From: a virus
IMG/VR virus record: IMGVR_UViG_2974684452_000001
Span: 1,828 to 65,827 of that record
Strand: one strand, 5' to 3'
DNA length: 64,000 nucleotides
Shown here: piece by piece, positions 1 to 64,000 of the stretch
How the letters are laid out: every line of letters begins with the position of its first letter
How positions within the stretch are numbered: position 1 is the stretch's first letter
Translations under genes and position numbers: made by a program
Notes under the pieces: model-generated
Told to the model about the DNA's origin: nothing
The model's input: the letters and a program-made list of their open reading frames with translations, nothing else
Database searches by the model: none

Positions 1-1
1 C

Positions 2-838
2 CGCATCGAAGCGGCCAGCCGCGACGTCGAACCGTGGGCCGACATCTTGGCTCGGGTGGCGCTTCCGCGCGACGACCGCACCTGGTTGATGACGCTCTAC
101 AACACCTACGACGACCTGCACTCGGCGTTTGCGTGCTACCGGCGCTGGCCGTCGATCGCGGCCTGGGCGGCGGCGGGCGACCGCGACGACGTGGCCCAGT
201 ACAACTGCACTCAGGAGCGCCGCAACCTGCGCGGTGGCCGGGTGATCAAGCGGTTCGCCAGCTACGCCGCCGTTTTGGCCGGGCGCACCGAGGAAAAGTG
301 GATGCGTGAGGTCTGCCAGTGGGACAACCCCGGTCGCAACTTCACCGCGCTGAGCGCACGGATGCGTGAGGTCTGGGGCGTCGGTCGCCAGAGCGCGTTC
401 GAGTGGGCGGAGTTCGCGGGCAAGGTGGTCAACCTGCCGGTCGACGCCGCCGACGGCCAGCTGTTCGAGAGCAGTGGCCCGCGCCGGTGCCTTGAGCGCA
501 TCTTCTGCCTCAACAGACCCACGCCCGCCGAACTCGACCACGCCGCGAACGTGTGCCGCGAGTGGATCGCTCAGGCCGGGGTGCCGCTGGCGTGGGTCGA
601 CTTCGAGACGATCATCTGCGACTACAACGTGATGCGCGACGGGCGGTACTACCCTGGCCGTCACCTGGCCGCGCTGCGCGAGGAGATCGACACTCTCCCC
701 AGCGAATCCGACCGGGCGCTGCTCAACGACGCCTGGGCGCGCTTCGTGCCGGAGCCGTGGGCGTCGATCGCGCCGGGCATCGACCCGGCGAAGATGCCGG
801 TCTACCGCAACACCGGGAGGATGCTGACGTGCCCGTAA
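2..838 (+). CDS. Amino-acid:DNA transferase-like (aGPT-Pplase2/ADDT-type) base-modification protein; 5' end cut by the window edge
   Basis: Frame is open from position 2 (RIEAASRDVEPWADILARV...). GRQSAFEWAEF, FETIICDY and YYPGRH resemble the HhH-glycosylase-like ADDT family as recalled. It sits next to a P-loop kinase. Confidence 0.65.
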   Translation, partial: RIEAASRDVEPWADILARVALPRDDRTWLMTLYNTYDDLHSAFACYRRWPSIAAWAAAGDRDDVAQYNCTQERRNLRGGRVIKRFASYAAVLAGRTEEKWMREVCQWDNPGRNFTALSARMREVWGVGRQSAFEWAEFAGKVVNLPVDAADGQLFESSGPRRCLERIFCLNRPTPAELDHAANVCREWIAQAGVPLAWVDFETIICDYNVMRDGRYYPGRHLAALREEIDTLPSESDRALLNDAWARFVPEPWASIAPGIDPAKMPVYRNTGRMLTCP

Positions 839-1932
839 GGACCAGTCTCGCTGCCGACGACGCCGCCGCGATCGCGCGTCTGCTCGGCCAGTACACCAAG
901 GCCCACAACGCGGGCGGGTTCGCTCACCCGCTGGCGTCGGAACTGCGCCAGCACCCCGAGTGGGTCCACTGGGAGCAGGTGGGCCGGGAGCAGGCCGTGG
1001 TCATCGCCAAGCAGCTGACCCGCGACAGCCGTCGCACCGACTTCACCGGCGCGGAGTTCGTCATCCCGAAGCACGCGCTGGTGGCGACGCACGTTGCCCG
1101 CACTGGCTATCTGGTGCCCGACCTCGCGCCGTTCGACTACGTGTTCGCCTACGCGACCGACGCGATGGTGTCGGAATCGCTGCGCGCACTGGGCAAGGAG
1201 ATCGTGGCGCACCGGGTCACCAGCGCCGCTGAGGTGATCAACGTCTGGGGTCCGGCGCGGGAGAAGGCCTTCTACCCGGCCTGGGACCGGGCCACCGTGG
1301 TCGACGTCGGCCTGATCGCGCCGTCGATGATCGAGATGCTGAGCAGCGAGATCGCCACCGTCACTGGCTGGGACGACGACTTCCCGTACTACTCCGACGG
1401 CGGCTGGTCGGCGGTCTGCCTCAAGGGCTTCTGGCCCGACCAGCCGGGCAAGGGCGTCAAGCCGAGCGAGATGCCGCGCAGCTGGAAGGCGAAGCACGCC
1501 GACGACCTGGGGCGGCGGGCGGAGTGGACCGTGCTCAGTCGCGAACTGCCGCTGCTGACGCGGTGGGTCCAGTCGATCGACAGCTGGCGCGACACCGAGC
1601 GCGTGCGCCTGCTCAAGATGAACGCCGGGTCGGCGCTGGGCCGACACACCGACATCACCGACCGCTTCGGCGGCACTCGCGACGGCCAGATCACGCGGTT
1701 CCATATCCCGCTGATCACCGACCCGGCAGTGGTGATGCACACCTGGGACTTCGACGGGGCGCGGCGCACGCACCACCTGCAGGCCGGGCACTGCTACTAC
1801 CTCGACGCGCGCAAGCCGCACGCCGTCGAAAACAACAGCGACGTCAACCGGGTCCACCTGGTGGTCGACGTGGTGACCGATGCGACCGTGCGCGACCAGA
1901 TCGCGACCGCATTCACCCGACCAACGCGGTAA
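829..1932 (+). CDS. Two-domain protein: unknown (possibly GNAT-like) N-terminus plus AspH-type Fe(II)/2-oxoglutarate oxygenase C-terminus
   Basis: GTG at 829 follows GGGAGG (815-820). HxD (LGRHTD), RFHIPL and distal H (KPHAVENNSDVNRVHLVVDV) form a typical cupin facial triad. Confidence 0.75.
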   Translation: MPVRTSLAADDAAAIARLLGQYTKAHNAGGFAHPLASELRQHPEWVHWEQVGREQAVVIAKQLTRDSRRTDFTGAEFVIPKHALVATHVARTGYLVPDLAPFDYVFAYATDAMVSESLRALGKEIVAHRVTSAAEVINVWGPAREKAFYPAWDRATVVDVGLIAPSMIEMLSSEIATVTGWDDDFPYYSDGGWSAVCLKGFWPDQPGKGVKPSEMPRSWKAKHADDLGRRAEWTVLSRELPLLTRWVQSIDSWRDTERVRLLKMNAGSALGRHTDITDRFGGTRDGQITRFHIPLITDPAVVMHTWDFDGARRTHHLQAGHCYYLDARKPHAVENNSDVNRVHLVVDVVTDATVRDQIATAFTRPTR

Positions 1933-1942
1933 AGTGCCGAGC

Positions 1943-2506
1943 ATGAACCCCCGCCTGATCTACCTGGTCGGCCAGCCTGGCGCTGGCAAGTCGACGCTGA
2001 TGGCTGACCTGACTGCCGAATACGATCGGGTGCCCGCGCACCCGCCGGAGTACCCGGTGGCCCACGATCAGCTGGTCAACCGCATCACCGGCGCGGTGAT
2101 CGGGGCGGAGATCGGCATCGTCCGTGAGGCTTTCAGCGGCACCGACGCGCTGCCCAGCGCCGTCATCGACAAGGCGGTGCCCTGGATCGGCACGCGCCCT
2201 TACCCGTTGCTGCTCGGCGAAGGTGCCCGGCTGGGCAACCGGCGCTTCATCCTCGCCGCCCTCAACGCCGGGTACGACGTCACGCTGGCGCTGGTCGACC
2301 ACGACCAGGCCGACGAGTGGCGCGCGGCGCGGGCGAAGGCGCTCAAGCGCACGCAGAACGAGTCGTGGGTCAAGGGGCGGCGCACCGCGTCGATCAACCT
2401 GTTCAACGAGATGCGCGAACTGAGCAAGACGCAGAGCGTGCGGGCGTGGGTCGGGTCGCCCGACAGCCTGCGCGAAGGCCTGAGCGAGATCATCCACGAT
2501 GGCTGA
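1943..2506 (+). CDS. P-loop nucleotide kinase, like those found in 5hmU DNA hypermodification loci
   Basis: Walker A GQPGAGKST; FSGTDAL, GEGARL and QNESWVKGRRT motifs; ATG 7 nt after TAAAGT. Confidence 0.75.
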   Translation: MNPRLIYLVGQPGAGKSTLMADLTAEYDRVPAHPPEYPVAHDQLVNRITGAVIGAEIGIVREAFSGTDALPSAVIDKAVPWIGTRPYPLLLGEGARLGNRRFILAALNAGYDVTLALVDHDQADEWRAARAKALKRTQNESWVKGRRTASINLFNEMRELSKTQSVRAWVGSPDSLREGLSEIIHDG

Positions 2507-4286
2507 CGCGCAGCCGCGCAAGGTGCGGATGCCGGACGACGACGGCACCCCGACCCCCGACGTCTGGACGGGCGACGGCCTGTTCGACACCGGCAAGGCC
2601 GCTGAGCTTTACGAGGCGGTCAAGCACTGGCCCGACGAGCAGAAGCGGGCCATGCTGTCGTCGCTGCGGTCGGCGGAGACCCGCGCGGCGATCAAGGTCA
2701 AGTACCGCCACGCCGCCGAGATCGCGGCAGCGACAATTCCCGGCTACAAGATCACGCCCGCACTCGATCTCATCGCCAACCGGATCGAGACCTGCATCCG
2801 CCGACCGGCGCGCAACTTGCTGATCAACATGCCGCCCCAGGAGGGCAAGAGCAGCCTCGCGGCGGTCTGGACCGTGATCCGCGCGCTGCAGCTGAACCCG
2901 AACCGCCGCATCATCCTCGCCACCTACGCCGACGCGCTGGCTGAGGAGCACAGCCGCACGGCCCGCGACATCATCATGCGCCACGGCACCGACGTCGTGG
3001 ATTCGGTGACGGGCCTGCCGGTCACCGACCAGATCGGCCTCAAGCTCAGCCCGAAGTCCAACAAGGTCTCGGCGTGGAAGGTCGAGGGCGGCAACGGCGG
3101 CTTGGTCGCGGTCGGCCTGGGAAGCTCGATCACCGGTCGCTCGGCTGACCTGTTCGTGATTGACGACCCGTTCAAGAACATGATGGAGGCCGACTCGGCG
3201 GCGCACCGCGCCAAGGTCTATGAGTGGTTCTCGTCGGTCGTGCTGACCCGTCTGTCGCCCGAGGCGTCCATCATCCTGATCCAGACGCGGTGGCACCCCG
3301 AAGACCTGGCCGGGAAGGTGCTCGCCGCCGAGGCTGAGTTGCCAAAGCAGCACCGTAGCTGGCACCACATCAACGTGCCCGCCATCGCCGAGGAGGGCAT
3401 CAACGACGCGCTCAATCGCCCGTTCGGCGTCCCGATGGAGTCAGCCCGCGACGGCGTGACCGACGACGGCGAGGTGGTGAAGCGCGACTTCCTGCGCACG
3501 AAGCGCCAGGTATCTGAGCGCACCTGGTACGCGCTCTACCAGGGCAGCCCGCGCAACCCGGCAGGCGGGCTGTTCCTTCGGTCGTGGTTCGAGCCGCGCC
3601 TGCCCGACGCGCCGACGCAGCCCGTCGCGGCCATCGTCGGCATCGACCCCGCCGACTCCGGCGACGGCGACGAAACCGGCATCATCGGCGGGTTCCTCAC
3701 CCGCACTGGCAAGGTCGTGCTCGCGGAGGACTGGTCCGGTCAGTTCACCCCCGACGAGTGGGCCAAACAGGCAGTGACGCTGGCGCTGCAGATGGGCGCG
3801 CGGGAGATCGCGATGGAGGCCTACGCCGCCGCGAACAGCTACCGCGACGCGCTGCGCCGGGCCTACCGCGACATGCACCGCGCCGTCGTGCGCAAGCAGT
3901 ACGAGGGCGCGATGCTGACCCCGATCGAACAGCGTTGTCTCCCTGACATTCCGCCGTTCACGATCTACAAGTGGCGGGCCGGGGCGAAGGTCGACAGCGT
4001 GGGCCGGGCGGCTCTGCTGCGCCAGGCGCTCGAAACAAAGACCTGCCAGCTGGTCGAGTACAACCTCGCGGTGTTCGAGGAGCAGGCGGCTGACTGGCAG
4101 GCCGGACAGCACCAGCCTGACCGGGTGTCGGCGGCGATCATCGCCCACGACCGCCTCGCTGCGCTCGGCAACGGCGGTATGGGCCTGTCCAGCCCGCCTG
4201 GTGGACCTGGTGGCGGGCCTGGGCCGGACGGGCGACGAGTGCCGCCTCCGCCCCCGGCGTGGATGCGGCGCACGATCCCCGGTTAG
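2499..4286 (+). CDS. terL: Terminase large subunit
   Basis: Walker A MPPQEGKS, Walker B LFVIDDP, IQTRWHPEDL coupling motif, nuclease GIDPAD...DETGII and QPDRVSA. Confidence 0.93.
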   Translation: MADAQPRKVRMPDDDGTPTPDVWTGDGLFDTGKAAELYEAVKHWPDEQKRAMLSSLRSAETRAAIKVKYRHAAEIAAATIPGYKITPALDLIANRIETCIRRPARNLLINMPPQEGKSSLAAVWTVIRALQLNPNRRIILATYADALAEEHSRTARDIIMRHGTDVVDSVTGLPVTDQIGLKLSPKSNKVSAWKVEGGNGGLVAVGLGSSITGRSADLFVIDDPFKNMMEADSAAHRAKVYEWFSSVVLTRLSPEASIILIQTRWHPEDLAGKVLAAEAELPKQHRSWHHINVPAIAEEGINDALNRPFGVPMESARDGVTDDGEVVKRDFLRTKRQVSERTWYALYQGSPRNPAGGLFLRSWFEPRLPDAPTQPVAAIVGIDPADSGDGDETGIIGGFLTRTGKVVLAEDWSGQFTPDEWAKQAVTLALQMGAREIAMEAYAAANSYRDALRRAYRDMHRAVVRKQYEGAMLTPIEQRCLPDIPPFTIYKWRAGAKVDSVGRAALLRQALETKTCQLVEYNLAVFEEQAADWQAGQHQPDRVSAAIIAHDRLAALGNGGMGLSSPPGGPGGGPGPDGRRVPPPPPAWMRRTIPG

Positions 4287-4594
4287 ACGTTGGCCTCCCA
4301 GCAGATCAGGATCATGCCGGGGCTGATGTAGTCGGTGAACCAGGCCTGGTCGGCGGCGCGGGCCATATCGAGACCGCCGACGAAGACCACCTGCATCGCG
4401 TCGATCACGTCGACCGGAGCGCCGCGCTCGGCAGCGGCGATGCGCATCTGCTCATACAGCTGCTCGCCGAACTCCGGCCAGTCGATCAGCTGGCGTAGTA
4501 CGACCGGCACTTCGAGGCGGAACTTGCGGGCGCGCTGGACCTTCACCGCGATCCGCTGAGCGCTGCGCGGGCGGAACGGTACGACGTCGCCCAT
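4283..4594 (-). CDS. Hypothetical protein
   Basis: 103-aa ORF whose start overlaps the ruvC stop. Confidence 0.65.
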   Translation of the reverse strand: MGDVVPFRPRSAQRIAVKVQRARKFRLEVPVVLRQLIDWPEFGEQLYEQMRIAAAERGAPVDVIDAMQVVFVGGLDMARAADQAWFTDYISPGMILICWEANV

Positions 4595-5166
4595 CAGTCG
4601 CCCAGCCCGTCGATGACCTCGTTGCGGTACTTCGTCACTGGCAGGATCGGCAGCCCGATCTTATGGCAGACCACGGCGGCGACGGCGAGCGCGTCGGCCT
4701 CGTTGTTGTCGCTGACGTCGGCGTCGGGGAACTGCTTGATCATCGCGGCCAGAACCTGATCCTTGCTCGCGGTGCCCTTCCCGGTCGCGAACTTCGCACG
4801 CGCCGTGGTGGCGACGACCGTCAACGGCACGTCGTACTTTTCGCACAGTTCGATCACCCGGCCAAACACCCACGGCAGCACCCACGACGCCTCGCCGCGC
4901 GCCCCGTAGGCCAGCGATTCCATGCCGACATGCTCGGGCTTCTCGTCGTGCGCGAAGCACCACTCGATCTGGTCGATGAGGCTGTTGACCCGGCGGGCCA
5001 TCGCGCGCTTGGACTTGTCCTTGGTCGGCTTCGGCGCACCGACGCGGGCGACGTCGGCGACGAACGACACCGGCTGCCGGGGCGGGTTCGACGGAGGCCA
5101 GACGGCGAGATCAACGCGGGCCAGCCCGGTCGCGGTGAGGCTGGTGTCGATCCCGAGGATGCGCAT
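4594..5166 (-). CDS. ruvC: RuvC-like Holliday junction resolvase
   Basis: MRILGIDTSLTATG, MESLAYG, KFATGKGTASKDQV and NEADALA motifs. Confidence 0.92.
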   Translation of the reverse strand: MRILGIDTSLTATGLARVDLAVWPPSNPPRQPVSFVADVARVGAPKPTKDKSKRAMARRVNSLIDQIEWCFAHDEKPEHVGMESLAYGARGEASWVLPWVFGRVIELCEKYDVPLTVVATTARAKFATGKGTASKDQVLAAMIKQFPDADVSDNNEADALAVAAVVCHKIGLPILPVTKYRNEVIDGLGD

Positions 5167-5214
5167 CGGCTCAGGCTAGCACTTACCCGCACTCGTCGGG
5201 GTAGTGTGCAGCCC
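5167..5214. promoter_or_regulatory. Back-to-back leaderless-type promoters for ruvC (-) and the 5215 gene (+)
   Basis: TAGCCT on the minus strand (5173-5178) is 6 nt before the ruvC ATG; TAGTGT (5202-5207) is 7 nt before ATG 5215. Confidence 0.6.
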
Positions 5215-5616
5215 ATGACCCTCATCGTGCTCGGCATCTACGTGCTAGCGATCATGCGGCTGACCCGCCTGATCAACGCGGACACCATTCTCGACCGGCC
5301 TCGGGCGGCGATCATCACGCGGGCGCGGGCCAGCCGGATGGACGCCAACGAGGCACGCGCACTGGGCCAGGACGTGCGGGCGACGCTGCTGGCGCGCCGG
5401 GCGCAGCGGTGGGCCACGCTGACGTACTTCATCCAGTGCCCCTGGTGCGTCGGCATGTGGCTGAGCCTGCTGACCGCGATCGCGCCAGTGCTGGTGCTGC
5501 ATTGGCCCTGGTGGGCGTTCGTCCCGATCGCCCTCGCGACCAGCCACTTGATCGGTGTCTGCGCCCGGTTCGCCGACACCGAGGAGATCGACGTCGAGGA
5601 TGATGACGACGAGTAG
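5215..5616 (+). CDS. Membrane protein (DUF1360-like)
   Basis: RLTRLINADTILD and CPWCVGMW motifs, hydrophobic helices, acidic tail; true start is within the longer listed ORF. Confidence 0.7.
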   Translation: MTLIVLGIYVLAIMRLTRLINADTILDRPRAAIITRARASRMDANEARALGQDVRATLLARRAQRWATLTYFIQCPWCVGMWLSLLTAIAPVLVLHWPWWAFVPIALATSHLIGVCARFADTEEIDVEDDDDE

Positions 5617-5642
5617 CACCGTGGCCGGATAACCTGACCGGT

Positions 5643-7502
5643 ATGGCTGTCCGCATCGTTCGTCGCCCCAAGGGCGCGCCGCGCCGGTCGCTGACGGCGG
5701 CATCGCAGCCGGTCGAGGATCCGCAGAAGATCAAGTCCAACGTCATCGGGGCGACCAAGGCCAGCTGGCAGAGCGAAGCCTGGGACATGCTCGATACCGT
5801 TGGCGAGCTTCGCTATTACGTCGGCTGGCGTTCGTCGTCGTGCGCCCGCGTCCGGCTGCTGGTGAGCGAACTCGACCCCGACGGGGTGCCGACCGGCGGC
5901 ATCGCCGAGGACAACCCCGACCGCGAGAAGCTGATCGAGGTCGGGCGCGCCATCGCCGGTGGACGTCTGGGCCAGAGCCAGCTGATCAAGCGTCTGGTCG
6001 AGTGCCTGACGGTGCCCGGCGAGAGCTACATCGCGATCATCCTGCGCGACGACGGCGAGCACTGGCTCGCGCTGACCAACGACGAGTGGAAGTCCACCAC
6101 GTCGAACAAGGTCGAGATCGAGATGCCCGACGGCACCAAGCATGAGTTCGTGCAGGGCGTCGATCGGCTGTTCCGCGTGTGGAACCCGCGACCGCGCCGG
6201 GCGAAGGAGGCCGACTCGCCGGTGCGGGCGAACCTCGACCCGCTGCGCGAGATCGTGCGCACCACCAAGAAGATCAAGAACGCCGACAAGTCGCGCCTGG
6301 TCGGCGGCGGCGTCTGGTTCATCCCGCAGGAGATGAGCCTGCCCAACAGCCAGGCTCCGATCGTCGGCGGCAAGCCGGGCGACCCGGTGCCGATGTTCAC
6401 TGGCACTGCCGCTTCGGAGCAGCTGAGCGACCAGCTTTACAACGCGGCGCTGGTCAGCAGCGAAAACGATGACGACGCGGCGGCGTTCATCCCGATCATC
6501 GCGACCGTGCCCGGCGAGCACCTGGGCAAGATCATGCAGCTTGATCTCTCCAAGGAGATCAGCGAAGTCGAGATCAAGAAGCGCAACGACGCGATCGCGC
6601 GGCTGGCGATGGGCCTGGACGTGTCGCCGGAGCGGCTGCTGGGCCTGGGCAGTACGACGAACCACTGGTCGGCGTGGCAGGTCGGCGACGAGGACGTGCA
6701 GCTGCACATCAACCCCGTCATGGAGACGATCTGCCAGTTCATCAACAGCGAAGTGCTGCGCGGCACCTTCAACGACCTGGGCCTGGACCCCGACCGCTAC
6801 GTGCTCTGGTACGACGCGAGCCAGCTGACGATCGACCCCGACAAGAGCGACGAGGCGACCGAAGCCCACGATCGCGGCGCGATCACCAGCGAGGCCTATC
6901 GCAAGTACCTGGGCCTGGGCGATGAGGCGGGGTACGACCTGTCGACCATCGACGGCTGGAAGATGCTCGCTCAGGACGTCGTGGCGAAGAACCCCGAGAT
7001 GCTGCTCACCTGGTACCCGCTGCTCGACGCGGTGCAGGGCATCGACTTCCCGCAGCCCGCTCCGGCCATCGAGCAGGGCACCTCGCAGCCGCCGGGCGAA
7101 GACGAAGACGGCGACACCGAAGGCAGTGAGCCGGACACGGAGAACGACGACGAGAGCGCCAATCAGGCGACGCTGGCGCGCATCCACAGCCGGGCGGAGT
7201 ACCTGTTGGCCGAGCAGGTGCTGATCACTCGCGCACTGGAACTGGCCGGGAAGCGCCGCGTGCGCACCAACGACCACGACCAGCGGGCGCGGCTGTCGAG
7301 CTACCCGGCGCACCGCTGGCACCGGATGCTGCCGCCGGTCGCCGAGCAGGACATTCCGAAGTTGATCAACGGCTGGGACTCTGCGCTCGAAGATCAGACC
7401 ATCGCGCTGCTCGGGGTCGACACCGAGGCACTGCGCGCTCGGGTGCGTGAGGCGATCTACCGCGAACTCACCCGGCCCGTCGTTGACGGGACGGTCGACT
7501 GA
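5643..7502 (+). CDS. Portal protein
   Basis: 619 aa following terminase; WDMLDTVGELRYYVGW and NHWSAW motifs recalled from actinophage portals. Confidence 0.85.
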   Translation: MAVRIVRRPKGAPRRSLTAASQPVEDPQKIKSNVIGATKASWQSEAWDMLDTVGELRYYVGWRSSSCARVRLLVSELDPDGVPTGGIAEDNPDREKLIEVGRAIAGGRLGQSQLIKRLVECLTVPGESYIAIILRDDGEHWLALTNDEWKSTTSNKVEIEMPDGTKHEFVQGVDRLFRVWNPRPRRAKEADSPVRANLDPLREIVRTTKKIKNADKSRLVGGGVWFIPQEMSLPNSQAPIVGGKPGDPVPMFTGTAASEQLSDQLYNAALVSSENDDDAAAFIPIIATVPGEHLGKIMQLDLSKEISEVEIKKRNDAIARLAMGLDVSPERLLGLGSTTNHWSAWQVGDEDVQLHINPVMETICQFINSEVLRGTFNDLGLDPDRYVLWYDASQLTIDPDKSDEATEAHDRGAITSEAYRKYLGLGDEAGYDLSTIDGWKMLAQDVVAKNPEMLLTWYPLLDAVQGIDFPQPAPAIEQGTSQPPGEDEDGDTEGSEPDTENDDESANQATLARIHSRAEYLLAEQVLITRALELAGKRRVRTNDHDQRARLSSYPAHRWHRMLPPVAEQDIPKLINGWDSALEDQTIALLGVDTEALRARVREAIYRELTRPVVDGTVD

Positions 7503-9979
7503 TGTTCCCCGAGCCGGGCGAAGCTCTCAACCGGACGATCGAGGCCGAAGCCGCCCTGACCGATCTCTACGCCGAGGCCTTGAATCAGTGGGTCACTCGG
7601 ACTGAGCCGTTCGTGATTCCGAGCCTGGTAGCTGCGACACTCCCGCCGGACCCTGATGCGGTGGCTGAGACGTCGGGGGTCTGGGATCAGCTTTCAGAGG
7701 AGCTGATCCTAGCTGGCATGTCTACTATCTTCGCGCTTTCGGTTTATGAGGCTGCATCGGCGCTGGGAGTTGAGTTGCCGTCGGCGCGTCTTGGCGCGTC
7801 GGGAGACACCCCTCCGCAGCCGGTCATCGACTCGATCCGGCGCACGACCGGGGTCACCGATGACGAGATCATCAGCGCATATCGGGCCGTGACGACCGAC
7901 CCGACGCTCAGTCAGGCCTCCGCCGACGTCATCGACAGCCAGCGCGAGGTCGTGGCCGCGACGCCGGGCATCGTGCGCGACAAGCTCGAAGCGGCGATGG
8001 AAGATTCGATCCGTGATGCCCCGGCTCCGACCGAGCAGCCGACGGTCACCGTGGTGCTCGACCGGCAGCGCCAGGCCGTGGCGGCGGCGTTGCAGCCGGG
8101 CAGTGCGGCGGTGCGCGACGTCGCTCGGTATCAGGGCTACCAGGCGGCAGGCATTCAGAACGCGGCGGTGGTGCAGGCGGCGGCGCTGAGCGAGGACGCG
8201 CCAGACCTCCACAAGGTCTGGATCGCCACGATTGACTCGAAGACGCGACCGACCCACTTCGCCGCCGACGGGCAGCGCGCACCCCTGGCCGGTAGTTTCA
8301 CCGTAGGCGGGACGCACCTCGCGTTCCCGGCTGACCCGACCGGCCCGGCGGCGGAGGTCAAGAACTGCCGCTGCCGCGTTGGCATCCTGGCTGCGGACGA
8401 GGAGTTGCCTGGTGACGTCGACCGTCACACCGAACGCCTCAGTGGCCGTGACGCGACCGCGCGCAACCGGGTCGGGTCGCAGGAGGACGAGATCGAGCGC
8501 CGGGCCGACCGTGGCACGGTGCGCGCCCGCGACGACGAAGACGGGATCGGCAGGACTGCTGCCGGTTCTCCGAGTGAGGAGCAGGACATGACCGTGAAGG
8601 TGACCGAGCAGGGCGGCACGACCGCCGTGGTGACCGCTGCCGCCGACGATGACGACGACAACGAGACCGGCGAGACCTTCCGCACCTTTACCGACGCGGT
8701 GCTGGCGCTGCTGGACGTTTCGACGTCGGACGATCGCATGATCGCCAGCGACGCCGAACTGAGCTACCGCTCGTTCCCGCACCCGCTGATGTGGATGCAG
8801 CAAACGGGCAGCGGCTATGGCGGTCACACCGAGGCGTACACCGTTGGCGCCATCGAGTCTGCCGAGGTCAAGGACGGTAAGATCGTCGGCTCCGGCTACC
8901 TGCTCAACACTCCCGAAGCCGACCTCGCAGCAAACGAGTTGGCGCACCAGGTCACCGGCCCGTCGGTCGATCTGGCCCAGACGCAGTGGAAGCTCACTGA
9001 CGAGGACGGCAAGGAGATCAGCGAGGAGGAATGGTGGGATTTGCCGATCGACGCCAAGGTCATCCAGTGCATCACCGCCGCCGAACTGATCGGCACGACC
9101 CTGGTCGCCAAGCCCGCCTTCGGCGACACCTCGATCACGCTCAACGCCGAGCGCGAGAGCCGGGACATCGCCGTCGTCGCCAGCGCCGCTGAGGAGTTCC
9201 GCCCGCGCGTCTACCCGGCGTCGATGTTCGCCGCGCCGGGCCTGACCGAGCCGACCCTGCCGACGATGGACCCCGAGACCGGGCGCATCTTCGGTCACCT
9301 GGCGTGCTTCGGCGCGTGCCACCGGTCGATCCAGTCCAAGTGCGTCATGGCACCGAAGTCGAAGACCGACTACGCCCACTTCCACACCAGCCCGGCAGTG
9401 CGGCTGGACGATGGACGGTCGCTGCCGGTCGGTCGGCTCACCGTCGGCACCGGCCACGCGCCCGACAGCTACAGCGGCGCTCCGGCCAAGGCGCACTACG
9501 ACAACACCGGCGCGTGCTTCGCCCTGGTGCGGGTCTACGAGACCGAAGTCGGCATCGAGTTCAGCGGTGTCGCGCACCCGCAGGCGACCGCCGACCAGAT
9601 CGAGGCGGGCATCACCGCCCCGCTGAGCGGCGACTGGCGCGACTTCGGCCAGGGTCTCGAACTGATTGCCGCCCTGGCGGTCAACACCCCCGGCTTCGCC
9701 GCGCGTGGCCGCGACGACGCTCAGGGTCGCCCCGTCGCCCTGGTCGCCAGCCTGGGTCCGGCACCGGAGTCCTCGACGCAGGGGCGGGCGGCTGCTGCGC
9801 TCAGCGCCGAGACCATCGGCGACATCGTGGAGCGCGCAGTGTCGGGTGCGCTGAGCAAGCAGGCCCGCGACACCGAGGCGGCTGCCCTGCTGGCTGCAGG
9901 CCGGGAGAAGGCTGGCCCGCCGCCGGAGCCGAAGTCGGCACGCGAGGTCGTGGGCGACCTGCTGGCGCGGGTCCGCTGA
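7502..9979 (+). CDS. MuF-like minor head / capsid maturation protease fusion
   Basis: KVWIATIDSKTRPTH...PADPTGPAAEVKNCRC is a MuF signature; the C-terminal half (RIFGHLA, LSGDWR) is protease-like by position. Confidence 0.8.
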   Translation: MFPEPGEALNRTIEAEAALTDLYAEALNQWVTRTEPFVIPSLVAATLPPDPDAVAETSGVWDQLSEELILAGMSTIFALSVYEAASALGVELPSARLGASGDTPPQPVIDSIRRTTGVTDDEIISAYRAVTTDPTLSQASADVIDSQREVVAATPGIVRDKLEAAMEDSIRDAPAPTEQPTVTVVLDRQRQAVAAALQPGSAAVRDVARYQGYQAAGIQNAAVVQAAALSEDAPDLHKVWIATIDSKTRPTHFAADGQRAPLAGSFTVGGTHLAFPADPTGPAAEVKNCRCRVGILAADEELPGDVDRHTERLSGRDATARNRVGSQEDEIERRADRGTVRARDDEDGIGRTAAGSPSEEQDMTVKVTEQGGTTAVVTAAADDDDDNETGETFRTFTDAVLALLDVSTSDDRMIASDAELSYRSFPHPLMWMQQTGSGYGGHTEAYTVGAIESAEVKDGKIVGSGYLLNTPEADLAANELAHQVTGPSVDLAQTQWKLTDEDGKEISEEEWWDLPIDAKVIQCITAAELIGTTLVAKPAFGDTSITLNAERESRDIAVVASAAEEFRPRVYPASMFAAPGLTEPTLPTMDPETGRIFGHLACFGACHRSIQSKCVMAPKSKTDYAHFHTSPAVRLDDGRSLPVGRLTVGTGHAPDSYSGAPAKAHYDNTGACFALVRVYETEVGIEFSGVAHPQATADQIEAGITAPLSGDWRDFGQGLELIAALAVNTPGFAARGRDDAQGRPVALVASLGPAPESSTQGRAAAALSAETIGDIVERAVSGALSKQARDTEAAALLAAGREKAGPPPEPKSAREVVGDLLARVR

Positions 9980-10200
9980 TGGGCTGCCGGTGCGGTGGCG
10001 GCGCGGCGGGCGCGTCGGCCAAGAGCGACATCATCGGGTACCGCGCGTACCTGCCCGACGGCACGGTCCAGCCTCCGCTGGCCGAGCCGCCGTTCTTCTC
10101 GTACCGCGAGGCGCACACTGAGGTGCTTCTCGCAGGTGGGGGCACTACGCGGGCGGTGCGCAACAGTGATGATCAGACCGCCACGGCGGCTGCCGGATAA
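9979..10200 (+). CDS. Small head-region hypothetical protein (MGCRCGGG...)
   Basis: ATG overlaps the upstream TGA; 73 aa. Confidence 0.6.
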   Translation: MGCRCGGGAAGASAKSDIIGYRAYLPDGTVQPPLAEPPFFSYREAHTEVLLAGGGTTRAVRNSDDQTATAAAG

Positions 10201-10317
10201 GGGTCTGCACGGCGCTCGTCTACGTTTCACAGCAGAGAGTTCCTGATCTGCGCTATGTGCCGGGGAGCGATCGCCGCAAGCATGACCACACGTTCGATCC
10301 AGAACTAGGAGATCGCA

Positions 10318-12159
10318 GTGACGACCATCCAGAAGCCGATCGCGCGGCACCGCGTGTTCAGCGTCAACTACGTGGGCCAGTTCACCGCCGCCGTCGGCTT
10401 CCAGATGCCGGAGACCCTGCCGGAGACCGTTGCCGAACTGGACGTGCTGCTCGAAGCCGCACGCGCCGAGGTGCACGTCTACGAGGCCCAGCACGCCGCC
10501 GGTCGCGACCTGTCGCCCGAGGACGTCGAGGCGCTTCGCAGCCTGGTCGGGGAGGGCGGTGCGCTCGACACGATCACCGCTGCCCGCGACGCGGCTGCCG
10601 CCGCCGAGGCCAACCACAGCGCCGAGGTCGGCGACCTGCTGGCCCGCGCGGCTGCATCGTCCGGCACCCCCGGCGGCGACGCTCCCGAGGGCGGAGATGC
10701 CCCCGAGGGCGGCACGGTCGACCCGGCTGACGCGCCGGAAGGCGGCGACGCTCCCGAAGGCGGAGACGCGCCCGAGGGTGGCAGCGTGACTGCCGGTGCC
10801 CCGGCGGGCAACGGCCAGCCGGTGCGCTTCACCGGACGGGGCGGCGCTGACGTCATCCCCGGCCATGAGGCGTCGACCAGCCAGCCCGGCTGGAACATGC
10901 ACCCCGGTGCCCCCGGCTACCGCGAGGGCATGGGCCACGTCGGCTTCGGCGAGATCGCCCGCAGCCTGGACCGCATTCGTCCCGGCAGCCGCGCTTCGAT
11001 GCGGCCCAACCGGAGCAACAAGATGATGGACGGCATGGAGTTCGCCCGTCAGGTGGTCTCCACGCTGGAACGCGACGTGCCGACGGTCGATGACCCGCAC
11101 GCCCTGGTCGCGGCCATCAACGAGGCGACCAAGGCGTCCAACCTCACCCGCCCGCAGTTCGATGAGCAGACTGGATCGCTCACGGCTGCCGGTGGCTGGT
11201 GCGCCCCGTCGGAGCAGCTGTACGACTTCTGCGACGTGCCGGACGCGACCGACCTGGTGAGCCTGCCGGAGATCACCATCAACCGTGGTGGCGTCCGCTG
11301 GCCCGTCGAGCCGGACCTGTCGGGCATCTTCGAGGACTTCGAGTGGTTCTTCACCGAGGTCCAGCTGGAAGCCACCGACGCCGAGGGTCGCCCGACCGCC
11401 GTCAAGCAGTGCGTCGAGGTGCCCTGCACCGACGAGTTCGAGGAAATCCGCCTCAACGCCGTCGGCTGGTGCGTCGAGGCGGGCATCCTGCAGGTGCAGG
11501 GCTGGCCGGAACTGGTCGAGTGGTTCATGCGCAACCTCACGCAGGAGCACCTGCGTGCGCTGTCGCGCCGGACCATCCTCGACATGGTGGCCGGGTCGAC
11601 CAAGATCACCATCCCCGCCACCAGCACGATCGGTGCGATGGCGTCGGTGCTCAACTCGATCTCGCTGGTCGCGACCAACCTCCGCCTCAAGCGGGGTCTG
11701 TCGCGCACCGCCGTGATCGAGGGCGTCGCCCCGTCCTGGTTCCATGAGGTCATCCGCGCCGACATCGCCATGCGCGCTGGCGGGGTCGAGGTCTTCTCGA
11801 TCACCGACGCGCAGATCGACGCCGCGCTGGCTGCCCGCAACATTCGCCTGCAGTACGTGGGCGATTGGCAGACCCGCGCCGCCGACCTGCCCGGCAACCT
11901 CGCCACCACGACCTGGCCCGATCAGGTCAAGGTGCTGATGTACCCGGCGGGCACCTGGTTCCGGTCGATGAGCAACGTCATCGAACTCGGCGTCATGTAC
12001 CCGAAGGAGCAGCTGCAGATCAACCGCTTCACCCGCATGTTCACCGAGGACGCGATCGCGGTGGGCAAGCGGTGCGGCGAGTCGGTCGAGGTCACCCTGA
12101 CCCTGGACGTGTCCGGTGCTACCGGCCAGGCCCAGCGTCGGACCAACCTCGCCGCGTAA
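10318..12159 (+). CDS. Major capsid (hexamer) protein with long N-terminal scaffold-like extension
   Basis: GTG after AGGAG; LTAAGGWCAPSEQLYD and LPEITINRGG motifs; position after the protease. Confidence 0.85.
   Translation: MTTIQKPIARHRVFSVNYVGQFTAAVGFQMPETLPETVAELDVLLEAARAEVHVYEAQHAAGRDLSPEDVEALRSLVGEGGALDTITAARDAAAAAEANHSAEVGDLLARAAASSGTPGGDAPEGGDAPEGGTVDPADAPEGGDAPEGGDAPEGGSVTAGAPAGNGQPVRFTGRGGADVIPGHEASTSQPGWNMHPGAPGYREGMGHVGFGEIARSLDRIRPGSRASMRPNRSNKMMDGMEFARQVVSTLERDVPTVDDPHALVAAINEATKASNLTRPQFDEQTGSLTAAGGWCAPSEQLYDFCDVPDATDLVSLPEITINRGGVRWPVEPDLSGIFEDFEWFFTEVQLEATDAEGRPTAVKQCVEVPCTDEFEEIRLNAVGWCVEAGILQVQGWPELVEWFMRNLTQEHLRALSRRTILDMVAGSTKITIPATSTIGAMASVLNSISLVATNLRLKRGLSRTAVIEGVAPSWFHEVIRADIAMRAGGVEVFSITDAQIDAALAARNIRLQYVGDWQTRAADLPGNLATTTWPDQVKVLMYPAGTWFRSMSNVIELGVMYPKEQLQINRFTRMFTEDAIAVGKRCGESVEVTLTLDVSGATGQAQRRTNLAA
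10672..10780 (+). repeat. In-frame 18-nt repeats encoding GGDAPE units
   Basis: GGDAPEGGDAPEGGTVDPADAPEGGDAPEGGDAPEGG. Confidence 0.85.
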
Positions 12160-12181
12160 GGTCCAGCGCTAACAGCAGACT

Positions 12182-12230
12182 GAGGGCGGAAGTCGTGAGC
12201 AACCCGAGGCCGCTCACGGCTTCCGCCCTC
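12182..12230 (+). terminator. 19-bp stem-loop without U-tract between the two capsid genes (attenuator or RNA-stabilising hairpin)
   Basis: GAGGGCGGAAGTCGTGAGC / GCTCACGGCTTCCGCCCTC, one G-U pair, 11-nt loop. Confidence 0.65.
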
Positions 12231-12259
12231 GCTGCATCCACACCTGGGAGGATGAGGGC

Positions 12260-13069
12260 ATGACCGCCGCGCTGACCAAGCTGCTGCCGATCCCGTTCGA
12301 GCCGCCGCTGCAAAACCCCAGCCCGTATGGGCTGTTCGCCGCGACCGACTGGCAGCGGCCCGCCGACGTCGGCGACTCGTCCGAGGGCGACGCGGTGCGT
12401 CACCTCAACGGCGTGCGTTTCCGGCAGGTCGGCAACTACGGCGGCGAGGGCCAGTTCGGCATCTGGCCGAACGACTCCTGTGGCACCGGCAAGGAACCCG
12501 CCCCCGGCCAGCGCAAGGAGGGTCTGCGGCCCGGCGACGATGACCTTGAGTTCGATTCGGTCACGCTCTGGGCCTACGACGAGTGCGACCTGACCGAGCC
12601 GAGCCGCGCCGAGGTGCGTGCTCGCGCTGCTCAGGTGCTGCGCTTGGAGGAGCAGGTTGCGATGGAGCGCGAACTGGCCGACCGGATGCTGCAGGACGCG
12701 GGCACCGTCGACCAGACCGCTGCCAGCCTCAAGCTCGCCGTCGGCTACCTCGAAGGCGCACTGGCCCTGACCAGCACGCTCGCGTACTTCCACGTCGGTG
12801 CGCAGTGGGTCAGCCAGGAGTTCGGCCTGTTCATCAAGAGCGGCACCACCTTCAAGTCGCCGCTGGGCCACACCTGGGTGATCGGCGGCGGCTACGTCGA
12901 TGGCCTCGAAAACATCATCGTCGCCACCAGTCCCGTCTACGGCTGGCGCGACGAGCCGACCGTGCGCGACGCGATCAACGAGCGCGAGAACACCTTCGCC
13001 GCAGTGGCGGAGCGTACTGTCCTGGTCGGCTACGAGCAGTTGATCGCCGCCGTCGAGATCACCACGTAA
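12260..13069 (+). CDS. Second capsid protein (probable pentamer/penton protein)
   Basis: Follows the major capsid gene; synteny with the hexamer/pentamer pair recalled for cluster B phage Rosebush. Confidence 0.6.
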   Translation: MTAALTKLLPIPFEPPLQNPSPYGLFAATDWQRPADVGDSSEGDAVRHLNGVRFRQVGNYGGEGQFGIWPNDSCGTGKEPAPGQRKEGLRPGDDDLEFDSVTLWAYDECDLTEPSRAEVRARAAQVLRLEEQVAMERELADRMLQDAGTVDQTAASLKLAVGYLEGALALTSTLAYFHVGAQWVSQEFGLFIKSGTTFKSPLGHTWVIGGGYVDGLENIIVATSPVYGWRDEPTVRDAINERENTFAAVAERTVLVGYEQLIAAVEITT

Positions 13070-13082
13070 CGAGGAGAGACCC

Positions 13083-13958
13083 ATGCCCGAAGGAATCGTC
13101 GCCACCGTCGAGGATGGCTACGCGACTCTGGACTTCGTGGACGTCACGAAGCGCGGCCCGGCGCTGCAGGCGCTGATCGAACTGGCCGGACCCGACAGCA
13201 TCGAAACCATCACTCGCCGTGGCCCTCGTCGCCAGTACCGGGTGCTGGTGGACAACGCCGACGCCGTGGGCCTGCTGGACGGCGACGAGGTGGCTCGACC
13301 CCGCAGTGCGGGCAACGACTCCGGCGCGCGTGACGCGCTGGTCGCCGCCGACCCGAACGTCAACCCCGGCGAGGACAACGCGAACTGGCACCAGCAGACG
13401 ACCGAGGTGGGCACGCGCAACACCTACGTCGGTGCGACGACCAGCGCCGAGGAGCGGGCCATGACCCCGCCCCGGTTCACTGGCACTGCCACGCCGTTCG
13501 GCGGGTCCAGCGCCGCCGACACCCCGACCCACGCCGAGGTGATCGAGCACGTCAAGGGCCACCGGGTCACCCCGTCGCAGTGGGCCGACCCGACCGACCT
13601 GGAACACTCCGGCGCGGCGGCGAACCTGCGGCTGGCGTCGATCCAGAGCGTCGAGAGCACCGACCCGCAGGGCGCGACCATCCTGCCCGGCGACAAGGTG
13701 GCCCTGGCGACGACTGAGGAGCCGGTGGACGACGGCGAGACCGACACCGGCGCTGGCGCTTCGGAGCCGCTGCCGGTCGAGACCACGACTGGCGATCGCG
13801 GCCCGCGCCCCGACGGCCTGCCCGAGGGTGAGCCGAACGCCGACTGGCTGCGGCCTCAGCTTGAGACCTACGCGACGTGGATCGGGCTGGACAACCCCAG
13901 CGGGTACCCCAACAAGACCGAGCTTTTGACCGCCATCGAGAACAAGGAGCAGTCGTAA
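13083..13958 (+). CDS. Head-associated protein with a C-terminal small helical (HeH/Rho-N-like) motif
   Basis: Good RBS; acidic linker; ends EPNADWLRPQLETYATWIGLDNPSGYPNKTELLTAI. Confidence 0.6.
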   Translation: MPEGIVATVEDGYATLDFVDVTKRGPALQALIELAGPDSIETITRRGPRRQYRVLVDNADAVGLLDGDEVARPRSAGNDSGARDALVAADPNVNPGEDNANWHQQTTEVGTRNTYVGATTSAEERAMTPPRFTGTATPFGGSSAADTPTHAEVIEHVKGHRVTPSQWADPTDLEHSGAAANLRLASIQSVESTDPQGATILPGDKVALATTEEPVDDGETDTGAGASEPLPVETTTGDRGPRPDGLPEGEPNADWLRPQLETYATWIGLDNPSGYPNKTELLTAIENKEQS

Positions 13959-14004
13959 TGACCGGTAATGCCTTCGGGCGTCGCTCGCTGCTCCGGCAGC
14001 GGCG

Positions 14005-14373
14005 GTGACGAGTCCGTGGGACGGACCACGCCATCGGTCCTGGGCGTCGAACACGGTCATTACCGCGATCGTGCTCGTCGTCGTCGTGGTGTGCACCGTC
14101 ATTACTGACGTGATCGGCGAGCCGCCGACATACCTGGTGGGACTGCTGGGTACCGCCGCCGGTGCGTTCTTCACGGCGCTCGGGTCCGACAAGGGCAAGC
14201 GGGAGGCCGACGTGCGGGAGACCGCCGACCGGGCTGACGCGACGTCAAACCGAGCCGAGACCAAGGCCGATGCGGCGTTGCATGTGGCGGAGGGCGAGCA
14301 TCCTGAGTCTGCTGCTCGCGCGGAAAGCCAGCGCGGGCTGGACCCTCCGGCGTCGTCGGGAGGCGCATCGTGA
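14005..14373 (+). CDS. Membrane protein (two TM helices, charged tail; holin-like topology)
   Basis: VITAIVLVVVVVCTVI and YLVGLLGTAAGAFF hydrophobic segments. Confidence 0.65.
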   Translation: MTSPWDGPRHRSWASNTVITAIVLVVVVVCTVITDVIGEPPTYLVGLLGTAAGAFFTALGSDKGKREADVRETADRADATSNRAETKADAALHVAEGEHPESAARAESQRGLDPPASSGGAS

Positions 14374-14963
14374 GCCATCTGCTCAGCGTCATCTGGTCGT
14401 GGGCGTTCGTCGCGGGCCTGGCCTTCGGCGCGCTCGGAATGCGTCTCTACCTGCACGCGAAGTGCCGCTGGGACGACCGGCGTCACCCGCTGCCGGGCGG
14501 GGCGACCCACAAGGTGCCCCCGTTCGCGCGCAACTGGTTCGGCGGGCTGTGCGGCGTCGCGGTCGTGGTCTACATCTTGGCCCAGACTCAGCAGACCCAC
14601 GACGAAACCGTTGCGCTCACTGAGCGTTTCGGTCGCTGCACCAGCGACCTCATCGTGGCGATCGACAACCGGGGCAACATCAGCACCGGGCGTGACGATC
14701 TCAGCGAGGAGCAGCGCGTCATCTTCAACACGATCGACGCGCACACCGCGACGCTGATCCGACTGGTGCTCAACCCGCCACCGGAGGTGGTGAACCTGTC
14801 GCCGGAGCAGCGCCGGGCCTGGGCCGCGAACGTCGAGTCGGACTACAACACCGCGACCGCCCCGTTGCGGGCACGGTCGGACGAGATCGACCGGCAGGTG
14901 AGCGCACTGCGCAAGGCGCGTGAGGCCTCCCAGCTGCCCTCCCCGCGCTGCGACGGCAACTGA
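14370..14963 (+). CDS. Membrane protein with C-terminal helical domain
   Basis: Two hydrophobic segments, then a coiled-coil-like region; GTGA overlap with the upstream gene. Confidence 0.65.
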   Translation: MSHLLSVIWSWAFVAGLAFGALGMRLYLHAKCRWDDRRHPLPGGATHKVPPFARNWFGGLCGVAVVVYILAQTQQTHDETVALTERFGRCTSDLIVAIDNRGNISTGRDDLSEEQRVIFNTIDAHTATLIRLVLNPPPEVVNLSPEQRRAWAANVESDYNTATAPLRARSDEIDRQVSALRKAREASQLPSPRCDGN

Positions 14964-15048
14964 CCTGCACGGCGGGTCGATACGGTAGTGACAGCCTCGG
15001 AGACCGACTCGGCGCGGCTGCGCCAATGAACCAGGAGGAGCAGGTCAT

Positions 15049-15852
15049 ATGACGACCTTCCCGCTCGTCAAGGGCACGCGGCTCCGCGCCACCAAGGTGG
15101 ACAGCTGCGGCAAGCCGATCGCCGGTGCGCGAAATCGACTCGTCACTGCCGGATTCGTGTCGCTGGGCCTGACCGCTGTGATGCGGGAAGCCACCGACCT
15201 CACGCAGGACAACGCCGAGGGCAAGGAGTGCTTCTCGGATCGGACCCCGCCTGAGCGGCGCTGGTACACCCCGGCGCTCGAACTCTGCAACGTGAACGTC
15301 GGTCTGATCACGATGTTCACCGGCTGGGAGAACCTGGTCGACGCCAGCGACGTCCCGAAGGTCATCGGCTTCCGCGACGACCGGAAGATCGAGTCCGACT
15401 ACGGCATTGCGCTCGAAGTCTGGACGTCGGGCAAGTCGGACGAGGACTGCGTGGACACGCCGACCGACGCGATGCTGACGCAGACCGGCAGCGGTCGCAG
15501 CTACGGCTACTTCCTGTTCGCCGGTACCGAGTGGACGCTCGGCGACATCACGATCGGTGCCAGCGTCGCCACGCTGACCCTGACCGGTCGCACGATCGCC
15601 ATGCCGCACTGGGGCAAGGGTCCGTACAACGTGCAGGCCGACGCCGACGGCAACGCGGTGCGTCTGCTGCAGACCACGACCAAGAAGGAGCACCTGACCG
15701 TGCTCCGCACGCCGATCGCTCCGCCGGAGCCGACGGCGGGCAACCAGCCGGTCGCGCTGGCGACGAGCACCGTCTTCACCGGCGAGAACTACTACTACTC
15801 CGGCCCGGCGGGCGCTGCCCCGATCGACGTCGCGCCTCCGCAGGCGGCGTAG
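15049..15852 (+). CDS. Major tail (tube) protein
   Basis: GTRLRATKVDSCG, NAEGKEC and LCNVN motifs recalled for actinophage tail tubes; strong RBS. Confidence 0.8.
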   Translation: MTTFPLVKGTRLRATKVDSCGKPIAGARNRLVTAGFVSLGLTAVMREATDLTQDNAEGKECFSDRTPPERRWYTPALELCNVNVGLITMFTGWENLVDASDVPKVIGFRDDRKIESDYGIALEVWTSGKSDEDCVDTPTDAMLTQTGSGRSYGYFLFAGTEWTLGDITIGASVATLTLTGRTIAMPHWGKGPYNVQADADGNAVRLLQTTTKKEHLTVLRTPIAPPEPTAGNQPVALATSTVFTGENYYYSGPAGAAPIDVAPPQAA

Positions 15853-15878
15853 TAACCTCGCTGGATCAGCGAAGCCGA

Positions 15879-15920
15879 TGCGACCCTCGCCCTCACCAGG
15901 GCGGGGGTCGCACTCGTTTG
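15879..15920 (+). terminator. Intrinsic terminator after the major tail gene
   Basis: 15-bp stem TGCGACCCTCGCCCT-CACC-AGGGCGGGGGTCGCA followed by CTCGTTTG. Confidence 0.7.
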
Positions 15921-15935
15921 AGATAGCCTGAGCGC

Positions 15936-16667
15936 GTGAGCTTCAACTGGCCGGTCGACCGCACCGGGCTGCCGTCGGTCGGTGAGCCGCCTGACGAGGC
16001 CAAGGTGCTCGAACGTGAGGGCGCAGTCGCACTGGCGGTCTCGATCCTGTGGGCGCTGTCGGGTCGCCAGTTCGGCACCGTCACCACGACCGCCCGCCCC
16101 TGCCGGGTGCCGCTGCATAGCGAGTACCGGGGCAGCGTCGCCGTCACCAGCTACGTGCTCAGCTGGGAGGGCGACCGGTGGCTGAGCTTCCCCTGCGGGT
16201 GCGGGAACCGGTGTCGCGCTGCCGGGCCGAACGTCGTGCATCTGCCCGGCCCGGTCGCCAGCGTCACCGAGGTGAAGATCGCGGGCGTGGTCGTGCCGTC
16301 GAACGTCTGGGCCGTCGAGGGCGACCTGCTCTACCGGCGCGAGGGTCCGTGGCCTCCGCAGGACTTGAACCGTCCGGCGGGCGACGTCGGCACCTGGACT
16401 GTGACTTACGAGCGCGGTCTGCCGGTGCCCGACGGCATCGCTCAACTGACCGGCATTCTCGCCAAGGAGTTCGTGACCGCGATCAACAACAACGGCCAGT
16501 GCCGGTTGCCGCGCACGGTGACCACGGCCAGCCGTCAGGGCGTCACCTACCGCGCCTATGACCCGGCGGTGATCTACGCCAACGGCAAGACGGGCCTGCC
16601 CGAGGTCGACATGTGGCTGGCGACGGTCAACCCGCATCACATCATGGCCGCTCCGACGGTGCGCTGA
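15936..16667 (+). CDS. Head-to-tail adaptor
   Basis: LWALSGRQFG, ARPC, LPRTVTTASRQGV and GLPEVDMW; GTG 6 nt after TAGCCT. Confidence 0.7.
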   Translation: MSFNWPVDRTGLPSVGEPPDEAKVLEREGAVALAVSILWALSGRQFGTVTTTARPCRVPLHSEYRGSVAVTSYVLSWEGDRWLSFPCGCGNRCRAAGPNVVHLPGPVASVTEVKIAGVVVPSNVWAVEGDLLYRREGPWPPQDLNRPAGDVGTWTVTYERGLPVPDGIAQLTGILAKEFVTAINNNGQCRLPRTVTTASRQGVTYRAYDPAVIYANGKTGLPEVDMWLATVNPHHIMAAPTVR

Positions 16668-17158
16668 TGCCTGACCCCGCGATCGAAGTCGTCAGCGTCG
16701 TCATGGACGCCGTGGGCGAGGCCTTCGCCACGCCGACCGGCCCGGCACCGACGGTGCGGTTCTTTGCCGGTGACGGCCCGGCGCTGAGCGCCTGGGACAG
16801 CCACGCGAGCCAGGGCTGCGCTGAGCCGTTCATCTGGGTGCTCGCCAGCCGCCGGTACCGCAGCCAGACCTTCCCCGCGCCGTCGATCGACACCAACCCC
16901 TGCGGCCTGATCCGCGTGCTGCAGTTGCAGGTCGGCGTGGGCCGGTGCGTCAACGTCGATGAGATTCCCAACTGGTCGGCGATGGAGTCCGAAGCGGCAC
17001 GGTCGCTGGCGGACTCGTATGCGATCGAGCAGGCACTGTGCAGCGCGGCCAAGCACCTGGGCGACCTCGGGGCGCAGACCGGGGTCGACACTCTGCTGCC
17101 GTATGGTCCAGAGGGCGGCGTCACGGCGTGGACCGGCGTCATCTACGTGAGCTTGTGA
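16667..17158 (+). CDS. Tail terminator / neck protein (putative)
   Basis: ATG overlaps the upstream TGA; GPEGGVTAW motif; position. Confidence 0.55.
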   Translation: MPDPAIEVVSVVMDAVGEAFATPTGPAPTVRFFAGDGPALSAWDSHASQGCAEPFIWVLASRRYRSQTFPAPSIDTNPCGLIRVLQLQVGVGRCVNVDEIPNWSAMESEAARSLADSYAIEQALCSAAKHLGDLGAQTGVDTLLPYGPEGGVTAWTGVIYVSL

Positions 17159-17167
17159 GGAGCGATC

Positions 17168-17479
17168 ATGGCGAAGATCACCATCAAGGGAAGCCTCAGC
17201 CCGGCTGCCGGACTGGCGCGCGACGAGGTACGCACGGTGCAGGACAGCCCCGAAGTGCGGGCCTACGTCGCTGCCGGGTTCGCCGACATCGTGGACGAGG
17301 AGACCGGCGAGACGGAGCCGCCGGTGCTGCCCGACCCGCCCAAGGCTCCGGCCAAGAGCGCCAGCCGCGCTGACTGGGCCAAGTTCCTCGGCGAGCAGGG
17401 TTACGACGTGCCCGACGAGGATGCCCCCGGCGGCAAGCGCGATGATCTGGTCGAGGCCTGGGAGAATCGACCGGTCTGA
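17168..17479 (+). CDS. Hypothetical protein with a small helical C-terminal motif
   Basis: GAGGAG RBS; PAKSASRADWAKF...KRDDLVEAW. Confidence 0.6.
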   Translation: MAKITIKGSLSPAAGLARDEVRTVQDSPEVRAYVAAGFADIVDEETGETEPPVLPDPPKAPAKSASRADWAKFLGEQGYDVPDEDAPGGKRDDLVEAWENRPV

Positions 17480-17895
17480 TGGCCCGCGTCACCGCGCGCA
17501 TCGAGATCAACGAGGCGGGGCTGGAACAGCAGTCGGGGGTCATCCTGCGACGCAAGCACCGCTCGTTGACGAGGCGCATTGCTACTGATGCGCGCGGGCG
17601 CGTGCCGGTGCTGACCGGCAACCTGGGCCGGACGATCGGCGAACTCCCGCAGCACTACACCCCGTTCCACGTTGACGGCGGCGTCGAGGCGACCGCCGAC
17701 TACGCGGCGGCGGTCCATGAGGGCAGCCGACCGCACCGCATCGTGGCCCGGCGGGCGGAGGCGCTGCACTTCTGGTGGCGTGGCCGCGAGGTGTTCCGCA
17801 AGTCGGTCTGGCACCCCGGCACTCGATCCCGCCCGTTCCTGCGCAACGCGGGCGAGACCGTCATCGCCGCCGACCCCGACATCACGCGCAGATAA
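17479..17895 (+). CDS. HK97 gp10-like tail completion protein
   Basis: VPVLTGNLGRTI, YAAAVHEGS and HPGTRSRPFL motifs. Confidence 0.7.
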   Translation: MARVTARIEINEAGLEQQSGVILRRKHRSLTRRIATDARGRVPVLTGNLGRTIGELPQHYTPFHVDGGVEATADYAAAVHEGSRPHRIVARRAEALHFWWRGREVFRKSVWHPGTRSRPFLRNAGETVIAADPDITRR

Positions 17896-17949
17896 TCCCG
17901 ACACCGGTGGTAGTGTCGCGCCGGTAGGCCTCGGGACACTAGGAGACAC

Positions 17950-18543
17950 ATGGCTGAGTTCGGCACCGGCGGCACCAAGATCGACCCGCCCAAGATCGCT
18001 CCGCAGGCGGAGCCGACCGGCGACCAGCTGGCACCGCCGCCTGACGATGACGACGACAACGTGATCGACGTCGAGACCGACAGCACCGCTGCCGCGATCG
18101 CCGACCTCGCGACCGACCACGCCGATGACCCGCGCGACACGGTGAAGGCGGAGGTGGTCGATTCCAACGACGTGCCCTCGTCCTCGTCGCCGGGAACCGC
18201 AGTGGCCCTGGCCGAGAAGTTCGACGTCGCCACGACCGGCGAGAAGTGGGACCACGACTTCCTCACCTTCGAGGGCGACCGGCTCGGCATCCGCGTCCCG
18301 ACCCGGCAGGCGCTGGCTGCATTCAGCCTCGCTACCGGCAAGTATGTCGACGTCGGCGTGAAGAACGACCTCACCGGCCTGTTCATCGCGCGGCACCTGT
18401 CGACGGAGAGCTACGGGCGGGTGTTCTCCCGGCTGATGGACCCCGACGACGAAGGGTACGACGTCGACACCGTGGGTGAGCTTTTCAACGCGATCGTCAC
18501 CGCGTCGCTGCAGCCCACCGAGGGTGACGACAAGAAGGCCTGA
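17950..18543 (+). CDS. Tail assembly chaperone
   Basis: Immediately upstream of the tape measure gene; no overlapping GT-type ORF follows. Confidence 0.65.
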   Translation: MAEFGTGGTKIDPPKIAPQAEPTGDQLAPPPDDDDDNVIDVETDSTAAAIADLATDHADDPRDTVKAEVVDSNDVPSSSSPGTAVALAEKFDVATTGEKWDHDFLTFEGDRLGIRVPTRQALAAFSLATGKYVDVGVKNDLTGLFIARHLSTESYGRVFSRLMDPDDEGYDVDTVGELFNAIVTASLQPTEGDDKKA

Positions 18544-18562
18544 TCGCCGAGCCGTGCGTTAG

Positions 18563-24784
<6,222 letters not shown>

Positions 24785-24793
24785 GAGACGGCG

Positions 24794-26224
24794 GTGACCT
24801 TTCGCGGATACTTCGCCCTCAACGGCGTCGAGATCGCGAACTCCTCGCGTGTCGGGGCGCACATCGGAGCCGACGTGCCGACGTCGGACCTGGGCATGTT
24901 CGACAACGACGCCGACTGCAGCCTGACGCTGCTGCCGGATCGGCTGATCGCCGAGGTCGCCCCGTCCCAAGCACCCATCGCCCCTGGCCGATTGATCTAC
25001 ACGCCCGCCGACGGCACCCGGCTCTACGGGCCGGGCATCGGCGTGGTCGGCGAGTGCTGGTCGCCGGAGAACATGTGCTTTGGCTGCCGACTTGACGAGG
25101 CCTACGACGACTCCTGGCCGGGCCTGGCGGCACTGGTCGATGACGGCATCTACCGGCCTGAGCTTGCGCCCTGGTACACCTTGCGCGCACCCGAGAGCGG
25201 CGAGTTCGGCGGCATCAAGGTGCTCGACGTCAAGGGTCTTGGGCCGACGCCGGTCAGCCGGTCGATGACCGAGATGATCGGGGCGGGCGGCGCACCCGGC
25301 CCGCACCGCGACACCAGCCGCACCGTGACGTTCGACGCGGTGCTGATCGCCTGCACGTCTGCGGGTTTGGAGTACGGCCTGCAGTGGCTCACCTGCCAGC
25401 TGCGCGACACGGTGGACCGCAGCGACTCGGTGCTGCGGTACCTGTCCGCGCACCCCGGCCACAGCGCCGTCGACCCGGCCAGCCTGGTGCGCGAGGTGCA
25501 CGGTGTCGTGCTCACCAAGGAGCCGACGATCACCGACGCGCAGGCGGGCGGTGGCCGCGAGAACCAGCAGGCCACGCTCTACCGGGTCACCTGGGAGATG
25601 GGCGTCGCGAAGCCGTATGCGTACCTGCCGCAGATCGACCTCGCCGTCGATTGGGATGAGGTCGAGACGCAGCCGGTGCAGTGGGTCCACGCGCCCGACT
25701 GCGCTGAGCCTGCCGACTGCGACGAGATGCCGGTGCTCTACAGCGACACCTGCGTGGTCGAGAAGATCGAGGTCATTACCTCACCGCCGCCCAATTGCGG
25801 TGGCTGCCTGCCGGTCGGCCTGATCGACACGCACCGCTGGCGGGTGCCGGTCTTCGCGCAGCCGTACCGCTGCCGCGACACCGCCGCGACGATGATCATT
25901 CGCAACACCGGCTCGCGCCAGCTGACGCTGCAGGCGCACTGGCGGCTCACGGCCACCAACGTCGCCTGCGAGGACAACCTGTTCCCGCTACAGGTGGCGG
26001 GCCTGCCGCCGGGCGCTGAGTTGGTGCTCGACGCGATCTCGGGCCGCTACTGGGCCTACTACGGCGGCGTGCGGCGTCGGCCCGCGTATATCGTCAGCAC
26101 CCCGTCCGGCGCGCCGTGGCAGCCGCCGATCATCGACCGGTCGCAGGGCTGGGAACTGATCGTGGAGGCACCGAGCAACGCGCCCTTCGAGATCGACGTG
26201 AGCCTGGCAGATCGGGAGGCGTGA
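24794..26224 (+). CDS. Minor tail protein (distal tail, Dit-like)
   Basis: First gene after the tape measure; MTFRGYFALNGVEIANSSR start. Confidence 0.7.
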   Translation: MTFRGYFALNGVEIANSSRVGAHIGADVPTSDLGMFDNDADCSLTLLPDRLIAEVAPSQAPIAPGRLIYTPADGTRLYGPGIGVVGECWSPENMCFGCRLDEAYDDSWPGLAALVDDGIYRPELAPWYTLRAPESGEFGGIKVLDVKGLGPTPVSRSMTEMIGAGGAPGPHRDTSRTVTFDAVLIACTSAGLEYGLQWLTCQLRDTVDRSDSVLRYLSAHPGHSAVDPASLVREVHGVVLTKEPTITDAQAGGGRENQQATLYRVTWEMGVAKPYAYLPQIDLAVDWDEVETQPVQWVHAPDCAEPADCDEMPVLYSDTCVVEKIEVITSPPPNCGGCLPVGLIDTHRWRVPVFAQPYRCRDTAATMIIRNTGSRQLTLQAHWRLTATNVACEDNLFPLQVAGLPPGAELVLDAISGRYWAYYGGVRRRPAYIVSTPSGAPWQPPIIDRSQGWELIVEAPSNAPFEIDVSLADREA

Positions 26225-26225
26225 G

Positions 26226-27359
26226 GTGACGGCAGCACTGCGGGTGCCTCGTTCGCTTGACCGGGCTGCGCGCGGCGGGTCGCACCGCGTCGTCACCACC
26301 AACCAGATCGTCAGCATTCACACGAAGTCGGGCGCGCAGGCCTACCAGTTCGCCCCGACCGACCAGGCGACGTTCAACTGGACCCGAGAGGGCCACGACG
26401 TCAGCACGTTCGACCTGAGCGTGCCGCCGATCGGCGACAGCGACCGGCTGCCCGAGGTGCACCCCTGGCAGCACTGGGCCTCGGTCTGGGACGGCGACAA
26501 CGACCGGCTGCTGTGGAAGGGTCCGGTGTTCAAGTCGGTCGCCAACAAGGCCGGGCTGCAGCTGTCGTGCCGCGACCCGGCGGCGTACCTCAGCCGGACG
26601 CGGTGCCCGATCACGAAGCGTTGGGACGCTGCCGATCCGGCGTGGATCGCCCGCGAACTGTGGGAGCCGATGATGGTCCGGCACGGCATTGGCGGCTCGC
26701 CGACCGTGCTCACCGACCCGGCGGGTGACCGGTACGACTTCCACTGCATCGCCGACGAGCAGATGCTCGACGCGACGGTCAAGGAGTTGGTCGACCTGGG
26801 GCTGTTCTGGACCACGGTCGCTGGCAGTTTCGTGCTCGGGCCTGCCCCGCGCAACATCATCGCCAGCCTGGGCGAGGCCGACTTCACCGGCGACACTGGC
26901 ATCAGCGTCGTGCGCGACGGCTCGCAGGTGTTCAACGACGTGCTGGTGCGGGTGCCCGGCGACGAGGTGCGCGATCGGCTCGACTACGGCGATCAGAACC
27001 TTGAGACGATCGTGACTCTGGACAGCATCAGCCAGGTGTCGAGCGTCGCCCGAGCGGCGCGTTCGTACCTTCGCCAGACCGCCGTGGTGCGGGCCGACCT
27101 CGATCTGCCGAGCGGCGTCACGCTGGCCGACGACGCGCCGGTCACGATTGACGACCTGATCCCGTCGACCCGCTACTGGATCACCGCCCAAGGCGTGAGC
27201 CAGGAGGTCGAACTCGAAAGCGTCAGTGTCGATGGCGCGCCGGGGTCAGCTACCGTCAAGGTCACCATGCGACAGGTCATCGAGACGCCCGAACTCACCG
27301 AAGGTGGGCCGACGCAGACGCTCGGCGGGCAGACGCTTCCGCCAGGGCTGACGTCGTGA
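26226..27359 (+). CDS. Minor tail protein (baseplate hub-like)
   Basis: Position and size. Confidence 0.65.
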   Translation: MTAALRVPRSLDRAARGGSHRVVTTNQIVSIHTKSGAQAYQFAPTDQATFNWTREGHDVSTFDLSVPPIGDSDRLPEVHPWQHWASVWDGDNDRLLWKGPVFKSVANKAGLQLSCRDPAAYLSRTRCPITKRWDAADPAWIARELWEPMMVRHGIGGSPTVLTDPAGDRYDFHCIADEQMLDATVKELVDLGLFWTTVAGSFVLGPAPRNIIASLGEADFTGDTGISVVRDGSQVFNDVLVRVPGDEVRDRLDYGDQNLETIVTLDSISQVSSVARAARSYLRQTAVVRADLDLPSGVTLADDAPVTIDDLIPSTRYWITAQGVSQEVELESVSVDGAPGSATVKVTMRQVIETPELTEGGPTQTLGGQTLPPGLTS

Positions 27360-29848
27360 GCGCGCTGGCACCAGGCCGCGCTCCCCGCAGCGACGACGAG
27401 TGGGCCACTGAGATCAACGACCGGCTGCGCCGGTTGGAGAACCCGCGCACCCTGCGCGTCGGGCCGTGGACCATCCTCAACGACCCGCTCAGCGGCAACC
27501 TCAAGGCGATGCGCCCCGGCCAGACGGTCGTCATTGACGAGACCGGAGCCACCGACGTCGCGCCGGTCAGCGTCGACCTCGCGGGCAAGCTCGCCGGGTA
27601 CGTCACCAGCGACCAGCTGACCCAGGCCATCGACGGGATCGACACCGGCGGTGGGTGGCCGGGCCTGGGCGAGGTCGCGAAGTCGATCTGGACCGAGCTT
27701 TACACCAAGCTCACCGGGCTGCTCAACCCGGTCGACGCCCTGACGCAGCTGGCGTCGTTCTTCAAGCTGGAACTGGGCGGGCCGATCCGCCCCGGTCGTC
27801 TGCCGCTGCTGCCGCTTTCGCATATCCGCGACGTCAACCCGAACCTGCTGGTCGACGGCACGTTCTCCGACGAGGCCACGCTCGCTGGCTTTCCCGACTG
27901 GGACTACGACGAGGCCGACGGTCGCAGCGCGCCGGGCAGCGCGTACACGACCGCCGACGGCACCACGCACACCCTGCACTCGAACCCGATCGAGGTCGAG
28001 GCCACCGACAGCCTCGACTTCGAGGTCTACGTCAAGTGGGTCGGGCTGACCGCCGGGCCGAACTCGATCCAGCTGGCCGTGAGCGCCTACCGCGAAGACG
28101 ACGTGCTGATCGACAACGCGCCGCAGGTTCTCGCCAGCGTCGCCAATGCGACAGGGACGGCAGCGAACTGGGGCACGAAGCTGTCGGCGTCGAACTGGCC
28201 GGTGCCCGACGACGCCGCCTACGTCGTGGTCGAGTTGACCGTCGCGGCCACGGCCACTGCCGGATTCGTGAAGTTCGATGACGCGGTGGCCCGCAAGGTC
28301 GGCGCGTTCCCGACCAGCTACGTCTCGGGCCTGGTGGGCGCGCTGCAGACGGCGGCGAACAACCTGCAGGGTCTGCTCAACAACATCTGGTCGGGCGTCA
28401 CCCGGCAGCTGATCGACGGCAACAAGGGTCTGCCCGACATCTTCGACGTGCTCGGCAATATCCCCTCGTTCAACGTGATCGGCGTCGGTGGTCTCGCCAC
28501 GATCGGCGAGGCGTTGGAGGAGACGTGGAGCCAGCTGTGGGGCGGCTTCGCGCAGGCCATCGGGATCGGCGGCAAGTCGATCGCCGACGCGGCGAATGCG
28601 GCAGGGTCAGTGGCGGCGAACGCCGACCAGGCCGTGCAGGTCGGCGAGTGGAACAACGCCATCCTGGGGATCCGCAACGACAACGGGTTCGACTCCGGCA
28701 TGGACCCGACGGCGATCGCCAACTTCGAGCTTCCCGGCCCGACGTCGGCGGCGGGCGACCCGCCGTTCACGACCATCACCAGCGCCGCAGCGCCGATGGC
28801 GTTCTGGCTGGCCGAGAACGACGCCACGCGCGGCGTGGTCAACTTCTTCGGGCGCGTCACCGGCAGCGTCACTGCCGTTTACATCGACGTCTACCGCGTC
28901 AACGAGGCCAAGACGCAGGTCATCTGCAAGCACATCAGCTATGACCTGCTGCCGCTGCTGGCGAGCACCTGGCGCTCGGTGCGGTATGCGTTCGATGAGG
29001 CGCTGCGCGAGACCGTCGCGCACGGCGACGTGCTGGGCTTCGCGTTCCGCATCACCGGCACCGGTTCGATGGACGTCGTGGCGAAGTGGGCCGGATGGCT
29101 GCCGTCGGACACCAGCCAGCCGGTGCGCCGTCCGAGCGCGACCCGGCCCGGCTCCGCCCCGGCGGTCGGCGGCGCGTACAACCTCAGCGGCCTCACCTGG
29201 GCTGGCGACATTCCGTGGGTCGCGGTCGGCATCATGACCGGCGACGTCGCGCCGCCGTTCTATGCGCCGCGCACGACCGAGTTCGCCACGCCGGGACTCA
29301 ACCAGCCCTACGACATTCCCACCTGGGCCAAGTATCTCGACATCGTGCTGATCAGCGGCGCGGGCGGCGGTCACGGCGGCTCCGGCGGCACCAGCTTCCA
29401 CGGCCTCGCGGGCCTGCCCGGCGAGTGGCGTACCGAGACGCTGGTGCGCGGGGTCGACTTCCCGGCCAACGCGACCCGCATCTACCTCGACATCGGCGCG
29501 GGCGGCACCGGCGGCGGGCGCGAGGCCAACGGCGGCTCCGGCGGTGCGACGGTTCGACGCGCGATCACCAGCGGCAAGGCGGCACTGACCGCGCCGGGCG
29601 GCGTGGCCCGCGACGGCTACAACACCAACGACGCGCAGGGTCGCACCCCCAACCCGGCCGCGCTGACCTACCAGGGGAAGACCTACAACGGCGGTCAGGG
29701 CGGCGTGAGTTCGTCGGCGCAGAACGGCCAGCCGGGCAGTGCGCCTGGTGGATCGGGTGCGGGCGGCGCTGGCGGCTTCTACACGGTGGCCTGGGCGGGC
29801 GGCGCTGGTGCGCGCGGCGGCGGCTGGGTCACGGCGCGGAGCACGTAA
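27356..29848 (+). CDS. Minor tail protein / tail fibre with carbohydrate-binding-like and glycine-rich domains
   Basis: NPNLLVDGTF CBM-like segment; C-terminal YDIPTWAKYLDIVLISGAGGG glycine-rich domain. Confidence 0.75.
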   Translation: MSALAPGRAPRSDDEWATEINDRLRRLENPRTLRVGPWTILNDPLSGNLKAMRPGQTVVIDETGATDVAPVSVDLAGKLAGYVTSDQLTQAIDGIDTGGGWPGLGEVAKSIWTELYTKLTGLLNPVDALTQLASFFKLELGGPIRPGRLPLLPLSHIRDVNPNLLVDGTFSDEATLAGFPDWDYDEADGRSAPGSAYTTADGTTHTLHSNPIEVEATDSLDFEVYVKWVGLTAGPNSIQLAVSAYREDDVLIDNAPQVLASVANATGTAANWGTKLSASNWPVPDDAAYVVVELTVAATATAGFVKFDDAVARKVGAFPTSYVSGLVGALQTAANNLQGLLNNIWSGVTRQLIDGNKGLPDIFDVLGNIPSFNVIGVGGLATIGEALEETWSQLWGGFAQAIGIGGKSIADAANAAGSVAANADQAVQVGEWNNAILGIRNDNGFDSGMDPTAIANFELPGPTSAAGDPPFTTITSAAAPMAFWLAENDATRGVVNFFGRVTGSVTAVYIDVYRVNEAKTQVICKHISYDLLPLLASTWRSVRYAFDEALRETVAHGDVLGFAFRITGTGSMDVVAKWAGWLPSDTSQPVRRPSATRPGSAPAVGGAYNLSGLTWAGDIPWVAVGIMTGDVAPPFYAPRTTEFATPGLNQPYDIPTWAKYLDIVLISGAGGGHGGSGGTSFHGLAGLPGEWRTETLVRGVDFPANATRIYLDIGAGGTGGGREANGGSGGATVRRAITSGKAALTAPGGVARDGYNTNDAQGRTPNPAALTYQGKTYNGGQGGVSSSAQNGQPGSAPGGSGAGGAGGFYTVAWAGGAGARGGGWVTARST

Positions 29849-31080
29849 TGGCCGGGTGGTTCGAGGCACCGCCCCGGCTGCCCGAAGTGCTGGTGCCGGG
29901 CTGGTTCGACTCGACCACTCCGCCTGCCGACGTCGAGCCGGAGCCGGAGATCGGGTGGTGGGCGGTGCTCACCCTCGACACCCGCGAGACGGCCAACGCG
30001 ACACAGGCACTGGCGCTGCAGGCGATCAAGAAGCTGGCACTGACGCGGCTGGCGGCGGCGAGCCAGTCGATGACGCTGCGCAAGATCGCCATGCTGGCTC
30101 TGAGCGACACCGCCGACCCCACCGGCGCAGTCGCACTGCAGAAGATCGCCATGCTGGCCCTGAGCCGCACGGCACCGGCCTCGCAGGCACTCGCCCTCGT
30201 CAAGGTCATGCAAACGGCGCTGGCGACCAGCCAGGCCACCGGAACCGAGGTGCTGGCGCTGACGCGGGTCGGCGTGCTGGCGCTGACCCGCACCGCCGGG
30301 GCGACCGCGACGCTGGGCCTGGAACGTCTGGTGACGCTGGCGTTCGCCGAGACGGCCACGGCGACTGCGGCGTTGGAACTGATACGGGTCCAGCTGATGG
30401 ACCTGACGTCGGTCGGGCCGATCGTGTTCGACCCGTCGACCGGCGCATATGCCTACCTCGGGTACGGCGTCGGCGCGATCGGCCTCAACAGCATCAGCAA
30501 CATGTCGCCGTTCACGGCCAGTCGCGGCACAAGTTACGAGACCGCGAGCTTCGGCTTCCGACCGACCGCCGCTGCGACGACCATCGTCGCCGCCTCGGGC
30601 AACTACACGATCCCCCGCTGGGCGGAGTGGATCGACGTGATTGTGCTCGGCGGCGGCGAGGCGGGCACCGGCATCGTCTGGGGCAACGGCTCTGGTGGCC
30701 GGGCCGGTGAGTGGAATGCCCAGCGGTACTACCGGGGTGACGATATTCCCTGGTCACAGACCGTCATGCAGGTCACGGTCGGTGCAGGCGGCACCGGCAA
30801 CGGCGGCGACGGTGGGCAGACCTACGTGTTCCCCGGCCTGCAGGTGGCGACACTGCTCGCCAACGGCGGCAGCGGCAACATGGGTTTGACCAACCCGACC
30901 GGCGAGGGCGTGGCGGCGTACACCTTTCAGGGCGTGTCGTATGCCGGAGGCGCGAGCCAGACCGCGCTCGGCAACGCGGGTCGCGCACCCGGCGGTGGCG
31001 GCGCGGGCGGCGGGTTCGGAGCCAACGTAGGCGGCGCGGGAGCGCGCGGTCAGGTCTGGTTCCGCGCGGGCCAAGGTTAG
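29848..31080 (+). CDS. Minor tail protein with repetitive beta-like stalk and glycine-rich C-terminus
   Basis: ATG overlaps the upstream TAA; YTIPRWAEWIDVIVLGGG resembles the previous gene's C-terminus. Confidence 0.75.
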   Translation: MAGWFEAPPRLPEVLVPGWFDSTTPPADVEPEPEIGWWAVLTLDTRETANATQALALQAIKKLALTRLAAASQSMTLRKIAMLALSDTADPTGAVALQKIAMLALSRTAPASQALALVKVMQTALATSQATGTEVLALTRVGVLALTRTAGATATLGLERLVTLAFAETATATAALELIRVQLMDLTSVGPIVFDPSTGAYAYLGYGVGAIGLNSISNMSPFTASRGTSYETASFGFRPTAAATTIVAASGNYTIPRWAEWIDVIVLGGGEAGTGIVWGNGSGGRAGEWNAQRYYRGDDIPWSQTVMQVTVGAGGTGNGGDGGQTYVFPGLQVATLLANGGSGNMGLTNPTGEGVAAYTFQGVSYAGGASQTALGNAGRAPGGGGAGGGFGANVGGAGARGQVWFRAGQG

Positions 31081-31089
31081 ACTCGCGGC

Positions 31090-31476
31090 ATGGCCGTCGG
31101 ACCTACCGCATATCTGGTGAACAAGCTGTTGGATCACACCTTTCGATCCGGCATCACGTACACCCCACCCTCGACGGTCTACTTCAAGGCTCACATCGGC
31201 GACCCCGGCGCGACCGGCGCGGCCAACGCCAGCGCCCAAGCGACCCGGCTCGCGACCACCTGGGCCGCTGCGGCGTCGGGTCTGATCCTGATGACCGGCA
31301 CTCCCGAACTGACCCTCAACGCCACCGAGACGATCACCCACGGCTCGCTCTGGGACGCGCTGACCGGCGGCAACTGCCTCTGGACGGCGCAGGCGTCGGT
31401 GTCCAAGGGCGGCATCAACGGCGACATCATCCGCCTCACCGGCATCACCCTCGGCTTCACCGGCCTGGCAGCGTAG
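31090..31476 (+). CDS. Minor tail protein
   Basis: YTPPSTVYFKAH.GDPG and ITHGSLWDALTGGNCL motifs of small tail proteins. Confidence 0.7.
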   Translation: MAVGPTAYLVNKLLDHTFRSGITYTPPSTVYFKAHIGDPGATGAANASAQATRLATTWAAAASGLILMTGTPELTLNATETITHGSLWDALTGGNCLWTAQASVSKGGINGDIIRLTGITLGFTGLAA

Positions 31477-31484
31477 GAGACACC

Positions 31485-31868
31485 ATGACTCAGCCCGATG
31501 CGATCCAGTGGGGCGTGCGCCAGGAGGTGCCGATCATCCCCGACGGCGAGATGCCCGAGCAGATTCCCGCGCCCGCGCCGATCGACTACACCGGCATGAC
31601 CGAGGAGCAGGTGGCCGAAGCCGAAGCTCAGCAGGGTGTCGACTTCGCCGCGTGGAACGCCGTGATGGCGGGCTGGTACCAGGACGTGCTGGCGTTGATC
31701 GAGGCGCACCCCGAGTGGTGGCAGTACACCGTGCAGGTCTACCCCGACGAGGCCACGGCGCGTGAGCAGCTGGCACTGACCCGCGAGGCCAACCAGGGCA
31801 ACGCCTTCGTGCGGTCGGTCGATCTGGTGACCGCGCCGGTGATCACCTGGACTGTGGTCGAGGCGTGA
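31485..31868 (+). CDS. Hypothetical tail-region protein
   Basis: AGGAG RBS; 127 aa. Confidence 0.6.
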   Translation: MTQPDAIQWGVRQEVPIIPDGEMPEQIPAPAPIDYTGMTEEQVAEAEAQQGVDFAAWNAVMAGWYQDVLALIEAHPEWWQYTVQVYPDEATAREQLALTREANQGNAFVRSVDLVTAPVITWTVVEA

Positions 31869-31872
31869 CCCG

Positions 31873-32496
31873 GTGACGACGAAGGTCTGCCTCGGCGAGC
31901 ACCTGAGCGTCGGCACTGACGGCAAGCTCAACATGGCGGCGTGGGCGGTGCCGCGCAACGTGCTGGACGAGATCGCGCCCAGCCGGGCCGACACGACCAA
32001 GCTGCTGGCGACTGAGCAGCTGGAAACGGCACGGCTGCTGGTCGACTGGAAGGGCAGCTGGCTCAACGACACGCCGGTGCCGCACATGGTCCGAGTGCAG
32101 ATCACCCGCCGGTACAAGCGGTGGGTGACGTCGAACCCGAACGCCGTCGAGTTCCGCGACCGCTGGGCCACGGCGATCGACGCCGACGCGGCGGTGCCCG
32201 AGGTGACCGACATTCACAACGGGCGGTGTGGCAGTGCCAGCGATGTCGGCACCAACACCGTCGCCGAGCCGAACCCCGGCAAGTTCTGGCACTGGTGGGG
32301 TACGAACACCGTGGACGAGTGGGTCGGGCCGTTGGAGCCGGGCCAACGCCTCAACCTCGCCTACCGGGCCTACGTCTGGACCCCGCCGCCGTTCAGCAAC
32401 AACGCCAACAAGAACGCGCCCGGCCACGAAGCCGAGCTTGGGTACGCTCGCATCGCCGCGCATGTGTTCCCCGGCCCGAGCGCGACCGTCGTCTAG
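31873..32496 (+). CDS. Minor tail protein (paralogue 1 of 3)
   Basis: About 205 aa; similar layout to the 32872 and 33480 genes. Confidence 0.6.
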   Translation: MTTKVCLGEHLSVGTDGKLNMAAWAVPRNVLDEIAPSRADTTKLLATEQLETARLLVDWKGSWLNDTPVPHMVRVQITRRYKRWVTSNPNAVEFRDRWATAIDADAAVPEVTDIHNGRCGSASDVGTNTVAEPNPGKFWHWWGTNTVDEWVGPLEPGQRLNLAYRAYVWTPPPFSNNANKNAPGHEAELGYARIAAHVFPGPSATVV

Positions 32497-32506
32497 GAGG
32501 ATTCCA

Positions 32507-32872
32507 ATGGCAGAGCCGCGCTGGCTGACCAGCCTCAAGCGTGTGGCCTCGGCAGCGAAGTCGCGCCCGTATGAGCCGGAGTGGATCAACGGGCCGGTCG
32601 ACTTCGATGACATCACCGAGCCAGGCGTCTACTGGATCGCGGGCGAGTTCCTGAATGGCGACGCGCCCGACCCGAACACCTACAACGTGCCCGGCAACAC
32701 CGGCATGGTCCGGCTCGAAGTGTCGGTCGTGCGCAACTACGAAGACACTCCCCCGCCGACCGACGCACCGGGAGTGGTGATCTTCCAGGACGTCGTGGGC
32801 GGCTGGTCGCCGGTGCGGGCGCACCGCATCTGGCAGGCCGGGGCGGGCTGGTCGGGCTGGAACATGAACTGA
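32507..32872 (+). CDS. Pyocin-knob-like tail fibre tip domain protein (putative)
   Basis: GGAGG RBS; DFDDITEPGVYW...IFQD...HRIWQAGAGWSGW pattern. Confidence 0.45.
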   Translation: MAEPRWLTSLKRVASAAKSRPYEPEWINGPVDFDDITEPGVYWIAGEFLNGDAPDPNTYNVPGNTGMVRLEVSVVRNYEDTPPPTDAPGVVIFQDVVGGWSPVRAHRIWQAGAGWSGWNMN

Positions 32873-33483
32873 TGCCCAGCCTCAAGCTCTGCACGTCGGA
32901 GTACATGCTTAGCAACGTCAACGGTCTCGGCGTGCGTCGGGGCTGGCTGCCGCGCGTGCTCAACGAGCAGTTCCTTGAGTCCAGCCGCGACGGCGAGATC
33001 AAGCTCAGCCCCGACCCGGTGACGATGATCGACGGCGACCTCACCTGGCACAACGACAGCGACGGCGAGACGGTCGTGTTCGTGCTGCTGCACCGCGCGC
33101 CGCGCACGATCATCGCCCAGTCGCCGAGCACCGTGGTGATCCACGACGCCTGGTCTTCCCGCGTCGGCAAGTCGCCCAGCGCCGACTACCCCGGCGGCGT
33201 CAACGACAGCTTCGGCGGTCGGCTGCAGATCGACCGGGCGTCAGTGGCGAGCAACGACATTCAGTTCGCCCGGTACTTCTTGGAGTGCGACGACTCGCAG
33301 GTGTGGGTGCCGCTGGGCCGGGTGCCCAACGGCCAGGGCTTCCACTTCCGCTACCGGGCCTCGGTCCAGACGCCGGGCACCTGGGTGTCGCCGGGGTCCG
33401 ACAGCGAGATCGAGCCGCGCTGGGAGGCCTACGCCTACTGGACCCGGCTCATCGCCTTCGGCTGGCCGGTGGGGTCGCTATGA
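32872..33483 (+). CDS. Minor tail protein (paralogue 2 of 3)
   Basis: ATG overlaps the upstream TGA. Confidence 0.6.
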   Translation: MPSLKLCTSEYMLSNVNGLGVRRGWLPRVLNEQFLESSRDGEIKLSPDPVTMIDGDLTWHNDSDGETVVFVLLHRAPRTIIAQSPSTVVIHDAWSSRVGKSPSADYPGGVNDSFGGRLQIDRASVASNDIQFARYFLECDDSQVWVPLGRVPNGQGFHFRYRASVQTPGTWVSPGSDSEIEPRWEAYAYWTRLIAFGWPVGSL

Positions 33484-34106
33484 CGTCGCCAGAGTCCCTG
33501 GTCAATAGCGACCACTTCTACATCGACCCTGACGGGGCGATCTGCCCTCAGCCGTGGATGCAGTGGCGGCAGGTGCGCGGCATCGAAGCGTCCTCGAAGA
33601 CGGCCAGCTACGCCGTCACCGGCGGCATCAACAAGAACGACCTGCTGCACAGCCTCCGCCTGCCGTGGACGAATATGTCGCCAGTGGCCCAGTGGGTCTA
33701 TGGCCTGATCACGCGCGGCGGCGCTCGGGTGACGCTGCAGGCGCGGTCGCGCGGGTACATCGAGGTCAGCAGCGGCTACGCGAAGTCGATCGTGGACGCC
33801 GGGCCGCTCACGGTCGCCAGTCGCTTCGGCGTCGGCGGCGACCTCGGGCGCAGCGGCACACTGGCGATCGGCACGCAGTTCGGCGTGATCGAGGAGCGGA
33901 TGCAGAGCGTGACGTTCCCGCTCGCGCCGGAGCGCGCGGGCTGGCTGCGGCTGGCACCGGGGGAGACGATCACCGCCCAGGTCGAGGTCCGGTTCAAGAC
34001 CGAGCAGTACGAGACCAACACCATCGACGGCGGCAGTAACGGCAGCGAATCGAGCTACGTCAGCGGCGCGACGCGCCTCGATCTGTTCGCGGTGCCGGTA
34101 ATCTGA
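33480..34106 (+). CDS. Minor tail protein (paralogue 3 of 3)
   Basis: ATGA overlap with the upstream stop. Confidence 0.6.
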   Translation: MTSPESLVNSDHFYIDPDGAICPQPWMQWRQVRGIEASSKTASYAVTGGINKNDLLHSLRLPWTNMSPVAQWVYGLITRGGARVTLQARSRGYIEVSSGYAKSIVDAGPLTVASRFGVGGDLGRSGTLAIGTQFGVIEERMQSVTFPLAPERAGWLRLAPGETITAQVEVRFKTEQYETNTIDGGSNGSESSYVSGATRLDLFAVPVI

Positions 34107-34129
34107 GGCCATGCCTCGGAGTTTGACCT

Positions 34130-34498
34130 ATGGCCTTTGAGCCGCCTGCCGGGTACGTCGACTGCGAAAACGATGGCGACGCTGCGCCACCGAACGACGG
34201 CCCGTTCCGCGAGATCGACGTGCCGGGCGTCGGCATCATCCACGCCCGCCGCCCGCTGCCCAACGCGATCCCGGCGCTGAGCAGCGCGGCCAACTCGAAG
34301 GTGAGCGACCGGGCGCGCCTGGACTACCTCGACCTGTTCATCCTCAACCACCTCAAGCCGGGTGAGTTCGAGGAGATTCTGGCGCGGATGACCGACCCCG
34401 ATCTGGACATGCCGCCGGACTCGATGCTGCGCGTCAGCCGGGCGATCGCGACGGCGGGTACCGCCCGCCCTACACGGCGGTCATCAACCTCGCATTGA
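34130..34498 (+). CDS. Tail-assembly-chaperone paralogue (G-type)
   Basis: 17/56 ungapped identities with the 17950 gene product; ends ARPTRRSSTSH. Confidence 0.65.
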   Translation: MAFEPPAGYVDCENDGDAAPPNDGPFREIDVPGVGIIHARRPLPNAIPALSSAANSKVSDRARLDYLDLFILNHLKPGEFEEILARMTDPDLDMPPDSMLRVSRAIATAGTARPTRRSSTSH

Positions 34499-34815
34499 TG
34501 GCCGCGCACAACTGGCGAGGGCTGCGACTACGCCTGGCCGACAAGGGCTTCGCGAACCCGATGATGATGCCGTCGATGCACGCCGTGCTCGACGTGATCG
34601 AGCAGATGGGCCTCGAATCGGCGGTCCACGGTGCCAAGAAGGAGATCGAGGCCAAGAGCCGGATCGGCGCGTTCTACGACAAGCTGTACGCGCCCGACCC
34701 GACGGCCACGGTGATCAACGGCGACGGGTACCAGCCCGTCCCTGCCGGATTCGGCGACGACGAGGTGGAAGCCTCGTTCGACGCCTTCATGTCGGCGGTC
34801 AACGCCGGAGCCTGA
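34471..34815 (+). CDS. -1 frame extension (T-type) of the 34130 gene; listed ORF starts at 34495
   Basis: The -1 frame is open and GC3-rich from 34471 (YTAVINLALMAAHNW); there is no clear RBS before the ATG at 34498. Confidence 0.6.
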   Translation, partial: YTAVINLALMAAHNWRGLRLRLADKGFANPMMMPSMHAVLDVIEQMGLESAVHGAKKEIEAKSRIGAFYDKLYAPDPTATVINGDGYQPVPAGFGDDEVEASFDAFMSAVNAGA

Positions 34816-34837
34816 TTCACCAGCTACCCTGACCGGT

Positions 34838-35251
34838 ATGGCTATCGGCAACGTCATGATCGACACGTCGCGGCCCGTCGGCTCCAAGCTCGATGACGAG
34901 ATGCAGGAGGAGGTGCGGGCACTCGCGCCCGGCATCCCGCCTGACGGCACGATCACCGAGGAAAAGCTGCACGACGGCGCGGCGACGAAGGACAAGATCG
35001 CGCCAGGGGCAGTGGACAAGACGCGCATCGCTCAGGGCGGCGTCGGCGCGGCGAACTACGAGGCCAAGTCGGTCGGCACCAGCGCGCTGGCCGACAACGC
35101 GGTCACCGCCGACCAGGCTGGGACGGGGGTTGTGACGGCCCACGACACCGCCGGTAACAAGATCACGCTCGACATCGTGCCGATCAGCACCGCCGCCTAT
35201 CAGCAGCTGGGCGCGAACGTGAACCCGAACGTCGCCTACTGGCTGTACTGA
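34838..35251 (+). CDS. Repeat-containing tail fibre-like protein
   Basis: Roughly 10-residue repeats (DGTITEEKLH, DGAATKDKIA, PGAVDKTRIA, DNAVTADQ). Confidence 0.6.
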   Translation: MAIGNVMIDTSRPVGSKLDDEMQEEVRALAPGIPPDGTITEEKLHDGAATKDKIAPGAVDKTRIAQGGVGAANYEAKSVGTSALADNAVTADQAGTGVVTAHDTAGNKITLDIVPISTAAYQQLGANVNPNVAYWLY

Positions 35252-36378
35252 TGCCTCAGCTGATCCTCCCCGGCGGCAAGCCGGTCACCGCCATCAAGGT
35301 CGGCACGACCGACTTCAAGCAGATTCGCATCGGCTCGACCCTCTACTGGTCGAAGGCGATGATCAGCGATGGGTTCGACCCCGACGGCCCGCTGCAGCGG
35401 TGGATCAACGAGCTTCGCAGCGGCGACCTCGGTGCGCTCTGCACCGACGTGACCGGCGTGCTGACGGACGGCCTGGGCAACGTGGTCGGCAGCACCGTAG
35501 CGTTTGTCGAGGGTGGTCTAAACGGCAGCGGCAAGCTGGTCGCCCAGACCGGGCAGAACCTCGCCGACGCCTACTGCGGGCTGTGGGGCGGCACCGCCGC
35601 GCCGGACGGCCTGATCGGTCTGGTCAACGGCATCCCGATCATCGGCGGGTTCCTCGCCGACTGGCTGCGGGGCGACATCGACATCGAGTCGATCATCGGC
35701 CAGATTCCCATCGTCGGCGAGATCGGTCGCCTGATCGGCCTGTTCCCCGACGTCGAGGGCAATATCCTCGATCCGCTCAACTTCGTGGTCGACGCCTTCG
35801 GCAACGTCATCGGCACGATCACCTGCGGCGAGTTCAAGCCGACCGGCGGCATCTTCGAGGGCATCTGCTTCCTGATCGGCGTCGTCGGCAACGCGGCGAA
35901 GATGATGATCCCCGACGGCCTGATGAGCCTCAACAAGCAGGTCAGCCGGATGCGTCACCCCGACCTGCTGCCGGGCGACGACGGCCACCTCGAAGTCCAG
36001 ATTGCCGAGGTCGGCTCGCCGAACTACGTCACTCAGGTCTACCGGCGCTACGCCAACGACAACAGCGGGGCGCGCGGCGTCGGCATGGACTTCCGCAACA
36101 GCCAGGTCTCGATCGTGCGCCGGGTCGCCGGAGCCGAGGTGCTGGTCAAGCCGAACCTGACCAGCTTCGGCCCGAGCGACACCTGCCGCCTGATCCAGAC
36201 CGGCAACCTGCACACCCTGGTCAAGAACGGCGATCCGGTCGGCGAGTGGAACGACGCGGCGGCGACGGCGGCGAAGGGCAGCGCCAACCGCAGCGTCGCC
36301 ATGTGGATGCAGGGCGCGAAGGAACTGACCGGCAGCCGCCTGTTCAGCCCGTCGCTCAACTACCTGGAAGCGGCCTAG
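35251..36378 (+). CDS. Minor tail / structural protein
   Basis: Amphipathic IPIIGG repeats, then a beta-rich C-terminal domain. Confidence 0.6.
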   Translation: MPQLILPGGKPVTAIKVGTTDFKQIRIGSTLYWSKAMISDGFDPDGPLQRWINELRSGDLGALCTDVTGVLTDGLGNVVGSTVAFVEGGLNGSGKLVAQTGQNLADAYCGLWGGTAAPDGLIGLVNGIPIIGGFLADWLRGDIDIESIIGQIPIVGEIGRLIGLFPDVEGNILDPLNFVVDAFGNVIGTITCGEFKPTGGIFEGICFLIGVVGNAAKMMIPDGLMSLNKQVSRMRHPDLLPGDDGHLEVQIAEVGSPNYVTQVYRRYANDNSGARGVGMDFRNSQVSIVRRVAGAEVLVKPNLTSFGPSDTCRLIQTGNLHTLVKNGDPVGEWNDAAATAAKGSANRSVAMWMQGAKELTGSRLFSPSLNYLEAA

Positions 36379-36614
36379 CGGCGTCGTTCGCGTGTCTCGC
36401 GCCAACGCTCGCGGGTGATCCGCTCTGCGGTGGCCGGTTGTGCCACCGGGGCATCCTGGCGCGCACGGAGCGCAGCCAGGGCGATCTGATCCCGGTAGAG
36501 CGCCACGCCGATCATGCAGCCGCCGACGAGCGCGACCACCCAGGTGTTCGGCGCGGTGCTGATCACCCCGGCGATGAGCGTCAGGATGCCCGCGAACAGG
36601 AGCCGGACGTTCAT
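36375..36614 (-). CDS. Small membrane protein
   Basis: Two hydrophobic helices and a basic tail. Confidence 0.6.
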   Translation of the reverse strand: MNVRLLFAGILTLIAGVISTAPNTWVVALVGGCMIGVALYRDQIALAALRARQDAPVAQPATAERITRERWRETRERRR

Positions 36615-36718
36615 CGCGGCCTGCTCTTGGAGTCGCCGGGCGTGGCGCTGTAGACCACGATCGTCTTGTCGGGGTGCCTGAGCAGCGCGGCCAGCAGCTG
36701 CAGCTGATACGGGGTCAC
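36611..36718 (-). CDS. Small hypothetical protein (MTPYQLQLL...)
   Basis: GTGA and ATGA overlaps at the two ends. Confidence 0.4.
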   Translation of the reverse strand: MTPYQLQLLAALLRHPDKTIVVYSATPGDSKSRPR

Positions 36719-36927
36719 TGCTGGTGCCTGCTGCCGTGGAAGCCGCGACCGGGGCGCTCGGCGTGCCAGGCGTCGATCGTCTCCGGCTTCCAGCCCTTGT
36801 GCGTGCCCACCTCGACGTCGTGCGGGGGCAGTTCCTGCAGGCTGACCGAGCGGCGCGACTTCACGCCGATCCGCTTGGCGACCTCGGAGTGGCTGAGGTA
36901 CCGGGGCACCTTGCGTGTGGCGGGCAT
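36715..36927 (-). CDS. HTH DNA-binding protein (MerR/excisionase-like)
   Basis: RYLSHSEVAKRIGV and GWKPETIDAW motifs; GGAGG RBS. Confidence 0.7.
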   Translation of the reverse strand: MPATRKVPRYLSHSEVAKRIGVKSRRSVSLQELPPHDVEVGTHKGWKPETIDAWHAERPGRGFHGSRHQQ

Positions 36928-37310
36928 CAGCTGGCCTCCCGTTCGAGTTCCCCGACAACGGTCAGGGTAATCGACACCGGTGCATCGCTGGCCGAGCCGA
37001 GCACCAGCGCCCGGTAGGCGATGTTGCGCTCCCACTCCGCCTCCGCCTCGCGCCGGACCTCGAACTCCGCGCCGCCGCGCTCGCGGGCGTGCTCGATCAA
37101 CGAGTCCACGGCGTTGTCGAAGTGGTCGACCAGCGTGGTCACCTTGTCGAGGAAGCCGGGAGGGCAGGCGTCGCGGCCCTGCTCGATGCGCTGGTAGTCG
37201 CGGCGGTCGGTGCCCAGCCGCCGGGCCATGCCGCGCTGGCTCAGGCCCATGTAGGCCCGGTGAGCGGCGATCGCTTCACCGAGGCCGGTGGTGTAGGTCT
37301 CGGGGTTCAT
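36927..37310 (-). CDS. XRE-family HTH DNA-binding protein
   Basis: IAAHRAYMGLSQRGMARRLGTDRRDYQRIEQG. Confidence 0.8.
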   Translation of the reverse strand: MNPETYTTGLGEAIAAHRAYMGLSQRGMARRLGTDRRDYQRIEQGRDACPPGFLDKVTTLVDHFDNAVDSLIEHARERGGAEFEVRREAEAEWERNIAYRALVLGSASDAPVSITLTVVGELEREAS

Positions 37311-37338
37311 GTCGTCATCCTGTTCGTAGAGTTGGATC

Positions 37339-37370
37339 GACCCCCGACCTGCGTGAACAGGTCGGGGGTC
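37339..37370. terminator. 13-bp perfect hairpin between leftward genes
   Basis: GACCCCCGACCTG-CGTGAA-CAGGTCGGGGGTC; no clear U-tract. Confidence 0.5.
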
Positions 37371-37395
37371 TCCGTGATCGCTGAGGCTGCGGTGG

Positions 37396-38187
37396 TCACC
37401 ACCCCAGCTTCTTGCGGCAGTCCGGCCCGATGCCGTATGCCCGACTGTCGTCGTTGGTGAGGGTGCGGCTGCAGACGCCGCAGGTGCCGATCTCCTGGCC
37501 GTAGCGGGCCGACGCGGCGGCAGCACCGGCGGCGGCGATCTTGCGGAGCACCGCCTGCTGCGTCTTGATCGGCAGCCGCTGCTCGTCGTCGCTGACCATC
37601 AGCTTGACGAAGGTGTACCCGGCCCAGCGACCCTCGGTGGGGCGGTCGACCTTGTAGAAGGCCAGGCCGTTGGTCGCGCCGTCCTCGGTCTCGACCGCGT
37701 AGCGCCCGGCGGGCACGACGTCGGCGCTGACCCAGCCGTTGGTGTCGGCGACCGGCGCGGCGGCGGGGGCGGAGGCCTTTTTGCCCAGCTTGGAGAGCAC
37801 GTCGATCAGCGCCGACGCGCCCGCCTTGGTGAGCGGCTTGCTGTCCATCGGGTCGCGCTCGTCGGCCACGGCGGCGTCGAAGTTGTACTGCATCAGCTGG
37901 TGGAAGGTGGTGAAGCGGTCGGTGTCGTCATCGAGCACGATGTCGATGTGGTCGGCGACCTTGCGCCCCTCGTCGGTGCCGGAGGTGACCTCGGCGGCGA
38001 TGCGCAGCGTGATCGCGATCGAGGCGATGCGACGCACCCAGCTGGCGGCGAGACCGGTGTTGGCCCACTCGCGCTCGGTGACCAGGCTGTCGATGAAGCC
38101 CAGCTGCGGGTCGGTCGCAAGGCTGTCGGTCGCGGCGAAGGTGCTGCGTGCGATCGGGGCGATGTTCGCGAAGTTCGGGGTACCCAT
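37396..38187 (-). CDS. Hypothetical protein with C-terminal DUF6011-like zinc-ribbon
   Basis: CGVCSRTLTNDDSRAYGIGPDC. Confidence 0.7.
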   Translation of the reverse strand: MGTPNFANIAPIARSTFAATDSLATDPQLGFIDSLVTEREWANTGLAASWVRRIASIAITLRIAAEVTSGTDEGRKVADHIDIVLDDDTDRFTTFHQLMQYNFDAAVADERDPMDSKPLTKAGASALIDVLSKLGKKASAPAAAPVADTNGWVSADVVPAGRYAVETEDGATNGLAFYKVDRPTEGRWAGYTFVKLMVSDDEQRLPIKTQQAVLRKIAAAGAAAASARYGQEIGTCGVCSRTLTNDDSRAYGIGPDCRKKLGW

Positions 38188-38229
38188 TTCGTCCTCTCCC
38201 GGCGGGTCGTTCCCGCCTCAACACGACCA

Positions 38230-38258
38230 AAGTTACCCGACGACGGCGTGAAAGTCTA
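38230..38258 (-). promoter_or_regulatory. SigA-like promoter TAGACT-17-TAACTT
   Basis: Read directly; nearly identical copy at 62864-62892. Confidence 0.7.
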
Positions 38259-38290
38259 GCCCGCGCACCCCACGCTGATAACCTGTGCTG

Positions 38291-39814
38291 GTGGCACTGG
38301 GAATGCGGTTGGAGAACGGGTGGCCGGAGTGCGACCTGTCCGACACTGAGCGGCTGACGATTCCCGGCACGCCCTTGTCTCTGCCGATCCGCAAGGGCCA
38401 GCCCCACGCGATCCTGCAGGCCTTCTTCCGCGACGTCAACGAGTTCATCGAACCGGCCAACAACGCTCGCGGCTACACCGACGAGGGCAGCTGGACCGAG
38501 AACAACAGCGTCTACACCTCGAACCACAAGGGTGCGACCGCCGTCGACTGGAACTGGTCGGATCACCCGGTCGAGGTCAAGGACGGCGGCTGGAACGGCT
38601 CGGTGCTGATCAACGGGTCACAGGTACCCGAGATGCGCCGCCTGCTGGCCTTCTACGAGGGCATGGTCTATTGGGGCAACGACTGGACCTCGTTCATTGA
38701 CTCGATGCACTTCCAGATGGGCTACGACACCTGCTGCGGCGGTGACGCTGCCAAGCGCGTCGACAGCTTCATCCAGCGCAAGATTCGCGCTGACGGCTTC
38801 TCGACCTACCGGCGCGGCGGCGTGCCTCGCGGCGGGGGCACTGCTCAGGCTCCGGCGGCTCCGGCCAACCCGATCCCGCCGACGTCGGGCCTGACCGGCG
38901 AGGTGCTGTGGCGCATCGCCGGTCGCCCCGATCGCGTCACGGTGGCCCGGTATGCGGCGCTGCTGCCTCGGCTGATCGAGTGCCTGCACGCCTGCGAGTG
39001 CAACACCATCGACCGGCGGGCGATGTGGTTCGCGCAGGTGTTCCATGAGTCGGGCGGTCTGTTCTACACCGAGGAGATCGCCAGCGGCGACGCCTACGAC
39101 ACCCGCACCGATCTGGGCAACACCCCGCAGGTCGACGGTGACGGGCGGCTCTACAAGGGACGCTCGTTTATCCAGGTCACAGGCAAAAATAACTACGCGG
39201 CCATGAGCGGCTGGGCTTTTGAGCACGGCTACGTGCCGACCCGCGACTTCTTCGTGGTGCACCCTGACCGGCTCGATGACGACGAGTACGCCTTCCTCGG
39301 GGTGACCTGGTACTGGACCACGCAGCGCCCCATGAACACCTACGGCGACGCGCGCAACATCGAAATGGGCAGTCGCGCTGTCAACGGGACCAACCCGAAG
39401 ACCGGGCGCGCCAACGGCATCGAAGACCGCATCGCCATCTACAACCGGGCGCTGGCTGAGAACGCCAACCTGCTCGACCCGGCCAACGTCGCCCCGCTCG
39501 ATCCTTGGGAGGAACTGATGACCCTGAAAGTGCCGTCGCTGTCGATCTACGCGGACCCCGACGAGCCGGACGTTCCAATCCCGGTGATGATCGCGGCGCA
39601 GGACGCCCACGGCCCGCATGAGCCGTATGTCGAGAAGCAGGCGAAGCTCTACGGCGACGCCGACTCGATCTTCCGCATCGTGCGCACCGCCGCCGGTGGC
39701 GGTCGCGTCAAGACTCCGGCAGCGATCAAGCAGGCCAACGACGTCCTTGACGAGATCAAGGCCAACCACCCCGAGTTCATCGTCGCCGCACTCCGAGAGG
39801 CCCAGAAGAAATGA
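38291..39814 (+). CDS. lysA: Lysin A (M15-like peptidase + GH19 glycoside hydrolase + C-terminal domain)
   Basis: SNHKGATAVD...DSMHFQ peptidase motifs; FAQVFHESG and YKGRSFIQVTGKNNY GH19 motifs; GTG start 6 nt after TAACCT. Confidence 0.92.
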   Translation: MALGMRLENGWPECDLSDTERLTIPGTPLSLPIRKGQPHAILQAFFRDVNEFIEPANNARGYTDEGSWTENNSVYTSNHKGATAVDWNWSDHPVEVKDGGWNGSVLINGSQVPEMRRLLAFYEGMVYWGNDWTSFIDSMHFQMGYDTCCGGDAAKRVDSFIQRKIRADGFSTYRRGGVPRGGGTAQAPAAPANPIPPTSGLTGEVLWRIAGRPDRVTVARYAALLPRLIECLHACECNTIDRRAMWFAQVFHESGGLFYTEEIASGDAYDTRTDLGNTPQVDGDGRLYKGRSFIQVTGKNNYAAMSGWAFEHGYVPTRDFFVVHPDRLDDDEYAFLGVTWYWTTQRPMNTYGDARNIEMGSRAVNGTNPKTGRANGIEDRIAIYNRALAENANLLDPANVAPLDPWEELMTLKVPSLSIYADPDEPDVPIPVMIAAQDAHGPHEPYVEKQAKLYGDADSIFRIVRTAAGGGRVKTPAAIKQANDVLDEIKANHPEFIVAALREAQKK

Positions 39815-40308
39815 CGACCAGCCCGATCTACACCGCCACTGCCGGACCCGCCGACCCGAAGGCTCCGCTCGCGCAGAAGTTCTACGCCGCCGTCACCGCC
39901 GTGGCCGGTCTCGTCGGCCTGGCGTCGGCGCTGGGCATGATCACCGGCGAGCAGGCTGCCAGCCTGGGCCAGGTGTCCACGACCGGCACGGCTTTCGTCG
40001 CCGCCGTCGGCACGGCGGTCGCCGCCTTCCGCACCAAGAAGCAGATCAACAACGGCACCTTCGACCCCGCGCCTGACCCGGTGATCGTGACCGCACCGCC
40101 GCCCATCAGCCTCGAAAACGTGGCCGAGGTGCGCAATCAGCTGGACACCGTGATCAACGACGCCGCGCAGAAGGCGCAGGGCAACATCGTCTCGGCGATC
40201 GACGCGCTCGGCGGGCTGACGGCGTTCATCCCCGGCGGCAAGCCTGCCAGCGAAGGCCTGGGCAGCGCGGTCGATCTGTTCCAGGCTCTGAGCGCGCTCC
40301 GCAAGTGA
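39811..40308 (+). CDS. Holin (putative)
   Basis: Two hydrophobic helices; lies between lysA and lysB. Confidence 0.65.
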   Translation: MTTSPIYTATAGPADPKAPLAQKFYAAVTAVAGLVGLASALGMITGEQAASLGQVSTTGTAFVAAVGTAVAAFRTKKQINNGTFDPAPDPVIVTAPPPISLENVAEVRNQLDTVINDAAQKAQGNIVSAIDALGGLTAFIPGGKPASEGLGSAVDLFQALSALRK

Positions 40309-41327
40309 CGCTCGCACTCGGCTCGTCAGGGCTGATGCCCGCCGCCTGGGCGGCGATGATGCGGCTGCGGTTCGGCGGGTACGCCCTCAACCGCAACGGC
40401 TCGCCGCTGGGCATCGACGGGTACTTCGGTTACGACGAGGAGGCCGTGCAGGTCGAGTACCAGCGCCGCACCGGTCAGACCCCGACCGGCGTCGTCAGCG
40501 ATCACGACCTGCACATGCTGGGCCTGCTCGTCACGCTGATCACCACGCACGGCTCCGGCCAGCCTGACCCGTTCGGGATCGGCTACCCCGCCGACATCGC
40601 GCGCCGCCTGCTGCACCTGTACTGGTGGCAGCCGACCGGCAACTACCCGGCGACGGCGGTGCCGATGAACAAGTCCGCTGAGCAGGGCTACCGCGAGATT
40701 CTGCGGTTCCTCGGGCTGCCCGACATCGTGCCGGGAGACGTGGCGATGGTGGACTACTCGCAGGGGTCGATCTGCGGTGGCCGGGCGCGCAACGACATTC
40801 GCGCCGGGAAGATCGTGCGGCCCAGCGGCGCTGCGCCGGTGCGGCTGGTCGGCGGCGTCACCTTCGGCAACCCGATGCGCCCCTCCGGCGCGTTCGCGGG
40901 CAACGTGGACCCTGGTGGCAGCGGCCTTGACCCGGTGCATGAGACGGCCAGCGAGCCTGGCATGTTGCACCTGGCCGCGCCGGGCGACATCTACACCGAC
41001 TGGACCGACGACGGCTCGAAGGAGATGGCGCGGGCGATCTTCAACATGGTCTTCTCGCGGTTCACCGGGCGCGACTCGATCTTGGAGCAGATCGGCGAGT
41101 TGCTGGTGCCGACCCCAAACCTGTGGGAGGCCATCAACGCCGGGCGCGCGATCCTGCGCGGCGGCATGTTCGTCGCCAAGGGCACCGGCCCGCACGTCAG
41201 CTATCACAAGACGCAGTGCCCCGGCACTGGTCAGACGTACTACGAGCACGGCGTGACGCACCTCGAACGGCTCGCCACGACCCGTCTCGAAGGCATCGTG
41301 TCGCGAGGCGAGGCCTTGGCGGCGTAA
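40305..41327 (+). CDS. lysB: Lysin B (PG-binding + cutinase-like esterase)
   Basis: IDGYFGYDEEAV PG-binding-like segment; DYSQG nucleophile elbow; TFGNPMR; GPHVSY. Confidence 0.88.
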   Translation: MTLALGSSGLMPAAWAAMMRLRFGGYALNRNGSPLGIDGYFGYDEEAVQVEYQRRTGQTPTGVVSDHDLHMLGLLVTLITTHGSGQPDPFGIGYPADIARRLLHLYWWQPTGNYPATAVPMNKSAEQGYREILRFLGLPDIVPGDVAMVDYSQGSICGGRARNDIRAGKIVRPSGAAPVRLVGGVTFGNPMRPSGAFAGNVDPGGSGLDPVHETASEPGMLHLAAPGDIYTDWTDDGSKEMARAIFNMVFSRFTGRDSILEQIGELLVPTPNLWEAINAGRAILRGGMFVAKGTGPHVSYHKTQCPGTGQTYYEHGVTHLERLATTRLEGIVSRGEALAA

Positions 41328-41376
41328 TCTGGGCGGCGCGGTGGACCTATCGCGTGGTTGTGGTGGGAAACGCAAA

Positions 41377-41415
41377 GGAGCCGGTACCTCGCGGGGGAGG
41401 TACCGGCTCCGTTTT
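41377..41415. terminator. Bidirectional intrinsic terminator between convergent arms
   Basis: AAA-GGAGCCGGTACCTC-GCGGGG-GAGGTACCGGCTCC-GTTTT; 14-bp perfect stem. Confidence 0.8.
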
Positions 41416-41433
41416 GCTCAGCCGCGCTGGCGG

Positions 41434-42036
41434 TTACCCGGCCTGAGCGGCGGCGCGCCACTCGTTGTAGATGGCCTGGTCCTCCTCGGTGGCGGGCACC
41501 AGCATGACCGGCGCATCCTGGTTGGGGCGGCGCTCGCCCTTCACGATGCGCCCGAGCACCCAGCTGATGTCGCGGTCGAGCATCCGCTTGCCCTCACGGA
41601 CCAGCGGCCCGTTGAAGAACATCAGGTCATCGAGGCGATCGCCGACCTCGAACGGCTCGCACGCCTCGTACTCGCCGAACTTGTTGGTGAAGCCGAACTC
41701 CTCGGGCAGCGTGAGCGGGATGAGGTCGACCTTGACGAACTCCTGCAGCGGCTTCTCGACGGTCGAGTAGGCCGTCTTCATCGAGCCGTGCTCGGTCGTG
41801 TGCATCAGCACCAGCTGGTTGAGGAAGTGCAGCGGCTTGTACCCCGCGACGCCAGCCGGGGCGGCGGGCGCGTCGAACGGCGAGGCACCCTTCTTGGCGA
41901 TGGGCTTGTCACCGCCCATCGGGGTCGCGTCGGGCAGCGACGCAGCGTCAGCCTTGGCGCGAGCCGCCGGAGCGGTGGCCTTGGCGGCGGGGGCGGTGGC
42001 AGTCTTGCTGCCCTTGTCGAACGGTGAACCGGCCAC
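41434..42036 (-). CDS. Hypothetical protein (possible ssDNA-binding/recombination protein)
   Basis: Downstream of the exonuclease; GAAAGG RBS; function is inferred from context only. Confidence 0.6.
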   Translation of the reverse strand: MAGSPFDKGSKTATAPAAKATAPAARAKADAASLPDATPMGGDKPIAKKGASPFDAPAAPAGVAGYKPLHFLNQLVLMHTTEHGSMKTAYSTVEKPLQEFVKVDLIPLTLPEEFGFTNKFGEYEACEPFEVGDRLDDLMFFNGPLVREGKRMLDRDISWVLGRIVKGERRPNQDAPVMLVPATEEDQAIYNEWRAAAQAG

Positions 42037-42093
42037 GGTGAGTGGTCCTTTCGGGTTGGCGCTGGAACTGAGTCTGGCGCTGGATGGGTGGGA

Positions 42094-43524
42094 CTAAATC
42101 GCGTCCGCGACGTGCGCCGCGAACTCTCCCAGGTCGTCGTCCCAAACGTCCTGGTAAGCCTCATAGATCGCCTGCCCGTCGGCAGCCGAGGTGATGCGGG
42201 TCAACTCGATGCGGGCCTTCGCCAGGCGCAGCCCGGCGTCGGTCGGCGACGGCAGCGCGTGCAGCCCCGCCACGGCCTTCCCGTTCTTCGCGGCCTTGCG
42301 CCGGTCGCGGGTCTCAATCGAGGTGATCATGGTCTCCGCGCCCCAGGTCAGGTCCATCGTCACGGCCTGGCCGCGCTCCGGCTGGTCGCTCGGAATGTGC
42401 ATGAGCACCGCGAACGCGGGGCGGGGGTCGCCGTCCTCGCCGAAAACCTCAGCGTCGCTGGCGTGCGGCACGCCGTAGAGCTTCGGCATCGGCGACCAGC
42501 CCTTGCCGTCGAGGTTGAGAATCCACGGTGCCCAGCCGTAGACGGCCAGCTGCACCGCGTAGCTCAGCCACGAATACTGCAGCGTCTTGCTCGTTTTGAC
42601 GTCGCCGAGGATGAGATCGCCAGTGCTGGCAATCCGGTACATGCGGTCGATCTGGCCGGTGACGGTCTCCTCGCCCAGGTCGTTCATCACGATGCGCTCG
42701 ACGTACTCGGGCACCGCGATCAGCCCGAAGCTGGCGAGGATCGACTGGTACCGGTCGACGTAGGGGCGGAACATCTCGGGAACGTCCTGGTAGGTGACCT
42801 GCCCGAGGTCGATCGCTTCTAGCCAGGCGTGCACGGCGGTGCCCAATTCGGCACTGTCCTTGCCGCCCATGAGGTTGTCGATCGTGTCGAGCGCCTTGTC
42901 CAGTTCGCCGACCGTCGGTGCGCTCAGCGCCGCGTTGAAGGCCTCCAACGCCTCAGCGACAGTGACGCCGAAGCGCGGGCTGAGCCGATCGGTGGGGTTC
43001 ATCTGCATCAGCGAGAAGATGCGCTTGGCGGTCTCGCGGCGCTTCCACTTGCTCAGCCCGGCGGTGTCGTCCAGGGTGTCGGCCACCGTCGTCGCGCGGG
43101 TGAACCCGGTGGGCCGACCCGTCGTGAGGGCGGGCAGCAGGTACTGCTTCCAGCCGTTGAACTTCGGCTTGAAGCGGGGCGGCTCCGGCGGCAGCGGGTA
43201 GCCCTCCCACTCGGTCTGGCGACCCTGCAGGGTGCCGTCCTCATCAATTGCCGTCACGGTGGTCTCCTCATCGGTGGTTGTGGTGTCGATTGCGGGCGGC
43301 TCGCTGCCCGCCTCGCTGACGATCGGGCTGTCGGCGGGGTCTTGTGCCGCCGGAAGCGGCTCAGGCGCTCCTGGGGCGAAATAGGACGGGTGCGCGAAGC
43401 GGGGGTCCGACGTCCAGCCGTCCTGGTCGCCCGGCCCGGTGCGCCGGTAGACCCGGCCATCGGGCTGCGTGCGGGCCGGGAACTCCCGAGCGATGTCGCG
43501 CTCGGCTGCGCGTTTGTTCGCCAT
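42094..43524 (-). CDS. PD-(D/E)XK / Cas4-like exonuclease
   Basis: GTAVHAWLE, TGQIDRMY, GDVKTS and QLAVY motifs. Confidence 0.8.
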   Translation of the reverse strand: MANKRAAERDIAREFPARTQPDGRVYRRTGPGDQDGWTSDPRFAHPSYFAPGAPEPLPAAQDPADSPIVSEAGSEPPAIDTTTTDEETTVTAIDEDGTLQGRQTEWEGYPLPPEPPRFKPKFNGWKQYLLPALTTGRPTGFTRATTVADTLDDTAGLSKWKRRETAKRIFSLMQMNPTDRLSPRFGVTVAEALEAFNAALSAPTVGELDKALDTIDNLMGGKDSAELGTAVHAWLEAIDLGQVTYQDVPEMFRPYVDRYQSILASFGLIAVPEYVERIVMNDLGEETVTGQIDRMYRIASTGDLILGDVKTSKTLQYSWLSYAVQLAVYGWAPWILNLDGKGWSPMPKLYGVPHASDAEVFGEDGDPRPAFAVLMHIPSDQPERGQAVTMDLTWGAETMITSIETRDRRKAAKNGKAVAGLHALPSPTDAGLRLAKARIELTRITSAADGQAIYEAYQDVWDDDLGEFAAHVADAI

Positions 43525-44003
43525 CAGCGGCTCATCAGTTCGTGGTAGTCGAACCGATCGCCGAGCGCGTCGGTGATCAGCACGTCGTCGCCCTCATGGC
43601 CGAGCAGGTGGTTGTCGTAGATCAGCGCGTACTTCGGCACCGACAGCCGACGCTGCGCGAACTGGACACCGCGCTCGGTCACGCGCCAGTGACCGGCCCG
43701 GCCACCGTCGGCGCGGGGCACGTTGTCCTCCTCGATCAGCGCCCAGCGCCGCAGCATGGCCCAGCTGCCGCCGCACTGCGCGACGTCGGCGAAGGTCGGA
43801 GCGTGGAACCACTCGCGGTCGTGCGCACGCACGGCCAGGATCAGCGCGCGGGCCTCGGCGGCGTGGATCGAGCGCCGGTAGACCTTCACGCGCTGCGTGC
43901 AGGCCGGGCACTCGCCGCCGTCGGCGTCGTACATGACCGTCTCAAGCCAGTCGCGCGCCTCCTGGATCGTGGCGTCGAGACCGGGCGGCGGGTTGCCGGT
44001 CAC
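43524..44003 (-). CDS. Hypothetical protein (CPAC motif, winged-helix-like)
   Basis: GTGA overlap with the helicase stop. Confidence 0.65.
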   Translation of the reverse strand: MTGNPPPGLDATIQEARDWLETVMYDADGGECPACTQRVKVYRRSIHAAEARALILAVRAHDREWFHAPTFADVAQCGGSWAMLRRWALIEEDNVPRADGGRAGHWRVTERGVQFAQRRLSVPKYALIYDNHLLGHEGDDVLITDALGDRFDYHELMSR

Positions 44004-45700
44004 CGGTCCTCGATCCCGGCGTCGAGCACGCGGGCGGCGAGCTTGATGCTGATCTCGTCGCTCAGCCGGGCCTTCGTCATATCGGCGAACCCGACGATGC
44101 CCAGCTGGCGCGCGTAGTTCTGCTGCGCCTCCGAGGGAGCCTGGTTGCGCCGCCACGACGCCTTGCGGTCGGGCAGGTGCTGGTCGCTCTCCACGATCCA
44201 GACCTCAGCGGCTTCCAGCGCCTCGGGCAGGTCGACGTACTCCGGCTCATCGACGGCGTAGCGGCCCGAGCCGGTCACCCAGCCACCGACGCGGGTGCGG
44301 TGGTTGATCTGGCCGACGGCCCAGGTGGTGCGCTCGTCGCCGACCGGACGCACGCCGTCCTTCGGCCAGACGAACACGACCTCATGCCCGCCCATGAGGC
44401 TGATGAACGGCACGCCCTTCGGCGTTTCGAGCCACAGCGTGGTGTCGTTGGCGAGCAGGTCGATCGTCACCATGTCGACCGGACCCTGGCGCACGATCTT
44501 CGCCACGGTGTCGCCCATATCGGGGTCGCCGTCGAGCGCGTCGGGCACCGGCGCGTCCAGCACCTCCATGCCGCTCTCGTCCACGGTCGTGACGTCGGCA
44601 CCGGGCAGCAGCTGCGTGAGGTTGACCAGCTTCATCGTGCGCGCCGACCCGGCCAGGTCGAGCACCAGCGCGTCGGTCTTGCCGGGGTGCAGGCGCAGCG
44701 ACCGGCCCACCATCTGCGAGTACAGATTGCGGCTGCGGGTCGGGCGCGCCAGCACCACGGTGTCGCACATCGGGAAGTCGGCACCCTCGGTGAGCACCTG
44801 GACGGTGACCAGCGCCTTGACCTCACCCGAGCGGAACGCGGCGTAGAGCGGCTTGCGGTCCTCGTAGGTGATCGCGCCGGTGACCGCGACTGCCGGGAAG
44901 TCGGCGGCGGTCAGGCTCTCGGCGATGTGGTGGGCGGCGTCGACCGACGCGGCGAACACGATCGGGGTGCGGTCGGCGGCGTGCAGCTTGATCGCGTCAA
45001 CGACGTACTCCGTTGCCGCCTCCATCACCTCGGCAAGCTCACCCTGGTGGAAGTCGCCCGCGACGCTGCGCACGTCATCGAGCGCGTCGAGACCCTTGAC
45101 CTTGACGGTGAGGCCGTGCGGCTTGACCAGGTAACCCTTGCGGATCGCCCAGGCGATGTCCTTCTCGTAGGCGATGCACTCGATGACGTCGCCGAGGCCG
45201 ATGACCCCGCGCTCGTCGCGGCTCATCGTGGCGGTGAACCCGGCCATCAGGGCGGCGTCGTAGCCACCAAGCTCGCGGAAGGTCGTGTGGAAGCCTTCGG
45301 CACCGGCGTGGTGCACCTCGTCCCACAGGATGACGTGCCGCTCGCCCAGCGCCTCGCGGCGGTGCGCGGTCGCCAGCGTCTGCAGCGTCGCGAACACGAT
45401 GTCGGCGTGGCTGTCGTCGGTCTCGGCGCGCACGATGCCGGTGCGGTCGGCGAGGTCGGGGGCGACGGCGATGAAGTCGCGGCGCATCTGGTCGAGCAGT
45501 TCGCCCCGGTGGGCGAGGGCGACGACGCGCTGGCCGCGATCGAGGGCGCGGCGGGCGGTCTCGCCGATGACGGTGGACTTGCCTGTGCCGGTCGGGAGCA
45601 CGACGCCAACGCGGCGCTTCCCGTCAGCCCAGCGACGCTCTACGGCGTCAACCGCGTCGCGCTGGTAGTAGCGCAGTTCGCGGGGAGCGGTGGTGGTCAT
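44000..45700 (-). CDS. SF2 DNA helicase
   Basis: LPTGTGKS, DEVHH, GFTAT, LTEGADFP and QMVGRSLR motifs. Confidence 0.93.
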   Translation of the reverse strand: MTTTAPRELRYYQRDAVDAVERRWADGKRRVGVVLPTGTGKSTVIGETARRALDRGQRVVALAHRGELLDQMRRDFIAVAPDLADRTGIVRAETDDSHADIVFATLQTLATAHRREALGERHVILWDEVHHAGAEGFHTTFRELGGYDAALMAGFTATMSRDERGVIGLGDVIECIAYEKDIAWAIRKGYLVKPHGLTVKVKGLDALDDVRSVAGDFHQGELAEVMEAATEYVVDAIKLHAADRTPIVFAASVDAAHHIAESLTAADFPAVAVTGAITYEDRKPLYAAFRSGEVKALVTVQVLTEGADFPMCDTVVLARPTRSRNLYSQMVGRSLRLHPGKTDALVLDLAGSARTMKLVNLTQLLPGADVTTVDESGMEVLDAPVPDALDGDPDMGDTVAKIVRQGPVDMVTIDLLANDTTLWLETPKGVPFISLMGGHEVVFVWPKDGVRPVGDERTTWAVGQINHRTRVGGWVTGSGRYAVDEPEYVDLPEALEAAEVWIVESDQHLPDRKASWRRNQAPSEAQQNYARQLGIVGFADMTKARLSDEISIKLAARVLDAGIEDR

Positions 45701-45776
45701 GGAGTTCCGATCTGAGAGTGGAGATGAGACTGAGGCTGAGGCTGAGGGGCGCTGGTGCGGGTGACCAACGCCCCTC

Positions 45777-45805
45777 AACCTACCCGACGACGGCGGGAAA
45801 GTCTA
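45777..45805 (-). promoter_or_regulatory. SigA-like promoter TAGACT-17-TAGGTT for the helicase operon
   Basis: Read directly; the -35 box overlaps the upstream TAG stop; hairpin at 45744-45776 follows. Confidence 0.65.
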
Positions 45806-45964
45806 GCGGTACGTCACGTCCATCTTGAGGCCGTTGCGACGCCCGGCCCAGATGGCGCGCAACGCGCCCCACCAGGACTTTCCCTCGTAGAGCATTTCAT
45901 CGTGGTAGCCGTCAGGGGTCGGGTCAGACCCGGTGACGACCCACGTCGGGCGCTCCCGCCTCAC
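45803..45964 (-). CDS. 53-aa hypothetical protein (MRRERPTW...), absent from the ORF track
   Basis: GTGA overlap with the 45961 stop; GC3-rich codons; fills the gap. Confidence 0.55.
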   Translation of the reverse strand: MRRERPTWVVTGSDPTPDGYHDEMLYEGKSWWGALRAIWAGRRNGLKMDVTYR

Positions 45965-46434
45965 CTCAGCGCGCCCGACTGCGCGGCCGCGCGGAACAGG
46001 GCTTCGAGGTCGGTGTAGCCGAACAGCTTCAACTGGTTGGCGGTGATTGTCGGCTCGACGTGCGCGTTGAGCATCTTGATCAGACCCTGGTACGACGCGC
46101 GCCGACCCTCCGGCAGCCAGTTCGGCGGCTTCTTGACGTTGTTGCGCACGTCGTAGTCGGTGACCTCGGTGACGTGGAAGTTCGACAGATAGTCGCAGCC
46201 CGCGAGCGACTTGAACCGCTTCGCGTCCTCCTCGGTGGGCTGGCGCTTGGCCTTGATCAACGCGCTCAACTCGTCACGGAGAGCACGCATCCCCGGCAGA
46301 CGGTCGTTCTTCTTGGCCCGCTCGGCGCGGTAGGCCGCGACGTCGCGCTGATAGATCACATCAGCCTTGTCGTGGCCGTCCAGCGCCTCCTGCGCGGCGG
46401 CGATGAGCAGGGTCTTGTCGAGGTTAACGCTCAT
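45961..46434 (-). CDS. Hypothetical protein
   Basis: Preceded by the conserved CACCACAACCACGAAAGGGGC leader. Confidence 0.7.
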   Translation of the reverse strand: MSVNLDKTLLIAAAQEALDGHDKADVIYQRDVAAYRAERAKKNDRLPGMRALRDELSALIKAKRQPTEEDAKRFKSLAGCDYLSNFHVTEVTDYDVRNNVKKPPNWLPEGRRASYQGLIKMLNAHVEPTITANQLKLFGYTDLEALFRAAAQSGALR

Positions 46435-46473
46435 GGGCGAGTGCCCCTTTCGTGGTTGTGGTGGGTTACGACG

Positions 46474-49320
46474 TCAGTCGGCGTCGTTGATCTCGGCTGC
46501 AGCCAGCAGCCGGGCCTGGGCGGCGTCGTTGACGCTCGGGATATAGCGGCTGCCGGACGGGGTGCCGGTCAGCGTCTCGATCAGCTGCCAGCGCAGCGCG
46601 CGGTCGACAGCCTCGGCGATGCGCTGCTTCCAGTACGGCCCGGTGTCGTTGCGGCTCTGGGCATACGGGTCGGGGCGCAGCGCCAGCACCAGATCGCCGC
46701 GAGTGACGCCCTGCTGCGGGAAGCGGTCGACGTGCTCGCGAATCTTGATCGCGGTCTCGATCAGCGGCTCGGGCAGCGGGCGCGCCAGCACGACCTCGCC
46801 CTGCATCGGGTCGATCGCGCAGTTCGGGCCGGTGATGACGGGAGCCTTGATGTCGGTGCCGGGTTCGAGCACCGACAGGTCGATCATCATCAGCGGGATC
46901 GCCTCGTCCAGCTGCTCGATGTTCTTCTGCTTCGTGGTCCACAGTTCGATCGGCTTGCCCGGCAGACGGCCATCCTCGTCAGCGATCTGATCGAACGGCC
47001 ACCGCGCCTCACGCACCAGCAGTTCGCTGTCGAGCGCGCCGTTGAGTGCCGACGAGCCACGCGCGGTCTCCGGCGCGCCCTTGGCGGTGTGGTGGACGAC
47101 GCAGACCCCGGCGTTGGTGTGGTCTTTGAGCTTGTCGAACCGGCGAATCGCCTTGCCGACGTCGGTGGCGGAGTTCTCCTCAAGGCCGCTGCTCATGCGG
47201 GCGAACGTGTCGAAGATGACCAGTTCGATGCCCTGGCGCACGATGTAGGCGGCGATGTCGCCCCAGGCCTCGTTCGTCGCCTGGACCAGGATGATGCCGT
47301 TGCCGAGCAGCAGGTTGTCGCCGACCTCGACGCCGTGCGCCGCCTCCCAGGCCCGCAGGCGCTGGACCGCACCGGCCAGACCCTCGCCGGGGAGGTAGAG
47401 CACCTTCGTCTTGAGCGTGCGCCGCCCCTGCCAGCGCTTGCCGGTCGCGATGTGGCAGGCCATATCGAGCACGACACTGGACTTCCCCATGCCGGGCGGG
47501 CCGATGATGCACGACAGACCGCCGTGCTCGATCAGGCCGTCGATCACGTACTCCGGCGCGGGCATGTCGCGCCAGTGGCCGAACGGGGCGATGCGCGGCA
47601 CCCCGGCGTGCGGGCTGTCGAACACGTCGGGGTCGGCGTCGGCGACCTCATCGGGGAACGGCGAGGCGGAGGCCTCCGGCTTGGTCGCCTTACCGAAGTC
47701 GGCGGGCAGCGCGTCGACCGAAAGGTCCACCGGCGGTGCCGCGTCGGCCTTCTGCCGGGCCTGCTCAACGGCAGCGTCCCACTCGGCGTGGGGGTTCGGC
47801 GGCGGGTCGATGTCGTGGCCGTTGTGGAACCAGACGCCGTTGACCTCGCTGGCGTCGTTCGGCCCGATCATCTCGCCGCACGCGCACTCGATGCAGACGC
47901 AGCCCAGTTCACCGCACACCGGGCAGTCGCCGTCCGCGTGCGTCTCGACACCGCTGTTGACGTCCATCGCCGAGCCGGACAGGTGATTGCTGTCGGCAGT
48001 GGGCATCTCGAAGTCGCCGTCGCCGACCATGCCGTGCTCGGGGTCGCGTTCGCGCGGGCTGATGTCGGGGTCGACCTCGGTGCCAGTCGGCATCAGGTCC
48101 AACTCGTCCATCGCCTTGCCGACGTTGCCGCCGTAGCTGATCAGCGAGACGGCCTGCAGCTTGCTGATCGTGGCGGTGCCCTTGGTCTTGACCCACTCAT
48201 CGAACGGCTCAGCCGGGTTGTCGGTCCAGATGTGCAGCGGCGCGTTGACCTCGGTGTAACGGCCAGCGGTGCAGCCGGAGTCGTGCGCGGTGGCCGACTT
48301 CGGGCTGCTGTGCACGCCGGGCGCGGTCCAGACCGGGCACCCGCAGGAGTCGGCGCGCGGCGCGGGGGTCCAGCCCAGCGGTTCGAGGATCGCCGACCAC
48401 GGCACCCCGGCAGCCCACTCGTCCACTGCCGATGCCAGTTCGGGGTTGGCGGTCTCGGCGCTGCGCTCAGCGCGGGCCACGCGCAGGCTGCCAGCCTCGA
48501 TGATCGCGTTGGCGAGCCAGCCCGGCAGCGGGTAGTCGCGCCCCACCAGTTCGTAGGCACCCTCGGGCCGGGTCGACGGCGGGATCAGCACATACCGCCG
48601 ATCCCAGAGCACGGCGAACCCGTCGTCACCGCCCCACGTCATCGCGCCGATATGGCGCGGCAGCGTCGGCCTGAGTTCGTCAGGGACGGTGAACCAGAAG
48701 TGCCCGCCGTCGGCGTGCGCCCAGGTGCTCGGGTCATCGGGGTCCGCGCCCGGCCCAGCCTGGCCGGGGGTGATGACGGTCGGGTCGGGGCGATCTTCCG
48801 GCGCGATCTCGGCGACCTCGAAGAACCGGTCGACCTGAGCGGCGGTGTCGCAGTCGACCACCACGACACCCGACCCGCCCACCTCGACGGCGAGGTTGAC
48901 GGCGGCGGGGGTCGCCATGACGATCTCCCCGGCGTCGAAGGCCTTCTTGACGTAGGGCACGACGTCGCCCTGGCTGCCGTCGGCCAGCACCTCGCGCCAC
49001 TCCGAGAACACCTCGATGTACCGCTTGAGATACCGCTCCAACACGGTCTTCTCCGACGTCGCGAGCGCCAGTCCGGCTGGCGACTTCACCGTGGCCCAGT
49101 CGCGGCGACCGGCGTCGTGAGCAACGGCCTGAGCCGCCTTGTTGTCCTTCGTCTTCTGCGCCTGCGTCCGCATGTCGGCGGGCACCTTGGAGCCGGGGTA
49201 GATGAACAGCAGCGACAGGCCGATGTCGGCAGCCTGGCGGATGAAGGCCTTCACCGCGTCGTGGTCGCGGTTGTCGATGCCGGAGCCGAGGACGGCCTGC
49301 AGAGGGGTGGAACCGAGCAC
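46474..49320 (-). CDS. Bifunctional primase/polymerase fused to an AAA/SF4-type helicase
   Basis: N-terminal prim-pol motifs (VVVDCD, GGHFWF, YVLIPPS); C-terminal GPPGMGKS, YLPGEG, VIFDTFAR, VVHHTAK and RGSSAL. Confidence 0.88.
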   Translation of the reverse strand: MLGSTPLQAVLGSGIDNRDHDAVKAFIRQAADIGLSLLFIYPGSKVPADMRTQAQKTKDNKAAQAVAHDAGRRDWATVKSPAGLALATSEKTVLERYLKRYIEVFSEWREVLADGSQGDVVPYVKKAFDAGEIVMATPAAVNLAVEVGGSGVVVVDCDTAAQVDRFFEVAEIAPEDRPDPTVITPGQAGPGADPDDPSTWAHADGGHFWFTVPDELRPTLPRHIGAMTWGGDDGFAVLWDRRYVLIPPSTRPEGAYELVGRDYPLPGWLANAIIEAGSLRVARAERSAETANPELASAVDEWAAGVPWSAILEPLGWTPAPRADSCGCPVWTAPGVHSSPKSATAHDSGCTAGRYTEVNAPLHIWTDNPAEPFDEWVKTKGTATISKLQAVSLISYGGNVGKAMDELDLMPTGTEVDPDISPRERDPEHGMVGDGDFEMPTADSNHLSGSAMDVNSGVETHADGDCPVCGELGCVCIECACGEMIGPNDASEVNGVWFHNGHDIDPPPNPHAEWDAAVEQARQKADAAPPVDLSVDALPADFGKATKPEASASPFPDEVADADPDVFDSPHAGVPRIAPFGHWRDMPAPEYVIDGLIEHGGLSCIIGPPGMGKSSVVLDMACHIATGKRWQGRRTLKTKVLYLPGEGLAGAVQRLRAWEAAHGVEVGDNLLLGNGIILVQATNEAWGDIAAYIVRQGIELVIFDTFARMSSGLEENSATDVGKAIRRFDKLKDHTNAGVCVVHHTAKGAPETARGSSALNGALDSELLVREARWPFDQIADEDGRLPGKPIELWTTKQKNIEQLDEAIPLMMIDLSVLEPGTDIKAPVITGPNCAIDPMQGEVVLARPLPEPLIETAIKIREHVDRFPQQGVTRGDLVLALRPDPYAQSRNDTGPYWKQRIAEAVDRALRWQLIETLTGTPSGSRYIPSVNDAAQARLLAAAEINDAD

Positions 49321-49358
49321 GCGAGTGCCCCTTTCGTGGTTGTGGTGGGGTGGTGGGT

Positions 49359-50033
49359 CTATTCGGGCTTGCGGTGACGACCAGGCGCGTTGGCGATTCC
49401 GCCGCCGAGCGCGAGGTAGCCGACCGCATCGACCCAGCTGTCAGCGTGGGCGATGTCGTTGTTGAGCCGGGCGATCTTCACCAGCGCCATGCAGATCGCG
49501 ACCTGCTCAGCGCTGACGTCGACCCCCAGCACGACCGACCACAGCTGCCCGGTCTCGCCGAACTGCTCGGTAGCGTCGCCGTAGGCCGCGTTGCGGTCGC
49601 CGTCGATGAGGTCGGCAGCGGTGGTGGCGATCTGTCGAGCGCGCTGCGAGGTGGTCGGCGACAGCAGCCCGATGATCTGCTGGTTGAGCGGGGTCACCGG
49701 CCCGATCTCGGCGTGGGTGTACTTCGGCGCGTCGGGGTGGTTGGGGTCGAGCCACGCGCCGAAGTCGCGCTGGTTGGCCGCTGCCACCTCGTCGTCGGGC
49801 AGCCGGTCGCCATACTCGACCGACAACGCCTTGGCGGTGCCGTGGGTCGGGCAGTTCGGATCCAGCACCGCCAGTGAGGGGCAGGTGCAGACCTCGCCCG
49901 GCAGCGGGTCGGTCGGGAGGTCGGTCGCGGGCCGGGTCTCGGCGTCGGCGATCGACCGGGGTCGACCGGCCTGCGCGTCGGCGGTGCGCTTGATCGTCTC
50001 GATGTCGCGGTCGAGTTCGGGGTTGTTGCTCAT
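49359..50033 (-). CDS. DUF6378-like protein (helical nucleotide pyrophosphatase-related)
   Basis: DGDRNAAYG, VAICMALVKIAR and DSWVDAVGY motifs. Confidence 0.7.
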   Translation of the reverse strand: MSNNPELDRDIETIKRTADAQAGRPRSIADAETRPATDLPTDPLPGEVCTCPSLAVLDPNCPTHGTAKALSVEYGDRLPDDEVAAANQRDFGAWLDPNHPDAPKYTHAEIGPVTPLNQQIIGLLSPTTSQRARQIATTAADLIDGDRNAAYGDATEQFGETGQLWSVVLGVDVSAEQVAICMALVKIARLNNDIAHADSWVDAVGYLALGGGIANAPGRHRKPE

Positions 50034-50080
50034 GCGGGCGTGGGCCTTTCGGGGCGGGGGAGGCCAGGGTCAGACCGGCC

Positions 50081-50109
50081 AGCCTAGATGAGGCTGAACA
50101 GGCCGTCTA
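50081..50109 (-). promoter_or_regulatory. SigA-like promoter TAGACG-17-TAGGCT
   Basis: Read directly in the intergenic gap upstream of the DUF6378-like/primase genes. Confidence 0.6.
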
Positions 50110-50159
50110 CCAGCCACTACGGGTAGTGGGGCGGTGGCGCGTCGGGCACTAGATAGGCA

Positions 50160-52001
50160 TCAGACCTTCGCCCAGGCGTGGCCCATGTCGGCGCTGTCGG
50201 TGCGCAGGATCGGCACGCGCTGTGCCCAGTCGATGAGGAACTGCGGCGGGGTGGTCATGATTCGCTGCACCTCGGCGGCGACCGGGGTGTCAACGATCAA
50301 CTCGTCGTGCATCGCCAGCTGAATGTGGTCGCCCAGACCCTGGCGCTCGCACTCAACGATCGTCGCCGCGAGCACGTCGTAGGCCGACCCCTGGACGGTG
50401 TAGTTGACCGCCTTGAAAACGCCACCCTCGTCAACGGGGAGGATGCGCCCGCCCGCCGTGATGGTGATGCCGTACTGGGCGGCGACGTCCTGCACGCGAC
50501 TCATCCACGCCTCGCAGCGCTTCATCGCGCCGAACATCTGGCGGCGCAGCTGCAGTGCCGATTCCTCGGTGTGACCGAGGCTGGCCGCGATCTTGGCGAT
50601 GCCCGCGCCGTACATCGTGCTCAGCAGCAGCACCTTCGCGAAGTCGCGCCCATCCTTGGTCATCGGCAGCCCGGCGCTGCGCTGGATCGGCTCGTAGAGG
50701 TCGCCGCCCGCCTCATAGCTCGCCACGAAGTCGATGTCGCGAGCCATCGCCGCCATCGTGACCGGCTCGATCTGCGACCAGTCGATCGACGTCAGACCCT
50801 GCCCGTCGTCGCAGATCACCGGGCGGGCCTGGGCCGGGAACTGCTGCATCTCGGGCAGCGCGTAGCTCATCCGGCCAGTGGCACTGGCACCGAGCGTGCC
50901 GACCTGCGGGTGGCACCGGCCCGTCACCGACGCCTGCCGGTCGACCTTTTCGAGGTAGCCGGTCACCTTGTCGATGACGGCCAGCTTCCGCTGAGCCAGG
51001 GCGAGTGGATGATCGAAGGCGTCGAGGTCGGCCTTCGTCGCGCGCAGCTTGCCGGTCGGGGTGCGCGGCCAGCCCGCCGGGAGTTCGCCGCGCTCGTCCA
51101 GGTACTCCACCAGTTTCGCGCCCTTGCCGCTGCCGCCCTCAAGGCCGTGGACGGCCAACTCAGCGATCGCGAGGTTGCGCTCGATGTCCTGCTCCTCGGC
51201 GTACCGGTCCAGGTACTCCCGGTCGACGGCCAGCCCGACCGCCGACCGGCGCAGCATCACCCGGTGCACGGTCTCCTGCTGCCCGAGCAAGGCCTCCGCC
51301 TCAGCCACGGTCGTCGCCCCGAAGTCGCGGAACGGGTGATCGAGTGACCACTCGATCGCCATGCCGCGCAGCGTCGGTTCCAGCTGGGCGGTGACCACCG
51401 TGTCGGCCATCGCGCCCTGCCGGTAGATGGGTGAGCCGATGTCGAGGCCTTCGTACCCGGCGGTGATCGTCTTGTACCCGGCAGCCTTGAACGCGCGCTC
51501 CATGCCGCCCTTGAAGTCGGTCATGCCCAGCACCCGAACCGCCAGTGCTTCAAGCCCTTTGCGCACCATCGTGTCGGGGATCGCGAACCGCGCCAGCAGC
51601 AGCGTGTCGACCACCTTGTTGATTTCGTGGTACCCGATCAGGCTGGCGTGATAGAGCGGCGGCACGTCGAACGGCGCGTTGTGCAGGATCAACCGGCTGG
51701 CCCGCGTGAGCAGGTCGGCGGCGACGGCGTGCTGGCCGGGGTCGCGTGCCGGGTCCAGCAGCACTGCCTCGTACCGACCGTCGCCGGTCGCCCACGCCGC
51801 CGTCAGGCAGTTGATCGTGAACGCCCGATCGAGGCCCGGCGTCTCGATGTCGATCGCCAGCTGCGTCCCAGCCGGGAAGCGGCGCGCCGCCTCGATCGCC
51901 TCAGCGCCAGTGGACAGGTAGGCCTGCAGCACCGGGTCGAACGACCGGCGCGACGGCACGCGCGGCCCGAGCCGGGCGGCGTCGTTGACGCTGAGCTTCA
52001 C
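50160..52001 (-). CDS. polA: Family A DNA polymerase with 3'-5' exonuclease
   Basis: IDIET (ExoI), HNAPFD (ExoII), IDWSQIE (motif A), KVLLLSTMYG (motif B), MHDEL (motif C). Confidence 0.93.
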   Translation of the reverse strand: MKLSVNDAARLGPRVPSRRSFDPVLQAYLSTGAEAIEAARRFPAGTQLAIDIETPGLDRAFTINCLTAAWATGDGRYEAVLLDPARDPGQHAVAADLLTRASRLILHNAPFDVPPLYHASLIGYHEINKVVDTLLLARFAIPDTMVRKGLEALAVRVLGMTDFKGGMERAFKAAGYKTITAGYEGLDIGSPIYRQGAMADTVVTAQLEPTLRGMAIEWSLDHPFRDFGATTVAEAEALLGQQETVHRVMLRRSAVGLAVDREYLDRYAEEQDIERNLAIAELAVHGLEGGSGKGAKLVEYLDERGELPAGWPRTPTGKLRATKADLDAFDHPLALAQRKLAVIDKVTGYLEKVDRQASVTGRCHPQVGTLGASATGRMSYALPEMQQFPAQARPVICDDGQGLTSIDWSQIEPVTMAAMARDIDFVASYEAGGDLYEPIQRSAGLPMTKDGRDFAKVLLLSTMYGAGIAKIAASLGHTEESALQLRRQMFGAMKRCEAWMSRVQDVAAQYGITITAGGRILPVDEGGVFKAVNYTVQGSAYDVLAATIVECERQGLGDHIQLAMHDELIVDTPVAAEVQRIMTTPPQFLIDWAQRVPILRTDSADMGHAWAKV

Positions 52002-52636
52002 AGGCCGTCCCTCCGGTACCGCACCTCGTCGTCGGCGGCGATCTCACCGGTCACGACGTCGGTCGGTTCACCGGCAGCGGCCCGGTCGCGGTCGAGCCAC
52101 GCCTCGTAGGCCTGCTCGCCGACCAGCCCGCTGTCCACCACGGCGTTCATGGCGTCGGCCAGATCGTCGCGGTACAGGTGCGTCTCGAAGGCCTTGGCGA
52201 CGTCGAACAGCGGGTCGAGGAACGGACCTTCGCCGTTGCGCGGCAGCACCCACCCGATCGCGTTGTCGCCCTTGAACAGCTGCACGGCGGCGTCGAGCGC
52301 GGCGACACGCACATAGCTGCCACCGGTTTCGAGCGTCTGCACCTGCACCGGCGCTTCGCTGGCGTTGACCTCGCCCCAGCGGATCACCGTGGCCGGGAAG
52401 CGGACGTCGGCCTGCTCGATCGACATCGGATCCCAGCCGCCGGGGCTGATCCAGACGGTCGGGCCGGGGCACCGGGGGTCGGTGCACAACCCGAGCACGT
52501 CGCAGTCGGGGTGCTCGACGCGCACGAAAGCGACAGCCTCACTGGTCGGGTCGCCGTTGATGCGCAGCCAGCTGATGATCGTGCCGTCGGGCACCTCGGC
52601 CAGCTGCTGCGGCGTGGCGATGAAGGCGGCGGTCAC
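51998..52636 (-). CDS. Hypothetical protein
   Basis: GTG start overlapping the upstream stop (MTAAFIATPQQL...). Confidence 0.6.
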   Translation of the reverse strand: MTAAFIATPQQLAEVPDGTIISWLRINGDPTSEAVAFVRVEHPDCDVLGLCTDPRCPGPTVWISPGGWDPMSIEQADVRFPATVIRWGEVNASEAPVQVQTLETGGSYVRVAALDAAVQLFKGDNAIGWVLPRNGEGPFLDPLFDVAKAFETHLYRDDLADAMNAVVDSGLVGEQAYEAWLDRDRAAAGEPTDVVTGEIAADDEVRYRRDGL

Positions 52637-53115
52637 CGGCGTGCCCCGTTCCGCTCGGTCGCGACGGCCAGTTCGTAGGCGCGCAGCGCGTCGGCGACGG
52701 GGCGCGGCAGCTGGGAGCGGTCGATGCCCTCGCTGTTGCCGCGAAACCCCCAGGTGCGCCAGGTGTGGTGGCGGCGCTGCTTGTCGCTGACCCCGCCCGA
52801 CTTGAGGCGCTGGTTGCCGGAGAGGTACACCTCGTCCAGCGCGCCGTCGACCCACTTTGCCTGCAGCCACTCGGGCCGGAAGCTGATCGTGGCGCTGTAG
52901 TCGGCGAGCACGTCTTCGACGGTCTCGGGGGTGATGCCGAAGTAGGCGGTGTGCTTGATGTTGACCTCCGGCTCGCCGGTCGGCGTGCGCTCAGTCATCT
53001 TGGTCGTGACCGATCTCAGCCAGTCGATGTCGCGGGTGTCGGTAACGGGTTCGAGATCGACCGGAGCGTCAGCAGCGGCGCTGCCGATGTCGGTCGGGTT
53101 GTCGATGTCGGGCAC
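52633..53115 (-). CDS. Hypothetical protein
   Basis: GAGGAG RBS. Confidence 0.65.
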   Translation of the reverse strand: MPDIDNPTDIGSAAADAPVDLEPVTDTRDIDWLRSVTTKMTERTPTGEPEVNIKHTAYFGITPETVEDVLADYSATISFRPEWLQAKWVDGALDEVYLSGNQRLKSGGVSDKQRRHHTWRTWGFRGNSEGIDRSQLPRPVADALRAYELAVATERNGARR

Positions 53116-53205
53116 TGGTGCTCCTCGGGGTGGTTGGGTGGGGTGGCGGGGTCGGCTGGGTGCTCAACCGACCCCGCCCCGGCGGTGGCAGGAACCGCCG
53201 GTTGC

Positions 53206-53532
53206 TTAGTGGGTCTCCTGGTTGTCGAGACCGTGGAAGTCGTAGAACGCCTGCTTGATCTCGGTGACGTCGCTGTAGTCGGCAGGCGGGTCGAAGCAGA
53301 TCGACTCGCCCTCCTCGAACGACTCCTCGCGCTCCGCGCCGAGGCCGTAGGTGATCGACGTGCGCCCCTGCATGTGGCTGATCTGGCGCAACTCCGCCGT
53401 GGTCACCGTGCCGATCTCGCGGGCGGCGTCCCACTGGTAGAAGCGCACGACGCGCCCGATGTCGTCGCCGCTGATCGTCTGCACGGCCTTGAGCGTGTGC
53501 CGCCGGGCGGGCGGCAGCGAACGGGTCGCCAT
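53206..53532 (-). CDS. Hypothetical protein
   Basis: TGATG overlap with the upstream gene. Confidence 0.6.
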   Translation of the reverse strand: MATRSLPPARRHTLKAVQTISGDDIGRVVRFYQWDAAREIGTVTTAELRQISHMQGRTSITYGLGAEREESFEEGESICFDPPADYSDVTEIKQAFYDFHGLDNQETH

Positions 53533-53777
53533 CACAGCGCCTCGGGGTGCCCCGGCGGCGGGCCGTCGGGGGTGTCGTCGCCCGGCTTGTCGTGACCGAT
53601 GCGGATACCGCCCAGGTGCACCGCGCCGAGCACGTCGCCGTTCATCTCGACGGTGAAGCACAGCGGGGTGATCTGCTCGGCGCGGCCCAGCCGCCGCCCG
53701 TCGGAGCGCCCGACGCCCTTGCCCACCAGGTACGCCACGGCGTACCCGGCCAGCGTCAGCAGCGTTGCCCAGTCCAT
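53532..53777 (-). CDS. Small membrane-anchored protein
   Basis: MDWATLLTLAGYAVAYLVG N-terminal helix. Confidence 0.55.
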   Translation of the reverse strand: MDWATLLTLAGYAVAYLVGKGVGRSDGRRLGRAEQITPLCFTVEMNGDVLGAVHLGGIRIGHDKPGDDTPDGPPPGHPEAL

Positions 53778-54139
53778 CAGAGCACTCCTCCCAGGGCCAT
53801 GCTGCGGCCCACGATCGTCATCATGTCGTCGGGTTCGATGTCGACCCGGTTGTTGACCGCCTCGACGTACTTGCGCGCCCAGTCGGGGTCGGGCGGGGTC
53901 GCCCAGATCGGCACGTAGCCTGCTTCGGTCTCGTTGACCAGCATGATGCCGCTCAACTCGTCGTAGTACAGGCAGGTGCGCGCGGCGGGGTTGTCGTTGA
54001 CGCGGGCCAGCGTGAAGGCCTCGATCGTGCCGCACCGCTCGCAGATCGAGTCGTTGACGTACCGGCTCAGCGCGTTGCGCACGTCGTTGGCCCAGAGCGG
54101 CTTGGTGCACAGCGGGCAGACCCGCGTCGGGTGCGTCAT
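53777..54139 (-). CDS. Zinc-finger-like hypothetical protein
   Basis: CPLC...NALSRY...ICERCG. Confidence 0.6.
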   Translation of the reverse strand: MTHPTRVCPLCTKPLWANDVRNALSRYVNDSICERCGTIEAFTLARVNDNPAARTCLYYDELSGIMLVNETEAGYVPIWATPPDPDWARKYVEAVNNRVDIEPDDMMTIVGRSMALGGVL

Positions 54140-54465
54140 CGCGCGCCGCCCAGGTGGACGAAGCGGGGGTTGACCGGCGCGGTGTCGCACGACAGCAGCA
54201 CCCCGAAGATCGGCTCCGGCGAGCACGTCGTGACCGTCGGCCACGGCTGAGCCAGTCGCCCTGCGGCGTACAGGCCGGGCGCGACGCCCTGGCTGTTGGT
54301 CGGCCCGCACACCAGGTCGCCCATCGTGCGGCAGTCCCAGCGTGGATCGTCCTCTTGGATCACGTCGGCCTTCGCCGTCGCGACGTTGGCGACGACACCG
54401 GCGATCGCCAGGCCCGGCCCGAGCAGCAGCGCGGCGACGAGTCGGCGGGTGGTGGGGTTGAGCAT
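54136..54465 (-). CDS. Secreted protein with signal peptide
   Basis: MLNPTTRRLVAALLLGPGLAIAG...AKA; EDDPRWDCRTMGDLVCG. Confidence 0.6.
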   Translation of the reverse strand: MLNPTTRRLVAALLLGPGLAIAGVVANVATAKADVIQEDDPRWDCRTMGDLVCGPTNSQGVAPGLYAAGRLAQPWPTVTTCSPEPIFGVLLSCDTAPVNPRFVHLGGAR

Positions 54466-54574
54466 CGTGGTCTCCTCACGGCCCGGCGGGTCCATCCCGC
54501 ATCGGGTCTAAACGGTTATACCCGACGGCGACACGCGCCGTCTACCGGTCGGCGATACCGGCACAGCCGCTGCT

Positions 54575-54928
54575 TTACCGCCCTAGTCGGGATTGTCCGG
54601 TACGCGCCCACCGCTGCCCGCGCTGCGCCTGGTACAGCATGACGATCGCGCGGCTCAGGTGGGCCGGTAGCAAACTCATCACGATGCCGAACTCGCTGCG
54701 CTGATCCCAGCCGCCCAGCGGGCCTGCCGGTCTGCCGGTCGGGCGCGCCATCAGTTCCTCGACCATCGCGCAGAACGGGCCGAAGTCGTTGGCGCTCTGG
54801 GGTCGCGCCGCCGCGTACCCGAGGGCGAACGCCAGCGCGGCGGTCGGTGCCTCCGACAGGGGCGTGTCGTGCGGGCCGAAGCCGTCAGTGCGAGTGGCGG
54901 GGAGGTTGTCTTGCGGGGTGTCGGTCAT
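54575..54928 (-). CDS. Hypothetical protein
   Basis: ATG 6 nt after TAGTCT on the minus strand. Confidence 0.6.
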   Translation of the reverse strand: MTDTPQDNLPATRTDGFGPHDTPLSEAPTAALAFALGYAAARPQSANDFGPFCAMVEELMARPTGRPAGPLGGWDQRSEFGIVMSLLPAHLSRAIVMLYQAQRGQRWARTGQSRLGR

Positions 54929-55231
54929 CGTGTCAGACTAGCCCATCACTATCCCGACGCCGGTGGGAAATTGTTTGCCCTCACGCGCGCACGCGCGCCA
55001 TCTAACCGTCTGACCCCCACGTTCGTCTACTAAGAAAACTTCTTAGAAACCCTCCCCTGTCCGTCGCTAGAACTGTGGGTAAGCTAGCCGCTCAGACGCG
55101 GCTTAGCACCCACAGGTTCTGCGCTCCGCGACCCCGAGACTGGAATTGGACCCCGCCGTCGGCGAGGCCTACGGGTCGCCTCTCGCGTACTCACGCTCGA
55201 AGCCCCAGGGGCGATGCCGATGTCGCGGGTA

Positions 55232-55260
55232 TAGACGGTTATACCGATCGCGGGTATGGT
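55232..55260 (+). promoter_or_regulatory. SigA-like promoter TAGACG-17-TATGGT, 8 nt before ATG 55269
   Basis: Read directly. Confidence 0.65.
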
Positions 55261-55268
55261 CGACCCCC

Positions 55269-56045
55269 ATGACCACGACGACACGACGGGCGAAGACCCG
55301 CACTGCGATGAATGCGACCCGACCGGGCCAGACCCCCAAGGGCGCTCGCCCCGAGACCCTGGATGAGTTCTCGGCGGCGTTGGACGACCACCTCAATGCC
55401 GACGTCGGGTTCGCCGACGCCGTGCGCGATCTGTGGGTGACCCGGCAGCGTCTCGCCAACCTGGAATCGGCACGGCGCGAGACCTTTGAGCACGTCAAGA
55501 CCGCTTTCCACACCGGCACCCGCGTCGTGGGCGAGTTCGAGCTTCGCGAGACGGCGCGGCGTGAGCCGGAGGTCTACCGCGCGGTGGAGGCGGCGGTGGT
55601 CAAGAAGCACGCCCCGGCTGCGTATGCGGCGGCGCGGACGCTGGTGAGCCGCGTGTCGGTGTCCGCGCCCAGGGGCAGTGCTGATCTGGTGCCGCGCGAC
55701 CGGGTGCCGAAGCTGCCGAAGACGGTGACGGCGGAGGCGGCGGTGCGCGCGTACAAGAGCGACCTGTTTTCGCTGATCAAGCTGCTCAAGTCGGAGGAGG
55801 TCGACCTGCTCGGGCGGTTGGAGAAGATCGCGGCGGAGGCGGGTTGGGACGGCACCGAGCAGGTGTTCGCCGACGGGTGGAAGGCGGCGCTCAAGCGCGA
55901 GCAGTTCAGCGGTGAGCGGCTGCGCGAGATCGACCCTGACCTGTGGGATCGCCTCGCCGTGACCAAGGTGCGGGAGCAGCAGCCGCGCGTCTACCTCGCC
56001 AAGCGTGGTGAGGTCGATGAGGCTGTCGATCTGGACGCCGAGTAG
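55269..56045 (+). CDS. Hypothetical protein
   Basis: Start chosen from the promoter position; 258 aa. Confidence 0.7.
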   Translation: MTTTTRRAKTRTAMNATRPGQTPKGARPETLDEFSAALDDHLNADVGFADAVRDLWVTRQRLANLESARRETFEHVKTAFHTGTRVVGEFELRETARREPEVYRAVEAAVVKKHAPAAYAAARTLVSRVSVSAPRGSADLVPRDRVPKLPKTVTAEAAVRAYKSDLFSLIKLLKSEEVDLLGRLEKIAAEAGWDGTEQVFADGWKAALKREQFSGERLREIDPDLWDRLAVTKVREQQPRVYLAKRGEVDEAVDLDAE

Positions 56046-56102
56046 CAAACACCCGCGCATGTCGGGTGACAGCAGCGACAGGACGGTATAACCTTGCAAC
56101 CC

Positions 56103-56360
56103 ATGACCCCACAGAAGGCCATCGGCTCGCGCCGGGGCGCACGATTGTCGCCAGGACGGCGCGGTGTGCCGGTGCTGATCGGCATCAAAGGTGACGATCA
56201 CCTGCGGCAACGGCTCAAGGTGGCCGTTGCTGAGGACGGTCATCGCGGGTACGCCGAACTGCTCGACGCGCTGCTCGATGACCGCGAGGCGCGCCGGAAA
56301 CGGGCGCTCCGCAGTCAGCCCAGCCCGCTCCATCGACCGATCACGGAGACCCAGCTATGA
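56103..56360 (+). CDS. Ribbon-helix-helix-like DNA-binding protein
   Basis: VPVLIGIKGDDHLRQRLKVAVAEDGHRGYAELLDALLD (strand-helix-helix); GTGACA-17-TAACCT upstream. Confidence 0.55.
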   Translation: MTPQKAIGSRRGARLSPGRRGVPVLIGIKGDDHLRQRLKVAVAEDGHRGYAELLDALLDDREARRKRALRSQPSPLHRPITETQL

Positions 56361-56485
56361 CCCCGAGCGAGACCCTGGACAAGCTGATCGCTGCGTGGCT
56401 GCCGAAGGCGGAGGCGGGCGACCCCGACGCTGCGCACATCGTGCTCAAGGCCGTCGAGCACCACGCCCGTCTTCGAGGCCTGTGA
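56357..56485 (+). CDS. 42-aa peptide resembling a helix pair of the 57188 gene product
   Basis: ATGA overlap; GDPDAAHIVLKAVEHHARLRGL. Confidence 0.55.
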   Translation: MTPSETLDKLIAAWLPKAEAGDPDAAHIVLKAVEHHARLRGL

Positions 56486-56634
56486 TGGGCGCGCTCGGCA
56501 GCTGCACCTGCGGCGACCCGAACACCTGGTGGTGCGGCGTCCACGACCGCCCGACCGCGACCGAAACCCTCACCGGCACTGGCTGCGACGAGGTGCGCAG
56601 CCTGACCGGCGAAGTCAGGCCGGAGCCGGAGTGA
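56485..56634 (+). CDS. Small Cys-rich hypothetical protein
   Basis: TGATG overlap; CTCG...WWCGVH. Confidence 0.45.
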   Translation: MGALGSCTCGDPNTWWCGVHDRPTATETLTGTGCDEVRSLTGEVRPEPE

Positions 56635-56855
56635 TCGAGATCGGCACCGAGGTTGCCGAACTCACCGCCGAGCACGGTGACGGCACGATCTGGGCCGACG
56701 TGCAGGGCGACATCTGGATGCCCTCGCCGTTCGGCGTCTGGATGACGCTCGGTCGCCGCCCCTTCGTCATCGTCTCCCAGCTGGCGAACCCGACCCGCGA
56801 GTACGGCCCGTACCGGGCGGTGCTCGGCCCACCCACTCACCCCGACGTCACATGA
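56631..56855 (+). CDS. Hypothetical protein
   Basis: GTGA overlap. Confidence 0.55.
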   Translation: MIEIGTEVAELTAEHGDGTIWADVQGDIWMPSPFGVWMTLGRRPFVIVSQLANPTREYGPYRAVLGPPTHPDVT

Positions 56856-57184
56856 CCGCGAAGGAGGCGACGATGACGCTCGACGCCAGCGATCTGCGCC
56901 GCCTCGGAATCACCAGGGCGCGTGTCGATCGCGCGACCGCGTGCCACTACCGCGACTCCGGCCGCATCGTGATCGTGGCCGATCGGGGCGACTTCGCCGC
57001 TGCGCAGGAAGCCCTTGAGAAGCTGCGCGCGGTGGTCGACTCCGGCGAGTACCTGGGCTGCATGGACTGCGGGCACGCGGCCTGGTATCCCGAGATCGCC
57101 CCGGCGTGCACCTGCGGCGAGAGCGACACTGCCTGGATGGACTGCCCGGCGCACCCGCAGGCGTGCCGGGGCAGGGAGGATTGA
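56852..57184 (+). CDS. Hypothetical protein with Cys cluster
   Basis: CMDCG, CTCG and CPAH motifs. Confidence 0.6.
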   Translation: MTAKEATMTLDASDLRRLGITRARVDRATACHYRDSGRIVIVADRGDFAAAQEALEKLRAVVDSGEYLGCMDCGHAAWYPEIAPACTCGESDTAWMDCPAHPQACRGRED

Positions 57185-57187
57185 GCG

Positions 57188-57853
57188 ATGAGCGTCAGTG
57201 ACGAGGACATCAACTCGCTGCTCAACGAGGAACTGTTCGCGCGCCGGGTCAAGGCGCTGTTCCTGAGCAACGCCGGGGCGACCATCGCCAAGATCGCCGA
57301 GGAGTGCGGGGTGTCGACGGCGACCGTGCGCAAGGACTTGGAGATCGCCAAGCGCCAGTACCTCACCGAGACCCCCGACCAGCGCCGGGCCACGCAGATG
57401 AGCGTGATTCTCGACATGCGCAAGGCCAACTACCCGGCGATGATGCGCGGCGACGTCGATGCCGCCAACGTCATCCTGCGCGGTCTCAAGCAGGAGGCGA
57501 GCCTGTTCGGCCTGTTCCCCAAGGTGCTCGAAGTGCCCGGCATCGACACCGTCCAATTCGCCAACGAGGCTGCCGCACTCATCGAGCGCATCGCAGAGAT
57601 CGACCCCAACGGACTCAAGGAGATCACAGGTGGACAACCCCGACCGCCACTCGACGTCGACATCGTGGAAGATCGTGTCGTCCCTGCCGAAGTCGCTTCA
57701 CCTCGATCTGGTGCGGTCGATCCTGGGCCGGTCGACGCCTTCGGCGACCCCGCGCCCGAACCCGCTGATCAACACGGCACCGCCCCTGCCGGAGACGATC
57801 GCGGCGCGGGCGGTGACGACGGCGGAGACGACTGGTCCAACGTCGGCGATTGA
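57188..57853 (+). CDS. HTH protein, terminase small subunit candidate
   Basis: GATIAKIAEECGVSTATVRKDL HTH followed by GDVDAANVILRGLKQEASLFGL, typical of TerS oligomerisation helices. Confidence 0.55.
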   Translation: MSVSDEDINSLLNEELFARRVKALFLSNAGATIAKIAEECGVSTATVRKDLEIAKRQYLTETPDQRRATQMSVILDMRKANYPAMMRGDVDAANVILRGLKQEASLFGLFPKVLEVPGIDTVQFANEAAALIERIAEIDPNGLKEITGGQPRPPLDVDIVEDRVVPAEVASPRSGAVDPGPVDAFGDPAPEPADQHGTAPAGDDRGAGGDDGGDDWSNVGD

Positions 57854-58433
57854 CGAGCCGTCGATCTCGCACACCAGCGAACTGGTCGAGCGTCACCGCA
57901 TCACGATCCCCGAAGGCGCGGTGGGCGACCCGGTGGCCGTGGCCCGGCTCCACGCCGAGGCCTATGCTCGGGCGCGCGGCTTCGAGCTTCGGCCCGGCAG
58001 CCTGCAGGTGCTCATGCGCAACAGCACCTCGCCGTTCCGCGAGCCGACGTTCATGGGTGTGGCGTTCGACGTCGTGGTCGGCAAGGGCGATCTGCACCTG
58101 GACCAGCGCACCCCCGGTAAGCTCGACCGGTGGCGGTGGAGCGGTGGCGCTTTCGACTGGTGGCGCGACATCTTCAACCGGGCCGACGGGCGCGAGGGTC
58201 GGCTGCTGACGCTGGTGGACGACAACGGTCGGCGTCGCCAGGGGCGCATCACCGGCATTCGCCCCGGCCCGATCCCCGGCACGGCCAGCCTGGAAGGTGA
58301 GTTCACCGACGGCCTGTCTCCCAACGGCTTCGCTGGCTTCGGCAACCCCAAGTCGCTCGGTGACCCGACCCGCGAGCCGGGCACCTGGGCCGGGCCTGAC
58401 GCCCTGCGCGGCGAAGGCCTGGACCCGCTGTGA
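57813..58433 (+). CDS. Hypothetical protein (start uncertain)
   Basis: GC3-rich 3' part of the listed 57459 ORF. Confidence 0.55.
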   Translation: MTTAETTGPTSAIDEPSISHTSELVERHRITIPEGAVGDPVAVARLHAEAYARARGFELRPGSLQVLMRNSTSPFREPTFMGVAFDVVVGKGDLHLDQRTPGKLDRWRWSGGAFDWWRDIFNRADGREGRLLTLVDDNGRRRQGRITGIRPGPIPGTASLEGEFTDGLSPNGFAGFGNPKSLGDPTREPGTWAGPDALRGEGLDPL

Positions 58434-58909
58434 GCGGCACTCCCAGCCCGGCGGAGGGCGGCGCGCTCGGACCCGGCGAGGTTGAGCAGCTGGACTGGCT
58501 GCGCAACAGCGACAGCGTGCGGCTCATGGACATCGGCGTGATTGCCGAGGTGCTGCGCGAGAACGACATCTGCACGGCTGGTGGCGCTTACGTCGACCCG
58601 ATCGACCTCGCCAAGGCGATCATCACCTCCCAGACCGAAGCGGGCCTGGGCACGTTCGTGCTCGCTGACCTGCGCACTCACATCAAGACGATCGTGGACC
58701 GGGCGCGCGGTCGCTCGGCGCAGCGACCCAACGTGCCGACCCCCGAGGCCGGGAAGGTCTGGCGCTACACGTCGCCCGCCGACGGCCTGCGGGCGCTGGT
58801 GCGGTGGCACGAAGGCCGTTGGGAGACTGCCGACGTCACCGGCGGTACCTGGTGGCCGGACGACGCGGTGTGCGAGTGGCCGGGGGAGTTCGTGCTCGTC
58901 GGTGGGTAA
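58430..58909 (+). CDS. Hypothetical protein
   Basis: GTGA overlap. Confidence 0.6.
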   Translation: MSGTPSPAEGGALGPGEVEQLDWLRNSDSVRLMDIGVIAEVLRENDICTAGGAYVDPIDLAKAIITSQTEAGLGTFVLADLRTHIKTIVDRARGRSAQRPNVPTPEAGKVWRYTSPADGLRALVRWHEGRWETADVTGGTWWPDDAVCEWPGEFVLVGG

Positions 58910-58928
58910 TTGAGCTAGCCTGTGGCTC

Positions 58929-59156
58929 ATGGCCTCGATCACCGAACCCGAGCTTGACCGCCGGTTCGACCTGCACACCCCGACCGACCCCACGACCAAC
59001 GCCACCCTCGACAGCCTGCGGGCGCAGTTCAAGTCGCTGGCGCGCACGGTGATCCTGGCGACCGGGGCGAACCCCCGCGAGCAGGCCGTCGCGATCAAGT
59101 GCCTCGAAGACGGCCTGTCGGCGACGATCGCGGCTGTGGTGCGCCCGCCTGCCTGA
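58929..59156 (+). CDS. Acb2/Tad1-like helical hairpin protein (putative nucleotide-signal sponge)
   Basis: RRFDLHTP...LRAQFKSLA...PREQAVAIKCLEDG...AAVVR pattern; own TAGCCT box 7 nt upstream. Confidence 0.55.
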   Translation: MASITEPELDRRFDLHTPTDPTTNATLDSLRAQFKSLARTVILATGANPREQAVAIKCLEDGLSATIAAVVRPPA

Positions 59157-59689
59157 TGACCCCGCCGACCCCGCCCGACTGGCAGCCTGACGCGTTGCTC
59201 GTACCCGCCCTGCTGGCCGGGTCGCCGACGCGCATGGACGACCTGTGCGGAGCCGACCGGGCCTGGGCGGTGGTGGTGATGACCGACGACGAAGGCCTCA
59301 CCGCCGACGAGATCGCCGACCGCCTCGATTGCTCACTGCGACTGGTGCGTACGGTGCTCGCCGGGCCGGAGGTCGTGCTGACCCGGCTCTACCGCGCCGA
59401 GGTCGAGGCCTTCGAGCGCACCCTGGACATGACCGGCGGTGAGGTGCAGCGGCTGGCGACGGCGCTGGGCGAGACCGAAGCCGATCGCGACCGCATCCAG
59501 CACCAGCGCGATCGCCTGCTGCAGAGCGCACTCGCTGAGCGCGAGGGCCAGACCTTCCGCTGCGGCTGCCCCATGACCCGCTACAACACCTACGTCTCCC
59601 CTCGCGGCAAGCGAGGGTGTCGCAAGCACCGCGCCGAGGCGGTCGCCCGGCATCGCGCCCGCATGGTTGGCTCCCAGCCGGGAGGGTAA
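59156..59689 (+). CDS. HTH plus C-terminal Cys-cluster protein
   Basis: GLTADEIADRLDCSLRLV; CGCPMTRYNTYVSPRGKRGCRKH. Confidence 0.65.
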   Translation: MTPPTPPDWQPDALLVPALLAGSPTRMDDLCGADRAWAVVVMTDDEGLTADEIADRLDCSLRLVRTVLAGPEVVLTRLYRAEVEAFERTLDMTGGEVQRLATALGETEADRDRIQHQRDRLLQSALAEREGQTFRCGCPMTRYNTYVSPRGKRGCRKHRAEAVARHRARMVGSQPGG

Positions 59690-59698
59690 CCTCGGGGC

Positions 59699-59992
59699 AT
59701 GGCTGGCTCGCGCGGCACTCGCTCAGGCCTCCGGCGTGGCCGGGCCAAGGTCGCCCGCAAGGGCACCGGCGGTCCACGGCTGCACTCGGGCACCGGCAAC
59801 GTCGGCCAGTTCGCCAGCGGCAGTGGTCGCGGCGGGGGCGGCGGTTACCGAGGGTTCAAGTCGAAGAAGCAGTGGCGCTGGGCCTGGGCGAACAAGAAGA
59901 CCTGGGCGCGCAAGAAGGCCCATGAGACCAAGGGCGGCTACAAGTCGCTGCCCGCGTCAAAGCACTCCGGCCACAAGGGCAGCCGCACCTAG
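59699..59992 (+). CDS. Highly basic Gly/Lys/Arg-rich protein
   Basis: 97 aa with a single acidic residue; ATG 6 nt after TAACCT. Confidence 0.7.
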   Translation: MAGSRGTRSGLRRGRAKVARKGTGGPRLHSGTGNVGQFASGSGRGGGGGYRGFKSKKQWRWAWANKKTWARKKAHETKGGYKSLPASKHSGHKGSRT

Positions 59993-60421
59993 CGGCGGTG
60001 ACCCGACCGGCGTCGACACCTCATCCCACGGCCCGATCCAGACGCACCCGTAGACGTGCTCGGCGAGGTAGTGCCGCCCGCACCCCCGGCAGTGGTCGGT
60101 CGCGTCGTAGGGGTCCGCGCCGGGAGCGCCGACGTCGCCCGCTCGCAACTCAGCAGTGCGCCGCGCACCCTGGCGGCAGCTGCACGTCGAGCAGTGCGGC
60201 CTGATGTTGCCTCGGGTGTAGCGCCCGCCGTGCTCGCCGGGCACGATCCGATCGCAGATGATCGTGTCATCGTTGACCATCGCCCCGCACTCCCAGCACG
60301 GCACCTTGAGGCCGTCGCCGCCGAACCCGGCAGCCGCACTGAGCAGCCAGGCCCGGCGCGCCCGCCGGTCGTAGCTTGAGCCGCGCTCGTTGCTGTTGCA
60401 TCGTCCAGCGCGGCTGCTCAT
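59957..60421 (-). CDS. HNH endonuclease
   Basis: CWECG...DRIVPGEHGGRYTRGNIRPHCSTC. Confidence 0.8.
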   Translation of the reverse strand: MSSRAGRCNSNERGSSYDRRARRAWLLSAAAGFGGDGLKVPCWECGAMVNDDTIICDRIVPGEHGGRYTRGNIRPHCSTCSCRQGARRTAELRAGDVGAPGADPYDATDHCRGCGRHYLAEHVYGCVWIGPWDEVSTPVGSPPLGAAALVAGVL

Positions 60422-60726
60422 GGGCACTCCGTACCGGGGCGGTGAACCAGCCAGCACGACTGGCAGACCCGCTCGCCGGGCTGCACCTCGATCTCGCGTA
60501 GCTCGATCACCTCAGCGGTGCCCGGCCCGCGCTTCGTCCACTGCCCGATCGGGTCAGCTGCCTCATACATCGACACTCCCGTTCTCGGGGTCCAGCGCCC
60601 CGCCTTCTGGTCTTCCTCGGCCAGCGTCATGCACGCCGGGCAGTCACGGTCGTAGTCGCCGCCCTGGTGGTGCCACATGCTGCAGCCGTCGATGTGCTCG
60701 GCGTCGGGGGTCGCGTGCGTGCTCAT
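60418..60726 (-). CDS. Hypothetical Cys/His-rich protein
   Basis: ATGA overlaps. Confidence 0.55.
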   Translation of the reverse strand: MSTHATPDAEHIDGCSMWHHQGGDYDRDCPACMTLAEEDQKAGRWTPRTGVSMYEAADPIGQWTKRGPGTAEVIELREIEVQPGERVCQSCWLVHRPGTECP

Positions 60727-61010
60727 GCGATCACCGTCCGGTGCCGACCCGGCGGCTTGCCGCAGGTGCCGCAGGTGCGTCCCCGGTAGTCCGCGCTCCA
60801 TCGGCGCGGGCCGTGAGCGCAGCTGCAGGTGCCCTGGTCCTTGATCATCAGCGTCCACCAGTCGGCGGTCGGCGTCGTGCGCGAGCCGAGCATCGCGTGC
60901 CGCCCCTCGTCAGGCCGGGGCGCAATGCCGACGATGCGGTTGCTCGGCTCGCCGACCTTGACCCCGTAACGCACCTCCGCCTCCTGGGCGGGGGTCAGCC
61001 CGGCGATCAC
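60723..61010 (-). CDS. Hypothetical protein with CSCAH/CGTCG
   Basis: GTGA overlap. Confidence 0.55.
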   Translation of the reverse strand: MIAGLTPAQEAEVRYGVKVGEPSNRIVGIAPRPDEGRHAMLGSRTTPTADWWTLMIKDQGTCSCAHGPRRWSADYRGRTCGTCGKPPGRHRTVIA

Positions 61011-61201
61011 GCGAACCCCGGCAGGTAGACCACCCGGTTGTCCTTGATGCAGTCGATGCGCGGCGTCCACCAGGTGCCGGTCGAGGCGACGAACCCGCCC
61101 TCGGCGGCGCAGGCCTGGTGGAAGCGCTCGACCTCACCCGGCCCGCCTCCGCACCCGGCCAGCACCAGTGCCAGGCCCAGCGCCGCGATCGCGCGCTTCA
61201 C
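61007..61201 (-). CDS. Small lipoprotein
   Basis: Signal peptide with lipobox LAG-C. Confidence 0.7.
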   Translation of the reverse strand: MKRAIAALGLALVLAGCGGGPGEVERFHQACAAEGGFVASTGTWWTPRIDCIKDNRVVYLPGFA

Positions 61202-61458
61202 CGCTGCCACCCCTCACGCTGGTCGATCGGCGCGACCGGCGGGTGCGACGGCCACTGCGGAGGCCCGCCCTCGGGTCCGTGAAGGCGGCAGTGGAGCCTG
61301 CCCTTGACGTCGCACTCGGCGCACGTCGGCAGCCCGGCGCGGTCGCGCTCGATCTCGATGAGCGTGTCGAGCTTGCTGTTCATCTCGCGCAGCAGCGTCA
61401 GGAACTCGTTGACGGTGTGGCCGATGTCGAGGTCGATCTTGGGCAGTCCGAGCGCCAT
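61198..61458 (-). CDS. Hypothetical protein
   Basis: TGATG overlap; CAEC...CRLH. Confidence 0.55.
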   Translation of the reverse strand: MALGLPKIDLDIGHTVNEFLTLLREMNSKLDTLIEIERDRAGLPTCAECDVKGRLHCRLHGPEGGPPQWPSHPPVAPIDQREGWQR

Positions 61459-61844
61459 CAGCGCCTCACCCCGTTGCGCTGCTCGATCTTGGCGATGCGG
61501 ACCCAGCCGCCGTTCGGCGCACCCTTGCCGCCGGTGCGGTGAGCGATCACCACGTCATTGTGCCCGAGCAGGTGCGTCCCGCCCTTCCACTGCGGCTCGA
61601 CCAAGACGAACGCCGGGCGGGGTCCGCGCGTCAGGGCGATCTTGCCGCTGCGCTCGACGCGGCTGGTGCCGTTGTAGACCCGCACGTCGATCGCGGCCTT
61701 GTAGCCTGCGAGGATCGACGGGTGCACGTCGGCGACGTCGGTGAAGTTGACGGTGGTGTCGGGGTAGTTCGCCGCGACCTTGGTCATGATCTCGGCCAGA
61801 ATCGGGTCGACCGGATCGGGCGCGGCGTCGGGGGTGTCGGTCAT
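61458..61844 (-). CDS. Hypothetical protein
   Basis: GAAAGG RBS before ATG 61844. Confidence 0.6.
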   Translation of the reverse strand: MTDTPDAAPDPVDPILAEIMTKVAANYPDTTVNFTDVADVHPSILAGYKAAIDVRVYNGTSRVERSGKIALTRGPRPAFVLVEPQWKGGTHLLGHNDVVIAHRTGGKGAPNGGWVRIAKIEQRNGVRR

Positions 61845-62113
61845 GGTGCGTAGGTGCCTTTCGAGGTGATCTGCAGCCCGTTGCGGCGCAGGTTGGCGAT
61901 GTCGTTCTTGCGCGAGCGGTACTCGCTGGGCGTTCCGGCGATGGTGCCGATGAGCCTCCCTTCCAGGTAGACCTTGTAGTGCCCCGACCGTGACCGGCAC
62001 GCTTCAAGGCACCCTCCGGCTGCCTCGATTGCGCGGAGCAGTGCGCGCGTGTCGCGGTTGGACGTCTTGTTGGTTGACCGGCGGCTGCCGGGCTGGGGTG
62101 CGCTCTGCGTCAT
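61841..62113 (-). CDS. hicA: HicA-like toxin/RNase fold protein
   Basis: LLRAIEAAG...SGHYKVY...TIAGTPSEYRSRKNDIANLRRNGL. Confidence 0.65.
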   Translation of the reverse strand: MTQSAPQPGSRRSTNKTSNRDTRALLRAIEAAGGCLEACRSRSGHYKVYLEGRLIGTIAGTPSEYRSRKNDIANLRRNGLQITSKGTYAP

Positions 62114-62421
62114 GACCACAGCGCCCCGTCGGCGCGCACGACGTGCAGGCTCTCGCCGTCGGCCAGGCCGTCGATGACGTTGCGGGCGTGGATGCGGTCG
62201 ATGCGCGCCAGCCGGGCCACCGTGACGTCGCGGAGCAGGTTGATCGCCGCTCGGTTGCCGGTGCGGACGTTGATCGCGTCGATGACCTGGTACGTCTCGA
62301 CCGTCTTGACGGTGCGGATCGCGGTGACCTTGAAGGTCTCGCCGCGCACCTCGCAGCCGAAGGCGACGCCTCGGTACAGGTCGCCGACGGCCAGCGCCTC
62401 GGCTGGGATGAGTTCGGGCAT
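62110..62421 (-). CDS. Hypothetical protein
   Basis: AGGAG RBS. Confidence 0.6.
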   Translation of the reverse strand: MPELIPAEALAVGDLYRGVAFGCEVRGETFKVTAIRTVKTVETYQVIDAINVRTGNRAAINLLRDVTVARLARIDRIHARNVIDGLADGESLHVVRADGALWS

Positions 62422-62423
62422 GG

Positions 62424-62516
62424 TCAGATCGCTCCTTGGTTGACGAGGTGGACGATGAGCAGGGTGTCGAGCACGACGCAGTTGAGCGCGTAGCTCACGA
62501 TCAGCCAGCGCGACAT
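62424..62516 (-). CDS. 30-aa hydrophobic peptide
   Basis: TGATG overlap; single TM-like segment. Confidence 0.45.
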   Translation of the reverse strand: MSRWLIVSYALNCVVLDTLLIVHLVNQGAI

Positions 62517-62821
62517 CAGATCACCCGCCCGTAGACGGCGACCGCGTTGCTGATGTCGCCCCGGCTCTCGCGCTTGAACCCGCGCGACTTCGGGCCGGTG
62601 CCCCCGCTGGGACCGACGGTGAGCGGCCCGAGCGACCAGCGCCCGGTGCGGGCTGACTTGCTGGCGCTGAGGCTGATCGTGCGATCGGCCCAGTGCGGCG
62701 CGGCGGCGAACAGCCAGACGAACTCGCCGAAGCTCTCCTGCGTGGTGGTGATCTCGACGGTCCGGCCCATGCCGCGCAGGCGGTCGGCCACCTCGTCCAG
62801 GAACTGCTTTGCGTCTTGCAT
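62516..62821 (-). CDS. Hypothetical protein, first gene of a leftward operon
   Basis: Preceded by the duplicated promoter/leader. Confidence 0.7.
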   Translation of the reverse strand: MQDAKQFLDEVADRLRGMGRTVEITTTQESFGEFVWLFAAAPHWADRTISLSASKSARTGRWSLGPLTVGPSGGTGPKSRGFKRESRGDISNAVAVYGRVI

Positions 62822-62863
62822 CGGTGCCCCTTCCGGCGGGTCGTTCCCGCCTCAACGCCTCCA

Positions 62864-62892
62864 AAGTTACCCGACGAGGGCGGGTAAGTCTA
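62864..62892 (-). promoter_or_regulatory. SigA-like promoter TAGACT-17-TAACTT
   Basis: Read directly; near-duplicate of 38230-38258. Confidence 0.7.
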
Positions 62893-62906
62893 TAGCCTCC
62901 GATGTG

Positions 62907-63155
62907 CTACTTCTGCGTCACGACCCGGCCTGGCCGACGGCGCACCGGCTCGCGCTGCAGGTGTTCGTCCAGCTGGCCGACCAGGCTGGGGCGCGGGCGC
63001 GGCTTCGGAACGTGCACCCGGCAGGTGCCGTCCTTGCGCGGCGCGAGCTTCTTCCCGCACGCCGGGCAGGCCACGGAGTCGGCGCGCCGGACAGTGCCGA
63101 ACGGCCCGTTGTAGAGCACCGGCAGCGCCTGCGCGCCGACCCCGAGGCACCTCAT
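62907..63155 (-). CDS. Small zinc-ribbon protein
   Basis: CPACGKKLAPRKDGTCRVH; ATGA overlap. Confidence 0.55.
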   Translation of the reverse strand: MRCLGVGAQALPVLYNGPFGTVRRADSVACPACGKKLAPRKDGTCRVHVPKPRPRPSLVGQLDEHLQREPVRRRPGRVVTQK

Positions 63156-63376
63156 TCGCCGCCGACCTCCGCCGCGCTCCCGCCATAGAAGTGCCCGCCC
63201 GCAGTGGCACGCCACGCCTGGGGCAGGAACCCGCCCCGGTCGATCCAGTCGTGCAGATCGACCACCTTGCGTGCGAGATCGACGTGTCCGGCATCCTCCG
63301 TGCCGGTCTGGTCGTCGCGGGCCAGCACGCCCCGCGCGTCATCGAGCAGGTCACTGAGCAGTGCGTCGGGGTCCAT
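63152..63376 (-). CDS. Hypothetical protein
   Basis: MDPDALL...LHDWIDRGGFLPQAW. Confidence 0.65.
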   Translation of the reverse strand: MDPDALLSDLLDDARGVLARDDQTGTEDAGHVDLARKVVDLHDWIDRGGFLPQAWRATAGGHFYGGSAAEVGGE

Positions 63377-63603
63377 CAGCCGACCGCCACCCAGCGCATC
63401 GCCGTCGCCAGCAGGTGGTCGTAGTCGCCACTCAGCATCTCGTCAAAGCACTCGCGCGCCTCGGCCTTGTGGCCCGCGTGTTCGAGCGCGACGCGCACCC
63501 GGCTGGCGATGCCAAACCCATTGCCGTCCTGGCCGGTCAGCTGGACGTAGACCTCGGGGAACTTCGGACCCTCACTCTCAGTGGGGGTTTCGATCTCGGG
63601 CAT
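63376..63603 (-). CDS. Conserved phage hypothetical protein
   Basis: VQLTGQDGNGF...SGDYDHLL motif; start-associated leader upstream. Confidence 0.7.
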   Translation of the reverse strand: MPEIETPTESEGPKFPEVYVQLTGQDGNGFGIASRVRVALEHAGHKAEARECFDEMLSGDYDHLLATAMRWVAVG

Positions 63604-63680
63604 GTTGCGCCCCTTTCGTGTGGTTGTGGTGATCGAGGGTAGTGCGCGTTGTCCAGTCGCGCCCCTGGTTCGTGCTCGAT

Positions 63681-64000
63681 CTAGCGCTGGCTGCCCGGCA
63701 TGTAGGGATCATCGCCGTCCCGGTACAGACCCGGCCCGGCGAACGGGCTGCGCCCGCCGCGACCGCCGCCACCCGGTGCCGGGTAGACCCCGCCGGGGCG
63801 GAAGCCGACCAGTGCGGCGACGACCGACTGGCCCTCGCTCGGGTCGCTGGTGCCGACGACGCGCCCGAACCGGCCCATCTCCTCGGCCACCGCAGGCTCG
63901 TAGCCTTCCGGCAGCAGCGACTCGCCGTCACCGCTGAGGCGGCGCAGCGTCACCCAGTTGGCCTCGCCGACGAACGCGAGCAGGCCCGGCCAGTTGAAGC
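63681..64000 (-). CDS. Partial gene, 5' end beyond the window
   Basis: Frame is open to the window edge (...FNWPGLLAFVGEANWVTLRR...). Confidence 0.55.
   Translation of the reverse strand, partial: FNWPGLLAFVGEANWVTLRRLSGDGESLLPEGYEPAVAEEMGRFGRVVGTSDPSEGQSVVAALVGFRPGGVYPAPGGGGRGGRSPFAGPGLYRDGDDPYMPGSQR

Follow-up and report, generated by a model that had tools for sequence, protein, structure and literature searches.

Known routes to hypermodified thymidine

The hypermodified bases of phage DNA give protection from restriction and CRISPR-type defences, and the enzymes that make them are a source of tools for DNA labelling and sequencing chemistry. For thymidine adducts, the known tailoring toolkit consists of radical-SAM isomerases, PLP decarboxylases, FAD lyases and acetyltransferases. 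The kinase, amino-acid:DNA transferase (AADT) and tailoring steps of phages M6, ViI and PaMx11 have been reconstituted, and their tailoring genes lie between those for the AADT and the kinase (PMC8989533). The gp46–gp49 cluster of PaMx11 makes 5-acetylaminomethyl-dU (Lee et al. 2021, PMC8989533), using gp46, an experimentally shown glycine:DNA transferase (PMC8989533), an FAD lyase and a GNAT for tailoring, and a 5hmU DNA kinase, while the 5hmU itself is supplied by a thymidylate-synthase-like dUMP hydroxymethylase, gp51.

A different source of 5hmU has been described in other phages, in which a ParB and TET/JBP-type pair was found by experiment to oxidise T to 5hmU on DNA (PNAS 2026, PMC13229309). 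The same paper links the ParB-dependent phage 5mYOX enzymes to P-loop kinases and AADTs (PMC13229309). Closest to the locus considered here is a five-gene thymidine hypermodification system of actinobacteriophages, represented by Tonitrus, Wooper, Phelemich and Reprobate (B5) (PMC11955845). Annotations already exist for the order ParB / Tet-like / aGPT-Pplase2 / 5hmU kinase / fifth gene in two of these, Wooper, a Gordonia phage, and Tonitrus, a Rhodococcus phage. A linkage of TET/JBP, aGPT-Pplase and kinase genes in mycobacteriophages was reportedly predicted by Iyer et al. in 2013 (NAR).

The operon at the left end of the genome

The window, the whole stretch of 64,000 nt that was analysed, belongs to a 71.5-kb genome that matches LilMcDreamy (B12), a Mycobacterium phage in culture whose host, M. 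smegmatis mc2155, is a BSL-1 organism. At its left end, this genome of a cluster-B mycobacteriophage has a single translationally coupled operon of six genes, encoding a ParB-like putative activator, a predicted thymine dioxygenase of the TET/JBP type, an ADDT, an AspH-like protein, a predicted 5hmU kinase and TerL. The first-pass annotation, made from the window, had described three linked genes in 2–2506, the last reaching 8 nt into terL; both the coordinates and the families hold, and the profile searches it proposed against the ADDT, Asp_Arg_Hydrox and P-loop kinase families all gave matches. It had also recognised that the window cuts the operon, and indeed the start of the ADDT gene and the TET/JBP and ParB-like genes all lie 5' of position 1. 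Its reading of a hypermodification operon of the 5hmU kinase and amino-acid:DNA transferase type, coupled to terL, is likewise supported. Comparison of the loci establishes the gene identities, their order, their conservation and their co-variation.

The ADDT/AADT amino-acid:DNA transferase (a family formerly called aGPT-Pplase2) occupies window positions 2..838 on the plus strand, which also encodes the other window genes discussed here. The full gene encodes 293 aa (genome 1784–2665); it begins 44 nt before the window, which contains its 3' 278 codons. It matches Pfam ADDT (PF18724) with an E value of 2.5e-12 and 47 bits (cut-off 26). PaMx11 gp46 belongs to the same Pfam family, and the two are related at 20% identity over 273 aa (pairwise E 3e-5).

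The gene at 1943..2506 is predicted to encode a 5-hydroxymethyluracil DNA kinase. Its product matches Pfam Ploopntkinase3 (PF18751) with an E value of 1.3e-71, covering 1–185 of 187 positions, and has an intact Walker A motif, GQPGAGKST. With Phelemich gp5 it shares 65% identity, and its homologues in Gordonia phage Wooper carry the annotation "5-hmU DNA kinase"; it resembles the experimentally shown kinase of PaMx11, gp49, only weakly (E 2e-5). Its label in PHROG, "terminase small subunit", is apparently a misnomer that has been propagated. The kinase stop codon (2504–2506) overlaps the ATG of terL (2499) by 8 nt, so that the two are translationally coupled. TerL itself (2499..4286) matches phrog_38 (E 7.8e-98) and Terminase_6N and is 81% identical to the TerL of Phelemich.

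The probable source of 5hmU

The 1.8 kb 5' of the window contains a ParB-like gene and a gene for a TET/JBP-type dioxygenase, which together span genome positions 1–1787. Gene 1 (genome 1–852) matches phrog_6392 (E 8.9e-99), and only 2 nt separate its stop from the start of gene 2. Profile and context evidence suggest that gene 2 encodes a TET/JBP dioxygenase, even with a score below the Pfam cut-off: it reaches 17.7 bits against Tet_JBP, below the gathering score of 34.9, and 19 bits in a scan of the whole genome, of which it is the sole Tet_JBP match. Its homologues score 22–25 bits for the same family. The presumed iron-triad residues H171-x-D173 and H221 and a distal R236 are invariant among eight orthologues, and the top PDB profile matches, albeit weak (E 0.07), are to Naegleria Tet. 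By hhalign, gene 2 aligns over 177 columns with the same-slot gene of another locus (L027; 93.8% probability, E 1.8e-7), which is a canonical Tet_JBP with 87.7 bits in Pfam.

The first-pass annotation had reported no TET/JBP or thymidylate-synthase-like gene in the window, which is correct; one Tet_JBP-like gene is present just upstream of it. It had also allowed for a dUMP hydroxymethylase upstream of position 1; there is none, but the ParB-like and TET/JBP-family genes are found there. Searches of the 71.5-kb genome gave no ThyA-like, ThyX or C5-methyltransferase gene, so the substrate of the dioxygenase is likely to be T rather than dUMP or 5mC. In this the operon resembles the ParB-dependent 5mYOX clade C1 clusters of the PNAS 2026 paper (PMC13229309), which have a ParB-like gene directly 5' of a TET/JBP-like dioxygenase, a linked P-loop kinase and AADT, often a terminase, and no C5-methyltransferase. 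No Asp_Arg_Hydrox-type partner is mentioned in its main text (PMC13229309).

A two-domain oxygenase between ADDT and kinase

Gene 4 (829..1932) encodes a putative tailoring oxygenase of 367 aa with two domains. Its likely start is a GTG at 829, behind a GGGAGGA Shine-Dalgarno sequence, which gives a 10-nt overlap with the ADDT stop. The C-terminal domain (about residues 148–353) is a double-stranded beta-helix Fe(II)/2-oxoglutarate oxygenase, in which residues 230–347 match Asp_Arg_Hydrox (PF05118) above the cut-off, with an E value of 1.5e-10. The HxD...H triad noted in the first-pass annotation is intact: 73 homologues all have H273-x-D275...H331 and R341, so that both the metal and the 2OG ligands are retained, and these residues align with the C-terminal His and Arg-His motifs of L-proline cis-4-hydroxylase.

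A structure model built with an alignment was confident, while a single-sequence AF2 model reached a pLDDT of only 34. The best Foldseek match of the model is the free L-proline cis-4-hydroxylase (E 4e-12; sequence profile E 2.4e-4), and proline 3-hydroxylase is also among the best Foldseek and profile matches. The modelled C-terminal fold is thus that of the AspH/proline-hydroxylase clade and not that of TET/JBP or AlkB, and the structures nearest to it are enzymes that hydroxylate amino-acid carbons, i.e., side-chain hydroxylases. With AspH and the free-proline hydroxylases (PDB 5JQY/8RE5, 4P7W, 1E5R) it shares the beta-helix fold, the HxD...H triad and the 2OG-binding Arg, but sequence identity is 14–20%, neither a TPR nor a Pro_3_hydrox_C domain is present, and the phage protein differs further in its unique 147-aa N-terminal domain and its DNA-modification context. 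AspH proper acts on Asp/Asn residues of EGF-like domains; since the context argues for another substrate and there is no TPR, the protein is best placed in the superfamily clade without being called an AspH orthologue.

The N-terminal domain (about residues 1–147) gave no Pfam match (40 members searched), no PDB profile match up to an E value of 10 and no NCBIfam match, nor any profile similarity to FAD proteins or ADDT; fold searches with the whole model were dominated by the C-terminal domain. A GNAT identity, suggested by an Atlas feature score of 0.82, found no support in a profile comparison with the PaMx11 gp48 GNAT (hhalign probability 0.2%). Multi-stretch profile matches to giant He_PIG Ig-repeat proteins were also discounted as homology, because they look like resemblance in a short LPxG/TG motif and no member matches He_PIG in Pfam. 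The median pI of the oxygenase family, about 7.2, gives no sign of DNA binding. A tblastn search of 50,697 GenBank phage records (possibly excluding those of the genome itself) with the oxygenase gave no match.

Homologues of the AspH-like protein are widespread, numbering at least 235 in a census with HMMs built from few seed sequences. Many are on phage contigs of 60–70 kb, and one is in a Kribbella prophage. In 38 metagenomic, IMG/VR and prophage loci bearing such a homologue, the order (TET)-ADDT-AspH-kinase fits every one as far as each extends, and it is common to different terminase and capsid backgrounds. A TET-like gene lies 5' of ADDT in most of them; a few have no TET match, and in one TET follows the kinase. 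Distant two-domain homologues adjoin a gene for a PLP enzyme of the PALP type and have neither TET nor ADDT nor kinase genes within 6 kb, so the two-domain fold is not exclusively tied to this pathway.

Exchange of the putative tailoring enzyme together with ADDT

The AspH-like gene sits between those for ADDT and kinase, which is where Phelemich and Kozie have a DAO-type FAD oxidoreductase; in Wooper and Tonitrus, the homologous FAD oxidoreductase gene is just 3' of the kinase. The genome studied here has no DAO gene anywhere. FAD and AspH genes did not occur together in any of the 38 AspH-type loci or of 80 further TET loci. Compared with the five-gene actinobacteriophage system, the operon has the same genome position and the same run of ParB, TET-like, ADDT and kinase genes followed by terL, and its ParB, TET and kinase are orthologous to those of that system at 53–72% identity. 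It differs in that the fifth gene there is the DAO-type FAD oxidoreductase and here an AspH-like oxygenase, accompanied by an ADDT of another clade.

In a comparison with the FAD-type relatives, identity is 53–81% for ParB, TET, kinase and TerL, but only 31% for ADDT. Against the AspH-type loci, ADDT identity is 50–62%, despite TerL identity of no more than 47%. In the tree, AspH-linked ADDTs group in clades of their own, and the ADDT of this phage is in a 24-member AspH-linked clade with support of 99/98. ADDT thus co-varies with the tailoring enzyme. Because it belongs to a distinct clade, the amino acid that it attaches is probably not glycine, as in PaMx11.

Proposed pathway and its alternatives

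The best explanation, and in our judgement a reasonably probable one, is that the operon encodes a pathway in which the products of the ParB/TET pair, the kinase and ADDT act in turn and the AspH-like enzyme afterwards oxidises the resulting amino-acid adduct on the DNA. As homology to enzymes already characterised suggests, the ParB/TET pair would oxidise thymine in phage DNA to 5hmU after replication, the kinase would phosphorylate the hydroxymethyl group, and ADDT would displace the phosphate with an amino acid. Position, fold and co-variation suggest that the AspH-like oxygenase may then act on the adduct on DNA, most likely by hydroxylating a side-chain C-H. PaMx11 has the same layout, with an ADDT-family transferase first, tailoring enzyme(s) next and a P-loop 5hmU DNA kinase last, and the same post-replicative chemistry on 5hmU in DNA is predicted for this phage. 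The two differ in the source of 5hmU (gp51 versus the ParB and TET/JBP pair), in tailoring (FAD lyase and GNAT versus one two-domain Fe/2OG oxygenase), in ADDT, at only about 20% identity, and in the kinase, which in PaMx11 falls outside Pfam Ploopntkinase3 and here inside it. The route had at first been thought unlike any described; the kind of pathway is in fact known, while its AspH-like component is undescribed in the literature searched.

What does the oxygenase act on? The earlier lead was that it makes the hydroxymethyl handle, by oxidising thymine, or 5hmU further, on DNA. In its favour are an intact Fe/2OG oxygenase within a DNA-modification operon and the absence of an encoded hydroxymethylase, but the ParB and TET/JBP genes directly upstream make it very improbable. 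Such a pair suffices for 5hmU in the phage systems tested (PMC13229309) and is thus a published route to it, so the AspH-like enzyme is not needed for the handle. Moreover, a TET-like gene precedes ADDT in most homologous loci, the FAD-type relatives and the tailoring-free ones, such as Acadian with TET and kinase only, retain TET without AspH, and the modelled fold is of the wrong clade. The second alternative offered in the first-pass annotation, tailoring of the attached group, is the one best supported. AspH and prolyl hydroxylases modify proteins, and the oxygenase might likewise act on a phage or host protein as a mere passenger in the operon; this is hardly to be expected of a gene that co-varies with ADDT and keeps strictly to its place between ADDT and kinase in 38 loci, in unrelated phage backbones and the Kribbella prophage.

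Two other possibilities deserve more attention, neither of them likely. The closest solved relatives of the enzyme include free-proline hydroxylases, so its substrate could be an amino acid in free form, as for proline 3-/4-hydroxylases, and the cognate ADDT would then install the product on DNA; co-variation with ADDT would be equally expected if ADDT had to accept an unusual amino acid. On the other hand, the enzymes encoded between AADT and kinase in all characterised clusters act on the DNA-bound adduct (PMC8989533), and the extra N-terminal domain, which is conserved here and which free-amino-acid hydroxylases lack, may point to a macromolecular substrate. With similarly low probability, the AspH-like enzyme could replace the FAD lyase, hydroxylating the alpha-carbon, beside the nitrogen, of an N-linked glycine or other amino acid to give a carbinolamine that collapses to 5-aminomethyl-dU. 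N-dealkylation via hydroxylation is a reaction of 2OG oxygenases such as AlkB and JmjC, AspH has the FAD position of Phelemich and Kozie, and the two enzymes are mutually exclusive in all loci examined. PaMx11 gp47, an FAD enzyme, cleaves N-alpha-GlyT to 5-NmdU (PMC8989533). However, exchange of ADDT along with the oxygenase (31% versus 50–62% identity) would not be required for the same glycine adduct, and side-chain hydroxylases, rather than N-dealkylases, are closest in structure. Such a lyase would be a special case of adduct oxidation on DNA, with a known product, the one predicted for the FAD-type relatives.

With side-chain hydroxylation of the adduct as the preferred reading, the phage probably makes a DNA base not described before. 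A more specific proposal, to which we would give somewhat less than an even chance, is that the two-domain protein is the first Asp_Arg_Hydrox-clade oxygenase to act on an amino acid attached to a DNA base, that with its own ADDT clade it yields an uncatalogued hydroxylated aminoacyl-thymidine, and that its N-terminal domain reads the modified base in duplex DNA. If true, the tailoring toolkit would gain C-H oxidation by an Fe/2OG oxygenase, which would mean at least one new base in natural DNA. The B5 relatives of LilMcDreamy, which have the FAD version or no tailoring enzyme in nearly the same backbone, form a natural comparison set.

Organization of the operon and identity of its carrier

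The window, bases 1828-65827 in a virus record of 71,552 bp (GC about 69%), cuts an operon, as the first-pass annotation had recognized: two further genes lie in the 1827 bases ahead of it. Gene 1 (genome positions 1-852) encodes a ParB-like protein (phrog_6392, E 9e-99), and gene 2 (genome 855-1787) a predicted TET/JBP-type dioxygenase, assigned by profile similarity and invariant residues. The amino-acid:DNA transferase (ADDT), which matches Pfam ADDT above the cut-off, occupies window positions 2-838, with its GTG start at genome position 1784, 44 nt upstream of the window. The AspH-like Fe(II)/2OG oxygenase (window 829-1932, plus strand) has a C-terminal half matching Asp_Arg_Hydrox (E 1.5e-10); its most likely start is GTG 829, which is preceded by GGGAGGA and lies within the ADDT gene, giving a 10-nt overlap at the ADDT stop. 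The predicted 5hmU DNA kinase (window 1943-2506; full-length Ploopntkinase3, E 1.3e-71) runs past the terL ATG with an overlap of 8 nt. The three linked genes and the terL overlap thus stand as originally described. Overlaps or very short gaps join all the reading frames, as is usual where the genes of an operon are translationally coupled. Database labels for the kinase family vary: phrog_800 and RefSeq give "terminase small subunit", GenBank "adenylate kinase"; PaMx11 gp49, experimentally shown to be a 5hmU DNA kinase, likewise bears a TerS label in RefSeq.

Across its full length of 367 residues, the oxygenase shows 100% identity to a protein of Mycobacterium phage LilMcDreamy in the BFVD structure library. 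LilMcDreamy, isolated on M. smegmatis mc2155, is a subcluster B12 phage with a circularly permuted genome of 71,552 bp and 69.3% GC, and its nearest neighbor is Reprobate (B5) (PMC10793342). Given this agreement, the genome is almost certainly that of the cultured phage. At the DNA level the genome is closest to the cluster B5 mycobacteriophages Phelemich, Reprobate and Acadian, to which it is about 78% identical from the kinase gene rightwards. An ARAGORN scan of window positions 1-64000 gave neither tRNA nor tmRNA genes, matching the published LilMcDreamy table, in which no tRNAs appear.

Probable source of the 5hmU

The Pfam Tet_JBP match of gene 2 is below threshold (17.7 bits), but it is the sole such match in a whole-genome scan. 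Eight orthologues all share H171-x-D173, H221 and R236, the best PDB profile matches are to Naegleria Tet, and hhalign gives a probability of 93.8% against the same-slot gene of a distant module (L027), itself a canonical Tet_JBP match (87.7 bits). The genome contains no ThyA-like, ThyX or C5-cytosine methyltransferase genes. Phage 5mYOX enzymes of the ParB-associated subclass convert T to 5hmU on DNA once activated by their own ParB, and their genes consistently accompany those for P-loop kinases and AADTs (ADDTs) and frequently those for terminases (PNAS 2026, PMC13229309). Since such a ParB/TET pair lies directly upstream, the AspH-like enzyme need not supply the hydroxymethyl handle; the initial suggestion that it does was not borne out, and this role now appears highly improbable.

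In PHROG 6059, and for many cluster B mycobacteriophages in RefSeq, the TET/JBP-like family (G000 genome 855-1787; L003:855-1787) bears the label "queuine tRNA-ribosyltransferase" or "DpdA-like". As the sequence evidence favors a TET/JBP dioxygenase, this looks like a propagated misannotation.

The tailoring slot

In characterized clusters, tailoring genes, whose products alter the amino acid appended to thymine, sit between the AADT and the kinase, as in M6 (gp51 AADT, gp52 PLP, gp53 rSAM, gp54 kinase) and PaMx11 (gp46 AADT, gp47 FAD lyase, gp48 GNAT, gp49 kinase) (PMC8989533). Phelemich, Wooper, Tonitrus and Kozie, all close relatives, carry ParB, TET, ADDT and kinase plus a DAO-type FAD oxidoreductase, a five-gene system previously noted in Tonitrus (PMC11955845). 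LilMcDreamy, by contrast, has the AspH-like gene in the tailoring slot, and no DAO gene anywhere in its genome. The order (TET)-ADDT-AspH-kinase fits all 38 examined loci with AspH-like homologues, as far as the loci extend, although a few lack a TET match and one has TET after the kinase. Loci that differ in terminase type keep this order, as do a Kribbella prophage and a distant module whose TET and ADDT are very different.

Among the 80 IMG/VR loci nearest to the gene 2 TET, 26 have TET-kinase, 17 TET alone, 16 TET-ADDT-FAD-kinase (plus 3 variants), 9 TET-ADDT-kinase, 6 TET-ADDT-AspH-kinase, 2 TET-ADDT and 1 kinase-TET; none of the 80 combines FAD and AspH. The carrier matches a cultured phage that grows on a safe laboratory host and for which natural FAD-type and tailoring-free sisters exist for comparison, which gives the window its particular worth. 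TET followed by kinase only is found in many cluster-B-like genomes (L052, L054, L063-L073 and other IMG/VR loci), where the end product is perhaps phosphorylated or plain 5hmU.

The ADDT co-varies with the tailoring enzyme. Identity to Phelemich and Wooper is 53-81% for ParB, TET, kinase and TerL but falls to 31% for the ADDT; identity to AspH-type loci is 50-62% for the ADDT, against 47% or less for TerL. Maximum-likelihood analysis places 24 AspH-linked ADDTs in one clade (99/98 support) and another six in a second, both separate from the FAD-linked ADDTs.

Function of the oxygenase

What does the oxygenase do? The AlphaFold model, built on a 73-sequence alignment, is a confident two-domain structure (pLDDT 95.2, pTM 0.91), with a double-stranded beta-helix at residues of about 148-353. 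Because H273, D275, H331 and R341 are all invariant, the enzyme is expected to be active. Neighbors in AlphaFold DB and ESM Atlas are all Asp_Arg_Hydrox proteins, and the best structural matches of the C-terminal domain include a beta-hydroxylase from a nucleoside-antibiotic pathway. The N-terminal domain (about 147 residues) has no relative in Pfam, PDB or NCBIfam; among 1.8 billion representatives, a profile search found it almost only N-terminally in proteins of the same architecture. The oxygenase as a whole has at least 235 full-length homologues.

By homology to tested enzymes, ParB and TET would produce 5hmU on DNA, the kinase would activate it, and the ADDT would substitute an amino acid. 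The slot, fold and co-variation suggest that the oxygenase then oxidizes the DNA-bound adduct, which we consider its probable target. The reaction is most likely a side-chain hydroxylation, given that the ADDTs belong to a different clade and that the closest folds are those of amino-acid C-hydroxylases. An equivalent of the lyase, cleaving the adduct to 5-aminomethyl-dU, would suit a slot that holds an FAD lyase in PaMx11, but is unlikely given those same folds and the distinct ADDTs. The folds would also suit hydroxylation of a free amino-acid precursor, to which we assign a similarly low probability, the slot pointing to the adduct. That this Asp_Arg_Hydrox protein modifies another protein is very doubtful beside its consistent place among DNA modification genes.

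The first-pass annotation had also proposed an undescribed route. The kind of pathway is known, being already annotated in actinobacteriophages; what stands is the putative AspH-type tailoring enzyme, as the main texts of PMC8989533 and PMC13229309 do not mention an Asp_Arg_Hydrox-type one, and a literature search found no paper combining such an enzyme with these pathways.

Unusual homologues

In one homologue (L050:5265-7337; protein P0122, 690 aa), an intein-like insertion of about 336 aa begins with Cys and ends ...FTGN before a Ser. It lies exactly within the invariant DDFPYYSDGxW motif (residues 183-193 of the LilMcDreamy-type oxygenase), between DDFPYY and SDGxW, which marks the motif as functionally critical. 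This locus also encodes a TET-ADDT fusion protein (584 aa) and, between genes, an HNH homing endonuclease. Distant two-domain homologues of about 400 aa, with the same N-domain and Asp_Arg_Hydrox (L048:6001-7203, L049:6001-7194), adjoin a short PALP-type PLP enzyme on phage contigs that also carry a beta-clamp-like gene or an N6/N4 DNA methylase. With no TET, ADDT or kinase within 6 kb of the oxygenase homologues, these may represent a different modification pathway with the same type of oxygenase.

Follow-up and report, generated by a model that had tools for sequence, protein, structure and literature searches.

A candidate programmed -1 frameshift in a displaced second tail assembly chaperone locus of Cluster B-like mycobacteriophages

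The window analysed here is a 64,000-nucleotide stretch of viral DNA (positions 1828-65827 of a 71.5 kb virus record) from a Cluster-B-like genome, whose nearest relatives were subcluster-B5-like mycobacteriophages such as Acadian, Baee, and Reprobate at ~77% nucleotide identity in the region of interest. It encoded two members of the Phage_TAC_16 chaperone family, one directly before the tape measure gene and one further downstream, where the chaperone gene (ORF A) overlapped a second reading frame (ORF B) next to genes for fibre-like proteins. We refer to loci with the two halves in different frames as split and to those encoding both in one frame as fused. The features were as follows.

17950..18543 (+), proximal chaperone paralogue of 197 aa, with an acidic N-terminal extension and Phage_TAC_16 at residues 80-188
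18572..24784 (+), tape measure protein gene, 2070 aa, named from the ORF list and its place after the chaperone
34118..34121 (+), GGAG resembling a Shine-Dalgarno sequence, 8 nt before the start of ORF A, read from the sequence
34130..34498 (+), ORF A, zero-frame short product of 122 aa, with Phage_TAC_16 at residues 3-114 and its TGA at 34496-34498
34468..34471 (+), proposed slip site C_CCU, part of a CCCTAC invariant in split forms and with one extra base in fused homologues
34471..34815 (+), -1 frame after the proposed slip, consisting of the nine-codon linker YTAVINLAL (34471-34497) followed by DUF7240 (ORF B)
34472..34476 (+), 5-nt spacer ACACG, of fixed length and varying sequence among relatives
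34477..34505 (+), predicted stimulatory hairpin, with 5' arm 34477-34487, loop 34488-34494, and 3' arm 34495-34505
34498..34815 (+), ORF B, DUF7240, with ATG at 34498 and stop at 34813-34815
34838-36378, fibre-like proteins encoded next to the distal pair

The proximal paralogue belonged to PF23781 (E 3e-38) and matched phrog_1118, 'tail assembly chaperone', at E 3e-69. It ended ...LQPTEGDDKKA* with the tape measure start 28 nt further on, and had no frameshift partner ORF. ORF A was a full-length member of the same Pfam family (PF23781, Phage_TAC_16; E 2e-40, 137.6 bits vs a cut-off of 27) and matched phrog_915 at E 6e-53, along with weak PHROG chaperone matches. The likeness of ORF A to the tape-measure-adjacent chaperone, first remarked in a preliminary description of this DNA, was confirmed by BLASTP (24/78 identities, E 3e-7) and by the shared family. 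ORF B was assigned to PF23888 (DUF7240; E 5e-43), a family on which a literature search found nothing. The same proximal/distal layout occurred in the window and in 5/5 other genomes checked, with the unshifted paralogue in the canonical slot; the distal locus at 34130-34815 lay outside that position, which is between the major tail protein and tape measure genes.

Single-chain homologues of the distal pair exist, as the 233-position family phrog_941 was covered by both ORFs (ORF A on positions 2-117, ORF B on 127-230). Gp35 of mycobacteriophage Dori (232 aa) carried Phage_TAC_16 at 1-117 and DUF7240 at 127-229 in one chain, and a fused homologue used as a query against 5.8 billion proteins retrieved 14 fused clusters of 213-228 aa. 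Searching a protein atlas with the product of the -1 frame returned only sub-threshold leads, to Phage_Gp15 clusters with scores of 0.84-0.86.

Few features of long-tailed phages are as well conserved as the tail assembly chaperone frameshift, which was reportedly set out as such for those with dsDNA genomes by Xu, Hendrix and Duda in 2004, and Cluster B, with several hundred genomes, is routinely reported without one. That this group is considered to lack the frameshift, as the preliminary description said, is indeed stated for B1 phages in two genome announcements (PMC10793310, PMC12352053). Searches of the available comparative mycobacteriophage papers found no further statement on Cluster B, and the PRFect paper did not discuss Cluster B. 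Both distal ORFs were 'hypothetical protein' in all ~70 rows inspected of 519 matching phage records, 2025 deposits included, and some short forms in UniRef were named 'Tail assembly chaperone'.

ORF A opened with ATG at 34130 and reached GCC CGC CCT at 34463-34471, after which the zero frame continued ACA CGG CGG TCA TCA ACC TCG CAT TGA. The -1 frame, shut upstream by a stop at 34363-34365, read TAC ACG GCG GTC ATC AAC CTC GCA TTG ATG GCC... from 34471, so that ATG 34498 and the ORF A stop overlap by a shared A (TGATG). GC3 fell from 0.90 in ORF A to 0.50 in the eight-codon zero-frame tail, while the -1 linker had 0.89 and ORF B 0.91; before the slip site, the -1 frame had 0.54. Judged against 7,997 codons of the window's phage, the zero-frame tail was also rich in rare codons, namely ACA (0.9% of Thr), two TCA (1.5% of Ser), and CAT (6% of His). 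A Shine-Dalgarno-like sequence was searched for before ATG 34498 and none was found, whereas ORF A has its GGAG. The preliminary description thus had the coordinates, the position of GCC CGC CCT, and the zero-frame stop at 34498 right, as well as the atypical tail and a GC3-rich -1 frame running to 34815 with no clear Shine-Dalgarno sequence. Its fusion length of 228 aa is also correct: the conceptual product joins 114 + 114 aa and reads ...TARP-YTAVINLALMAAHNW, with a predicted junction peptide of ...TARPYTAVINLAL..., also given as AIATAGTARPYTAVINLALMAAHNWR.

We compared 58 loci, comprising six annotated phages, 50 IMG/VR contigs, and two distant phages, Jeon and SPI1; prophage diversity was drawn from IMG/VR and the phage collection. 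The frame relation was determined by tblastn with both halves in 56 loci. ORF B was in the -1 frame relative to ORF A in 49/56 loci, in frame in 7/56, and in the +1 frame in 0/56. The split state, always with the same frame, spanned very divergent Mycobacterium, Gordonia, and Skermania phages and M. abscessus prophages, and both halves were under purifying selection in split lineages. The gap from the conserved ...GTARP end to the first residue of ORF B was exactly 26 nt throughout the split forms and 27 nt throughout the fused ones, with no other indels. Among 34 distinct split sequences every form had CGC CCT ACN, with CCCTAC invariant. The proline codon at the slip site was always CCT in split forms, though CCT is rare in the window's phage (7.2% of Pro codons). 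Zero-frame tails varied in both length and sequence, including T*, TRR*, TRRSSR*, TLPSSR*, and TRRSSTSH*. Conservation across relatives, proposed beforehand as a check, therefore extends to the site itself and to the -1 frame, which was kept in 49/49 split loci.

Column entropy in the 34 distinct split sequences recorded which frame selection reads. Upstream of the slip site, zero-frame position 3 was the most variable (0.81 vs 0.00/0.22 at positions 1/2). In the nine-codon linker it was -1-frame position 3 (0.76 vs 0.46 and 0.40), as in ORF B proper (0.95 vs 0.65 and 0.28). The phase of variability switches at the T of CCT, so the slip site, and not the ATG, is where selection starts to read the -1 frame.

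The fused loci had junctions of CGC CCC TAC (Dori), CGC CCG TAC (L034, L054), CGC CCC TAT (L038, L039), and AGG CCC TAC (L031). Two of these junction types do not extend a homopolymer and hence cannot be put down to sequencing artefacts. A maximum-likelihood tree built from 46 distinct conceptual fusion proteins called for three or more changes to the fused state, each arising within split lineages, and Fitch parsimony gave the same count. On three or more occasions, then, gaining one base at exactly the proposed slip site has yielded viable phages. Across the junction the fused proteins have the sequence GTARP-Y-x-A-V-[IM]-x-L-x-x, identical to the predicted frameshift product, and the linker peptide Y-x-A-V-I-x-L-x-x of the split forms agreed with them residue for residue. 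Dori gp35 and the 14 metagenomic clusters are therefore orthologous to the predicted product of the window and share its GTARP-Y-x-AV... junction, but an additional base at the slip site puts their two halves in one frame, and they presumably make the long form only. The three fused lineages point to the long form as the essential output of the distal locus and imply that this locus can do without a short product of its own; the proximal paralogue may supply the short-form (G-like) function.

AlphaFold2 was used to model the natural fusion L031/P0001 (222 aa), which is 66% and 56% identical to the two halves in the window, from an alignment of fused, A-only, and linker+B sequences. The model had a mean pLDDT of 89.7 and a pTM of 0.81. 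Residues 115-127 (YSAVIQLALMAAH) formed one helix, which places the linker and the annotated start methionine of ORF B in the same secondary-structure element, with the methionine in mid-helix. Foldseek of this model vs the PDB gave no match at E <= 0.001, and exhaustive alignment vs PDB representatives gave weak matches only (best Z 5.5), among them HK97 tail assembly chaperone 2ob9 (Z 3.6) and YqbN 3klu (Z 3.5) for the N-terminal domain. Among predicted viral structures (BFVD), the best matches spanned both halves of 194-236 aa 'tail assembly chaperone' proteins of Arthrobacter phage SilentRX and Gordonia phages Lilbeanie and Phendrix (E 2e-7 to 2e-3, TM 0.33-0.57), which are probably long forms made by frameshifting in those phages. 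The comparison with known chaperones that had been proposed earlier gave matches over both halves among predicted viral structures, and in the PDB no Foldseek hit and a weak resemblance to HK97 and YqbN (Z ~3.5) that agrees with a chaperone identity but does not settle it.

The predicted hairpin begins 5 nt after CCCU and encloses both the ORF A stop codon and ATG 34498. In the window it folded as 11 bp with a 7-nt loop (z -2.6 to -3.2). A homologous 12-pair helix was present in the split forms, with 96.3% of cells paired vs 21-62% in controls slid by 1-3 columns, and RNAalifold recovered the same helix. Four of its pairs had double (compensatory) changes. The covariation score was 0.261 vs 0.081 shuffled and was reached by 0/500 shuffles, figures that overstate independence and are not probabilities since the compared sequences are related. 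Pair 34479/34503 (alignment pair 20-44) joins the third bases of two -1-frame Ala codons. It was intact in every split row, as G-C in 20 distinct rows and as C-G in another 20, and the tree needs seven or more G-C/C-G changes. We regard such repeated compensatory flips at synonymous sites as the robust part of the sequence evidence for the hairpin.

In six fused rows the same pair was C·C in three, A·C in one, G·U in one, and G-C in one, and so mismatched in 4/6. Fused forms kept a mean of 9.0/12 homologous pairs (MFE -15.6 kcal/mol) vs 11.5/12 (-20.3) in split forms. Constraint on the hairpin thus eases where frameshifting is unneeded, unlike in split forms, though not in Dori, which is fused and yet keeps 11/12 homologous stem pairs. 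Two further candidate pairings were rejected. A pseudoknot between loop CCUCGC and GCGAGG at 34515-34520 was judged by eye, and its complement was missing in most relatives. Pairing of the slip-site CGCCC with GGGCG ~47 nt downstream (pairs 9-56 and 10-55) lacked covariation and must melt under a ribosome on the site.

The distal pair could instead be two separate genes, with ORF B translated from ATG 34498 by termination-reinitiation at TGATG and the hairpin and linker kept for another reason, such as tuning of reinitiation. The stop/start overlap in the window and many relatives is in keeping with this, as are an ATG at the 34498-equivalent position in 31/34 distinct split sequences and the annotation of two genes in all GenBank records examined. 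That ATG, however, lies within the 3' arm of a stable stem with no Shine-Dalgarno sequence before it, and its methionine falls mid-helix in the fused model. It is also replaced in Yago84 and L037 (ATC) and in L036 (CTG). The nine codons before it evolve as -1-frame coding sequence and match the fused homologues, and two separate genes leave the invariant rare CCT and the constant -1 relation unexplained.

The two distant phages bear on where ORF B begins. Jeon had CGC CCT ACG, with a zero frame ending ...GTARPTLPSSASR* and a -1 frame reading YVAVVSIALTAATIWRSLR...; past the upstream stop, that frame contained no ATG, GTG, or TTG before a Met that lies 21 codons inside the conserved domain. Jeon gp35 as annotated begins at this Met and lacks the invariant W-R motif. 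The Jeon hairpin was 15 bp (-32.7 kcal/mol, z -4.0) and showed further compensatory A-U to G-C changes. At the same position the Skermania phage SPI1 had CGC CCT TTT CGG, the canonical heptamer C_CCU_UUU, with a stem 5 nt past the heptamer (-35 kcal/mol, z -4.1), and we found no start codon in SPI1 for the conserved N-terminal part of the ORF B domain, with none ahead of the W-R motif in either phage. On sequence grounds these start-less loci decide against independent initiation at 34495/34498, which the preliminary description had named among the findings that would undo its proposal if it explained all downstream protein. We therefore consider two separate genes an unlikely explanation of the locus. 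The TGATG overlap means that ORF B alone could also be made by termination-reinitiation, and this route and frameshifting are compatible.

Slippage of RNA polymerase on the C run, adding one C to give an in-frame, Dori-like mRNA, would yield an identical protein and is in keeping with the one extra base at the C run of the natural fused forms. Known transcriptional slippage, however, occurs on longer runs, of roughly six identical bases upwards, and the run here is three C's only. It also leaves unexplained both the covarying hairpin at the canonical 5-nt distance and the switch of SPI1 to the ribosomal heptamer C_CCU_UUU, and we regard it as very improbable. A decayed or mis-sequenced gene, in which a once-fused frame suffered a one-base deletion and no recoding occurs, fits the existence of fused homologues with a single-base difference, but it is the least probable reading and is effectively refuted by the comparative sequence data (split in 49/56 loci across very divergent lineages, same frame, purifying selection on both halves) and by a read-derived assembly of the probable source reads (depth ~1560) that matches the window with no indel at CCCT. 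One metagenomic relative among the read-derived contigs was likewise without an indel.

With the invariant slip site, the one-base natural fusions, the covarying hairpin, and the start-less relatives, the -1 frameshift at CGC CCT put forward in the preliminary description is strongly supported. The comparative sequence evidence makes it very likely that a programmed -1 frameshift at C_CCU yields a 122-aa chaperone and a 228-aa extended form in a G/GT-like arrangement. Most ribosomes on ORF A would end at TGA 34496-98 to give the 122-aa tail assembly chaperone. In a minority, the tRNA-Pro on CCU (34469-71) would shift back one base and re-pair with CCC (34468-70), helped by the 11-bp hairpin beginning 5 nt downstream, and the T at 34471 would be re-read as the first base of a Tyr codon. 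The slipped ribosomes would then read YTAVINLAL and DUF7240 to 34815, giving a 228-aa chaperone with a C-terminal extension as the putative analogue of lambda gpGT. The sequences show a conserved site, hairpin, and frame relation together with natural in-frame fusions, from which slippage in vivo, its efficiency, the site held by the tRNA (A or P), and a G/GT-like action of the two products in tail assembly are at present extrapolated.

The mechanism has precedents. In E. coli, Sharma 2014 measured -1 frameshifting of 0.26-5.6% for six active Z_ZZN tetramers, each with a stimulator 5 nt beyond it, and ranked them A_AAG >> U_UUC > U_UUU > C_CCU = C_CCC > A_AAA (PMC4066793). What was earlier termed a 'non-canonical slippery site' is thus of a known, if seldom used, type, C_CCU being active in E. 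coli (PMC4066793). The slipping tRNA occupies the A site in the model of Sharma et al. (PMC4066793), and the tRNA-Pro in the window may likewise slip in the A site rather than in the P site. C_CCU was among the weaker tetramers in these E. coli measurements. By analogy with lambda, a low efficiency may suit a GT-type product.

Like the Z_ZZN signals of IS3/IS1-family transposases and reporters (PMC4066793), the window has a single-codon motif with cognate CCU->CCC re-pairing and a structured RNA stimulator (11-12 bp) 5 nt downstream. It differs in that the stimulator is a simple hairpin and the host a high-GC actinobacterium, and natural IS elements use A_AAG, U_UUY, and A_AAA, with C_CCU not reported among them (PMC4066793).

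The lambda gpG/gpGT chaperone frameshift is described as conserved in long-tailed dsDNA phages (PMC10885494). The likeness lies in a short chaperone-family ORF within a tail gene block, a -1 shift near its 3' end into an extension in the shifted frame, and a conserved slippery sequence. GpGT of lambda is a minor, C-terminally extended product, and the extended product of the window is predicted from its sequence. Unlike lambda G/GT, the window's pair lies 16 kb after the proximal chaperone, 9.3 kb past the tape measure gene end, and behind minor tail genes, with an unshifted paralogue in the canonical slot; unlike a lambda-type heptamer such as G_GGA_AAG, its slip motif is the tetramer C_CCU. 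The kind of system, a short chaperone with a frameshift-extended form, is well known, and what differs here is the place, the second unshifted paralogue, and the tetramer slip site.

As the distal locus is not beside the tape measure gene, a G/GT function is an analogy, and the pair could serve a tail component other than the tape measure. Two arrangements are conceivable. G and GT may be split over the two paralogues, the proximal one providing the abundant short form and the distal one the long form, or the distal pair may chaperone the fibre-like proteins encoded at 34838-36378 instead of the tape measure. We offer these tentatively and with clearly more doubt than the frameshift itself; either, if true, would be an undescribed chaperone organisation, and the locus would become a testable case of G and GT roles shared between two chaperone paralogues.

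A genuine frameshift here would remove the Cluster B exception, the signal being displaced, based on a minimal tetramer, and left unannotated in >500 deposited genomes (~70 of 519 records inspected). It would also provide a natural C_CCU example from a high-GC host, phylogenetically replicated and accompanied by a covarying stimulator, with the fused lineages and their relaxed hairpins as natural controls. Frameshift predictors would gain a training case that they now lack, and gene calls would be corrected, among them those of Jeon gp35 and SPI1 Orf47, whose starts are truncated.

For Jeon gp35 and SPI1 Orf47, genes in the homologous loci of two relatives, the annotated start falls at least 21 codons within the conserved DUF7240 domain, as the sequence further upstream offers no start codon; each call probably represents a truncated half of a frameshift product. 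The downstream gene of Tres is instead annotated from a GTG 15 nt 5' of the Tyr codon, with a 40-nt overlap with the chaperone gene, a start that takes in the linker coding potential without a frameshift call.

Downstream gene calls in the homologous loci of three phages
Mycobacterium phage Jeon (NC_070934.1), locus L057, 664-948: gp35 region, annotated start inside DUF7240
Skermania phage SPI1 (KR011061.1), locus L058, 706-861: Orf47 region, annotated start inside DUF7240
Mycobacterium phage Tres (KT365402.1), locus L003, 1456-1821: downstream gene, start annotated at GTG

SPI1 (L058 562-625) carried the canonical heptamer C_CCU_UUU at the site where every other split form, with ORF B in the -1 frame, had AC after the tetramer C_CCU. 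The residue after the slip in SPI1 was Phe in place of Tyr, and the structure 3' of the site was a different, stronger stem (-35 kcal/mol).

At the window slip site, CGCCC (34466-34470) could pair with a G-rich stretch ~47 nt downstream (34517-34522), enclosing the hairpin. This stretch reads GAGGGC in the window and GGGCG in most relatives, and is held fixed 3' of the hairpin by conserved W-R codons. Covariation between CGCCC and the G-rich stretch was absent. A 157-nt contig (X2) from a plant-metagenome run spanned the slip site (window 34366-34522) with nine substitutions and no indels; its source is a relative of the window phage with the split form, present in an environmental sample.

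The ESM Atlas model of ORF B from its annotated Met (window 34498-34812) was poor (pTM 0.18, pLDDT 0.55), whereas the same domain was confidently modeled within the AlphaFold2 prediction of a natural fusion (block-mean pLDDT 89-98, residues 111-190), a contrast between predictions by different methods that is only suggestive.

Homology between the distal chaperone and its tape-measure-proximal paralogue (window 17950-18543) stops at ...P-T, the same position as the frame shift in the distal copy. The paralogue has an acidic, low-complexity N-terminal extension of ~80 residues, rich in D, E, T, and A, that the distal copy lacks.

Fibre-like proteins are encoded directly 3' of the distal locus:
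Window 34838-36378: fibre-like proteins

The 137-aa protein matched the middle of tail-fibre PHROG phrog_892 (E = 2e-40), and counterparts of the 375-aa ORF are annotated as minor tail protein in Acadian and Colbert. The distal chaperone pair may serve these two products as alternative clients.
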